Origin: Callorhinchus milii
Lineage: Eukaryota
Direction: 5' to 3'
DNA: 64,000 nucleotides
Assembly (NCBI RefSeq): GCF_018977255.1
Contig: NW_024704742.1
Coordinates: 62,498,001 to 62,562,000 of the forward strand
The translations under genes and the position numbers were made by a program. The notes below the pieces were generated by a model. The model made no database searches. It was not told the origin of the DNA and saw only the letters and a list, made by a program, of their open reading frames with translations. This document shows positions 1 through 64,000 of the stretch, one piece after another; the stretch's first letter is position 1; every line of letters begins with the position of its first letter.

Positions 1-101
1 CCCATGGTCACCTCCCCCAGTTCGATGTCATGCTCCACCACTGTCAAGTACTTTGTGATGCTACCTGGTGTGAAGGGCCAATAGAAATGCAAGTTGTTGT
101 T
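1..101 (+). mobile_element. L2 LINE 3' terminal fragment
   Basis: Ends ...gtgaagggccaatagaaatgcaagttgttgttg, the same tail as other L2 copies in the window. Confidence 0.6.
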
Positions 102-140
102 GAGAGGCGAGAGTGCTACCAACTGAGCCAGGGTGACACT
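102..140 (-). mobile_element. Type-B (DeuSINE-like) tRNA-derived head fragment
   Basis: Reverse complement reads cctggctcagttggtagcactctcgcctct, matching the heads at 28842 and 59024. Confidence 0.6.
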
Positions 141-664
141 GTATTATAATACTGTAATATAGTAGAATTTTCCTGGAGTATCCATGATAGCCCAGCAGTA
201 TCTATGAACAGTTATGCTTCTTTAAATATCTTTTATTGGAACTTTCATTCTCCCTCACCAGGGGTTATTTCTTATATTTGATGCTCCTGCTTTTGACTTT
301 AAAGGAACCCAATAAAAATGTGATCCCCAAACTTTCTGGCCTAAAATCTGATGTCCAAAATTTATTGTTGTCTTAACCTTAAGATCATTACTTTTATCTT
401 GAAGCAGATAATTTGGAAGCTGCAACCTTACATTTTAAGACAATGGTTTTAAGCTTATTACCTGGGACATGGCCTCAGACTTCTCCACAGAATGAGGTAC
501 AGAAATCCTGCACTGACACCACTGGGAAGAATTATAATGTATGTTTTTATGCTGCTAAATAGCTAACATCCAGCGATCTATACACTGATTTTGGTACACA
601 CAAGCTCTATCACAACATAGTGCTGATAGTATTATCTACTAATGGTACTCCTGTCAAACCACTG

Positions 665-900
665 AACCATGTAGATTTACAGCACAGAAGAAGGGCGTTC
701 AGCCCATTGTGTTGGCTCTTTCAAACAGCAATCCATTCAGCCCTATTTACTTGCCATATTTCACCTCCTGCAAATTACTACATTTTAGATATCGATCTCG
801 TTCTCTCTTTAAGCTAATGTTGGATTCTGCTTTGACAACTGCACCTGGCAGTACATTCCATATTCTAACAACTTTCAAGCATTTCTCCTAATCTCTGTGG
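665..900 (-). mobile_element. CR1 LINE 3' fragment
   Basis: tttacagcacagaagaagggcgttcagcccat...ggcagtacattccatattctaac is the antisense of a CR1 3' end. Confidence 0.6.
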
Positions 901-1835
901 TAAAGTAATTCCCTTAATCTGCTAACCACAATAAAACACTGCTATTCTGCAGAACAGGCATTTAATTAAGAAACCAAGCACTGTATTTGTGATAAAGTTG
1001 AATATAATAATAATGATCCTTGGCATTTGATATAGTGCCGTAGCACATCTTAGAGACGTCTCAAAGCGCTTATGAACTGAGGTAGCTAAATATTTTCACA
1101 AACAAATTCAGAATTCGGACTCATTGCCAGTAAGACACTGTTTGTACAGATAGTTTAAAATACAGATGATTTCATTTTCTACCATACTTCCTCGCTGTGT
1201 CATCTTTGCTTGACAACATCACTCCTTTCTGGTGTGAATAATGCATTCACTACAAGCGATTGCAGTGAGCACATTTCCTCAGCAATTCTTAAAACATTGG
1301 ATGAGACACAATCAATTTCTCTCCTCCTAAAACTGATACAGTCTTGATGTTCTCACATTCTGGTCTGGGATGATAAACTGCTGTTGTTGTTATTGCAGTA
1401 ACATGAAGCAGCCGGCAGCACATTCACCTGTTGACCAAAAAAGTCAAGGCGTTTGTGACCATGATACTGTCTTGCACAAGAGTTCTTGTTCTTTAAAGTA
1501 GTTCCAATTTTTTGCAACATTATGTTATCCCTGTTAACCAAAGCATGAGATTATATTGCACCCATTCCTAGCTGTGGAATTGAACTAATGAGCTGCTTAT
1601 TTTAAAAAAAGGCTCTTACGCTCTTAATATTGATGTTGGAAGTAAAAGTGTATTGTACTAGGCAGAGAAATTGCAGTTATATATATGTACAATTGCTGTA
1701 GTGCAGCTGGTCTTGACTCGCTTTGCATCATCCAGAGTTACAGACATGAGCGGTGAGCATGCCCTAGCTCTGACTGACTTCCGTGTTACCAGCACTCTAG
1801 GGATAGGTCTATGGGTCCGAAATTCCAACTTGTCT

Positions 1836-2190
1836 TATAATAATAATTCTTGCATCTGACATAGCACTTTATCATGTCTGCGATACGTCTCAAAGAGTTT
1901 CATAGAATATACTGTAAAGTGAATTTACTATATTTTTTGTGGGCGAAACACGGCTGCCAATTGAGCATAGCAGTGTCCCAGAAACAGTCATGGATTTACT
2001 TTTATTTGAAAGGGATTATACCCCCCGAAAAGCGATCAGCCAATCAACTAACAACAAGGTTCTTACTTACTTCGAGGTAAACAGAGGCATGTGGAGTAAG
2101 GAAATTTGCCTAACGTTTTGCCCTGCCAGGAATCAAACCCAAGCCCTCTCGCTTTCGAGGCGAGTGCTCCAAACAATACATTACAGTCTT
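1836..2190 (-). mobile_element. Type-A SINE (tRNA-Ala-like head, CORE-like block, L2-type tail)
   Basis: Colinear with copies at 38205, 41822 and 63471; (TAA)n tail at left, head at right. Confidence 0.85.
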
Positions 2191-2194
2191 AGCC

Positions 2195-2462
2195 TGTGGA
2201 ACCTTTTGGTTTGCCTTAAAATGTAAGATTGTGCAGAATTGTGGAAAAGTCTTAAATTTTGTCTTAATTTGGAAGCTTTTTAAAAAAATCTGTGGAAGCT
2301 TAGCTACGAAACACAGTCATTGCACTCTGCAGTGAATTCTGTAAAGGGCTTTCAGATGTCCTCCAGATGGGAAAAGCACTATTCCGAATGTAAGGATTAT
2401 TAACATTATAATTAAAACCGGCTTCCGAATTAAGGCTTGATTCTCCACAATTTTATGACAAG
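2195..2462. repeat. Palindromic MITE-like repeat, interrupted by a SINE tail (~2300-2410)
   Basis: Arm taagattgtgcagaattgtggaaa...cttaatttggaagc with inverted arm gcttccgaattaaggc...tccacaatt; related copies elsewhere. Confidence 0.6.
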
Positions 2463-3021
2463 ATGGTCTAACAGGCTAATACTAGGCTGAGTGAGTGGGA
2501 ATATGGGTGGAAACTCAAAGCTACCTTTGAAATACAAATACAAAACCCAGCACAGGGTTGATCCATATGAAATTAATGACTTGCTTTGCAAAGTTTATAT
2601 TTTCCAAATTTGCAGTGCACTATTAATAGAATCACAACATTAGCATTTTTGCCATTGATCATGCAAATTAAGGAATACTGAACCTTCGATGTGTTATGAG
2701 CCCCTCACTGATGTTTAACCTATAAAATACACAGTCACTACACTCGCGGGGGAGCTAGTTGGAGGAACTCCAGGATGGAGTTCTGGAGAACAGAACAGAA
2801 AGGCTGAAAGCCCACCATCAGATGGTGAGACACATAGGACTAAAACAGGCCAGTGTTTGCTGAGTGAAGAGAGTGGCCGGAACAGTGTGGTTAGAGAAGG
2901 ACACAGCATTAGGGTGGGACGAGATCATGGAGGGTTTCAAACATAATATGGCAAAGTAAATACAGAAGGATTAACTGGTATTTTACCATTGAATTAATTC
3001 ATCCAATATTATTGGCTACAT

Positions 3022-3320
3022 TAATAACAATAATCCTTGCATTTGATATACACCTTATCATGTCGGCGAGATGCCTCAAAGTGTTTCATAGGATATACTG
3101 TAAAGTGGATTTACAGTGGACTGTGCACTTTGTGGGTGAATGTTGTAGTTAATTTGCACACAGCAATGTTCTACAAACATGGAGTGAGTGACCAATTTTA
3201 TTTGGGGGAATGTAGGCCACGACACTGTGAGAAACTCCCTTCTCTTTTCAAATAGTGCTATCTTTAACGTCCACCTGAACAGGCAGACAGGATTTTTGTT
3301 TAACGTCTCATCCTAAGAAC
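3022..3320 (-). mobile_element. Type-B DeuSINE-like, partial
   Basis: Tail aatccttgcatttgata plus antisense central domain tctttaacgtccacctgaacaggcagac. Confidence 0.75.
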
Positions 3321-4224
3321 AAATAGCCACCCTGTTAACTTTTACAATCCAAAGAACATCAATAGGAAGTTTACCGTCAAGTTTATAGGCCTCAATAGCA
3401 AAGAGGAAAACTTCACATTAAGTATAATCTTTGAAAAAAAGCTTCATGCATGCAAAATTATGCAAGTGTAAAATATGCTCCTGCTATAATACAAGAAAAT
3501 GTAATAGAGAACAATATAGAACACTTGTAATTTTGATAAGGTTTGTTCTCCTGTAACTTGAATTCCAGCATCAATATTTTCTAATTAAGAGAAAGTGCAC
3601 AATACAATATATCATTCTAAAGGAACCTAACCCATTCATCATCCCAGCCAGTTGAAAAAAAGGAGGAATGGAGTGTAATTAACTTTGTTTTAAACCCTTT
3701 TTTTTCAAATGAATTATTTATTACTATGTTCCAATCAGAATAAATGATGAAAATAGTTGTTTGCAGAAGTCAGGTTTTCTATTAATCACCAACAGAAGTC
3801 AAGTGCCATCTTCTAACCGCCCTTACACGTGCAGTCAGGCGAAACATCAGAATAAGCAGTTCAGAAAGCTGAAAGTACATCAACCTTGAACTGGATAATG
3901 TGTTAACCCTCTGGGTGCTAGAATGATGTTACTTTGCTGCTTTGAATGTTCCAAGCTGCTCCATTTTAATTCATTCTATGTTTTTTTCTGATTTGAGTGC
4001 TGTATGCCCTTTGCAACATGTAATCTGTTGATTTTCAATCACTTAAGGAACTGTATCCTATAAGGCAAAGGATGAGAGTACTCAGTCCTGTAATTTAATT
4101 TTAATTTGTAACATTTCCACAATGCTTCCACTTAGCATTTTCAAACAGCAGGATCCATGTTCAGCTACATATAACTGTAAGTTGTTCGCTCCTGAATATC
4201 TAAGTTTTTACATTGCTCTATCAA

Positions 4225-4545
4225 ATAACAATAATTCTTATATTTTTCCTTGTTCTTAATATATCACCTTATCACGTGTTCCAAAATGTCTAAAATCACT
4301 TCTCATGATTTTATTGTAAAATCTAGTAACTGGGTACTTGTATTCGAAATGGGCAGCCAATTGCAACAGCAATGTCCCACAAAGAATAGTGAAGTGAATG
4401 ACCAATTTTCCATGGTTAGGAGAAACTCCCTTCTATTTTGGAATTGTGCAATGGGATTACTAACGTCCACCTGAACAAGCAGAACACACCTTAGACAATG
4501 CAGCGTTCCCTCAGCACTGCATTGTCATGTCAGCCTAGAATACAC
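4225..4545 (-). mobile_element. Type-B DeuSINE-like, degraded
   Basis: gcagccaattgc, atgggattactaacgtccacctgaac and aatgcagcgttccctcagcactgc blocks. Confidence 0.7.
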
Positions 4546-4664
4546 AAACCTTTTTCAAGGTCCTGATGTAAAAATAGAAATCCTGCTGTCTTCAGGCAGA
4601 TAAATATTTCTTTAAAATAGGTACTTCATAAAGAACTACATGTTATTTATAAATTATGTTATTA

Positions 4665-4892
4665 TTGCGAGTTGTTGCGATGTGGAATGCCTTGCTAAGT
4701 AAGGTGATAGAGGCAGAATCCATTATGGGTTTAAAGAGGGAAGCCAGGCATAAGGTAGTTAAAGTCTTCAAACAGTATGGAGATAGGGCAGAAGTAAGGC
4801 TGAAAGAACATAGTGGTCTGGGAGCCAGTGCAGACTCGATAGACTGAATGGCCTCCTTCTGCGCTGTAAATTTCTATGATTTTATGATTCTA
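4665..4892 (+). mobile_element. CR1 LINE 3' fragment
   Basis: RVVAMWNAL (CR1 ORF2 C-terminus) then gaatggcctccttctg...ttctatgattttatgattctat tail. Confidence 0.8.
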
Positions 4893-7164
4893 TTTAGCAC
4901 CAGCTATTCAGATAATGTCTAAACATAATAAAACAGCACAAAGACATCATAAGATTTAATTATATTCCCACATTGTTCAATAATACAATGGTGTTTTAAA
5001 ACCAATTTGAAATGTTTTCCTGTAACAATAATTTTCTACAGCACACCTATTATCAACAGTGAATCCACATCAGTACTTCATAACAATGTCATTATGGGTT
5101 TATTATGACTGGGATTTGATATTCCTTTTGTAAGTCATATAAGATAAGACCAACATAAAGGTCTTATCTCCTCATAAAAATGGTTTAGATCCCACCAGCT
5201 GAATTGCTGTCTCATGGCAAATCCCTGAAGTATTTGTGGCCAGCATTTGTGACTGAGATCCTGCCATCGTAAACCAGGACTTAGGTTACAAAATTGGATT
5301 AATTCCTGAATATAACATGGTTTAATATTCGATCTAGCAGAAGAGCCATACATCACTTTGGTTACAATAAAATCACAGTGAAGTGAGGCGATAACATATT
5401 TTGATGTGATTTATGTTTCTGTGTTGTACCTTTATAAATGTTTTCATAAGACATTTACACTTTAAATGTATCTGAATGGAACTGTAGATTGTAAAAACAC
5501 CAATTACACATATTTTCTCTATTGTGTAACAAGTTGTAAATGCCTTAAATGGTATAAACCAAGCAACATCTACAACTGGGGTCTAAGTACTATATTTTAT
5601 TTGAGGATGTTTCGCCCACAAAATATACAGTCAATTCACATTACTGTGAAATGCTTTGAGATGTCTCGATGATGTGATAAGCTGCTAGATAAAATGCAAG
5701 GATTATTATTACAGTATGTTTGAACACGATTTGCTGTGTTGGTTGCGACTTGTGGTTTGTGAGCACTGAAAGCTGTTCTATTTGCAAGATTCACAAAATG
5801 GCTAACAGTGAGCACAGTTTGCCTGCCTGCCTTTGTGTGAACACTGCTGTTTTTTGGGCTTCTGTCAGTTGTATATACTAGCAGGCTGGCCTGATTTGAA
5901 CATACAGGTTGGTACAGGGAGACCCAGTTAGGAAGGGCCTAAGTAGCTTTGTGTCCTGTGGATAGCTAGAGTTACCAGAAGAATGATATACTTCCAGCTT
6001 CTTGATGGCCCACCTGCACCAGAGGCTAGAAGCTCTGGACCCCTGTCCAGAAGGGTGGTGTGGACCCACTGTGGGATTTACCTCAGGAAACAAACTGGGT
6101 GAAGTGACATCTGTGGTAGATCAGCTGTCATATGATAGGTGGGATTAGAAGCCTCGAGAGCCTGAATGGCTATCAAACCATGTCTCAAACACTTTTATTC
6201 CTAAGATGTCAGATATTTTTTGTTTGACTTAAGTAACATTTTCACAGTCCTCTCGATGTGTGGTTTCTGACCCCAGCACTAGTCTCTTCTGCACTCTGCA
6301 GAGGCTGTATCTACATAATTATTGTCCCTGGTCAGAATTTATGAGGTTGAGTTCTCTATTCTCCCCAGAGCATGAGAGAGCGAGATTACCGCCTTAGGTC
6401 GGTTAAAATGTCTCTTGGTTTTTTAATAGTGTTTGTTGAGGTCTGCTGAACTTTCATTATTCCTGCTTTTATGTGAACGAATGCCCTGGGGCATAGCAAT
6501 TTAATATTTTTGAAGAAGATATAGTAAATAAAGGATTTTAAAAAAAGAGTGTCCCTTCTCTAAATATAAAGTAATTTTGTTATTCCATGATCTGTTACCA
6601 TCTATCGCCTGGAGTTGGAGTTTCTAAGTTTTCAATGGATAAAAATCATAAAAGAGCAGAAATCTGGAAATCCAATTTTTAAAAATTGTTTCACTATTTG
6701 TAATACAAGTGCTCCTCTGAGGAAGGGTAGGAACATTTTAAATACGTCAATGTCACAGGTATAACTAGCATACAAACAAAAATGTCTAGTTATTAAACTA
6801 TTAAAGTATCTGTCCGTAGGTTTTTTGGAGTACATTTTATGAACAATTTGTAATGCTGAGGGATGTGTGTGCTGGGAACAATGCTTTTTTGTGCATCCAA
6901 AATCAGGCATAGGTATATAGCATGGACTCACTCCACTGTCTACAGTGGAAAATAGACAGTGTATTGCTTGAGTTTGTAAATAAATTCAACATCTGTTTTT
7001 CTGTTGCTCTCTGGGCCAGCGCTCCGAGACATTCCAAGTCACTACCCCGTTTGAACGGGGCGCTATATAAATGCAAGTTTTTATTGTGATTGATACCTCA
7101 TGCTTCTCTGTCTTGTAGGTCAGATTTCAAATTTAAACAAGAATGGGTTTGAATTTAATAAATA

Positions 7165-7410
7165 GAAATCTTTGCATTTGATATATAGCGCCTTTTATGT
7201 CTGCAGGATATCTCAGAGCACTTCAAAGGATTTACTGTAAAGTGTAGGGACTATATTTTGCAGGTGAATGCGGCAGCCAATTTGTGCACTGTGACATCCC
7301 ACTTTGTGGGATGAAGTGAATGGCCAATTTTATCAGGGGGATTGTTGGCCAGGATACTGAAAGGAACCCCCTCCCCTTTTCAAATGGTACAATAAGGTAT
7401 TTCCAATAGC
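7165..7410 (-). mobile_element. Type-B SINE 3' half
   Basis: ttgcatttgatatatagcgcc tail and gcggcagccaatttgtgcac block. Confidence 0.7.
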
Positions 7411-8072
7411 TGTTAGTGTACAGCAGCAAAAAAGCTGGAATATGTGTCACTTAGATTTGAGTGGCAAATTCCTCAATAATGGGTGCCCATGACTGTATCA
7501 GATGATTCAAGCTCTACCAGACAGATGCCTTACATGGAAGGGCAGGAGATGTCTATATCATTGCATTTTACAGGAAAATAGCTTATTTGTTTTTGCATGA
7601 CATGTTCCTGATCCAAAAGTTATTCATTGGCTAGGGAATAACATGGGAAAAAAATCACGGCTAAATAATCAAAATGATCAATAAACATGAAAGCAAAGCA
7701 TAATACCTGTTCAGTGATACAATGACGCTCATAAAACCAACATTAAATGGTTTTCTTTATCTATAATTTGCCATAGCATTTGATCACACATCATTGATTT
7801 GTACTTCAAAATGACTTTGGTTTCTTCTGCATAACTTTAATTGTGACTTGATACAGCACAACACAATGCTTTCTGTTAGACGAACAAGGTTTAGATTTCA
7901 AAGGGCAATTTCAGGACAGACACCAGGAAGTTTTGCCGGGAAGAATGGTTAACACAAGGACACTGAACTCATTTAAAAAGCAGCTTAATGCTATGATAAG
8001 GGGCGTGGGGAGGGGGGACTGTAAAGTGGACCTTTAGGAAGATAAGTTGGATGGGATGATGGGCCTTCTTCA

Positions 8073-8645
8073 TACAACAACAACAAATTACATTTGTATA
8101 GTGCCTTTCACATTGGGAGGATGTCCCAAGGTACTGGATAGTCAGGGATTTGGTCCTGAGCTGGAGGATGGGATGAGGAGGGGTGGGGGCAGGGAGGATA
8201 GGAGGGTGGCCGAAGGTGCGGTTGAAGAGGAGGGTTTTGAGACATGCCTTGAAGGAGACAAGGGAGGGAACAAGGCGAAGGGACTGTGGGATGGAATTCC
8301 AGAGGGTGGGGATGGAGAGGCTGAAGGCCCAACCGCTGTTGATGGGGTGGGCCGGGCGGGAAACGTGGAGCAGACCGGAGCCTGTTGAGTGGCGGGAGCG
8401 GACAGGTAGACCTTATTATTTTGTAGTCTGAGAAAAGGGCAGAGGCCGGCACTGTGGTGAAGAAGAAGTAAAGCTGACTTGATTCGGGACAAATGTGAGT
8501 AAGGAATGAGAAATGAGGAGTGAAATGAGCATCAAAATCTTGCGCTGTCAATCTTGTCAATTTGAGAGAAATGCCAGTGAGGTTGAGGAGGCCAGAGCCG
8601 GAAGTTAGGAGACGGAGATGGAAGTCTTCTTGGCCTGGTTAAATT
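8073..8645 (-). mobile_element. L2 LINE 3' fragment
   Basis: (CAA)n-aattacatttgtatagtgcctttcac tail; antisense L2 ORF2 C-terminus (LWNSIP..L..FK..LKT.LF). Confidence 0.85.
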
Positions 8646-8819
8646 GTAAACTTATGGATGGTGAACTGTGAGTATGACTAGTGAAAATAACCAGCCACTT
8701 AATATTCAGTGCTCAGAAAAGCTACCCTGTGTGAATGTTGTATTGCTTAGCTACTTATTGCAAAGACGCACACGCTTTTGAAGAAACTTACACTCTGAGG
8801 AATATTGGGATAAAATATT

Positions 8820-9008
8820 CTCCCTCTCTCAACCCTTTGCCTCGCTCCTTCCTTCTCCATCTTCAGGTCACGCCTGAAGACCTTCCTTTTCCACTGCGCA
8901 TTGATCACATTCCCCTCCCCCAGGCTCGGCTTTGAGCTCCACCATTGTTAAGCGCTCTGAAGCACAGCTTGACGTGGAGGGCGCTATATAAGTGCAAGTT
9001 GTTGTTGA
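8820..9008 (+). mobile_element. L2 LINE 3' tail
   Basis: cttcaggtcacgcctgaagaccttcct...gcgctatataagtgcaagttgttgttg. Confidence 0.6.
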
Positions 9009-9357
9009 AATTCCTTGTGAGTTATCACAAAGAATGTGTTACAAATAGAAGGAAGACAGTTTGAAAGGCTGCAAATATCAACCTTTATTTCTTTTATATT
9101 AACTGCGCACAACAGTGAGATGTGATATCCGGCCACCCGTAGCTTGACATTTTAAGAAACATCACAATCATTTTTTTTATGATTTTACTGATCGGAGAGT
9201 ACTTTAAAGGAAAAGAAACATGACATTTTCTTCATGCTGAGCATATTCTAAAACAAGACCACTGCTTGTCATATCCATGTACCATGTACCATCTACCAAC
9301 TTCATTCACTTTGGCTTGGAAAATAGAAACTCTCATAATTCATCTGTTACATTCCAG

Positions 9358-9577
9358 AGATGTTATGGTCTGGAATGCACTGCCTGAAAGGGTGATGGAC
9401 ACAGATTCAATAACTAACTTTCAAAAGGATAGGTGCTTGAAAAGAAAAAATGTGCAAGGAGATGGGGAAAGAGCGGGGGGAATGGGACTGATTGGGGAGG
9501 TCTTCCAAAAAGCCGGCACAGGCATGACAGGCCAAATGTCCTCCTTCTGTGCTGTAATAGTCTTTGATTCTATGTTC
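9358..9577 (+). mobile_element. CR1 LINE 3' fragment
   Basis: VWNALPERVM motif and CR1-type 3' UTR ggccaaatgtcctccttctgtgctgtaa. Confidence 0.8.
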
Positions 9578-9799
9578 TGTCTTTTTTTTTGTTCTTGTGT
9601 AAAATTGGTTTGTTTAACCCTTAAATGTTGACCATCAATTTTTTTGACACTGACAGAAGGTTTCTGCCCAGGTTTTGTGTGCACTTTCGAATGCACTTGC
9701 TGAATTCAATCCTAACCATGAAGTTGAAATGCTAAGATGCTGCATAAATAGAATCAATTCAGATCTTACTGGATTTTCTCCCCACCCATTGTAGTATCT

Positions 9800-10010
9800 A
9801 AAAAGAGAAGGGAATTTCTCCCGGTGTCCCAGTCAACAGTTCCCACAGTTGATCATTTATGTGATGACTGTTTGTGGGACATTGTTGTTGACAAATTGGC
9901 TGCTGTTTTTACCCTAAAATATACAATCAGTAAGATTTATGGTGATTACATATGAAGCACTTTGAGATTTTTGCCATTATAAGTGCGATGCAAAGGTTAT
10001 TACTTTATTA
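9800..10010 (+). mobile_element. Type-B SINE 3' half
   Basis: gagaagggaatttctcccggtgtccc...tgtttgtgggacattg...aaattggctgctg. Confidence 0.65.
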
Positions 10011-10511
10011 CTACTAATTTGAAGAACTTGAATTAAGTTATTCAAATTACTAATTAACCTTTTCCTCTCAATGCTCAAAAATCCAACCTATTTTTATCTG
10101 GGGACTTTATTTAATGCTGGACCAGGATGAGTAACGTAGCTCACCACTTGCTTCCCTGTTGCTAGTGATCTTATCAATATAGCAAGACATAAATTAATCA
10201 ACACAGCCTTTTCTAGGGAAGCAGCACTATTCCTGATAATACCATTCACTTTTATCAATGTACGTTTTTATGTTTGCAGAGCACAGTAGCAAATATCACA
10301 ACAACACTCTTCTAGGACATGTTTCAAATTTATTATCAGCTGAGCGTGTGAATCATTATTGTCTTCTATCATGTCTTATGGCAAAGCAAAATCTTACCAA
10401 AGCAAAATCCACCACCAGTCATATATAATTTTATTGTAGTTGGAGATGGAGGATAAAATGTAGCATATGACCGTATTTCTGGTGATAGCACATTGACAAA
10501 AATTGTTGTAA

Positions 10512-11783
10512 AAACAACAACAAATTACATTTGTATCGCACCTTTCACATTAGAAGGATATCCCGAGGCACTGAACAGTCAAGGATTTGGAAAAGTGCAG
10601 GGGATTGGGATCAGATGGGGTGGAGGACTGGAAAGGAGGCCGAAGGCACGGTCAAAAAAGAGGGTCTTGAAGTGTGCCTTGAAGGAAGCAAGGCAGGGAG
10701 CAAGGAGAAGGGACTGTGGGATGGAGTTTCAAAGGGTGGGCGCAAAGAGGCTTAAGGCTCAACCTGGACTGGGTGGGAACGTGGAACAGGCCAGAGCCTG
10801 CTGAGCATTGCGAGTGGACAAAATGATATGGGGTTAGCAGGTCACAGAAGTAAGGAGCAAGGTCGTGGAAGGCCTTGAAGGCGAAGCTGAGCATTTTCAA
10901 TTCTATCCTCTGGTGAAAGGGGAGCCAGTAGAGCCGGACAAGGGTGGGGGTGATAATAATAATAATAATCCTTGCATTTGATATCGCGCTTTTCACGTCT
11001 TCTAGTGTGATGGGGTCACGGAGCCTGGTGCAGGAGAGGACACGAGCTGCAGATGATCTCCAGCTTGTGGAGGGAAGAGGTGGGAAGGCCGACAAGCAGG
11101 GTGTTGGCATAGTCAAGTCTAGATTTGATAAATAATATATAATAATAATGCTTGCATTTGATAGCGCCTTATCATATCTTTCAGAAGTCTCAAATGCTTC
11201 ACAGAATATACTGTAAAGTGAATTGACCATATATTTTGTGGGTGAAACACTGCAGCCAATTGCACACAGCAGTGGCCCACAAATAGCTGTGAATTGAATG
11301 ACCAAATTATTATTATTTTGTTTTGAAGGGATTATTACCCGCGGAAAAGCAATCTACCAATCGACTAACAACCGGGTTCCTACTTACTGCTAGGTAAACT
11401 GAGGCGTGTGGAGTAAGGAAACTTGCCCAACATTTTGCCCTGCCCGGGAATCAAACCCATATGCATGGATAAGGGTTTTGGTGGCCTGAGGGGAGAGGCA
11501 GTGGCAGAGCCGGACGAGGAGGCGCTGATGGGAGCCAATTAGGAGAGCCTCGATTTTGTTGACGTTCAACTGGAGAAAGTTAGCTCTCATCCAGGACTTG
11601 AGTCTGACAGACATTCTGTCAGGATAGAGGTGGTCCTGGAGTCTAAGGTGGAGCCAGAGAGATAGAGTTGGGTGTCATCCGCAAACATGTGGAAATTGAC
11701 CCCTTATCTGGCAATGATGTCACCAAGAGGGAGCATGTACATGTTGAAGAGGAGAGGGCCAAGGACAGAACCCTGAGGAACGC
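10512..11783 (-). mobile_element. L2 LINE fragment (RT to 3' end), split by two SINE insertions
   Basis: Antisense [41 protein letters not shown] inserts at ~10952-11003 and ~11127-11458. Confidence 0.9.
11127..11458 (-). mobile_element. Type-A SINE nested in L2
   Basis: Colinear with 38205-38562; L2 sequence continues on both sides. Confidence 0.9.
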
Positions 11784-13984
11784 AGTCAATAGTTATAACT
11801 GACTGAACACTCAGCATGTCAGTGATAACTATTCAGTACTTTTGATTGTATTTTCTTGGTGATATTATCACATCTCCCTTCCATACATATCTCACTTATT
11901 TACAGAATAACCTACCATAGGATTGTGATAAATGCCATGGTATCCCATCAGATGCAGTGAAATATTTTATAATTTGACAAATCCTCAATTGGAATGGACT
12001 TTTATGTGAGATAACCTATGTGAAATGTTTAGAAGAATTAGTTGCTCCCATTAATGCTGGGATCATGAATCAAAATCACTGAACTCGTGGCTTCTCAGAG
12101 TAGATGCGGTTGAGTCACTGGTGATTAGAGCAATCTACTTTCTTGCCGCTGCTGTGGAACAGGCTATGTGATTGAATTTATTTCTCCCCCATATTGTTAT
12201 GATCACTAACAACGGGGAACCTTGTGCTGAGAGCTACATTATTCATCTTCTTCTCCACATGCGGAGGAGTTCTGCAAGGGTCACTTTAGTAATTGGTCTC
12301 CAGACTTTCTTATGCTCTGAGGGCTCTTAAAAAAGGTAAGGAGTATATACTCCCCGGTCTGTGCATTTGTCGAGAAAATTGGTCTTCATTTCGAGTCCCT
12401 TTACAGGAGAAGACGGCAAGAAGCAAAGCTCCCGTGTTCAGAAAATAACATTAAACAGATATTTGATCAGAAAACCCTCCAGTCACATTTATATTAACTA
12501 CTGCATGAAGCAACCTTTATGAGGTTCAATTTCTGTTATATAAAAAAGGACTACATACCGACACAGTCACTGAAGCCAAGCCTAAATAAGGCACTTTAAA
12601 ACCTAGGTGAATAACTGAAGGTAGAGTAACAGACACATAAAGTTATGGAATAGACAAGTTCCCTTGCACCACTGCACTTAGCTTTTATATCCTGTTTGCA
12701 TTCGATAGGTGAAGAATGTTAACAGTTTTTTTTAAATTTATAATTAACCTCCCCGCCACCAATAAAAAAAGTAGATAATGAAATAATTGTGACATGCCTA
12801 TATTTGGACAGCCAGTTTGTCAAAGAGTCAGGTGAGGCTGACAATGATTTTTGTTACATCCATCTCCCCTATTGTTCTATGCTGGAAATAAATCTAACAC
12901 AAACTCAGTAATATTTGCAATTTATCATAAATTGCTTGCAAACAAAAATAAGCAAACTGATTGAATGAAAAATGGAATCTATTTATTTATCTCTAGCTGT
13001 ACGTATATCAACATTTAAGCTACCTTTCCTCATATTGTCTCCTTCTCCTTACCCAAGCACCATTAAAACAAAAGCCATCACTTACACAATTAGGGTTAAT
13101 AGTAAATGTTATCGCTGGCAGCTTATCAGCGAACATGTTTAGTAGTGAAAATGTGTGTCTTACAATTTTAGCTTTTATGAATTTAAAATTACCAATAACA
13201 TTGTAACTTCCTGTTTCTCAGTCACAGTTCACATTTTGTAATATATTTAGTCAAATTTTATAATTGGAAACCATACTGTTATCATTAACTTATCAGCAGA
13301 AACTTATTCCTTCAACTATCACTTCCCACTTAAAAGCTTAAGGCGTTCCTTTATCTCCTATTATTTCCGACAGATAAAACGTAAATCACCCCAAAATAAT
13401 GTACCATTTGAAATGAGTCTGTGCTGGTAGATAAAGTACAGTGTGATATATCCCTGTACATCAGTATTCAAAGTTCCACTTTAGATCATTAAAAATCAAG
13501 GCAAATTAGGAATCTTCACTGTGACCCTCCGCAGGGCCTCACTGTGAATAGCAGCTAAGTGGATAAAGGGGATCAGATATTAACTTCACTGCTGGTCTTA
13601 TTTTGTACAGATTATTCCTGTCTTTGACTTGGTTTGAAGCAGAATTAATTTTGGCTGGAAACAAAGCATCAAACAGAAATTGGCTCTTGAATCCCATGTT
13701 TAACTGAGTGCTGACTTTGAAAAGACAAAGTAAAAGTGCAATTATCCCCGAATAATAAATCAGTTCATAATTAACCAGTTTTTATGCACACGTACAGTAA
13801 AATCCTGATAACTCGACCCTGGCTTAATTTATCCCTACCATTTGTCATCATGATGTCAATATCCCGGCTGCATTGATTTATGTATTGAGGGCTGGAAGTC
13901 CTATTTGAGAAATGTCCATGGGCTGCATAAGCAACACTTTTGTGTTTCCTTTCCTGAAACATAACATAACAATTACGGGTTATG

Positions 13985-14061
13985 GAGGGAGCACATGGGC
14001 CAGATGAAATGGAGGGAGGCCAAATGAAATCAGACCACGAGCCGCCAGTTGGACCACCCTG
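13985..14061. mobile_element. Possible hAT-type MITE terminal fragment
   Basis: gggccagatgaaatgg...gccgccagttggaccaccctg resembles hAT MITE ends from memory; no partner TIR found. Confidence 0.3.
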
Positions 14062-14431
14062 ATGTATTTATGCAAATAACTAACTCGCCACCGTGGATAA
14101 CTCATGCCCCACACTGTGCCCCCCCATTCCCCGCTGGCACCTCTTCCCTCCCAAATTTTGGCACAATGTTGAGCCCAAAGCTGGCCGAGCTGGCGGAGGT
14201 GTTTTCTGTGGAAGGCAGAGTTTTAGTACCACTTCATGTGACAGCAGCTTGGTTCAATCCAGTATCTCGTCAAGCAGCACTCTACAGGTCACCAAAGCCT
14301 TGTGTGGCAACTCGACTGGCTCCTGCCTGGAAGCTTCAGGCACAATCACTTTGCCAAAGTCTGGAGGTGGTGAGGGGAAAAGGAGACCACTATATGACCA
14401 ATCTTTAGCTGTTAGCTTGACTGCAATTTCT

Positions 14432-14517
14432 GATTATTTAAATATAATGAATATATTTTGTTAAATGGATTACAAATCACTGTGACCCGAAACCATGCTG
14501 TTATTCTGAAATTATCA
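14432..14517 (+). repeat. 86-bp local direct repeat, copy 1
   Basis: Ungapped match to 15635-15720, about 10 mismatches. Confidence 0.9.
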
Positions 14518-14864
14518 CACACATATATATATATGATAGTTACACTTTCAAGTGCTCCGAGATGTCGTATGGTGCGAAGGGTGTTATATTAAAGTTGTTG
14601 TTGTTCGGTGATAGTACTGCAACATCTTCATTGATGGAGTTTTTAGCCATTTACCTTGTTTTGGGGGGATTGATGGATGGTATGCTGCATGTTGACATGG
14701 GACGATATCTGCACTGATCTAACTGAAAGTGTGGCAGGATAAGCTGGCACTTCAATGGATGATAACCAACAGTTAAAAATAAGCAGTTTTCTGATTCGCA
14801 GGCATGATAGGGGGATGGTAGGGAGGAGGAGAGGGTGTCTTTAACCAGATCTTGGAGATTGTGG

Positions 14865-15165
14865 ATTTCATACTTCTGAAAGTGCTTCACAGGGTATATT
14901 GAAAAGCGGATTCACTGTGTATTTTGTGGGTGAAATGTGGCAGGTAATTACACACAGCAATGTTCCACAAACAATCATGGAGTAAGTGGAGGGACTGTTA
15001 CCCCTGGAAAGTGATCTTCCAGTTGACTAATGACCAAGTTCCTACATATTGCTCGGTAAACAAGGGCGTGTGGAGTAAGGAAACTTGCTACCATGTCAGG
15101 GAATTGAACCTGGGTTCTCTCCCTGCGAGGTGAGTGCTCTAAACAACATGCTACAGGACTCCACA
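14865..15165 (-). mobile_element. Type-A SINE
   Basis: gtgtggagtaaggaaacttgc...gggaattgaacctggg...gtgctctaa...ctacaggactcc (antisense head). Confidence 0.85.
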
Positions 15166-15634
15166 AGTTGGGGTGATGGGTGAGAGGGAAAAGGTGGTGT
15201 TCAAACCCAAACCCTATGTTAAAGACAGGTTTAGAAGGTACATTTTAACTGCAATTTATGCTGTATTTTACCTTTTACAAGTGGTAAGTAAGAGATGGAA
15301 ATCAGATCCTGGTCCTCACATCTCGTCCCACTCTGTGACTTCGGGAATTCTACAGCCCTGGCTGTTCCCTTTGCTCAGTGAACATTGACCTGGGGCAATC
15401 CCCCCCACCCTATCCGCCTCACCATCAGCGGGTGAGCTTTCAGCCATACTGCCCCAGCTCTTGGGTAGGAAATTGTCTTCCTGAGGTGAAAAACACTACA
15501 CTAATTTACAATACAATTTACATTGTTCAAAATTGTTCCTTAACTACACTTTATGGTAAATCCTGCGAAGTGCTCTGAGACTTTTGGGCAATATGATAAG
15601 CCGCTGTATCAAATGCAAGGATTATAAATGCATG

Positions 15635-15720
15635 GATTATTTAAATATACTGAATGTATTTTGTTAAATGGATTACAAATGGCTGTGCCCTGAAACCATA
15701 CTGTGATTATGATATTATCA
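15635..15720 (+). repeat. 86-bp local direct repeat, copy 2
   Basis: Matches 14432-14517. Confidence 0.9.
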
Positions 15721-15939
15721 GCGAAAAGCTATTCAATGAACCATTAGCTGCCATTTAAAAGCTTAAAAGGTTTAATTTATTACCTAGAATTACACAGAAT
15801 GATAAGGTATGGAAACAAGCCATTTGGCTCACCTAGTTCATGTCCTTTTATATACACCCAAGAGCCTCCACGCCCCCACACTCCCCTNCCCCCCATCCTC
15901 CATTACCCTCTCCTATTCCCCTCTCTATTTTATTGTGCG

Positions 15940-16215
15940 TCAGCCTGACTCAGTTGCTATTACTCTCACCTCTGAGTCAGAAGGTTGTGGGTCCAAGCCC
16001 CATGTCAGGACTTTTAACTTGTATAATCTAGGCTGACAATCCAATGCAGTGCTGGGTTGCTGTTTATGGGACATTGCTGTTCACAAATTGGCTGCTGTTT
16101 TTTGCATACAAAATACACAATAATTGTACTGTACAGTATATTCTGTGCAGTGCTTTGAGATGTCAACCTGATGTGAAAGGCACAATATCATATGCAAAGA
16201 TTATTATTTATTATT
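15940..16215 (+). mobile_element. Type-B SINE with internal deletion
   Basis: Head cagcctgactcagttg...ctctgagtcagaaggttgtggg joined to the 3' domain and tail. Confidence 0.8.
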
Positions 16216-16995
16216 ATTTCCTTCTCCCTCCTCTATGCATCAAGTTTGCTCTTAAGCACTTTGAGGCTTTCATAAGGAGTCATAAAGAGCGGCTCCTCCC
16301 GATAGCTGGAAACATGTCACCTGATGGTGTTAGCTCCACTTACCCTGGGGTCTGGCAAATGAACATTTATAGTACAATACCAAAAATTCCATGTTTTTGA
16401 AAAAATCTATTGAATGGTTATTTCCTTATTAATCTGAATTAATTAATTTTGAACAGCATTTAGTCTGCCTCAAACCTAGAAAGTCAGTCAGGCATGTTTG
16501 TGTGTATGTGTGTATGCTCGCAGAGTCTAATAGGCAGATGGGTAGTTAGATTTCAAAAAAGATTTGCATTTAAACAACATGTTTGGCACATGTCACTATG
16601 ACTCAATATATTATAAGGTAGATCCTCTCATTTCAAGTCTGATATTTATTTGACAGGCTGCAACCAATCCAGTGCAATTTAAACTTGTGCAAGATCTGTC
16701 ATAGTTATTAGTGTCAAAAGTCCATGGCAGTTTAGGTTTTTTTTTGTGCATGTTCAGTTAACCTCCAACTGTTACAGTTGGAAAACATTTGATTTGCAGA
16801 GATTATTGATATTTTACGCTGGAAACAATTACCTAGGGAATTTCACTGCTATTTTGCACACAGATTACAGTATTTTACTCTCCAAATTCTGTCATTAATC
16901 CTATAACATATTTGGTTGGAATTTTTCACCTTATCCTTACGTTATTTCTGCGAGAAAGCTTGGGTTGTGTTGAGCAACTGAAAAGAACATAGCTG

Positions 16996-17014
16996 TAACC
17001 AGTAGAGGGAGGTA
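16996..17014 (+). promoter_or_regulatory. Candidate CTCF site
   Basis: taaccagtagagggaggta resembles the CTCF core; motif match only. Confidence 0.25.
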
Positions 17015-17249
17015 GCAGGAATAATTTGCCCGGATAAGGAATAAATCGACCATTTGCAGAATTTATTTTATTTCTATGTCTTTACCTGACTTACAAATGC
17101 TGCAGAGAGATTCAAAGTGGAGGAATTGGATTCTGAGAGTTGCTGGGACACAAAAAGTCTCAGAGATTTTGTACTTTGCTGGAGCAAAGTTTTGCTTTAT
17201 TCAAGTGACATTTATAATTATAAAAATAATAATATATGATACAGTATTT

Positions 17250-18739
17250 GTTTTTGATCTTCCAAAATTGCATGGATTTTGGAATGGTTCCCAGTGATTG
17301 GAAGGTCACAAACGTAACGTCGATATTCAAGAAGGGTGGGAGACAAAAAATGGGGAATTATAGACCAGTTAGTCTGGCATCGGTGGTAGGGAAAATTCTA
17401 GTCCTTAATTAGGGACATCGTTGAGGGGTAACTAGAAAATCATAACATGATTAGGCAGATTCAACATGGCTTTACGAAAGGGAAATCGTGTTTAACAAAT
17501 CTTAAGAGTTTTTTGAGGATGTAACTAACTGGTTAGATAGGGGGGAAACCAGTAGATGTGGTGCATTTGGATTTCCAGAAGGCATTCGATAAGGTGCCAT
17601 ATAAAAGGCTGTTGCATAAGATTGGAGCCCATGGAATTAAAGGCAACATATTAACATGGATTGGAGAGTGGCTAACAGAAAGAAAACAGAGAGTAGGGAA
17701 AAACAGGTCCTTCTCAGATTGGCAGGATGTGGCTAGTGGAGTGCCACAAGGATCAGTGCTTGGGCCTCAATTATTTACAGTCTATATCAATGATTTAGAT
17801 GAGGAAATAGAACTTAATATTTCTAAATTCGCGGATGATACGAAGATAGTTGGGAGAGTAAGCTGTGAGGATGACACACGAAGAATGCAAAGGGAAATAG
17901 ACAGGCTAGTTGAGTCGGCAAGAAGGTGGCAGATGGAGTAAAACGTGGGAAAGTGTGAAGTTATTCGCCTACGTAGTAAAAATAGAAAAGCGGATTATTT
18001 TCTAGACGGGGAGAGACTAGGTAGTGTTGGTGTAGAGGGATTTGGGTGTCCTTGTACACCAGTCACAAAAAGTTAGTTTGCAGGTTCAGCAAGCAACTAA
18101 ACCCACGTTGACGTTTGTTGCAAAAGGTTAGAGTACAAGAGTAGGGAAGTCTTGCTGCAACTGTATAGGGCCTTGGTGAGACTGCAACTAGAATATTGTG
18201 TGCAATTTTGGTCTCCTTATTTAAGAAAGGACATACTTCTCCTTAGAGGTGGTGCAGCGTAGATTTACTAGGTTGGTTCCTGGGATGAGGGGGTTGACCT
18301 ATGAGGATAGGTTGAGTAAACTAGGCCTATAATCTCTAGAATATAGAAGAATTAAAGGTGATCTTATAGAAACCTATAAGATTCTTAAGGGTCTTGACAG
18401 GGTAGATGCCATGAGACTGTTTCCCCTGGTTGGAGAATCTAAAACTAGGGATCATAGTCTCAAGATTAAGGGTCAGCCTTTTCGAACTGAGTTGAGGAAA
18501 CATTTCTTCACTCAGATGGTAGTGAATTTATGGAATTCTCTACCCCAGAAGGCTCAGTCCTTGAACATATTCAAGACTGAGGTTGATAGATTTCTAAAGG
18601 ATAGAGGGATTAAGGGATATGGGGATAGGGCGGTTAAATGGAGTTAGGTGAGAAGATCAGCCATGATCTTATTAAATGGCAGGGCAGGTTTGAGGGGCCG
18701 AATGGTCTACTTCTGCTCCTACATCTTATGGTCTTATGG
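17250..18739 (+). mobile_element. 5'-truncated CR1 LINE, disrupted ORF2 reverse transcriptase
   Basis: [48 protein letters not shown]; stops and frameshifts; (tcttatgg)2 tail. Confidence 0.95.
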
Positions 18740-18744
18740 TACGT

Positions 18745-18960
18745 ACAGGTAGATTTTAGAGATCCTATGACACTACTCAAAAAGAGCAGGGAATTTTTCC
18801 TGGTGTCCTGGCCAACATTCCCCGAAATAAAATTAATCATTCACTTCATAGGCTTGTTTGCAGGATATTGCAACTTGTTGCCGCATTTATCTACAAATAA
18901 AAACTTCATCCTTGAAGAGTTTTCAAACGCTCGACAACATGATAAAGTACTATATCAAAA
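18745..18960 (+). mobile_element. Type-B SINE, central domain to tail
   Basis: caggtagattttagagatcctatgacactac...gagcagggaatttttcctggtgtcctggccaacattcc. Confidence 0.75.
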
Positions 18961-18974
18961 GTTAGGGGACGTTG

Positions 18975-20030
18975 TGGGACTAGGACTCCAAGTCGAGTCC
19001 TACTTAACCAACCACCTCCACTTCATCTCGGCAAATGGTTTCTCCTCCCACCCCCGCCCAGTCACCTGCGGGGTACCTCAGGGCTCCATCCTTGGCTCTC
19101 TTCTTTTCCTAATCCATATGCTCCTTCTTGGCGATGTCATCCACAGCCTGGGGTAAACTTATACATGTATGTGGATGACACAATGATTTACGTTGCCTCC
19201 TCCAGCTATGTCTCCATGTCCACCGATTTTCTATCAGCTTGTCTGGCAAACAATAGAGCCTGGATAAGTGCAAACTTCCTGCAGCTGAATGTAGACAAGA
19301 CAGAAGACATAATCCTTGGTTCCTGTCAACGACTTTACGCCTGCAGATCTGAAATCCTCAACCTCCTTGGGCTCTCCCTCAGACTCACCGATCCAGTGCA
19401 CAATCTAGGCGTCTGGTTTGACCCCTAGCTGTCCTTTCTCCCCCAGTTTTGCCCCCTGACCAGGAACGCCTACTTCCACCTCCGCCGCATTGCCAAGCTC
19501 CAACCGTACCTTACCCCAAATGCAGCCAAAACCCTTGTGCATGCGTTTGTCACCTCTCACTCAGATGCAATCCTCGCTGGTCTCCCCAGCTAGAGTCTCC
19601 ACTATTCAAAAAATCCAGTTCATTCAGAAATCTGCTGCCCGCATACTGACCCAGACCAAACTCCGTACCCATATCTCACCATTTCTGGCCAGGCTCCACT
19701 GGCTCCCTATCACTGAATGGATCGACTTCAACATCTTCACATTCATGATCAAATCCCTTTACTTCCTGGCACCTCCCTACCTCCCTGACCTCCCCACTCT
19801 CCAATCCACCACCCAGCGCCTGTGCTCAACTGGTACTGGCCTCCTGTTTGTCCCTTGCACCCATCGCTCCACCATTGGAGATCGCGCCCAACCACAATGC
19901 CCTTAAACTCTGGAACACTCTCCCTCAATCCCTTCTCCTTAACCCTGCTCTCCCCTTTTTCAAGTCCTGCCTTAAAACCTTCCTTTTTGACTGTGCTTAC
20001 GGTCACCTGCCCACCCCCCCGGCTCAGAAT
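18975..20030 (+). mobile_element. 5'-truncated L2 LINE, disrupted ORF2 reverse transcriptase
   Basis: TCGVPQGSILGSLLF, YVDDT, NFLQLNVDKTE, NLGVWFDP, LHWLP, LWNTLP..LKTFLF in shifted frames. Confidence 0.93.
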
Positions 20031-20039
20031 CAGGCTGTA

Positions 20040-20275
20040 ATATAATGATAACCTTTACAAGTGATATGGCGCTCATAGCATCATAACATCATGCAGCACT
20101 CATCAGGTAATTGTTGTGCGGTTCAGCAACTGTAGGTAAATATCGCAACCTATTTGCTTACAATAATGTCTACAACACAAAGCCTTGATGTGAATGACCG
20201 GTTTATCTGAAGAAGGATTGTTCACCAGGGAGAAACTCCCTTGTCTTTTCAAATAGTGTCATGGGATCTCCTTAG
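20040..20275 (-). mobile_element. Type-B SINE 3' half, degraded
   Basis: gtgaatgacc...gagaaactcccttgtcttttcaaatagtgtcatgggatc. Confidence 0.6.
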
Positions 20276-21364
20276 CCTTGAAATGTCACATGGAAGAGAC
20301 AGAGCTTGAGGCAACAGCACTGTCAGAGATACAGAGTTTCATGAGCAGAAGAACACTTGTGTGGATCTTTGCTGTGGGGAATCAGTATTGACATGTGGCT
20401 TGACACAGAATATTAGGATACAGCTGATGCAAGACTAATGTGGTTTATAAGGCTACAGTGGAGCTCTGATAAGATCAATCAAGGATGGCAACATCCTGCA
20501 ATATCCTGCAGACTGACGCACAAGTGGGCACATTTTCAATGACTTGCTATTGAGTGGCCTGCTTATTCCACAAGAGTGGCATCAAATGAGGCATTAAAAT
20601 AAATGTTATTACTGTGTCAATTTGAAACCAGTCAGTAATTTGTAAGTTTAGATGGGTGCTTCAGAGCCTCATGGCTTTATGTGTCTCTGAAGATTTTATT
20701 CACTAACTTTGATATTAATCTCCTGAGCAGCTCAGCCAGTTGAGCTTGGGATCAGATGTGGTACCAAACTTGGGACTATAAATTTCTGGGTTTGAATCTC
20801 AGTGGGATCACTCTTCTGAGGTTAATATGATGAGTACTACGTCTAAATAATGTCGTGCTTTGTGGGTGTCCATATTGGTCAAACTGGCACAGAGGTCAGG
20901 TCTGCAGTAATTCAAGAAGGAATAGACAGGTCCGAAGCCTTAAACACCATACTGCTCCAAAATGAACAAACACTTTAGTTATAAGTTGGGGTTGAGAAAA
21001 GTGGCAGATTAAATGGTGCCTCAAACTCAGAAAAGCACCTCAAGATATAAAATGCGTGTCCTCCAGGGAACCCCTTCCTCACACTGACCTGCAAACAGAA
21101 TCAAAACCTGCAGACAGAATCAAGAGTTTTGTTTCTCTCCCTCCCTCTCACTCTGTTTAAGTGATGTGGGTCCCAGATGTGTGTAGTAAGGAAACATGAC
21201 CTTGGTTTTGTTCTGCCCAGGAATCAAACTCATTTCGGTTCCAGAAGTGCAGCTATACTGGAGCGGTGTGAGTTTTTCTCATTTCTCACTCTGGCCCTCT
21301 CCATGATCACTCAAAGTTGATGATCTATAGCTAATTAATTTCAAATAGTTGTGGTTCCAGGTTA

Positions 21365-21525
21365 TAGTCTTGTTTCCACTGAGACCTGGACTGAAACTGC
21401 CCAAACTCATTTCATGTAGGATTCTAAGAATGAGATTGTCATCCGATCAATGTGGGCAGGATTCAAATCCAGATCTCAAGGTGCAAAGCCTCAGTGTTGT
21501 CCTATCACAGTGCTATCTCCAGGCC
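21365..21525 (-). mobile_element. LF-SINE-like 5' fragment
   Basis: Antisense ctttgcacct...ctggatttgaatcctgccca...cctacatgaaatgagtttgggcagtttcagtccaggtctcagtgga resembles the LF-SINE 5' region as recalled; paralogue at 36385. Confidence 0.6.
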
Positions 21526-21834
21526 CCATAATTTCATATTTTAATATTTTAAACAAAGTACTTTTACAATTTTTCAAGATGTCTATTGACATTTCTGTTT
21601 CACTGACTCATTGATTTAAATATTTGAAATATAAAAATGTTAATAGTTTAACAGCATAGTAAATGTTCATCAGTTTAACACTGGTGACAGGATTCACAAG
21701 TTCTTTTCCCAGCTTTCCAGTTTCTTTCCCCAGCATCTGAACAAATATATTTATATTCATCTAATGTTTACAGCCCAAATGAGTCATGGAGCTAGGAATG
21801 TAACAGTTGACAAATTATTAAAATATTCTGTTTC

Positions 21835-22586
21835 GAGCCAGTCCGGAACGTTGGTGTCTTGTTTGAACCTCAACTATCCTTTCTACCCCATATCTGTGCC
21901 ATGACCCGCTCTGCCTTCCTTCACCTCCACAACATCGCTCGGCTCCGCCGCTGTCTCATTCCACAGGCCTCTGAGACCTTCATATACGCATTCATAACAT
22001 TGAGGCTTGATTATGCAAACTCCTCCCCAACTCCTCCCTCCATAGGCTGCAGATCATCCAGAACTCTGTAGCCTGTGTTCTCTCTCGCACCAGGCTCTGT
22101 GACCCTATCACCCCCATACTCACCCGACTCCACTGACGTCCCATCACACAGAGGATACAGTTCAAGATCCTGGTCCTCACCCTCAAACCCCTCCATGGCC
22201 TTGTTCTCTCTACCTCTGCGAATTCTAAACCCCTACCATCCTGTTCACTTCCTCCACTCAGTAGGCTCCGGTATGCTTCACATCCTCCATTTCTCCCATC
22301 CCACCATTGGTGGGCAGGTCTTCTGCCACTCTGCCCCCACCCTCTGGAACTCCATCTTGCAGTCCCTCTGCCTTGCCCCCTCTCTTGCCTCCTTGAAGAC
22401 CCATCTCAAGACCCTCCTCTTTGACCATGCTTTCGATCACTCTGCTTTCCTCACTACCCTCCACCTTCCCCAATCCTGACCCCTAGCTCAGGTCCGAAAC
22501 ACTGACTGTCCAGCACTTTGGGACGTCCTCCTGACGTGAAAGGCGCTATACAAATGTAATATTGCTATTGTTGTTGTTGTTGTTGA
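21835..22586 (+). mobile_element. L2 LINE 3' fragment with intact tail
   Basis: VRNVGVLF, LHNIARLR, RLDYANS, LWNSI..LKTLLF; tail ctttgggacgtcctcctgacgtgaaaggcgctatacaaatg...(GTT)n. Confidence 0.92.
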
Positions 22587-22739
22587 CTGAAATAGCTCTC
22601 TGAAAGGCACTGACCAGATTTCTAGAAAATATTGAGTCACTGTACCAGAAATAATGGATCCGGACAAATGGAACATGCACTCTGCATTTCACACGACTGC
22701 AAAGACTGTGCTTCTTTTCCAACTGCATAACTATTTGTT

Positions 22740-23125
22740 GTCTTCCTTTCCTGAAGGCACTGACTTCCAGCAGAGTATGTTTCCTTGGGCACCGGATCCC
22801 CTGCAGCACCATGCCCAACCTGCAGTCATTCAAGTGTGAGCAGACACAGTGAATATTAGTGGGTTATATAACTTTGGGAAGGAAGAGAGGGAGTTAACGG
22901 AAGGCAGTGTGGTGTCACATTAGAGCTGATCCTTGCCTCACTTCAAATCCACACGTATCTTTTCCAGCAGGTGTCACCAGAGAGCAGTGAACAGGGGGAA
23001 TCCGCTGCTCCCGAACAGAGGGGTGCTGGGTCCAATTGTAATGACCTTATTATGACTTTGGCTAAAATGTGCTAACTAAATACAACCAACCAGCTTGGTC
23101 TTTACAACTATAACTCAATATCACA
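22740..23125 (-). mobile_element. AmnSINE2-like ancient SINE
   Basis: Antisense blocks ttagttagc, tacaattggacccagcacccct, gtgacacctgctggaaa, gctcacacttgaa, agtcagtgccttcagga occur in the order recalled for AmnSINE2. Confidence 0.5.
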
Positions 23126-23499
23126 TCATTTCCAGAGTCCCTAAATTATTTTAAAATGGGTAGATACTTAGGTGCTTAATAAAGAACAATATGGGTAGTG
23201 GGTAGTGAACAGGAGAGTGGACTAGATTAGGTAACTTGTGGAGAAAAACATCAGTGCAGATGCGAGGTGTGCTTAGAATGTCCAAAGTGTTGAATTCAGT
23301 CTTAACTTTGAAGTTGGTTTTCTGTAGGTCTTAATGGAACTTACAATAAACTGGCTTCAGAATTAAGGCCTCATTTAAGAATTTGGCAATGAAATCCTAA
23401 GTAAATGGAGTAAGAAAATGCAACAGTTGTTTGGTTGTGCAATGCCCTGCTGGGTAAGGTTGTAGAGATAAAGCCCATTGTGGGTTTTCAAGGGGAAGT

Positions 23500-24202
23500 A
23501 TAATAATCCTTGCATTTGGTATAGCGCATTATCACGTCTGAAAGTGCTTCACAGGACTTTCTGTGAAATTGACTGTATTTGTAGGCAAATCTTTTACACA
23601 ATTTTACACATCAATGTCCACAAACAGCCATGAAACAAATTCGGGAGATTGTTGGCCAGGGCACCGGGAGAAACTCTTGTTTCTTTTCAAACAGTGCCAT
23701 GGGGTCTTTAACGTTCACCTGAATAGGCAGATGGGACCTCAGTTTAAGTTTGTGGAGTCCTGTAGCTCAGTGGTTAGAGCACTCGCTTTGCAAGCGAGAG
23801 ACCTGAGTTCAATTCCAGGCAGGGCGAAACCTTGGGCAAGTTTCCTTACTCCACACGCCTGATAATAATCCCTCCAAAACCATAAGCAATAATAAATTGG
23901 TCATTTTCAATCCACGACTGTTTGTGGGACATTGCTGTGCGCAATTGGCTACCGCGTTCGCCCACAAATATACAGTCAATTCACTTTACAGTGTGTTCTG
24001 CGAAGCGCTTTGGGACGTCCTCCTGACGTGAAAAGCGCTATATCAAATGCAAGGATTATTATTACTATTTTGAAGGCACACACCCAGCACTGCATTGGAG
24101 TATCAGCTTAGACTATGTAAGTTCCAAGTCCCAATGTGGGACTTGAACCTACAACGTTCTGACTCAGAGGCGATAATGCTACCAATTGCTACCAAGCTGA
24201 CA
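23500..24202 (-). mobile_element. Type-B DeuSINE-like, split by a type-A insertion
   Basis: Tail and central domain at 23500-23750, head at 24070-24202. Confidence 0.85.
23753..24068 (+). mobile_element. Young type-A SINE, internal-deletion variant
   Basis: tRNA-like head 23756-23827 with A box tagctcagtgg, B box gttcaattcc and anticodon arm ctcgc-tttgcaa-gcgag; CpGs retained; (ATT)n tail. Confidence 0.92.
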
Positions 24203-24234
24203 CAAACTGAAAGATAAAGATTTGATAGGGTATG

Positions 24235-24800
24235 TGGACATGGTGAAGCATTGGGATTGAATGAAAAAGTTGCAAATGGCAATTTCAGGGCAGATACCAG
24301 GATGCTTTTCTTTACCAAGAAGTTAATTAATGACTGGAAAAGGTTCTAGGAAGGATATTTAAGGCTAGGACACTGGGACTCTTTAAAAACAGGTTGATGC
24401 CATGATGGGATAATGGTGTGGGGGGTGTTCTGGAGGAATGAGGTGAGATGGGTTGAAGAGCCTTCTTCATCCAAACTAATCCTTTGATTTAGTGTACAGA
24501 TCGCTTTGAAAGCTGGTGCAGCCTGGATGAGCTGAATGGCCTCCTTCTGCATGTAGAATTCTATGATTCTATGAAGAATCACTTTGATAGAACTGGACTG
24601 GACATTAGAGGACAGTTGTGCAGGAAATAATACAAATAATTCCAGGGTGAAAAACATTCGGTTAAATATGAGGGAGAAGGAAATAGAACGATATGGGATG
24701 AGATCAGGTGGAGAGCAGGCCCATGTTTATATGAGTATAATCATTGACATGGACAAGTGGGGCCGCATGACTCTGTAATGTTCTACGTAATTCTATGTAA
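24235..24800 (+). mobile_element. Two to three tandem CR1 3' fragments
   Basis: gagctgaatggcctccttctg...attctatgattctatga and ctctgtaatgttctacgtaattctatg tails. Confidence 0.65.
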
Positions 24801-25729
24801 GTGAATATAGCCTCAGGTGGAATTTCTACCTCAAACCTGTAATATTTTATGATTCTAAGCGATGCGTTTAACTACTGATATTCCTTGCATTTGGAGCCTT
24901 CTTCACCGACTGGATCTTGTAAAAAGACTCCATTAAGCAGGATGGCTATTTGACCATTGGGTCAGCAGCCCACAATGACAGATTCTATGGTCAATGCAGC
25001 TCCCTGCTGTTGCAGACTAAGCCATTACACAAGAGCCAATGCCACGCCAGCACAGAGGGAAGCCTAATAAGATCCAGTTTTCTTTGCCAAAAGGGAGATT
25101 TTCTTACGACGGCTTTAATGTATCGTCATTGATATTACTTTGCTCAATTCATTTTCAGATAGTTTAAACAGTCCTATGTCTTTATAATTGTGAGAATAGA
25201 ACTTACCATTGGGTCAGTCATTGATCTGACTTCACCATCTTACTTAATGTTCTATAGAATTGCTTTCAATAGACTAAGATTTATAACAGCTCCTTTGTTC
25301 AATTCATGCAAAATAATTACAGCACATTAAAGCAGTCTATCGGCCAAGCGCTTCTTTAAGGGGTCGATATGTTATTAGATCCTCTCCATCTTCTATTTAA
25401 TTCCTCCAAATGGATAACCAAAGCCCTTGAAGGTTCAGTGAAACACACTTAGAAAATAGACTGTTAAGATCTCACTTCAGCTAAAACATGCCTTGTACAA
25501 AAACTCCACTGAATTCAGTGCAATGCACGAAGAAAAAAAATCAAAATAAATTCTATGAGGTGTAATATGTGGAGTTTCATAATGCATTCATTGGGAAAAT
25601 TATTACCCTTAAAATATGGATATATTTTAGAACTTCAGTGAATTTCAGCTGTAATGTGTTCTTGGTGTGGACAACAACAACTTGCTTTTATATAGCACCC
25701 TACACGCAGGTAAGGTGCTATATAAAAGC

Positions 25730-26070
25730 AACCTACCAACGACTTACCAACCTGCCCACTCCCTCTGCTCGGCAGGCACTGGCCTGTTCCATGTCCTCCA
25801 CCCTGCTTGCCTCACCAGCGGCGATCATATCTTCAACCTTTCTGCTCCCACCCTCTGGAACTTCTTCCCTGAGTCTCTTCGCCTCGACTGCTCCCTTGCC
25901 TCTTTCAAGGCCCGTCTTAAGACATTCCTATTTGACCCTGCTTTCAGTCTCTTTTCACCCCAACCCCCCCTTTGTCCTCCATCCCTCTTGATTGCATCCC
26001 CCAGCACGGGTGCAAACGTCTGACTGTCCAGCCAATATGAAAGATGCTATATAACTGGAATTTGTTGTTT
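25730..26070 (+). mobile_element. L2 LINE 3' fragment
   Basis: APTLWNFFPESLR..FKARLKTFLF. Confidence 0.85.
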
Positions 26071-26994
26071 GCACACAGCAATGTCTCACAAATTTGAAGC
26101 GAATAATCTATTTTATAGGGAATTGCTAGCAAGGACACCAGGAAAAAAAACTCCCTTGTCATTTCAAGTCGTGCCATGGGATCTTTAACATTCACTCATT
26201 TTAACTTCTCATCTGAAGGATGGATGAGGCAGTACTATTTATGATAGTACATTTCTCTCAAGCTACCCAGTAATGGCATTAGTAGGCATTGTTGTTTAAA
26301 AGTACATCTACATGACATTTTTGACCATGCCAATCAATTCCTCATTGACAGCTTGCTTTTGTTTTGTATTTGAACACTTGAATGATTTACCAAAATCAAC
26401 TTGTCAATGGGGTGATCTTCAAATCACCAACTAGGTTAAATCTTCAGATTCAGAGCTCAGTGCTTCCATTTTCAAGCAAATCTGATCCCTTTCGCTTTAA
26501 GACAGTAGTGACAACCGTATGATTAAACTAACTTGTCCCATAGTGATTTGGGGCTCTCAAAACCTCCAGCACCATAGCTAGGTTAACAGGAGCACAGTGC
26601 TAGCCTGGGGCTTAATTTCACGGCTGCTGTAGATTCAGTTATTTCCCATATTCGCTGCTTGTTCCGCATTAGGTTGTGCTGTAGAAATGCTGCATATGTG
26701 ATTTCTGCTGTTACGGCCCAGAAAACATTCATCAAAAGGTGACTTGATTGCACACTGCTGTGACGAACTGTGTGACTGTGCATGGCAGGAGGCTGTTCAT
26801 CCTGTGTAGAGATGTTGATCTCAACCAGGCTGCCCAGAGGAAGGAACATAGTAGAAACTATAGTCTTTCTCAGGCAGAAGGAAAGTCAGAGGATGTGTCA
26901 ATGGGGTCAACTTTATTGTGTAGAAATACATTGTATTTTGATTCAATAAGGTGTTGTTATGTTTGAGAGTCTTTATTCCCAATTCATCGCTTTA

Positions 26995-27275
26995 TTAAAA
27001 GAGTTTAGTACTCTGGCCTGAACCATCCTTAACGGCAACTTTTTCCAGTTGTTAATTGCCCTCTAAGTAAAGAAATACTTCCTGGTGTCTGTCCTAAAAT
27101 TGCCCTTTACAACTCTAAATTTAACAACTCCATGTCCTCTTGTTCTACTGTCTTGGTGTATCCTGAATTATTGTTCTGAGTTTACTTTCTTAATCCCATT
27201 TAAAAATTTATACACCTCTGAGTTCTCCTCTGAGACATCTGATTTCAAAACTAAAGAGCCCCAGACTGTCATACT
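26995..27275 (-). mobile_element. CR1 LINE 3' fragment
   Basis: ttccagttgttaattgccctctaagtaaagaaatacttcctg...ccatgtcctcttgttcta (antisense ORF2 C-terminus). Confidence 0.6.
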
Positions 27276-28837
27276 TTGCTCTGGCGGAAGATGATACCAT
27301 TAAGAGATTGAACCAGAGGTTGACCTATTACTCGGCCATACAGTTGGGATATTCTTCAGAAATACATTAAATAAATATAAGGGCTGGGGAATTAATTTAC
27401 TACATTTTTTATAATTCTTGTCATAGCCAGAGCATTGTATGAAGTGATAATTTGCTAGAAATTACATCCAGGGAGGCCTTCTTGGTTCAATGAGTACATT
27501 CCGGTGCTAGATCAACCACTGGAGCTAACTACTATAATCCCAATTCCTTGTACTTTCCCCATACCTTTTATATTCTCAAATGTTTATCAAATTTCCCTTA
27601 ACATGTATTCATCACCAAACTATCAGAGTGTTGGTAGGGGGCATAAGGAGCTTAGTGTAACATAACATTTGGGAAAAACACAGTGACCTTATTCAGCACC
27701 ACAAAGCACAGACTTGCAAGATATCTTTGGTATGCCTTATAATTGGCCGCACACGTGCACAAGAGACTGCAACTGATAAAATGTTCCTTTGTGAACCGAG
27801 CAATTTATGGACTGTGGCTCACTTTGAATCAAAGCAGAATCAAAATCATTCAGTGCTCGGTACCACTGTTCCCTTCATAAAGTGATCTTATTTTAAGTCT
27901 CCAAGGTCAATACATAAAGATAGCAAAACTGCCAAGAAATACAATCAGCATTAAGGAATAAATAAACATCGGCCCGCTATGAATAAACACTGAAACAATC
28001 AGTAAATATTCCCAAGGCAGAACATGTTCACTGGGACCTATCTCTGAATGGATATTAAAGCCATTTAGGTGAACACAAACAAGTACCAGCACACCTACAG
28101 AATAAATGTAACAAGCTTCATTTCATAATGGAAAAAAAGGAGACAAGCTTCCAATTTGAGGCTGATAAACACAAACCCAGTACTTGAGATAAAAGTAATT
28201 TAAGTCAATAAATTAATCAGTCTCTTATGTTTGGTAGAACTATAGCGTTTGATCTTTCCTGTATCACCGAAACCAATAGCCTCTGCTCCCCAGTGGATTT
28301 CTGATACAGCAATTTCTTTGCATCGAATCTCTTAAAGCATCAGTTTTGGTTCTATTAACAAAGAACAAATAGACATGGGTTTTCAAGATTAGGCAATATA
28401 AGGCAAGAAATCAAAGCCTATTACATGGAGCGTACAGCTAGCCATTGTAAATGAACGCAATCCATCAACAGATAAATATTTACTCTGCAGAAAGGCGGAC
28501 AACGTCAACGCAAACGGGCATCCCACAGGTTGTGGTTTACATTTAAGCATCAAGATTTCCATTGGCTTTTACGCCCAGCCTCTGCCGCATGCCAAATCGA
28601 TATATAAAAAAAGCACATTATAAATCCTGTCTGAGGTGCATGATTTTGAAACGATTCACGACACAGCCTGACTGTCAGCAAATCGATTTTCACCACTGCG
28701 GTACAAACCCAGTGGGTGAGGATCAATCCTCCACTCAGAAAATTGTTCCTTTAAGTTCTCAAGTGCTCAAAAGTGTTTTTAAAGGAACCATTTTTACACA
28801 TCACATACTTGACATAATACTCGGAAACAGTATTGCT

Positions 28838-29270
28838 GTCAGCCTGGCTCAATTGGTAGCACTCTCGCCTTTGAGTCAGAAGGTTGTGGGGTCAAGCCTG
28901 ATATCAGGACCTTGAGCTCACAAGCCTAGGCTGACACTCAATACAGTTCTGGGGTGTGTTGCATTAACGGAGATGGTGTCCTGCGGATCAACCATTAAAC
29001 TGAGGTCCTGTTTGCCTGTTGAGGTGGACATTAGAGATCCCATGACAGTAATCAAAAAGACAAAGGTATGTGTCCTGGCCAACAATTTCCCAGATTAAAT
29101 TGGTGAATCTTTACATGACTGTTTGTGGTACACTGTTGGCTACTAATTGACTGTTGCTTTTGCCTACAAATGGACAGTCACTACACTTTACAGTAAAATC
29201 CCGTGAAGCTCTTTGAGATGTCTTGTTGAAGTAATAAGGCACTTTATGAAATGCAAGGATTAGTATTATT
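28838..29270 (+). mobile_element. Near full-length type-B DeuSINE-like element
   Basis: tRNA-derived head, central aggtggacattagagatcccatg...gtgtcctggccaac domain, tail aaatgcaaggatta. Confidence 0.88.
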
Positions 29271-29923
29271 CTGCTACGAGTCAAAAATTGCTGTAGTTCT
29301 TGCCAGGACATCACTCACAATGATTGCCGGTATAATTGTAACTGGGCATTCTGACAGTCACAGCTGCAAAGTTTCAAATCAGCACAACTGGAAGTGGCAA
29401 ACCAAATAGTTTCTTGTCAGGAGCTAAGCTGTAATAATTGTCGGTCGACTTCACAAGGATGGGTGTTGCCAATCTTCAGGAGCAATGGATGCTCAGAGAG
29501 AACTATTTGTGCTCCCTTTTGTTGATAATAGAAATCACGGCTATCCTACAACACAGGAGGAGGTCATTCAGCCTATCATAACTTATTCACTTTGCAGACA
29601 GCATTTTATCCATTAAAGTACAGAAACTCACCCCCTTTGTCTCTTGTGAGTTATCACAGCAGCCCACTCACCGGATATAAATTGTACCCCGTGCCTTCTC
29701 ATTATGCATCTTCTGTATAAATTATACTTTAATAGTTTTTACAAGGTATTTGCATCTGAGCGATGGTGTAATTATCACTTACAATGAAATATAACTATTT
29801 ACCATCATTGCTTCTATTCTATGTAATTATCAATCAATAAATGACACTCCATGGAGAAAAATTTAAATTATTTGATTGAGGAGCTCTATCCCAGCTCCCT
29901 TTTTAAATTTCTTCTCTCTGCAG

Positions 29924-29959
29924 CTATTGCAGATGAAAATATTCAGTCTAAACTGACAG
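29924..29959 (+). other. Candidate 36-nt symmetric micro-exon, (A)IADENIQSKLT
   Basis: Pyrimidine-rich acceptor tttcttctctctgcag; weak donor AG|gtgctt; TGCATG at 29965; peptide not recognised. Confidence 0.15.
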
Positions 29960-32009
29960 GTGCTTGCATGCAAACGGCGAATGCATAATGGAAACTTTTG
30001 ACTGATTTTTCCATCGAGCAAAAAAAGGGATAGTGAATCGATTCGCACTTCATTTTAACGTAGCTGTTGCAAAGTTGTTCTACATGAAGGAAGTTAGTCC
30101 AATTTGCCTAAAAGTATATTTTACTCTGACAACACAAACTACACAGAAAAAGTCACTTGTGGTTGATGGTTTCAGACCCAGACATTTATGTAGATGTCAG
30201 GATTAAAAATTGTGATGTGTGATTCAACAAGCCTTGATTTCAATACTGTGCAGGGTAGGGAAGAGCAAATATGGTGTTCTAATTGAAGACAGAAGAGTTG
30301 AAAGAAGCAACGACCTGAAGCAAGAATAGCAATATAAGTGGAGTTTAAAAAATAGCCAGTAATGTGCTCCACTTCCTCTCAGTTTACTGTTGTATGGCTT
30401 CTTTAACAATTGTTGGTAATTTGATAGCAGTCTACACATAGGTATTAATTGAACTGTAAATGAAAATAAGAAGGTATCACCCTTGAAAGGACCACTTATT
30501 CATGGTCCATCTTTCCATGGGTTAAGCTTTGTTAGAGTGAGTGTAGTGTAGCATTACATTGTATATACCCTACAACCTTCAAGCAGAAGGTTTTTAGAGA
30601 TGATAGTGCTCATTTGATTTCCTTGAAAAGGGTGTAAATTTAACTGGATTGAAAGCCAGAACCCATTGGTCCCAAGTCAAGTACAATCGACTTGGGATAT
30701 ACACGCATTCTACAGCAACATTGCTCTTATATCATAAGATCTATTCCTTCTGCAACTGTGCAGGCTGTCATTTATTAGGTTATTTTTGCACAAGTAATCT
30801 TCCTATTTTTTTCTAATGATTGACTCCAACAGTTTCCCAATTATCAAGGTCAGGTTAATGTCTGCATGTTGCTAGGTATGGTTCTGTCACTTTTTTGAAT
30901 ATGTGAACCACAGTCTTGTGGGCAATAATTGACCCGACAAGCCAACAATTGTTGGAACTTTGGGCCTTTGATGTCCTTCTATATAATTATATATAATCTG
31001 AAGCAGACTATGGTGAAAAGTGTGATATTTGTTTTTACATAATTAGCAGTCCTGGCAATGTCCCAGTCAGTGACTTGTGATCATCCCCTATTCAATTGGT
31101 TGAGATCAGAGACATTAGTGACAGCCACTGAACAAGGCAGTGGTGCTTTTGAATTTGCTGTTCCAAGCTCATTAATAACAGTCCCAACTTTTGAAGTCTC
31201 CTTACATAACTCTGATCTCTCATCCCTCATATCATATCCTGACTGTCTGCTGCACTTGTCCAATGTGGTAATGTCCTAAAGCCTGTCTTGAGATGAAATG
31301 TTTCAGAAGGTTCTGAAGTGCAGCTAACCTAAATAAAACTTGCCTTCATTAAAGCAGTATCACACCAGCTCTTAGCAACAGTCCAGCAATTGTAGGGAGG
31401 TCGGAGCCTGCAAGCTTCCAATTACCACCACTAAATAAACAATTACACTTATTTCTTCTTATGCTTCTGCTAAAACAAATTGTTAAGGAACTTTGCAATG
31501 TGGGCCTAGTTACATAAATGCATGAACATCTCTGTTAGTTACTCCATGTGGAATTAATCGTCTTCTTTCACTGTCTCATTAAAAATTCTCAATTACATGT
31601 TACCGTATATCAGATTCTCCCACATGGACTGTTTCTTGTCTATTTAAGTCAACTTAATCAAGCGTAGGACATTCTTCTGAAAATATATGACATCAATGTG
31701 TACATATGCATCCTGGCAGTTTTTTTTTAATGATCACAACCCAAAGATTTAAATGGAGAACCATTATTCAACTACACACACAAAAAATCTCAGCAGTTGC
31801 TTCAGGTTATCATTTCCACATCAAATTCTTTGCCACCTCATTTCAAAGCAAAGATGCCTTATGTTAGGTTTTATGAAATAATTTGTGAATCATTGTGTAG
31901 TTGTGTATCAACTAGGGATATTTTTAATCAATAGAGCATTTGTTTTCTTAAACTTGTTTTTAAACAAAACAATCGGCATTCTTTTTGCCCCTTCATTTTC
32001 AGTTTGATT

Positions 32010-32320
32010 TTTTTTGTTCAGCCGGGTGTGTGACACATGCGGAAACCCATCACCATGCTTACGAGTATCCAAACCAGATAGAGTTCCATGAATGCCGTGC
32101 ATGCCATATGGAAATCCTGTGTACAGGATGCACACTCTCTCCCTGGAGGGATGCACTCTGTTTACCTAATTCTGGTAATTAGGATTAGTTACTAATCCTA
32201 GTTACTAGGATTAGGTTGGCAAGAGCCAAGTTTTGTGGAGCCTTTTGTGTGCTAGGGTAATGCTGGAGTTTAATCACCTAAAACTTAATCATCTGAAGCT
32301 TGCCAAAAAGAGCACTGGAT
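32010..32320 (+). mobile_element. Long-TIR element family, partial copy
   Basis: Arm plus internal segment homologous to 45697-46218 and 62741-63030. Confidence 0.75.
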
Positions 32321-33647
32321 TCTGCCACATCAATGGAGTTTTAATGCAACAAACATTCGGGAACTGCACAGTACTAGGTCAGTATGCAAAGAATGGTGCA
32401 GACTGCATTGTAAAACTCAGGACATCATTGCCAGCTCACAAGATGCACTAGATTGCTGAGGAGGAGGATGCAGTCCAGTGGGAAGTTTACTTTAGCTAAA
32501 ATGAGCAGTGATTTATAATCTGTTCTCGCAGTCGGTTTAAATTGCCTGGGTAACTCTGAGCACAATCTGCTTTGCTTCTTGGCTCTGCCAATGAAGGTGT
32601 TGGAATATTTTAAACTGCTTTTGGTTTGGCTGACATTCGGGATACCTTGCAGTGAGAGGGGATTAACAGAGATTTAGGATCTCACACAGAATGGTCTCAC
32701 ATGCCTGGCGAAACTCCATCACACTTTAACTTGAGGCCCCTTCGATACAAGGAGGGTCCTCTGGTCAACAATGCATATGGTGTGGTGTCACTCCTGCAGT
32801 AGAGGAAACATCAGAGTCCATGGGGCAGAGGGAACTGTAAGTGGTAATATTCCTTCTGTTTGATTTGCTTTTGCCTGTCCTCTGCCTTCCCCCCCTCCCA
32901 CCCCCACCACACCCCAATAACTCATCATATGTTTTCTGGAGCTGATAATGACAAATTTGCATCTTGAAATCATTTTCATCCATTTCAGAAGCTGAGCAAC
33001 TTGCAAAAGTGCCCAGCTTCCAAATTAACATTTTGCATCAGATAGCCAGGGTTCAATTCACAGTAGAGTATCTGAAAAGCAGATTTACTGGGTTCTTTGA
33101 CCTTCAGATTTCACACTTGAATATGCTATGAATTTCTATAACTGGAAATTATAAACCTGAAAATTGCAATTAACACCATAAATGCAGTTGATGAATATCA
33201 TAAATTATTCCCCAATATTATCACGGCTCAGAAAGAGGGAAAACAAACTCTTCTTTGCACAGGCATAATGGATTGAATGGCCTTCTTCTCAGCTGTAAAT
33301 TTGTAAGGCCTCTGGTTGTTCCTCAATGGATTCCACTTGACAATGCTGTGTTTGCTTCACTTGATGTTTTTATCTTCAAGCCCATTGAATAAGTTTGTTA
33401 CACTTCCAACCTAGTGCCAAAATGTTTATTCATTTTTACATTCTGCATTTTAAAATTGAGCTGCAAATCAATAGAAGGGTTTGGAACTGAATAAATTCAG
33501 TAGACTTGAAAGAATATGGGGCGGAAAATATGATATGTGATCTGATAATTATCAGTGCTAATTATCACAATATTGCATTATTCACACACACACACCTTTT
33601 GACCATAATGTATAGTAAAAAAAATGTTCTTTCCCCTCTGGAACAAT

Positions 33648-34075
33648 ACAACAACAAAAACAACAACAAAATTACATTTATGGAGCGCCTTTCATGTCGG
33701 GAGGACGTCCCAAAGCGTTGAACAGTCAGGTGTCGGGGCCCGAGCATGGGGGAGGGGGGTGGTGTAGGGGTGAGGGGAGGCAGAGAGGTGGGAGGGAGAC
33801 CAAAGGCACGGTTGAAGAGAAAGGTCTTGAGACCGATCTTGAAGGAGGCAAGGGAGGAAGTGATGCAAAGGGACCGCGGGATGGAGTTCCAGAGTGGGGG
33901 GCAGAGAGGCTAAAAGCCCAGCTACCGATGGTAGGGTGGGTCGGGTGGGAGACATGAAGCAGGCCAGAGCCCGATGAACGGAGGGAGCGGGCAGGCTCGT
34001 AGGGAGTCAGCAAGTAAGAGAGGTAGGAGGGGGCAAGGCCATGGATGGCCTTAAATGCTTCAAATAAAAGCTTGA
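33648..34075 (-). mobile_element. L2 LINE 3' fragment
   Basis: AFKAIHGLAPSYLSYLLTPYEPARSLRSS; (CAA)n tail. Confidence 0.92.
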
Positions 34076-34404
34076 CAGACAAGGCAAAGCCTCCTTGCTC
34101 TGAAGGCTAATGGGTCTTAAATTAAGTCTTGAGATACAGTACTTTGATCCAGTTTCCAGTAAAGCTGTCAATACAGCTGAATTACTCAGTAATTGCACCT
34201 GTATGCATTTTTTAAACAATGTAGGAGCTGAAAAGAGATACACTTTCAAGTTACTTGACAAAGACTGTGTTGCGCATGCCTATTGTTCTATGGTTTTATA
34301 TACGCCACAATGTGGCATGAGGCAACACAATTAGAAACAAATGCACAGTATTTATGCATCGGACACCAATACTATGTGTTATTTCCAACCATTATGATTA
34401 CAGA

Positions 34405-35305
34405 ACACATTAATTCTTGCATTTGATATAGCGCCTCATCACATCATTGAGATGTCTCAGTGCGCTTCACAGAATCTTCTCCTCCTACCTACTTACCTCC
34501 CTCCCTACCTTCTTCCCTACCTCCTACCTCCCTCCCTCCCCCTCTCTCTCTCCCTCTCTCCATCTTCTTCTATCTATTATCTATACTAATAAAACAACAA
34601 TGTCTGTCTGCTCTTCAAGAAGAATCTCAATAACCAATTGACGTAGAGGCATGATTTATACTTCATCGGAAAAGTCTTGCATCTGGGAGTGATATGGGCA
34701 TATTTGTTTTCAGGTATCTCCTATCGTTCATGAGTTATTTTCAGTTTTGCATTTTTTGCTGCAGTTACAGCTGGTGACCATCGAGTCAAAGTGGTCCTGA
34801 GTGAGGGATTGTCGGTCACAGAGCAGCGACGTATGTACGCACACACTGCGGTTACACCTGGTGGCCGTGCCGGCTGATCATAGTGCTTTGGCATTCTATA
34901 TCACAAAGCACGCACATAGCCAAGGGGTGAGAACCAAATAAAGAACACAGACAAAGCTAAATTACGGCAACAACAACAAAATTACATTTTTAAAGCACCA
35001 AGTCTTCCCACTGAGTCTTCCCAAAATGAGTTCTCCCACAGGAGTCCTCTAGATGAGTATAGATAAAAATGAAATGTCTGCCTTACTGTCTGTCTGTGTG
35101 CGAATCTACATTTCATATGGATCCTTTGCTTGCAAGCGTAACTGCAACAGGTACAGCTAGTATATTATAAAGTGGATTGACTGTGTATTTTGTGAGCAAA
35201 ACACAGCAACCAATTGTGCACAGTAGTGTCCCACGAACAGTCATGGATTGAGTAACCAAATTATTTTTTCTGGGAGGATTACTATTATCCACCAATCGAC
35301 CAACA
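34405..35305 (-). mobile_element. Type-A SINE 3' half, split by a Helitron
   Basis: 34405-34474 joined to 35161-35305 rebuilds gcgcttcacagaa|tatattataaagtggattgactg, as in uninterrupted copies. Confidence 0.88.
34475..35160 (+). mobile_element. Non-autonomous Helitron, compound (exact ends)
   Basis: Starts TC, ends GGTACAGCTAG, inserted A^T with no target-site duplication; degenerate subterminal hairpin ~35123-35151; TCTATACTAATAAAA-type 5' motif. Confidence 0.82.
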
Positions 35306-35444
35306 GCATATCATGTAGATTATAAAGTAGATTATAAATGTAGGTTCAGAGAGTCACAATAGCATATAAATGCTAGTTGTTTTCTTTCCAAGGCTGGACA
35401 GCCCTAGATTATTTATTTGTTCATCAGCTCATTAGTAGCCTTGG

Positions 35445-35537
35445 GGATCATCCTCATTACTCTCCTCTGCATTGTGGATTATCTTCATTAATCCCTTCTA
35501 CATTGAGGATTATCCTCATTGCTCTCTTCTGCACTGC
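35445..35537. repeat. 3 x 31-bp tandem repeat
   Basis: ggatcatcctcattactctcctctgcattgt / ggattatcttcattaatcccttctacattga / ggattatcctcattgctctcttctgcactgc. Confidence 0.85.
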
Positions 35538-36054
35538 CTCTGATTAAACTATTTAAGAAACTTTACTTCTGGTTTCCATTCTTCCTCATGCTATCTTTTA
35601 CAATTACTTTTACTTTCCTTTTTTTTTCTTAATCCTACTGTTTTCAAAAATAACATTCCTACTTCCTTTTCTCTGCCTCCGTCATCCTACTGTTTGACAG
35701 GGGTTTCATGTAAGCTAAAATCAACTCTTGGCTAAAAACAGGTTTCAAAGGTCACTTTTATAGATAGCCCAGTCACTGACCGAACATTGTAGTTTGACTT
35801 CATCAGATTGTTGGAGTGACTAGGTGATATGACCTTCTTGCAAGGGTTTGACAGCCTGAAATAGTCAGAGTGCTTGACAAGTTAAATTGTCAGTGGTGCA
35901 GAGAGCTGTCAAAACTGCTTACCTCATCAGGAACAGCAAAGGGTAAGCATGGAGATGCAGTTGATAGTGAAGATTAAAGCTTCTTATGCTAAAGGTGCCA
36001 CAGTCACTGACTATGTTGATTTCTTTAGGTGATATAATGAGTTTCTTCTGCCTT

Positions 36055-36340
36055 GTGATTCAGGTAGATGTTAAGGTACCCACTTGCTGTTATTTCAAGG
36101 AAAGAATTGATGTTTTTGCTGGCTTTCCTGACTTATATTCCTTCCTCATATAACTTGCCCCCCAAATTTTGAATTAATTGGCCATTGATCCTATTATCTC
36201 CAGGATGTTACCAGCCTAAATTAGCTGTTGTGTTTGCCGACATAACATCATTCACTTCATTTCAAATTCATCTCATTCTGTAAAGTGCTTTGAGGCATTT
36301 CTTTTCCAAGAAAAGTTTTATATAAATGCAAGTTGTTGTT
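36055..36340 (+). mobile_element. Type-B-related SINE, degraded, with (GTT)n tail
   Basis: ttcaggtagatgttaagg...aaattagctgttgtgtttgcc...tatataaatgcaagttgttgtt. Confidence 0.65.
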
Positions 36341-36384
36341 CATTCAGTGACAATTCATGCATATTCTGAGCTGTGATCTGATAT

Positions 36385-36540
36385 CTGCTGAGACCTGGTT
36401 GAGATAGTCCAAACTAATTTCACTTAAACCGCTTATGTCACCACCAGAGACACAAAGAAGATCATCGCATCAGTCTGAATAGAATTTCAATTCAAGCTCC
36501 AAGCATGAAAGGGTGATGCACTAACTGATTGCACTATACA
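36385..36540 (-). mobile_element. LF-SINE-like 5' fragment, second copy
   Basis: ctgagacctggttgagatagtccaaactaatttcac matches ctgagacctggactgaaactgcccaaactcatttca at ~21379. Confidence 0.5.
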
Positions 36541-38204
36541 ATACTGTGTGCCCCATTTACTTTAATCTGCAACAACTTGCATTTATATTGCACAATCCAG
36601 ACAGGTACACTGGTGTAATGTATAATGTTTAGGTATAATGTTTAGGTACACTGTACAGATGTGGGGCTGAATGCCAAGCAAGGGAAACTAGGGAAGTGGG
36701 AGGTGACTGTAAGAGGTAGGTCTTCAGGTGGGATTTGAAAATAAAGAGGGGGTGAGGCTGAAGGATTAAGGCAGGGTTTTCCAGGGCTACAGTGACATGT
36801 AAAATCTGGTGCATCTAAAACGGGTTTGTATTCCTTGTGAACATACCCTTCCCCAAGACTCGGTACGTAAACTTCAACATCACTTCTGTTTTGTTTCAGC
36901 TTAACCTGAGCAAGTGTAGACACTTGTAAATTGAAGCACTAAAATCAATGTAAATTTAAAAACACCACAAATGTTATTCTAACAGGTTCATTCAGTGTCA
37001 ATTCATGCAGATAAAAAGACAGGAACAGGAGTAGCTCGTTCAGCCTGTTGAACTTGTTTCACTATTTTCACAAATATATGGTCAATTCACTTTACAGCAT
37101 ATTCTGTGAAGCACTTTGAGACATCTAGAAGATGTGAAAAGTCCTATATCAAATGCAAGGATTATTATTATTATTATTTTATTAGATCTGGCAACTTAAT
37201 ACCATTTCCCTGTCCTCGCTTCCCTGTCCTTTTACCATATCTCTTGAAATGTCTACCTACCAAATATTGACCTCCCTTGCTCCAATTCACCCAATAAAAT
37301 CTGTTAATCATTATCTTTAATCATTATCTATTACTAAAAGTGTTTTTTTCCCAAAATGCATCTTTCTTTGCTCATCAGTTAATTAGGCCATTTTAATAAT
37401 GTTGAAAGTCCCTTTTTTAAAAATTGTTTTCATTCAGTTGAAATACTTCTTCAATTAAATCCAATGAATGATTCCGTGAAGGGCAATTCTGGTGATACAT
37501 CTAATTAATAGATATGGTACCGTGACTTTGGCTGAGAGCTTCAATCACAAAAATAGACTCATCAATAGCAATTTCATTTCCAAATCCTGGAAATGTATTT
37601 ATTCCAATTTTAAACATCCACTGTATTCAGTTTTGCCTCAAATCTTTCAGATTAGTTTTTTTTGCGGAAACAAAATAGCTGTGGGTCTTTGCTGAGATCG
37701 CAAAGCAGAGTGCCAAATAAAATAAATGTGGCGAGCAAGAAAGTGACAAAAGTGTCAATTTATTTCAGGGAAGTGTCATATTTAATTCAGATAATGAAAA
37801 TGAGGAATGAGCGGCCATTAAACCAATTCCTCCTTCATTGTATTGCTAAAGAAAGCTTTAGATAGACAGCGGACAACGACCATATTTCTCGGCTTTTTTA
37901 TTGGTCAGAGTCAAATATTCTCTTTATTGTTTATTTATTCATCTAGCTGTTTCTCAGTTTGCCAGAACAGTGCACGTGGGCTGTGTGTCCATTATTGCGC
38001 TCAACACAGTTTCCAGACACTTATCTTTTCAAAGCAGAACTTTCCCCTTTTATATTTCTTTATAATTCTTAATATTTTTTCTTCACTACAAGTTTCCACG
38101 TAACAGAAGTGTGAGAAATGTAGAATTCACTACCCCCTGAAGATGGTACGTCCATTGAAATATCAAAGAAGGATATTAGATGAATATTTGATAGTCAGAA
38201 ATAT

Positions 38205-38562
38205 AAATAATAATAATAATCTTTGCATTTGATATAGCGCTTTATCACATCTTTGAGACATCTCAAAGCGCTTCACAGAATATACTGTGAAGTGAATTGA
38301 CTGTATATTTGTGAGCGATACACTGCAGCCAAATGCACACAGCAGTGTTCCACAAACAGTCGTGGATTGAAGCGACCAAGTTATTATTATTTTCTTTGAA
38401 GGAATTATTACCCCTGGAAAAGCGATCCACCAATCGACTAACAGTCGGGTTCCTGCGTACTGCTAGGTAAACAAGATGTGTGGAGTAAGGAAACTTGCTC
38501 AACATTTCGTCCTGCCGGGAATAGAACCCAGGTCTCTCGCTTGCGAGGCGAGTGCTCTAACT
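38205..38562 (-). mobile_element. Type-A SINE, near full length
   Basis: All modules present; antisense anticodon arm ctcgc-ctcgcaa-gcgag. Confidence 0.92.
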
Positions 38563-38612
38563 GCTGGGATATGACGAACTATCGGGGAAATTGTATTAAG
38601 TTGCAGATCAGC

Positions 38613-39897
38613 CATAGAATCATAGAATTATACAGCACAGAAGGAGGCCATTCAGCCCATCGTGTATACATTGGTTCTTTGAAAAGAACTATCTAAATCC
38701 CACTCTTCTGCTCTCTCCCCATAGCCCTGCAATCTTCTCCTCCCCAAATAAGTATCTACTTCTCTCTTAAAAATTGCTATCAAATTGGCTACCACACGCT
38801 ATCAGGCAATACATTCCTGATCCGTACAACTGTGAAAAAAATTCTCCTAACCTCCTCTCTGTAATTTTGAAAAGTTGTCTTAAGTGTCCTCATACCCTTC
38901 GCTGCTCCAAAGAGAATATTCTGGCTTCTCTAGCCTCTCCTCTTAACTGCAGTCCCGCATTCCTAGTACCATCCTGGTAAACCTCCTATCCACCCTCTCC
39001 AATGTCTTGACATCCTTCCTAAAGTGTGGTACCCAGAACCAAACATAATACTCTAGCTGAGGCCTAACCAGTGTTTTATAAAGGTTCATCATAAGTTTTG
39101 TATTCTATGCCCCTATTTATAAAGTCTAGTATCCCATATGCTTTTTTAACAGCTTTATCTGCCAGTCCTGCCACCTTCAAGATTTACTTATACGAACCCC
39201 CAGGTCTCTCTGTTCCTTCACCCCCTTTAAGATTGTACCATCAGCTTATATTGCCTCTCCTCATTCTTCCTAAAAAAATGCATCACTTCACATTTCTCCA
39301 CATTAAACTTCATCTGCCACATGTCTGCCCATTTTACCAGTCTGTCCATGTCCTCTTGTAGTCTGTTACTATCCTCCTCACCGTTTACTACTTTTGCTAT
39401 CTGAGTATCATCTGCAAACTTGGAAATTGTACTCCCTATCCCAAGTCCAGATCATTTATATAGATAAAAAACAGCAGTGGTCCCAATACTGACCCCTGGG
39501 GGGACACCACTGCACACTTCCCTCCAGTCAGAAAGACAATCATTTGCCACCACTCTCTGCTTTCTGTCTCCGAGCCAGTTCTGTATTCATGTTGCCACGG
39601 TTCCTTTAATACCGTGGGCTTCTATTTTGCTTACAAGTCTCTTCTGTGGCAGTTTGTCAAACACCTTTTGAAAATCCATGTAAACTTTATCAAATGCACT
39701 ACGTTCATCCACCCACTCTGTTACTTCGTCAAAAAATTCTATCAGGTTTGTTCGACACGATTTGCCTTCAAAAATCTGTGTTGGCTGTCCTTTATTAACC
39801 CATATTTTTCTAAGAGAAAATTTATTTTGTCCCGGATTATAGTCTCTAGATTTTCTAGAAGTTTCCCCACTACTGATGTTAAGCTGACTGGCCTACA
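38613..39897 (-). mobile_element. 5'-truncated, internally deleted CR1 LINE nested in an older CR1 tail
   Basis: catagaatcatagaa tail; antisense DFQKVFDK, VPPGVSIG, KFADDT, RPVSLTSVVGK; possible 6-bp duplication agccat at 38610 and 39898. Confidence 0.92.
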
Positions 39898-40034
39898 AGC
39901 CATGGAGCTAATAAAATGGTCTACTCCTGTTCCTATCTTATGTTCTGATAAAATGTTGCAAGAAAATGTAGCATTGTTTTTACACTTAATTCCACCCTGG
40001 TAATTTGCGCGAACATTGCGATACTGACTTTAAA

Positions 40035-40053
40035 TGACCAATAGATGGCAGCG
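40035..40053 (+). promoter_or_regulatory. Candidate CTCF site
   Basis: tgaccaatagatggcagcg, close to the CCAcTAGATGGCAGC variant, in CpG-retaining unique sequence. Confidence 0.35.
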
Positions 40054-40407
40054 ATCCCTACCACCCTCTTCTTCAAGTCCTCTGACTTCAAAATCAATTC
40101 ACGGCCATGTTTTTTCATCTAAACATGACAGTTAAGAGACGTTTTTCTTTACATGTTTTGCCCTAATCATGCCCTAAGCGTGGTAACCATTTTTTGGGGG
40201 GTCGCGGGAATAACATTTATTTTCGAAAGGGCATTAAGATTTGTGCTCTCTCTTGCCATATGAATTTTTATTTTCCCCCTGGATGGGGTCCATGGCTCTG
40301 ATGCTTGAGGGAGATGTAACATTTTCTGGGTTGAGCAGTGGGTTTGTCAGGAACAAATGTGTGATGTGCTAATAATCATTTTTAAGCAAGTGCTAGGCAG
40401 GGCCTAA

Positions 40408-40820
40408 GTAATAATCATAATTCTTGCATTTGATACTGAGCTTTACCCATCATTGAGATGTCTCAAAGCACTTCAAGGATATATGTAAAGTGGATCGATT
40501 GTGTACTTTGTGGGCAAATCATGGCAGCCAATTGCGCACGTGGAGCGAGTAAACCAATTTGTATTGTGGGAGATAATTGGCCAGGACATCAGAAGAATCT
40601 TCCTTCTAATAGTGCCATGGGATCTTTAACATCCACCGGAAAAGGCAGAGCTTGGTTTAATGTTTCATCTGAGGATGGCACTTCCAACAATGCAGCACAC
40701 CCCCAACTCTGCATTGGAGTGTTAGCTTAGAAGATGTGATTCCAAGTCTCGACTTGGGGCTTGAACTCACAACCTTCCGACTCAAAGGCAAAAGTACTAC
40801 TGCTGTGCCAAGTTGACACA
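40408..40820 (-). mobile_element. Full-length type-B DeuSINE-like element
   Basis: Tail, atagtgccatgggatctttaacatccacc, head ggcttgaactcacaaccttccgactca. Confidence 0.88.
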
Positions 40821-40829
40821 CCTGAGGTT

Positions 40830-41160
40830 CACTCAAGATATTTCTGAGATGCCGGGGAATAGAGAGCCAGTGGAGTTGGAAGAGGAAGGAGACTGTGGGC
40901 TCATTTGGGCTGTGAAGTTATGTATGATCTGGAGCTTGTGGAGGATACAGCTGGGGAGGTTAGGGAGCAGCACATTGGTAAAGTTGATGCTGGAAGTACC
41001 AAAAGCGTGTTTGATGGTTTTAGTTGTGTTGTGAAAGAGATGGGTGAAGTTGCAGAGATAGAGATAAGTGAACCCGATCAGAGCCCAGATTAAAGTTATA
41101 AAGGAGAGCTGATGGTCAAACAAAATGCAGAGGTTCCGCACATGAGTTAGAGTGAACAAC
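40830..41160 (-). mobile_element. L2 LINE internal fragment
   Basis: VRNLCILFDHQLSF...LHKLQIIHN. Confidence 0.75.
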
Positions 41161-41821
41161 CAGGAAGGCCAATATGGTCAATGTCTGAGGTGAAGTGTAG
41201 GTGGTAGCTACCCACTTCAATCCCATTTCCCTGTTCTTTCCCCCATAAATTGGAAGCAAATTTGACTAACTTGTTTGTGATGGCCTCACACAGATTATAT
41301 CCGGATGAGTGAACTCGTTCCATGTACTTCTAAAGCTACAGATATAAAGAGAAACATTTTCTCTGAATTGGCTTTCTGTTTATTATTGATTTAGAGGCAA
41401 GAATGGCTCTTTTAGCAGTTCAAGTTGATCCTGGATTTGACTGAGGTTAACTTTGGATTCCATTGAAGATCATCTATTCATCCCCTGTTGTTTTAATGAC
41501 ATTTTTCCATGCTGCAGTTTGCCAAATCATGTACCATTTTAACTTCCTATGCTCGAATGTTTAATTCGGGGAAAAGAAATACTATGTGTCATAAATCCAT
41601 ATTTGTTGATTTGCTGCCATACAGAATGAACAGCATTTCACACACTCAGCATTACAGCTTGAGAGATTAGAAGTGAGACTGTGATTTAGATTGCAAACAG
41701 AGCAAAGATTAATTGCAGTGGAACAGCACAAATACTATTGATTGACCGTTCTACACTTGCAAATCAAACATACACTCAATTGGGACATTTGTCACTTCCA
41801 AGAATTATGATTACAGAGCAC

Positions 41822-42177
41822 ATTAATCCTTGCATTTGATATAGGGCTTTTTATCACGTCTTTGAACCGTCTCAAAGCACCTCACAGAATAAATTGTAAA
41901 GTGGATTGACTGCATTTTGTGGGCAAATGCGGTAGCCAATTGTGCACAACAATGTCCCACAAACAGTCGTTGATTGAGTACTCAAATTTTTTTTGAGGGC
42001 TTATTACCCCTGGAAAGCAATCTGCCAATCGATTAACAACTAGGTTCCTACTTATTGCTAGGTAAACAGAGGCATGTGGAGTCAAGGAAACTTGCCTAAT
42101 ATTTTACCCGCCCGGGAATTGAACTCAGGCGCTCTCACTTGTGAAGATAGGTGCTAACCACTATGCTATGGAACTCT
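41822..42177 (-). mobile_element. Type-A SINE, full length
   Basis: Colinear with 38205-38562 through the head. Confidence 0.9.
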
Positions 42178-42589
42178 GTGGCATATGAGGATAGCTACAC
42201 GTACACTAAAATGTATATTCTATGGAATTCAGTGTATTTATGGTTTCAAAATCATTTAGTCGTGCTGGTCTTCTGATTCATAAAAAAATGAAGAATATCT
42301 ATATTGCATCTAGAAATATGAAAAATAGATTTCCAGAAAGCATGTTTTGTTGCTTGCAACATTAGAGCTGTCTGTTGTGGGGGAGAGCTATTGGAAAATA
42401 TTTGTAATGTAGGAGACAGAGTGTGAGTGAGCGTACAAAGTGTTCTTTCTCCATTCCTTTGCTGCAGGAATGACCGCTTTTCAAAAAGTTTGCAACAGTA
42501 CGATTTAAGTGCGACATTGGCAGATCTTGGTCTGAGAACATTACAGGAACCTAGAAAGTGTGAATCTGATATATAATTGGTAAGATGCA

Positions 42590-42690
42590 CAAATCTGGGT
42601 TCATCGGAAATTTTTAAGTTCAGTCTTCCAATTTCAGGCTGGAATGAAGAAATTTCCACAATTCTGCACAATCTTAGATGTCAAGATAAA
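42590..42690. repeat. Palindromic MITE-like repeat copy
   Basis: tttccacaattctgcacaatctta is the exact reverse complement of 2224-2247. Confidence 0.65.
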
Positions 42691-43098
42691 ATGGGCTTAG
42701 AAACTTACACTTAGTGGAACTTTGGACCAAAGATCCTCTATATTCAACAAATAAAGATGGCTAGAATACTCCCTCCCCACTTTGGATTCCATATTCTCAA
42801 TGGAGAATAATATGTCCCTTAAATGTTTACTCCTCATCTCTACAATTGGCATATATTTGAACAAATGAAACTGAGATAATAATAAAAATAATAATCTCTT
42901 ATTTGCTATAGTGCCTTTCACATCATTAGGAGGTTCCAAATCGCTTTGCACGATGTACTGTAAAGCGGAGTTACTGTGTGTTCTGTGGACAAACATCAAT
43001 ATGCACCGATGGATTGTACACAGCTTGTGTACATAAAATCAACCCAATATTCCTGCTAGTTGACATCAGAATTGGCTTCCTACTCCAATGCCATGTCA

Positions 43099-43310
43099 TC
43101 ACGCCTAATAATAATAATCCCTTCAAAACCAAAAACAATAATAAATTGGTCATTTTCAATCTACGACTGTTTGTGGGACATTGCTGTGCGCAATTGGCTG
43201 CCGCGTTCGCCCACAAATATACAGTCAATTCACTTTACAGTGTGTTCTGTGAAGCGCTTTGGGACGTCCTCCCGACATGAAAACCGCTATATCAAAAATG
43301 CAAGGATAAA
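43099..43310 (+). mobile_element. Young type-A SINE, deletion variant, 5'-truncated
   Basis: Very similar to 23854-24058, including the cacgcct|ataataatccc junction. Confidence 0.9.
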
Positions 43311-43814
43311 AATGCAAGGATCAGTGGAACCTGGAGTGAAATTGCTAACACAGTTCCACGTACAAAGAGATAAAAATCAATCAGTTGAACCTGTGTATAA
43401 ATCAACTCACAGGAGAGCAGCAACAATACTGATAAGTAATGGACAAGAGTACAATGGTTTCAAGGCACCTTGTTCAGGCTGATTGACTAACACCAGCAGG
43501 CTGTCATGAGGTGTTCCCCAGGTAATCTGACAATGATGTTGAGATAGATATAAGATTCAATCTGTCCCTCAATTTATAACATGGCAATGCTTCCAGACTG
43601 ATGACACTGCACCAGAAGCCAGTCACTTGGGACTATGAAAGGGATTGCCATCAGGCTGGTCAACAGCAAAAACTGTAATTCTGTAGTGATCATTCTTAGG
43701 GGTGTTTTTTTTGCTGCATTTTTTCCTTTATTAAGATGAGCAATCTTTTGTGTTCCTGAGCAATAGGCTTACCGACTAAGAATAAAATAAAATGTCAGCA
43801 ACTGCAATGATGAT

Positions 43815-44085
43815 TTACATTTATATAGTGTCTGTCACATTTGGAGGATATCTGAAACTGCTTCACATGACTGACTGGGAACCTGGGCTGAAGGGTGGTG
43901 GGTATTGGGGAGTGGGGGGGAGAAGGGAAAGTTGAGGAGGGGAGGATGGTTGAATGGAGATGTGGAATTTAAAGGTGGAGAGGAAAGGAGGGGCAAGATG
44001 GACAGACTCTTCAATGGAGGTCCAGAGAGCAGGGCCAGATGGATGAAGGCTCCACCGATGGTGGGTGGAACAGTGGGGGTTGTGA
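43815..44085 (-). mobile_element. L2 LINE 3' fragment
   Basis: tttacatttatatagtg tail; antisense PTIGGAF and ALW. Confidence 0.65.
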
Positions 44086-44094
44086 TGGGAGGAT

Positions 44095-44556
44095 ATCTCA
44101 AAGAGCTTGTTTATGTAATTTGGGTGAACGTAACCAATTTGCGCGTAGCAATGTCCCACAAACAACCAAGAATTGAACGATTAACTTTATTTGGGGCCAA
44201 AATTTGATTTGGCTAGGAAACTGGGAGAAAGTAATAGTGCCAAGGAATCTTTAATATCCACCTGAACAGACAGATGAGACCTCGGTTAACAACTTGTCTG
44301 AAAGACGACACTACCAACAATGCAGAGCACCGAGGCACTATCCTGAAAGAAAAGGGGATTTCCCAACAATGCCCCAGACAAAATTGGGCATTCACTTCAT
44401 GGCTTTTTATGGGATATTGGTTCACATAAATTAGCTGTTGCATTTGCCTCCAAAAATATGTATTCGTTATACTTTCCAATCCTATGAAGTGCTTTGAGAA
44501 ATCCTGCTGACCTGAAAAGCGTTATATCAAATATAAGGATGATTGTTATTATTATT
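44095..44556. mobile_element. Two type-B SINE fragments in opposite orientation (- 44095-44335, + 44340-44556)
   Basis: Antisense central domain followed by sense 3' domain and tail. Confidence 0.7.
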
Positions 44557-45146
44557 ACTGCTCAAGTATTAATTTATTGTGACTTTAAACATCTCTATTG
44601 ATTCCACCTCTGCAGTTTTCTGGGGCAGAGCATTGCACTTATTTGATGTAGAGCCTTATTGCATCAACACATCTCAAAGCGCTTCTCACATTAGATGGAA
44701 ATCTCTGCTGAATCAATGTCAATGTGCATCATTTAGATTTGCAGAGCACAGTGGAGAATGAAATGGTAACATTAGCATAGAGCTTTATTTGTCATTTATT
44801 CTATGTGTGCCTTTTAATGCATTTGACATTTATTGTACTGCTCTTTTTGATTAAACGACTATGAATAAGGTTGATTTGCTGCTCATGGCCATGTTAGGAG
44901 AAATAACAATTCTCCCCTGTTAAATTGGTTTAAAATAATAATAACATTTCAGAATGCCTGCAGATGGTGAGTGTATAAGGTGTGTGGGAGCTCATAAGAT
45001 GATTAGAATTTTGGTATCAAAGCATAGAATAAATTACAGCACAACAACAGGCCAATTGGACCATTGAGCCTGTGCTAATGTTTTGCTCTACATACAAATC
45101 CTAGTCAAATAGTACTTTGCTGCCCACACCCCATACCTCATTATCG

Positions 45147-45380
45147 TGCTAGTTTGGCTCAATTGGTAATACTCATCTGTGGTCAGAAAAATTGGCTTCA
45201 ATCCCTTCAAGATCTTAAGATGTGACCCTGCATGAGGGCCACTATATAAATGCAAGTTGTTGTTCAGCTCATAAATCCGGCCTGACACTCCAAAGTCATG
45301 CTGGGAAAGTGCTGTATTCTGAAAAGTGATATATTTCAGATGAAACATTCAACTGAGATGTTAATCAATGGCACTATTTA
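45147..45380 (+). mobile_element. Type-B SINE 5' part interrupted by an L2-type tail (~45205-45263)
   Basis: tttggctcaattggta...ttcaatccc | ...ctatataaatgcaagttgttgtt | cagctcataaatccggcctgacactcca. Confidence 0.65.
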
Positions 45381-45696
45381 ACAACTAGCAACAACTTGTA
45401 CTTTTATAGAACTTTCCACATAGCAAAACAGCACAATGTGAGTCATTGAGATGCAGTAGGGGCTTGAGGTGTGTGCAAGATGGAATAGGAAGGAACTTTT
45501 TAGATGGGCGTTGAAAACAGAAAGAGAGGGTAAATGATAGAGGGATATATAATACAACACAAATTTACATTTATATAGCATTTTCACATCAGGAGGATGT
45601 CCGAAGGCACTTGACATGAGATAGTTGCAGAGAAAGATGGCAAAGTGGCTGTGATTGGTAACACTAGGAGGAGGACTCTTCCCACTCAGCTCCTTT

Positions 45697-46218
45697 TTTT
45701 TTGGTCAGCCAGGTGTCTTGACACAAGCGGGAACTCATCACCATGCTTAAGGATATCCAAACCAAACTGAGATTTCCATGGATGCCACCTACACATGGAA
45801 ATCCCAGAGACAGATTGTTGGAATGGAATGTGCACTCTCCCTCTGGAGGAATACATCCTGCTTACCTAAATCTGGAAAGCTCTTGTAAAAGCTGCATGTC
45901 AAAGCACTAATGGATAGGATGGGCCTGGCTGAAGCTTACCAGGCAATGCTCTCAATGGCAAGCTATGCATTTTTAGATGGGTAAACTCCAGCAATAACCC
46001 CAACTAACACTCTGGGTCCCCAAGCCTTGGCTCACACCAACTTGTGCTTAATACTCTCTGGCATTAGTTAAGCAGGATGCATCCCTCTGGGGAGAGAGTA
46101 TGCATTTCATTCCAGACACAGGAACATTTTCACATGTAGATAGCATACATATGTGGAACTTTCCGTTTGGTCTGGCTAGTTTTCAGTATGGTGATGGGTT
46201 TTAGCATGTGTCAGACCT
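45697..46218 (-). mobile_element. ~520-bp element with ~160-bp terminal inverted repeats (MITE-like, unclassified)
   Basis: Arms ~45711-45869 and ~46064-46218 are inverted copies; internal segment is antisense to those at 32215 and 62925. Confidence 0.8.
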
Positions 46219-46993
46219 CATCTCTTTTGAAATGAAAGACTCTTGAGACCAGCAAAGCTGTAATCTTATGCGTTTTTCTTTTGAGTCCATGTCTACTGTT
46301 ACTCGTCCTAGTTTCCTAGTCCAATATCAATTTATTCTCATTACCATCCTACCATTGTGCATTTCTAAACTTTTATCTTCTAAGACTGGTTCCAGAAATA
46401 CAGTAATTAAATCCTTCACGGAAATAACTTGGCAGATTAATGCTAAAGAACTGGCTGAATTTTGCCAAGAGCAGAAGAACATCTTGTCCTCAGACTAATT
46501 TGAATATTGTGAACTTGAAAGGCAATCAGAATTCAATTACACTTTAAACCCATGCAGTGTATACATCTGTGTCAAGTTAAAGCTGTTAATTACCATATAA
46601 TGGACATTGCCATCTTTTAGCTACCGACTGATGATATGATAATTCAGCACACCAGATTGACACCACCCTGAGTTTTTACCCAAGCAACACTATCAGGACA
46701 GAGACAATTTCTGAGACTAACATTTTTTACGAGATTAATTTGGTCGAGCTGTGAAGCTACTTTCTGCTGCCTCTTTGCTTAAAGCGATAAGAAAAAAAGT
46801 CACAATATTTCAATTCTTGTTTGTGTGGATGCTTTGAACGACAGAACTAGGCCCTACTCAAGGAACACAGGGCTCATCACCAGTGAGTTTGTGACTGCTA
46901 TATTATGGTTGGAAAATGCAATGTGATACTTATGTTGTGTTTATCATCCCTGGTTTTCAATAGCTTCTTAATCCTCCAGCTACAAATTGAGGT

Positions 46994-47445
46994 GTCAGTC
47001 TGGCTCAGTGGCTAGCACTGGGCCCTCTGAGTTAAGATGTTGTAGCATAGAGTCCTGTAGCTCAGTGGTTAGGCAGTGGTAAGCGAGATGACCCGGGTTT
47101 GATTCCTGGGCAGGGCAAAACCTTAGGTAAGTTTCTTTACTTCATAAGCATCTGTTTACATGGCAGTAAGTAGGAACCCGGTTGTTAGTCGATTGGCTGC
47201 CGCATTTCACCCACAAAATACAGAATCAATTCACTTTACACTATATTCTGTGAAGCACTTTGAGATGCCTCGATGATGTGATGTTGAGCTCACAGTGTTG
47301 ACTCTCCAGTGCAGGGCCGGTGGAGCACTGCATTGTAGGAAGTACCATCCTTCAGATGAAATGTTAAACCCAGGTCCCGTCTGTCTGTTCAGGTGGATGT
47401 TAAAGATCCCATGGCACTATTCAAAAAGAGAAGGGAGTTTCTGAC
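46994..47445 (+). mobile_element. Type-B SINE with nested type-A SINE (~47049-47282)
   Basis: B head, then gagtcctgtagctcagtggtta (A head), then B resumes at ttgagctcac...ttcaggtggatgttaaagatcccatggcactattc. Confidence 0.85.
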
Positions 47446-48859
47446 GATGTTTTCAGATTCAGATTGAATCTTGCGAGCAAAAGATAGTTTATTTGCTATC
47501 TCCTGCTCACGGGATTCAAACAATTACAATACTGCGGCATTTTTTGTCACTGAAAAAATTAACTCCCAAAAAAGTTGGTAAATGCCAGTATCAGTTTTGT
47601 AATTACACTTAGCTGGAAATTCTGGTTTGCCAGATAGGATTTTCCCCCCATTAGTCCGGTCAGCTGGGGGTTTAAGTTTATTTACTCGGAAATGTTTACA
47701 TCCTTATCACACTTAAGACATTCAGATTATTCCATCTCAATAGCAAAATAGAATGTAGCATACTTCTGTGGAACAACATGGTGCTGGATCTGTCCAGCTG
47801 CCTACTCCGCATTGCTGCTATAACAGAGATCACACAATTGATTCAGATGAAGAAGGCCCTTCGGCCCATTTGATTTAATTCTTCCAGAATATCCATCCTA
47901 CCATCTTCCCATCACAGAATCAAGCTGTCTTCTTCAATGCTTTATTCTTGTTTCAGTCCTTCTCTCTTGGCTCGTCATTTTATGCTATAAAATAACTGGT
48001 CAGAGTCAGCCTGGGAGAAGTTGTCTTGATGTACTGGGTAATCCTGCATTATTTTCAGTGAGGATGAGCAATAGCATTTGCTGTTGCATATGGTATTGCC
48101 ACCTAACAATGGAAATTTCCCTGTGTCCGGAATGTCAAGATTTGGAGGTCCCAAATTGTATGTTGGGGGTACAGCTAGAGTTTAACCAGTTAAAAACACA
48201 ATTATTCCCAGTCTGAGACTATAGACTGTTTGTGGGTGTGAAATCCACCCAGATCTTCAGTGTATTGCTTGGGTCAAAGCCGTTCTGAAGATTTCAGTGT
48301 CACCACCGTTGATGCCGAAGCCACTAAATGCTGTCATTCATGTTTTCATAAACATTTTCAATGTGATAATACAGAGAATGTTAGTATAAAAATGGATGTG
48401 ATATAAGATCATATTGCCAACATTTCAATTACATTGTTACCTTTTCCTGTTCTGACCATTTAACCCCTTTCCCCTCCCCACCATTCACTTATATATTTAT
48501 TTTTAAATTTAAAAATTTAAATAGGTGCTGTCCTGGTGCCAGAAGGGAAAATAGCAATTGTTTTGAATTCAGAGACCTGAACCATTTTATAGTCTTAGCC
48601 CTAAGATCATTGGAGAAGGGAGTTTTCCATTTCCTGGCCATCAGCCCCCAGGTTGAATTAATCATTCACTTCATAGCTGTTTGTGGACATTGGTCTGCGA
48701 AAGTTGACAGTCTGTTCTCCTCTAAAATACACAGTTTATAGTAATGCGTGCAATGCTTTGAAACATACTGTGCTAAATATAAGGATTATTATTATTTATT
48801 ATATCAAATATATGGATTCTTCCTTTTATTATTTTCTCAAAATATCAGCAATTTGAAAA

Positions 48860-48990
48860 AAAATGTTAAAATTAATCTTAATTTAGAAGGCTGATTTTCC
48901 GCAATATTTAAACAGAACTGTGTAAAACCATGCTTCCGAATTAAGACTGAATGTAAGAATTTTCAAAAATGAATTATGCGCAACATAACA
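48860..48990. repeat. Palindromic MITE-like repeat copy
   Basis: tcttaatttagaagg...gcttccgaattaagactgaatgtaagaa, shared with 2420 and 23360. Confidence 0.55.
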
Positions 48991-50751
48991 TTTTGAGATA
49001 ATAGTCTCAAAGATAAGAGTGAGATAAATTTTGGGTCTCTGATTGGAAATTGAGTTTAGGTTTGGTTTCAGCTGAACCAAATCTCAATGGCTGTTCTTGT
49101 TCATCCATAATTCATGTGCAATTTCCTCCTTCCTATAGCTGTGACTTTATAGCTCGCCTTGTCTTGCAGAAGTCATTGAAAAGGTGCTACAGTCGGTTCA
49201 AATGTCAGACTCTACCTTGAGAGCAGAATCACTGAATAAGCAACGCAAAATCCCTCTGCTGCCAGCCTGCTTTCCGTTATTATAGAAACATGCCACACTG
49301 TTGTCCCTTATTGAACTAAAGGCATGTTTTCCTTCTTGCAGATAGAAAAAAGATTACTGTGCATCCATTCGAATTAGTCCTCAAGGTCAAGAAAAACTAA
49401 TACTTCTTAAGTACCAGCTAAATACTTGACCATTGTCTTGAAATTTGAGGTTGTAAGGATTTTGGAAAAAAATGTTACAGTAACTTGTAAGATTTCTGCT
49501 CCACAGCAATAAACAGAGAGAATATATTTAGAAAATATAGAGTCTGATGCACATCACCTGTCATGTCCTTCTAGATAAGGTCTGTAAGAATTTTATTGAT
49601 CTAAAGCACAGGTTTCTTCTGCATGCAATGGCATTGCAATTGATACATTCAAAGCATGTTTGCAGAGCTGGGAAAAAGGAATGTTAACAATGTTGAGGGC
49701 ACTACCAGCTAAGTGGTCCATTGCTCATTGTAAAGAAGATGCAGAAAAATATGCTGAATATTACCTGGAAAACAATTATTGCTGCAACAGAAGTGAAATG
49801 ATTTTTGCTATTGATTGTTCGTGGGTTCCAGCTATTAGTTAAATCACCATAAAAATAATACATTCACCAATGAACTGATTGCACCTCATATAAAAATACA
49901 AATATACTTACAAAAATTACCTGATGCAATGGGACCCAAAACACGGTGCTTTCAAATGGGAACTCATTAATTAAAGAATCCCAGAGACGATTGCTTCTGT
50001 AACTGGAAACAAGTCAAGCTGATTCACAGAGGCTCTGATCTGAAAGTAGACTGTGTTGGCCAGAGATATTGTGCTTGTCTCGATGCCGCGATTGAAAACT
50101 TGAGTTTGTAATGATCACAAGTGAAGCTGGTATCTTGAAAGACCGCAATTCACGGGATGGCAAGTTCTACTGTGGCGTGACTCTCTGCAAGCCCAACCAT
50201 TGTGACGAAGTTGGGGGGAGGGGTGGATTCACCCTGTGGTCATACATTGATATAGATATCGATGGGCGGAAGTTTCAATGGCTCCTGTATCAGTAATAGT
50301 CATCAATTCACATGATGTTTGTTCACCTCTTAATATTAATATTTTAGGGAGTCTTTTTTCAAAATTAAGTTGTGTGAAACTTCATCACCGTACAGATGCA
50401 TATGCTGTAACTTGACACTTACAGAATATTAGTACGCTGTGCATTCACACACACGGCGTATTCATTACTCTGAATATGCCAATATGTGGAAATATGGATG
50501 TTTACCATCTGAGCTAGTTAATAATGGCAGATTTCCTCAAACAGTGAATATCAAGGTTAGAGCCCCATTTAAAAGCACTTTACATAGAGAATATAAATCA
50601 AGAGGTTTGTGTTTTTGCAATAGAAATCATTGAGGGAAGCAGCTTGTAAAGAAGGATAAGAGCTGCCAGCTTCCCCAATATATCTTCTATTGATACAATA
50701 CAATGAGTTTAGTGTTTGCTACACAGACCAAAAAGATTTTAGTTTCAATGT

Positions 50752-50785
50752 TCTTAAAAGCTACTCTAAAGAGTAGCTTTTAAGA
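50752..50785. repeat. Perfect 16-bp inverted repeat with 2-nt loop
   Basis: tcttaaaagctactct-aa-agagtagcttttaaga. Confidence 0.95.
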
Positions 50786-50798
50786 TCATACCGCCATG

Positions 50799-50916
50799 AA
50801 ATTTAAGATTCTACAATATTGTGGAAAATTCTTAAATTCATTTGAAAGCCAATTTTCTAAAGCCAGAATCTAAGCCGAATTTAAGATTTTCTACAATTCT
50901 GTGCAACCTGAAATTT
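50799..50916. repeat. Palindromic MITE-like repeat copy
   Basis: ~40-bp imperfect inverted arms at 50799-50839 and 50877-50916. Confidence 0.7.
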
Positions 50917-50944
50917 TGAGACAAAATGGCCTTGCAGGATAAGA

Positions 50945-51535
50945 TGCTCAGCTTTCCCTCACCTCCAAATCATTGCTGGCTTCTGCCACTATCTCTCACC
51001 TCAATCATGCTTTTATCACATCCAGGCTTGACTACAATAATGCCTTGATCACTGGACTTCCCAGCTTTTCCCTACTCAAGCTGTAGACTTTCCAGAACTT
51101 GGCAGCACGTCCTCTCCAAGCTCTGCAAGCCTATAATCCCCATCCCTGCTCAGCTCCAATGGCTCCCCATCTCCCAGCAGGTCAAATTCTATATCCCTCC
51201 ATGGTCTCGCCCCACCCTACCTCTGTGACCTCTTTCAACCACAACAACCTAGCTGTTCACTTCAGTCAGCAAGCACTGGCCTGCTTCACATTCGGGGCGG
51301 ACTTACCGCCATTCTGGCCCCGCTCTCTGGAACTCAATCCTGTAGTCCTTCCAACTCATTCCCTCTTTTCCCACATTCAAGGCACATCTCAAAAGGTACC
51401 TCTTTAAGCTCACACCAGGCCATCTTTCCCTTACCCCCCGGCTTCCACTCCCTGATCAGGTGCCCATTTAGTGCTTTATGACATCCTCTTGATGTGAAAG
51501 GCACTATATAAATGTAAATTGTATTGTAGTTGTAA
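50945..51535 (+). mobile_element. L2 LINE 3' fragment
   Basis: HAFITSRLDYNNAL; tail gatgtgaaaggcactatataaatgtaaattgt. Confidence 0.85.
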
Positions 51536-53404
51536 CTTGGAGAGATCAAGAGAGGAAAGTTCAGAGAAGAATTGGCCATTGTAGCTTTGATGAATTAGGG
51601 AAGCAAAATAAAGTCTAATGGAGAGAGAGGAGGCTAGTGATAAAATGTGACAAAAGTATCACCTACTAGATAAAGACCATAATGAACGTTAAAGGTTTTA
51701 GCTTCACAACTCATCATTGTGACAAAACAATTGCCTTGACCAAGAAAAACAATGCTTTTATAGTAGTTAAAAAATAAGACAACCATATATTTTGGTCAAA
51801 TTCAAGACAGTTATTTTGCCATATGTGTCTCTTTAGAAGATAACAAATGGTGTTGTTCATTGCAGCCTCTTTCCAAGTGTAAAATAATGATGCAGTGATA
51901 CATCACTTCAAATGCCCTCTGCATCTCCCTCCTAGTTTCTGTGGTGGAGCCCTTCACCTATTGATTATTCCTCAGTGAAAGGTTGTGCTCTGTACCTAAT
52001 GCTGTGGGACATGGTTGTGCAGGGTCAAATGGGAATACTTTACAATGAAAATACTTCTCCAATACTGTCATTCCCATTTAGTAATACAGAGCTGCTCAAA
52101 TTTCTCAACGATCTGTATCACAAGATAATAAGTAATTCATTTGATGAAATGCTCTCAGTTTTTATTGCCTCGCAAAAATCACTAGAATAATGTAAATGGA
52201 CCGTGGAAGTGGTTATCACTGCATTATTGGCCACTGCTCAATCTTTAGTTGATCAGTTTAAAGAAATTCCAAAAGCAATTTTATTGCAAGTGCCATCTTT
52301 TATCTATGGGACTCTGAAAAGCTTAAAATCTATAGATTACTCATACGAAAATGACTTCCAAGAGCATTTATATTTTCAAACTTTCCTATAGGCATTTTAT
52401 GGGACATTTAATATCACGATTGGAAAGTATTATAGAATTATATGTTTTAGGATCAAGGATACTGGTTATTTCATCTCATGTGATGGCTTGGCTTTTAACA
52501 ACCGTCTTTCCTTTCCTCGAGATCCCAGCTCTCTTTTTGTTTAGATTTCACTTTGTACTTCTTTCATGAATGAAATACGTTAAATGCAATAATTTCACAT
52601 AGATCTCATGTACACCACATCACTTGCTTATGCCTTGCATTTCCAGTGCGACACTTTTTTGGTATTTGCGATTGTGTCCTTATTATGAGTGAATATACCA
52701 AGAAACAATTTATTTCTATGGTTTTCTTGCTGTGTACTTTTATACTTAAAGCCTCTATGGTTATAATATAATATTCATAGCCTCTGTTTCTCTTGTATTG
52801 CTTCTTTCTTATTTCTCAGTTTATTTACTTGCCACTTTTTCCCTCTCTCTTCCTGGATTTCTTTCTAGTTAATGTGTTTTGTTCTATCTCTCTCTTTAAT
52901 GTTCTCAATATTGTGGGTTCAAACCCCACACTGAGACTATGGCCTGTATCTGTGCTCTATGTTCTATGTAATTATATGTATGTAATTCTACTGCGATGAT
53001 TTCTGGTTTCAAAATGGATTTTAAAATCCATTTCCAGAATGGTTATTTCCACTTTGACTACAATATTTAAAAAATTTGTCTGAAAATTATACAAAGTGCA
53101 AAGTTTCATAAATGGTTGTTGCTTCTATGAAAAAGTATTTGTCAAATTGATGGAGTCACAAATAATATTGAAATGCATCATGATGTAACATACTCATGAT
53201 TTCATAGCAAAAATCTATAACTCTTCCTCCTCTCCAATCAAAGATTTGCCAAACATTTTTTCATTAGCAGTGTTCTTTCAAATTCCCAAATTTTCAACAC
53301 AGACTATATATTACTGATTTTGCTCAGCGTTCTCACTGTTTTTATCTTTACTTTCCTCTTCCCGACATCCTCAAAAGAAAACAATAATAAAAAAACAATA
53401 ATAA

Positions 53405-53890
53405 AATAATAATAAAATTGGTCACTTCAATCCACGACTGTTTGTGGTACACTGCTGTGTGCAATTGGCTGCTGCGTTTCGTCCACAAATATACAGTCAA
53501 TTCACTTTACAGTATATTCTGTGAAGCGCTTTGAGACGTCGAGAAGATGTGAAAAGCGCTATATCAAATGCAAGGATTATTATTATTATTATTTGAGCTC
53601 CGAATCTAGACTGATACTCCAATATAGTGTTGGGGTGCGCTGCATTGTCGGAGTTGCGGACCTCTGGTGAGACCTTAAACTAAGGTCCCGACTATCTGTT
53701 CAGATGAACTTTAAAGATCCCATGGCACTACTTGACATGAGAAGGAAGTTTGTCCCAGTGTCCTGGCCAACAATCCCCCAGGTACATTTGGTCATTGACT
53801 TTATGGCTGCTTGTGGGACACTGTTCTGTACAAATTGGCCACCACGTTCCCCCTTCAAATACAGAGTCAATAGACTTTATAGTAAAAGCT
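53405..53890 (+). mobile_element. Type-A SINE 3' half (to ~53592) joined to a type-B SINE body
   Basis: (ATT)n tail directly followed by ttgagctccgaatctagactgatactcc and the central domain. Confidence 0.85.
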
Positions 53891-54021
53891 TTTTTTTCAG
53901 ATTAAAAAGAAGTAGCCATTCATACTTTATGTTTTTCTTGCAAACCATTTATTATTCAATCCCATGTTATATGGTTCCTACTTCCATTCAATATATTTTG
54001 ATGTTATTCTATTCTCCGTAG

Positions 54022-54209
54022 GAGAGAAATACAAAGCAATGCTGGGTTTGAGACTCTTGCTTGCACTCTCAATGCAAAACTGGCAATGTTTGATATTACA
54101 TTAGCCTCAGTTGCTTTCAAACCAAAAGATGTGAAGAAGCTGGAAGTATTTCCTGTGGGGAACAGCAGTTCCACTTCATGTACACTGAGAATCAGTACCA
54201 TTGGAAAAG
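54022..54209 (+). other. Candidate 188-nt exon, one open frame, product not recognised
   Basis: Acceptor ttattctattctccgtag, donor AAG|gtaaaa; open frame REIQSNAGFETLACTLNAKLAMFDITLASVAFKPKDVKKLEVFPVGNSSSTSCTLRISTIGK. Confidence 0.2.
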
Positions 54210-55947
54210 GTAAAAAAATGGACCTGTTGCCTCTTGAGACCACTTGAATGAATGATAGAATTGAGGGTAATGAGTATTAAACATGGCTCAGTTGGTAGCC
54301 TTAGATCTTGTTCAGAAGAATTGTGGGTTCAAGTCCCAAGTCAAGGCTTTAAGGTCACAGAAGAGTTTGACAGTGCATTGTGGAGCTGCAGTGGAGTCAG
54401 TTGATCTGCAGTAAGATATGCTGCCCTGCCCAGTCTAGCTCAGACTGAACTGACACTCAACTCTATCTGTTCTGAGTGACAAGAAAATTTAGTTTCTTCC
54501 CTAAAGGAAAAAGAAGCCGTAAAGGATGTTAAAAAGGGTTATAAACCCTGGACCCGCTCTCAGTAGGTTCCCAGTGTTGGTTGTAGTTGAAGTAAGTAAC
54601 CGACAGAATATTTATACCACTGTGAGATATTGGGGTTTGAAGCCCAAGATTTTGGCACAGCACATTGGCACATTTTCGCTTTAAGACGCTTCGCTATGTC
54701 ATATGCAAGGATTATTATTATTGCGCATCCTGTTTACCTAGTCCAAGAGAGTTTAGGCACAAAGTTAAAAAGTGAACAGTCGGGATGTATATCTAAGGGT
54801 GTATTTTTGCAAGTAGAGAGAAAGGATTTTAAAATGGTATGTGACCTTGAGACCATGTCTGGAGCACAGCAATTTAGATTGGTCTTTGTTTTCGAAAGCA
54901 AATGATATTCAACTGCTGGGAGTTAATGCAGTGCGACAGATATAAGATTCATTTCATAACTTAGTGCTCTGAGGAAAGCTTGGCTGTTCTTGGATGTACC
55001 TATCTCATACAAAATCCCCAGGAACTACATTATAATGAGAACAGATCAAAGATCACTAATAATCTCAGTTACCACCTTTAAAAGGATACAGATTCATACA
55101 CACATCATTGTGGCCCAAGTCCTCCCCAGGAGTCCTGTACCAGCCCACAAGAAGAAATAACTAATGACCAATGAAACTCTTTAGCATCTTCTGTAGCTTC
55201 AGGTTGTCAGTGGATCATTTTGGAAGGGTTGAGATGAAAAATAGTTATTTAAACCGTAAAATATCTCCATTAGTTTTAAGTGATGCCTTTTAGGAAGGCA
55301 TATCAAGGTCACAAGCAATCCTAATGGTTTCTGTGTTGCACATAGCTGAATTTACCTTCAGGTGATTTATCTGGCTTTTACATCCTAGTCACTTTCAGGC
55401 CAAGTCATAAAGATTTTAAAATTACTTTTAATTTAAATTCTTTATTGATTCTGTAAGCTGCATTTTAAATCTGTGCTAATAAATAGCATGCTGCACACTT
55501 CAACTGTGCACACGGTCTGAAAGCACTTATCCAGACACTAACTGAAGTGTCGGATGCAGTATAGCTTTGTTCTTTAGGATTATACTGCTCAGCATTTTTA
55601 AGGGAAGAGAAAATAAGCAGGATTTGTACTTTATTGATATTGCTTAAGTCTTTAATAAGGAACTTTAGTGTTTGAGTAAATAAATGTCTCACATGACTCC
55701 TTTCAGCCTTAGAGGATGTACATTTCATGATTTTATCCTTAAATCACTACTTTAATATTAGGAATGAATGTAATTAATGGTTCATACTTACTGCAATATC
55801 AGTCACTTAGTATTGGGGTAAGTACAGTGAATGTCATGAAGTTACCATTATGTCAGCCCATGTCGATTTACTTTATTATTACTAATTTGTTTTTGATATA
55901 GAGGCACTTATACATCTCCCTGATTCTATCCATAATAATGTGCTGGT

Positions 55948-56170
55948 ATAATAATCCTTGAATTTGATATAGTACTTTATCATACCATTGAAATGTCTCA
56001 AAATGCTTCACAGGATTTTACTGAAAGTGTAGTGACTGCGTGTACGTAGGCAAATGTGACAGCTAATTTATATACAGCATTGGTCCACAATCAACCATGA
56101 AATGAATGACCAGTTTAACCTGAGAGCTTGTTGGCCTGGACACAGGGCAAAACAACCTTCTCTTCCAACC
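55948..56170 (-). mobile_element. Type-B SINE 3' half
   Basis: ataatccttgaatttgatatag tail...ttgttggcctggacac. Confidence 0.7.
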
Positions 56171-56919
56171 AGTATGGGGGTCAGAGGCAGGAGACACTAG
56201 ATAATTTTAAGGATTGTAAAGAAATGGGAGGAATTTCTTCAAATCCAAATGAAGTTCTTGTGTTCTTCAGGTGTGGTCAGGCTCATTTTCCTGATTGTTT
56301 AGATTACTTAGGGTTAGCACTGGCTCAGAAAGAATGAACACTGCAGTAGACTCAGTCCACTCGTGCTCTGATGTTACCCCATTTATTCTGTGGATAGAAT
56401 CTAAAGCAATATTTAAACTAGTCTGTAGAACAAGCTGTCTGGTGTCCAGCTATCCAGAAGTACCCCAATGCACACTTAGGTTTCCAAGCCTTGACTCTTG
56501 CCAACATACACCTAATATTCGCTGGAATTTTAAAACCCACAAAATACACAGTCTCTGTACTTTACGATATATCCTGTGAAGCGCTTTGAGAAGTCTCAAT
56601 GATAAAAGCACTATGTTAAATGCAAGGATTATTATTATGAAGACCTATCTCTTCAACGACACCTACGGCAACCATCCCCTCCCCTTCGTCCCTCACTCAG
56701 TGTCCAACCTCCACAACTGTGTAAGGAGGGTCCATCTCTCTAGGGAGAAGGTGCACATTCCATTTCAGACACAGGACAATTATTAAATATAGGTGACAAT
56801 ATATATGTAGAATGTCAGTCTGGCTAGAATAATGTTTAGCATTACTTTGGGTTTCTGCATATGTCAGACTTATACAAAATGTAATCTAAACCTACCCGCA
56901 GTGAACAGCTATTCATCTT

Positions 56920-57325
56920 TAATAATAAAAATTATGCTTGCATTTGATATAACACCTTTCACACCAGGAGGATGTCTCAAAACGCTTCACAGGATATATA
57001 TAAGTTAGAACTGTCCCTGGTCATTTTATATTTACGACTCCTTGTTTAGGTCCCACCACCGACACCTATAAATGTTCACATTATCAAATTGTTTTATAAT
57101 TTTAAACAACTTTACCTGCTCTCCTCTCAATTGTGTCAACTCCAGAAAGAGAGAAAATTCTAAACTGTCCAATATTTGAGGGTAATTTGAGGCACAAAGT
57201 CATCAGTCATCCCAAAACTCTTCACAGGATATATATAAGTGTAGTAAATGTGCATTTGTACTCAAACCTTGGTAGTCAATTTGCTCAAAGCAATGATGCA
57301 CAAACAAGGATAAAGTGAATGACTG
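56920..57325 (-). mobile_element. SINE 3' half interrupted by a templated insertion
   Basis: Tail to 57005, resumes at ~57211. Confidence 0.75.
57005..57206 (+). repeat. ~200-bp local duplicate of 58741-58943
   Basis: Colinear, roughly 90% identical by eye. Confidence 0.92.
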
Positions 57326-58032
57326 ATTTGATGAGATACTATATCAAATGCAAGGATTATTATAATTAAATTACATTTCTGCATTTGAAAAAAGGTTCTA
57401 TGATAGATAGACTAGTTATTATGTGTAAAGAATCAGCTTCTTGTCTCAGGCTCTGAGTAATATATAATTTCACTGCAGATACAGTATCACATCACATGTT
57501 GCTTTGAATTGCATTGAATAATGAAATAAGGATTGAATGTGTAGACTGGCACTTGTGAAGTTGCCATAGATGCACTAATTATTTAAATGAGTTAAGCAAT
57601 AGTAACTGTCTGATGTGTGGGTTCTGTTAAAATGTATTGTACAAATTTCTCATTATAGATCAAAGCATGGACACAATTTCAAAGAGAAAAACTTCATGCG
57701 AGTTGAATCATATTGTGGCGTAAAGAATTAATAGCAAAAGGGACAAATTCTGCTTGTTAGCTGTTCAGAGAAGAAGTCATTCATTATCCAATCTTTATTT
57801 GAGAGGTAGGTTTGTGTGGGAGTAGAATACCCAAGTGTCACAGACGCATAAACTCCACACAAAGTTATTGAAGATCAAAGAACTGAGAAAGAAAGGAAAA
57901 AAACACTGAGTATGTTTTAAAAAGGATTAATATCAATCTAATACCTGCAGTTCTTTAAAGAGTACTGATGTTTAAATGTGTAAAGTGTGTTATAAACAAC
58001 TGGAAAATACAATCTGGCCAAAATAAAATTAA

Positions 58033-58232
58033 AATATAATAATAATCCTTGCATTTGATATAGCGCCTTGAGATGTTGAGACATCTCAAAGTGTTCACAG
58101 AATGTACTGTAAAGTGAATTGACTGTATATTTTGTGGGCGAAATGTGGCAGCCAATTGCGCACAGCAGTGTCCCCCAAACAGTCATGGATTGAGTGACCA
58201 AATTATTATTTTTTTTTGGAGGGATTATTAAT
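58033..58232 (-). mobile_element. Type-A SINE 3' half
   Basis: Tail through ggagggattatta. Confidence 0.85.
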
Positions 58233-58524
58233 ATATCAGGAATATATAAGATTACACTACTCTCGTTCATACATCTCAATTGAATTCTTCACCACATAGT
58301 TATCCAATTTCCTCTTAATATTTCTATCACAATATTAATAACTCTGACTTTGATGTTGTAATGTACTGTGCCAAAAGCATTGTTTTTTTTATATTTCATT
58401 GTAAATAAAGTTAGTTTCTTTTTGTCTGTGAACTTCTGGCATATGTGGGTAATATCAACATTTCAGATAGAATTTAGTCATGTGATAACATAAAATCCAA
58501 ATACACAGAAAAATTATTTGAAAA

Positions 58525-58915
58525 TAGAATGACATAAAACAGCATGGAAAACAGGCCCAGCTTATCTGTGCTGGTATTTAAACTCCACATGAGCCTCCAC
58601 CCATCCTATTTCCTCCTCGTATACTCCTCTATTCCCATTTCCCTCATGTATACATCAAGTTTCCTCTTAAATATGTTGATAGTAATGAGTTCTAACCTTC
58701 TCATCACCCTCTGCAAAAAACATGCATCCTAAACTCCATTTTAGATCTATCCCCTGGTCATTTTATATTTGTGACTCCTTGTTTTGGTCTCACCACCAAC
58801 ACCTATAAATGTTCACCTTATCGAATTGTTTCATAATTTTAAATACCTTTACCTGCTCTCCTCTCAATGGTGTCAACTCCAGAAAGAGAGAAAATTCTAA
58901 CCTGTCCAATATTTG
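58525..58915 (-). mobile_element. Old CR1 3' fragment (donor of the 57-kb duplicate)
   Basis: acagcatggaaaacaggcccagc...ctcatcaccctctgcaaaaaa...tttcataattttaaatacct. Confidence 0.65.
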
Positions 58916-59018
58916 AGGGTAATTTGGGGCACAAAGTCATCAGGGCTCACAAATATAAACTCAGATTTCACCATCACCAGAAGTAGAGATTCCACTTGTC
59001 TTATTGCTCTATTTTGTG

Positions 59019-59410
59019 TGCCAGCCTGGCTCAGTTGGTAGCACTTTTAGCTCTGAGTCAGAAGGTTGTGGATTCAAGGCCCACATCAGGACTTGGAATT
59101 CATATAATCTAAGATGACAATCCAGGGCAGTACTGGGGGATGTGCTGCATTGCTGGAGGTGTTGTTCTTTGGATGAGACTTTAAACTGAAGCCCTGCCTG
59201 GTTTCTCCTAGTATCTAGGCCAACAATCCACCAAATAAAATTGATCATTGATTTTATATCTGCTTGTGGGACATTGCTGTCTGTAAATTGGCAGCCGTGT
59301 TCATCCACAAAACACACAATCACCTCACTTTACAGTATATGCTGTGAACTGTTTTGCGATGTCCTCCGGATGTAAAAGGTACGATACCAAATGTAAGAAT
59401 TATCATTATA
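59019..59410 (+). mobile_element. Type-B DeuSINE-like element
   Basis: gccagcctggctcagttggtagcac head through tail. Confidence 0.88.
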
Positions 59411-59524
59411 TTCAGAGAGGCAATGCAGTTCTTTGAAAAAAATGGCTCCCGAATTATGACAATTATATGTTAAGAACTTTTCAAAATTCAGCGCAATCTT
59501 AAACCGTAAAACAAGAAACAAACA

Positions 59525-59775
59525 ATAAAATAATCCTTGCATTTGATATAATGCATTGTCATGTCGTTGAAACGTCTCAAAGCACTTCATAGAATTTACA
59601 ATAGTGTAGTGACTACATGTTTGTAGGCTAACCTAGCAGCCAATTTGTGCACAGTAGTGTTCCATAAACAGCCATGAAGTGAATGACCAATTTTCTACAA
59701 TAATAAAATAATCCTTGCATTTGATATAGTGCCTAAACATGTCGTTGAGACATCTCAGAGCGTTTCTCTGTGAAT
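59525..59775 (-). mobile_element. Two tandem SINE tail fragments
   Basis: aataaaataatccttgcatttgatata at ~59524 and ~59702. Confidence 0.75.
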
Positions 59776-61171
59776 GCATTGACTGAACGATCTTAAGGTT
59801 AAGACCATGAAAATTGTTTGGGCTAGTTTAAACTCATAGTGACTCTCCAGTATCCAATGTTATTAATGCCATGGAATTCTCCCCTGTGGATTTCACTCTT
59901 CCCACAAGCAACACAGAAATAACTACACCTGTGAAAATACCAATATTTGGAAGTCATGAACTGCAATTTAAATTTTCTGGCTGCTAAACATTTGCTGATC
60001 TCTGGGGAGAGGCTGGGCAGGCGAGCAAAGCGAAAACCAAATTACTGGCGTGCTTAAACAGGCTGAGGCGGCTGACAACTTTTAGTCAATTACAAATAGT
60101 GGCTGGTGGAGCCAGAGGGACACAGAGCTAGCCCTAACATGGCTGCATTCAGAGGTGCTCTGGGGGTGGTACTCAACACCAATGGAGGCAGGAGGACTGC
60201 TTAATTTCTCTTACAGTCTGATGACGCAAATAGAGCTATAGTGTATTAGATCCCAGGGGTTAAAAAGGGTCAGACTGAATGAGAAGACTGCAGAGTTTTC
60301 ATATTGTGCATTGTCCACATCCAATCTGTTCTTGCACTGCGGACTACATGGTAATGGGGTATTGTTTTGAGGCTGAGCTGAATTGATCAGAGAGGATAAT
60401 TTCACAGCTTGGTTAAATTGTGAAAATGCAATCCACAAAGGAATCTCCTGGGTGCCGATTGTTAACAACCTTCTTAGCTCAATAATTTTCCTTGCAATAA
60501 CTTTTATTGCAACTTGCCAGTTGATTACGATATAAATGCATTGAGTTGAAACTTGGTGCACTGCATAATTATTTCAAGTGATCTGCAAGACAAGAAAAGC
60601 ACCCTGGTATGAAGGGGGTAGTTTATAAGATTGTTCTCTTCAGGGTAGCAATATTTGTATGTGCAGTTCTCTAATACTGTTCAGTGATCAATTAGTTCAA
60701 TTCACATGGGATGCAATGGGTGATATTCTTTGCCCCATGATGGAATGCCATCACATCAATCTGAATCTTTGAAGGTGCATTGGCAAAGGAATGAGATGAC
60801 ACATAGATAGTCATGGACAAATGGAATAGTTATTGGAATGATGTGGGCACCAAGCATGAATTATGGAATTACAATGATCCTGATCCTATTTATGGCTTGA
60901 CTTCACCATAGTTTCTGCTGAGAGTGCTTGCAGTAAAATATTGACTGATCTGGCAATAATGGACATGAAAACAAAATCACTCATCCTCTACTCATGTTGC
61001 TGCTTGTCTGATGTCCAAGGAAGAAGGAATGCTTCAAGGAGATTAAACCTCTGCCTTGACTCAGGCCCAAAAATGAAAAACAAAGTGATATTTGCAGCAT
61101 TGTCCAAAACATTCCTTATGATATATTTACTGTGACAGTTATCACAAGAAACATTTTATGAAATCCCAGAA

Positions 61172-61572
61172 ATGCCTCAATTGGTAGCACACTTGCCTCC
61201 GAGTCAGAAGATTGTGGGTTTAAGCCGCAAGTAGGGACTTTGACCTCACAGTCTAGACTGACACTCCAATTCAGTGCTGGGAGGTGTGCTGCATTATTGG
61301 AGGTGTCATCCTTTGGCAGAGATATCAAACCGAGATCCTGTTTTCCTGTTCAGGTGGATATTAAAGATCCTATGGCTAGATTCGAAAAGAGAAGAAAGTT
61401 GTTCCTGGTGTCCTGGCCACAGTCCCCCAGATAAAATTGGTCATTTACTTTATTGCTGTTTGTGTGCACAAACTGGTTGCCTACAAATATATTGTGAAGT
61501 TCCTGTTAAAGCGCTTTGAGATGTCTCAATGACTTGATAAGGCATTTTATCAAATGTAAGGATTATTATTGC
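61172..61572 (+). mobile_element. Type-B DeuSINE-like element, near full length
   Basis: Head, ttcaggtggatattaaagatcctatggc, gtgtcctggcca, tail. Confidence 0.88.
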
Positions 61573-62267
61573 TATAAGAAACACGGGACTAAGAAAGGTC
61601 CTTAGGGTAATCAAATCTGCTTCTTCCACAATCTATACCTACTATCTTCCGTTCATTTAATTTACTGCTTGGAAATTCCCTATGGTCTATCTTTAAATAT
61701 CCAAAGATCACTGAATCAAACTCTAGAATATGATTCTCCATCTTCATTCACCCTGACCAACTTCATGAAGAAATTAATATACAGAGATAACTACTTCCTC
61801 AATAGACAGGAAGGTCTCTTTTGCTGGGTTTTCTGGTCTGCTGAGTATGCCGTTATCTCTGTGTATTAAATTCTACCTCTTTGACTATGTCTCTGGTCAC
61901 CTCTCCTTCCCCCTTGCTCGGGGTCCAACCCTGTCATTGTAATGTGCTCTGAGATGTTATCCTAAATAAATGAAAGTTGTTGATTTGGAGACAAATTCAA
62001 TAATACATTTTGAATTATGTAAAACAAAGCAAACATTTCACTTGAATCACAATAATTGGTTTTAACTTTCCCACTGGAAATCCAAAGCTGGTTCTGGGTG
62101 AGAGGTAGCCTCAACTCAAGCCTAAATTCTGCTCAGGAAGTAGTGAAACATATATCACCTGAAGAGCATCACAGACTGGGCCTCACTTTCCAGTGAGTCG
62201 ACAGTGAGTGGGTTGAAATGCTAATTAAGAGATTGCTCATCTGCTTCATTCACCAAATATATCAGAT

Positions 62268-62655
62268 ATCAATCTGGCGCAGTGGTAGGACTCTAGCCTT
62301 TGAGTCCAAAGACTCTGGTTTCCAGCCTTACATCAGGATACTGAAACACAAAGTCTAGTGTAAAGCTGGAGGAAGAACTGCTTTATTGGAGATGCTTTTA
62401 TTTGGATGTGGTATTAAACTAAGGTCCTGTTTGCCGGTTCAGGTAGACAGTAAAGATGCCTTGGCACTACTTTACTTTACCAAGTACCAAGTAGCTGTTT
62501 GTGCGACATCGCAAAATGCAAATTGACTGTTTCACTTGTCCATAATTGCACAAAATTTGTATTTACAATATTCAATACAATATTAAAGTCCTGTGAAGTG
62601 TTTTGAGACATCTCGATGACATGATGAGGCACTGTATCAAATGCAAGGATTATTT
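62268..62655 (+). mobile_element. Type-B DeuSINE-like element
   Basis: Degraded head, ttcaggtagacagtaaagatgccttggcacta, tail. Confidence 0.8.
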
Positions 62656-62740
62656 GGATTATTGTGTAGCAAATCCTGTGATGAACAATTAGAAGGAGTT
62701 TTCTCTTTAATCCTTCCCATTGAAAAGTTTGCTGGTCTTA

Positions 62741-63030
62741 TTTTTTTGGTCAGCCAGGTGTATGGCACATGTGGAAACTCATCACCATGCTTAAGAGTAT
62801 CAAAATCAAACTAAGAATTCCATGCATCCCACCTGCACATGGAAATTCTAGAAATATCTGTTGGAATCGAATGTGCACTCTTCCTGGAGGGACACATTCT
62901 GCTTCTGGAGAGTATCAGGTGCATGTTAGTAAGAGCCAAGATAAGTGGACCCCAGAGTGTGCTTTGGGGATACTGTTGGAGTCTAACCAGCTAAAACCGC
63001 AGAGCTTGCCATTGAATGCATTATTGCTGT
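62741..63030 (+). mobile_element. Long-TIR element family, partial copy
   Basis: tttttttggtcagccaggtgt...ctcatcaccatgcttaag arm plus internal segment. Confidence 0.78.
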
Positions 63031-63470
63031 AAGTGACTGGCGCAGAATAAATCTCCATTTTTAGGGAGGAAGGAAGGCCTAGTCTTTCAGCTATGTTAGC
63101 TGGTAACATTGGAGAGCTAAAGGTACTGTTTTCAAACACCTGAGTTGAAATATGACTGTGTCTGCAATAATTTGTGGAAGGACGGCTGATTCATTTTCCG
63201 AGACATGTTTGGGTTTCTTTCACCATAACTGAACACTTCCCACAAGTCTCCAGCTGACAGATGTGCCAGTTGTTTCCCGTAATCAGCCTGTTGTTTTTGA
63301 ACCATCAGTTTCCTGCTGTTATAGTCACACAAAAGCACATTGCTGAGTTCATCCCGCAGCAAATGTGCCAGTGTGAATAATACATTGAAATTTCAGGCAA
63401 GTCTTAAACAAAGCAAAGCTGCAGCATCAGGGCAGAGGATTGAGGTATCATTCCAATTGAACAGAAAGCT

Positions 63471-63849
63471 GTAGAGTCCTGTAGAATAATGTGGCGTCAT
63501 GCAGAGTAATGGTTAGAGCACTTGCTTTGCAAGTGAGAGGACTTGGGTTTGATTCCCGTGCGGGGCGAAGCATTACCCCACACGCTTCTGTTTACCTAGC
63601 AATAAGTAGGAACCCGGTTGTCAGTCGAACGGAAAATCGTTTTCCAGGTGTAATAATCCCTTTAAAAAAATAAGAATAATTTGGTCACTCAATCGACGAC
63701 TATTTCTGGGATACTGCTGTGTGCAATTGGTTGCTATGTTTCACCCACAAAATATACAGTCAATTCACTTTACAGTATATTCTGTGAAGCGCTTTGAGAT
63801 GTCTCAATAGTGTGATAAAGAACTATATCAAATGCAAGGATTATTATTA
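63471..63849 (+). mobile_element. Type-A SINE, full length, with short duplicated 5' end
   Basis: ggttagagcacttgctttgcaagtgag head, ctgtttacctagcaataagtaggaacccggttg, (ATT)n tail. Confidence 0.9.
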
Positions 63850-63869
63850 AAGCTGAATAACTGCAGTGA

Positions 63870-64000
63870 CAATCCTGCTGAATGTGGTTGAGTTGCGGTT
63901 GGCTCTTAAATTCCACTTAGTTCTTAAGGCTGTGGGACTACCTGTTTTTAAATTTAAGATTGCGTCATGCTGTGGAAAATTCTACGCAGAAATCTTAATT
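63870..64000. repeat. Palindromic MITE-like repeat copy, runs off the window edge
   Basis: ggctgtgggactacc...aaatttaagattgcg...tgtggaaaattct resembles 2192-2260. Confidence 0.55.

Follow-up and report, generated by a model that had tools for sequence, protein, structure and literature searches.

A non-autonomous HLE1-type Helitron in a Callorhinchus milii SINE, and the pyrimidine tract ahead of its apparent 5' start

A SINE in the genome of Callorhinchus milii is split by 686 bp of other sequence (positions 34475-35160), at an A/T junction and with zero duplication or loss. What kind of element was inserted there, and did all 686 bp arrive together? Positions are those of the window, by which we mean the whole 64,000-nt stretch that was analysed (assembly GCF_018977255.1, contig NW_024704742.1, 62,498,001 to 62,562,000, forward strand). 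A preliminary description of this DNA placed the initial TC at 34475, the terminal CTAG at 35157-35160 and the resuming SINE (TATATT) at 35161, all of which is correct, and took the whole insert for a non-autonomous Helitron. The class stands, on the site, the ends and the multi-copy nature of the sequence; the proposals that 34475 is the 5' terminus and that a hairpin is evidence for the class are not supported as they were put. We consider it highly probable that the insertion is a non-autonomous Helitron of the HLE1 type. Coordinates of the parts are collected in Table 1.

Table 1. Parts of the insert and of its host SINE, in window coordinates
Positions	Strand	Feature	Basis
34374..34410	-	Host SINE tail extension, not (ATT)n; in the window common only to the copy at 41787-41823	Alignment
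34411..34474	-	Host SINE 3' part (L2-like tail), left of the insertion; last base is the target A	Flank alignments
34475..34579	+	Pyrimidine tract; starts TC, outside the conserved start	Composition, period; 34480-34572 masked
34580..34760	+	Conserved 5' end and 5' core; starts A/TC, first 22 nt 82% AT; highest-copy part	Contig depth
34758..34910	+	Decayed internal duplication, 87-bp period; low-copy middle, in a minority of members	0 of 500 shuffles reach the score; depth
34968..34999	+	L2 LINE-like piece (3' tail, reversed)	27 of 31 nt identical to 33659-33689
35000..35052	+	Four decayed tandem units of 13-15 nt	Direct-repeat search
35087..35160	+	3' terminal region: degenerate stem-loop 35123-35151, 10-nt palindrome 35128-35137, CTAG 35157-35160	Folding, depth, X7 joint
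35161..35306	-	Host SINE remainder (body); tRNA head absent in this copy	Flank alignments

Insertion site and class of the element

The left SINE flank runs to CTTCACAGAA, whose last base is 34474. When the two flanks are joined they align across the junction with 26 other SINE copies within the 64-kb window; the junction columns read AT in 21 of the 26, AC in two and GT in one, and are gapped in two. The copies at 38217-38388 and 11146-11314, previously named as showing the intact SINE that removal of the insert restores, are among those that align straight through. None of the 26 carries extra letters at the junction, and a search for target-site duplications of 1-11 nt found nothing past a single shared T; the absence of duplication and deletion is thus upheld, with no repeat of 2-11 nt.

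The same site can be followed beyond the window in four public sequencing runs, two (X13 and X14) under the window's own species label and two (X2 and X7) under two other species labels. The comparison draws on these four; the word shares of runs X1, X3-X6 and X8-X12 are small. Contigs whose alignment starts at 35161 (355 records in X13, 327 in X14, 318 in X2 and 215 in X7) have loose letters whose consensus ends CTTCACAGAA, indicating that the empty site holds genome-wide and that the SINE family is continuous through it. Joints across the insert in these contigs derive from paralogous SINE copies.

Target-site duplications and terminal inverted repeats (TIRs), which the preliminary description had set against a Helitron, are both absent from this copy. 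Among the inverted pairs listed (25 of 27), none links the two ends of the insert; the nearest pairs 34577-34590 with 35053-35066, ~95 nt inside the 3' end. The 3' terminus is of the CTRR form (CTAG, then the target T). At the base composition of the window, A/T, TC and CTAG would coincide by chance with a probability of 1.1e-5, or 4e-5 when two strands and two registers are allowed. Pfam gave no family in any of the 11 insert ORFs scanned (24 insert ORFs in all), and Rfam gave no match to the insert. The A/T site, the lack of target-site duplication and TIRs, the TC and CTAG ends, the lack of a coding remnant and the multi-copy sequence together support a non-autonomous Helitron. HLE1 elements are described as having TC, a stem-loop followed by CTRR and an A-T site, and HLE2 elements a T-T site and short TIRs (PMC11417382, PMC3789558); with its A/T site and without terminal inverted repeats, the insert shows neither HLE2 trait. 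We regard the HLE1-type assignment as well supported.

A hairpin had been reported ~10 nt from the end. One can indeed be drawn at 35123-35151, 9 nt from the end (7 bp, one bulge, a 14-nt loop, -2.0 kcal/mol), but in this copy it lacks significance: shuffled sequences fold as well as the 3' end does at its best (z -0.28 and -0.43), and the insert end is equalled in folding by 188 of the 1824 window 45-mers that end in CTRR. TG/CA steps occur in both arms where CpG decay would leave them, and it is therefore plausible that the ancestral stem was stronger than the present one.

A different insertion mechanism that leaves no target-site duplication (a Helentron or HLE2-type element, a tyrosine-recombinase element, or repair-mediated copying of a repeat fragment) could have produced the insert, with TC and CTAG at its ends by chance. 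The joint probability of the ends (~1e-5 to 3e-4) argues against this, as do the absence of both HLE2 traits (PMC11417382) and the multi-copy segments at both insert ends, which are joined in a shorter form of the family. We hold such an origin to be very improbable, even though the hairpin is not significant, no transposase is tied to the insert, and the loose ends listed at the multi-copy 3' region (2385 more rows exist) are SINE records only, not 3' junctions of other copies.

The 5' boundary and the pyrimidine tract

The motif A/TC occurs at both 34474/34475 and 34579/34580. The conserved 5' start of the family appears to be the second of these, 34580 (A/TCTATACTAATAAAA), and not 34475: alignments of other copies stop at 34579-34589, at the second A/TC and its AT-rich motif. 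The contigs listed are the longest 32 of 97,474 pieces, five of them belonging to this locus and 27 to other copies; 13 of these 27 begin at 34579-34589 and none begins earlier, and 11 of the 13 carry 35-1606 nt of unaligned sequence upstream. Two contig pairs probably represent one locus each, recovered in both X13 and X14, and the minus-strand orientation was read from one such pair. The 22 nt that begin at 34580 are 82% AT, against 55% for those after 34475. By the depth in the edge bins, the start lies at 34580-34582 in X2 and X7; for the window's own species the figure is 34574-34579, so that some copies could have a short 5' extension.

The 105 bp between the two A/TC motifs consist of 55 C, 40 T and 10 A (90% pyrimidine) and form the only 105-nt stretch in the window that is at least 85% pyrimidine. 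They make up a compound period-4 microsatellite of TACC-, TCCC- and TATC-like units (73% matches), and the last, TATC-like units are continuous with the element's first bases. None of the contigs listed spans the tract, whose support thus lies in the assembly; positions 34480-34572 were repeat-masked in the contig alignment, which could conceal similar tracts in other copies and makes the zero depth there uninformative. The tract is probably a microsatellite grown at the 5' junction of this copy.

The full reading that we favour, and hold to be fairly probable, is that of an HLE1 Helitron of ~581 bp (34580-35160) inserted in an older SINE, with a tract specific to this copy. By analogy with the Helraiser experiments, the Rep-helicase of an autonomous element elsewhere would have copied 34580-35160, and the copy would have been joined between A and T of the older SINE without duplication or loss. 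The microsatellite at 34475-34579 would have grown by slippage at the 5' junction, with the target A and the first bases of the element as its seed, and would then have decayed into TACC/TCCC/CT units. According to PMC4778049, the Helraiser Rep-helicase attaches the TC of the left end to A and the CTAG of the right end to T, the left end is essential, and the hairpin is a loose stop signal, leading to truncations and to capture by read-through; such behaviour would account for the A/T site without duplication, for the excess of 5' ends in the family and for the captured piece (both below).

Alternatively, all 686 bp may have moved together, as a subfamily or in a single event with a new TC start ~105 bp upstream, the tract coming from the donor site. 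The outer junction is likewise a perfect A/TC, the empty site is without the tract, and both the masking of the tract and the own-species edge-bin depth permit some extension; yet the 27 listed contigs of other copies include none with an alignment upstream of 34579, even though the mask ends at 34572, the first 22 nt are less AT-rich (55% against 82%), and the left ends of Helraiser are exact and essential according to PMC4778049. We think this unlikely. Decidedly doubtful is the more general proposition that such a tract is carried in at transposition by way of an upstream TC (5' flank transduction), or that microsatellites are routinely grown at the left junction; if true, it would mirror at the 5' end the known 3' read-through, and would be a source of new microsatellites in chimaera genomes. 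Our literature search, whose scope took in few subscription papers, returned no description of a Helitron whose left end is preceded by a tract. Very improbable is the reading in which the core is a Helitron and the tract an artefact of assembly or sequencing in low-complexity DNA. The tract is the sole stretch of its composition in the window and is covered by none of the listed contigs, but that zero depth is explained by the repeat mask, the compound and decayed units (73% matches) are unlike slippage error, and the adjoining sequence matches X13 contigs with 0 differences.

A dispersed family with a variable middle

In all four public runs the Helitron sequence belongs to a dispersed multi-copy family: depth is far above that of unique flanks, and contigs carry long unrelated upstream flanks. 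Summed depth in X13 is ~10 over the unique flanks, 11,500-15,300 over 34600-34761, 525-1,966 over 34762-34923 and 3,900-5,040 over 35032-35139, and the pattern is repeated in X14, X2 and X7. Expressed as copy-equivalents, the same three segments reach roughly 950-1,600, 40-210 and 330-530 in the window's own species, and 200-320, 5-30 and 70-80 in the other two; copy-equivalents are summed depth divided by a chosen single-copy depth, and are orders of magnitude rather than copy numbers. The majority letters are alike in all four runs. X13 may come from the very sample that was assembled, and it lends the locus no independent support; its unique flanks show 0 differences from the window (1-2 in X14), and one of its contigs is an exact match to 34975-35162.

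Two contigs bear on the structure of the family. One from X7 joins 34741 to 35087 with 29 other letters between them, which fits a short form with both ends, and one from X2 skips 34867-34967; together they indicate that the ends of the family are kept while the middle varies. The 5' copies outnumber the 3' copies, although the same excess could arise if the short 3' part matched less often at the 86% cut-off. We picture a family that numbers from hundreds to about a thousand copy-equivalents; its members would have the 180-bp 5' end in common and differ in the middle, the longer form seen here bearing an internal duplication and a captured piece of L2 tail. To judge from its sequence, the L2-tail-like piece is probably a captured host repeat. 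It appears to belong to the subfamily, rather than to be a later insertion in this copy, since contigs with family-level majority letters cross its left edge. There is no second copy of the insert in the window, where only the L2-tail-like piece has matches elsewhere.

At 34756-34781 many other-copy contigs depart from the alignment and depth falls about tenfold; this region may mark a subfamily breakpoint. Positions 34757-34768 are also the reverse complement (11 of 12 nt) of 35138-35149 in the 3' stem region. We considered 34757-34775 as an earlier 3' end bypassed by read-through and rejected it, the likeness being weak (12 of 300 shuffles reach its score) and no hairpin preceding it.

Motif scans of viral contigs (1, 0 and 6 matches), metagenome contigs (2) and prokaryote genomes (0) gave nine loci, none of them alike beyond the motif; these collections are not animal genomes and are silent on the distribution of the family. 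The literature within the scope of our search, which lay outside Repbase, Dfam and most subscription papers, holds no description of the family, and it is possibly catalogued already.

Age, host SINE and known relatives

The X13 majority differs from this copy at no fewer than 23 positions among the rows listed (84 more exist), six of the 23 being CpG in the majority; this corresponds to at least 4% of the 581-bp core. The sister copies listed are 86-90% identical to this one, a range whose lower bound is set by the cut-off. At 10-14% from its listed sisters, this Helitron copy is old, and at a rate of 1.0-1.1 per thousand sites per million years (PMC5499810) the divergence would amount to tens of millions of years; the same source gives an alternative rate six times slower.

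It had been proposed that Helitron activity post-dates the younger SINE type. This went too far: the nesting orders only this insertion after this SINE copy. Identity of the host copy is 85.5% with the local majority and 83.4% with its best match among other copies, against 90.6% between two further SINE copies in the window. With the host copy ~14% from the majority and those two so alike, the periods of Helitron and SINE activity may overlap, and the insertion is not necessarily later than the end of the SINE type's spread.

The window is ~39% GC, and self-matches take up 16,647 of its 64,000 bases. The most frequent repeat in it is a ~370-bp SINE, which has a tRNA-Ala head and whose tail resembles the 3' ends of L2 LINEs found there; a copy of the host type has as its head the tRNA-Ala at 23757-23826. 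These features match the description of the CmiSINEs of holocephalans, SINE2-1_CM and SINE2B-1_CM (tRNA-Ala head, L2-like 3' tail, very high density, ~370 bp; PMC5499810), a comparison made by described features and not by consensus sequence. The tRNA-Ala calls of Rfam and ARAGORN at 23757-23826 and 38507-38576 are SINE heads, not genes. The SINE copy at 23763-24070 is missing ~55 nt of its body, and at 59513-59785 two SINE tail pieces (59524-59693 and 59702-59766) lie head to tail in a short tandem. In the host copy and in the copy at 41787-41994, ~37 nt beyond the tail replace the usual (ATT)n, and the farther flanks are unalignable, a pattern that suggests either a SINE subvariant whose 3' end differs or a small duplication.

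A Pfam scan of 76 window ORFs found two LINE reverse-transcriptase pieces and one sub-threshold FAST_1, and identified no host gene among them. Decayed LINE fragments lie at 17478-18644, 39282-40029 and 18743-19906, with RVT_1 ORFs at 17537-17938 and 18946-19425. To the right of the host SINE, 35410-35571 is moderately repeated (depth 370-1,600 in the four runs) and holds a 34-nt direct repeat (35441-35474 and 35503-35536).

Among described Helitrons, the insert resembles Helraiser/Helibat1 as presented in PMC4778049 in its 5' TC, its 3' CTAG, its A/T insertion without target-site duplication and its AT-rich left end, and also in the position of the stem-loop that can be drawn ~10 nt from the end, a probable captured host fragment and a variable right part; it differs in that the stem-loop here is decayed, a 105-bp tract lies before the conserved left end, and no Rep-helicase partner was tied to the insert. 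Heli1Xen1 of Xenopus laevis and other aquatic vertebrates (PMC12001565) likewise has a TC start, a TA-rich left end and a hairpin followed by CTAG; compared by description only, Heli1Xen1 is young and horizontally transferred, whereas this copy is old. The lepidopteran Hel-2 (PMC4344730) is also a short non-autonomous Helitron with a variable tetranucleotide microsatellite, but its (CTGT)n is internal, downstream of the 5' subterminal repeat, and the tract here precedes the conserved 5' end.

Table S1 of HELIANO (PMC11417382) lists the Repbase element Helitron-1_CM of Callorhinchus milii as HLE1. HLE1 and the fish lineage are common to it and to the insert, the comparison being by name and group alone and not by termini, and Helitron-1_CM is a natural candidate for the mobilising element. 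The supplement of the same paper reports HLE1 in four of eight shark and ray genomes, with up to 11,154 copies. The presence of Helitrons in cartilaginous fishes is thus already known. The main text of a chimaera assembly paper (PMC12952989) does not mention Helitrons.

The finding otherwise adds little beyond annotation, and would carry greater weight only if the tract in front were a case of 5' transduction. DNA transposons have been reported as scarce in the elephant shark (PMC4350176), and a family of hundreds of copies found under three species labels is therefore worth an entry in the repeat library, with the correct 5' boundary. The locus itself offers a clean nesting of a Helitron in a SINE, which can be used for ordering waves of repeats, or as a presence/absence marker among related species.
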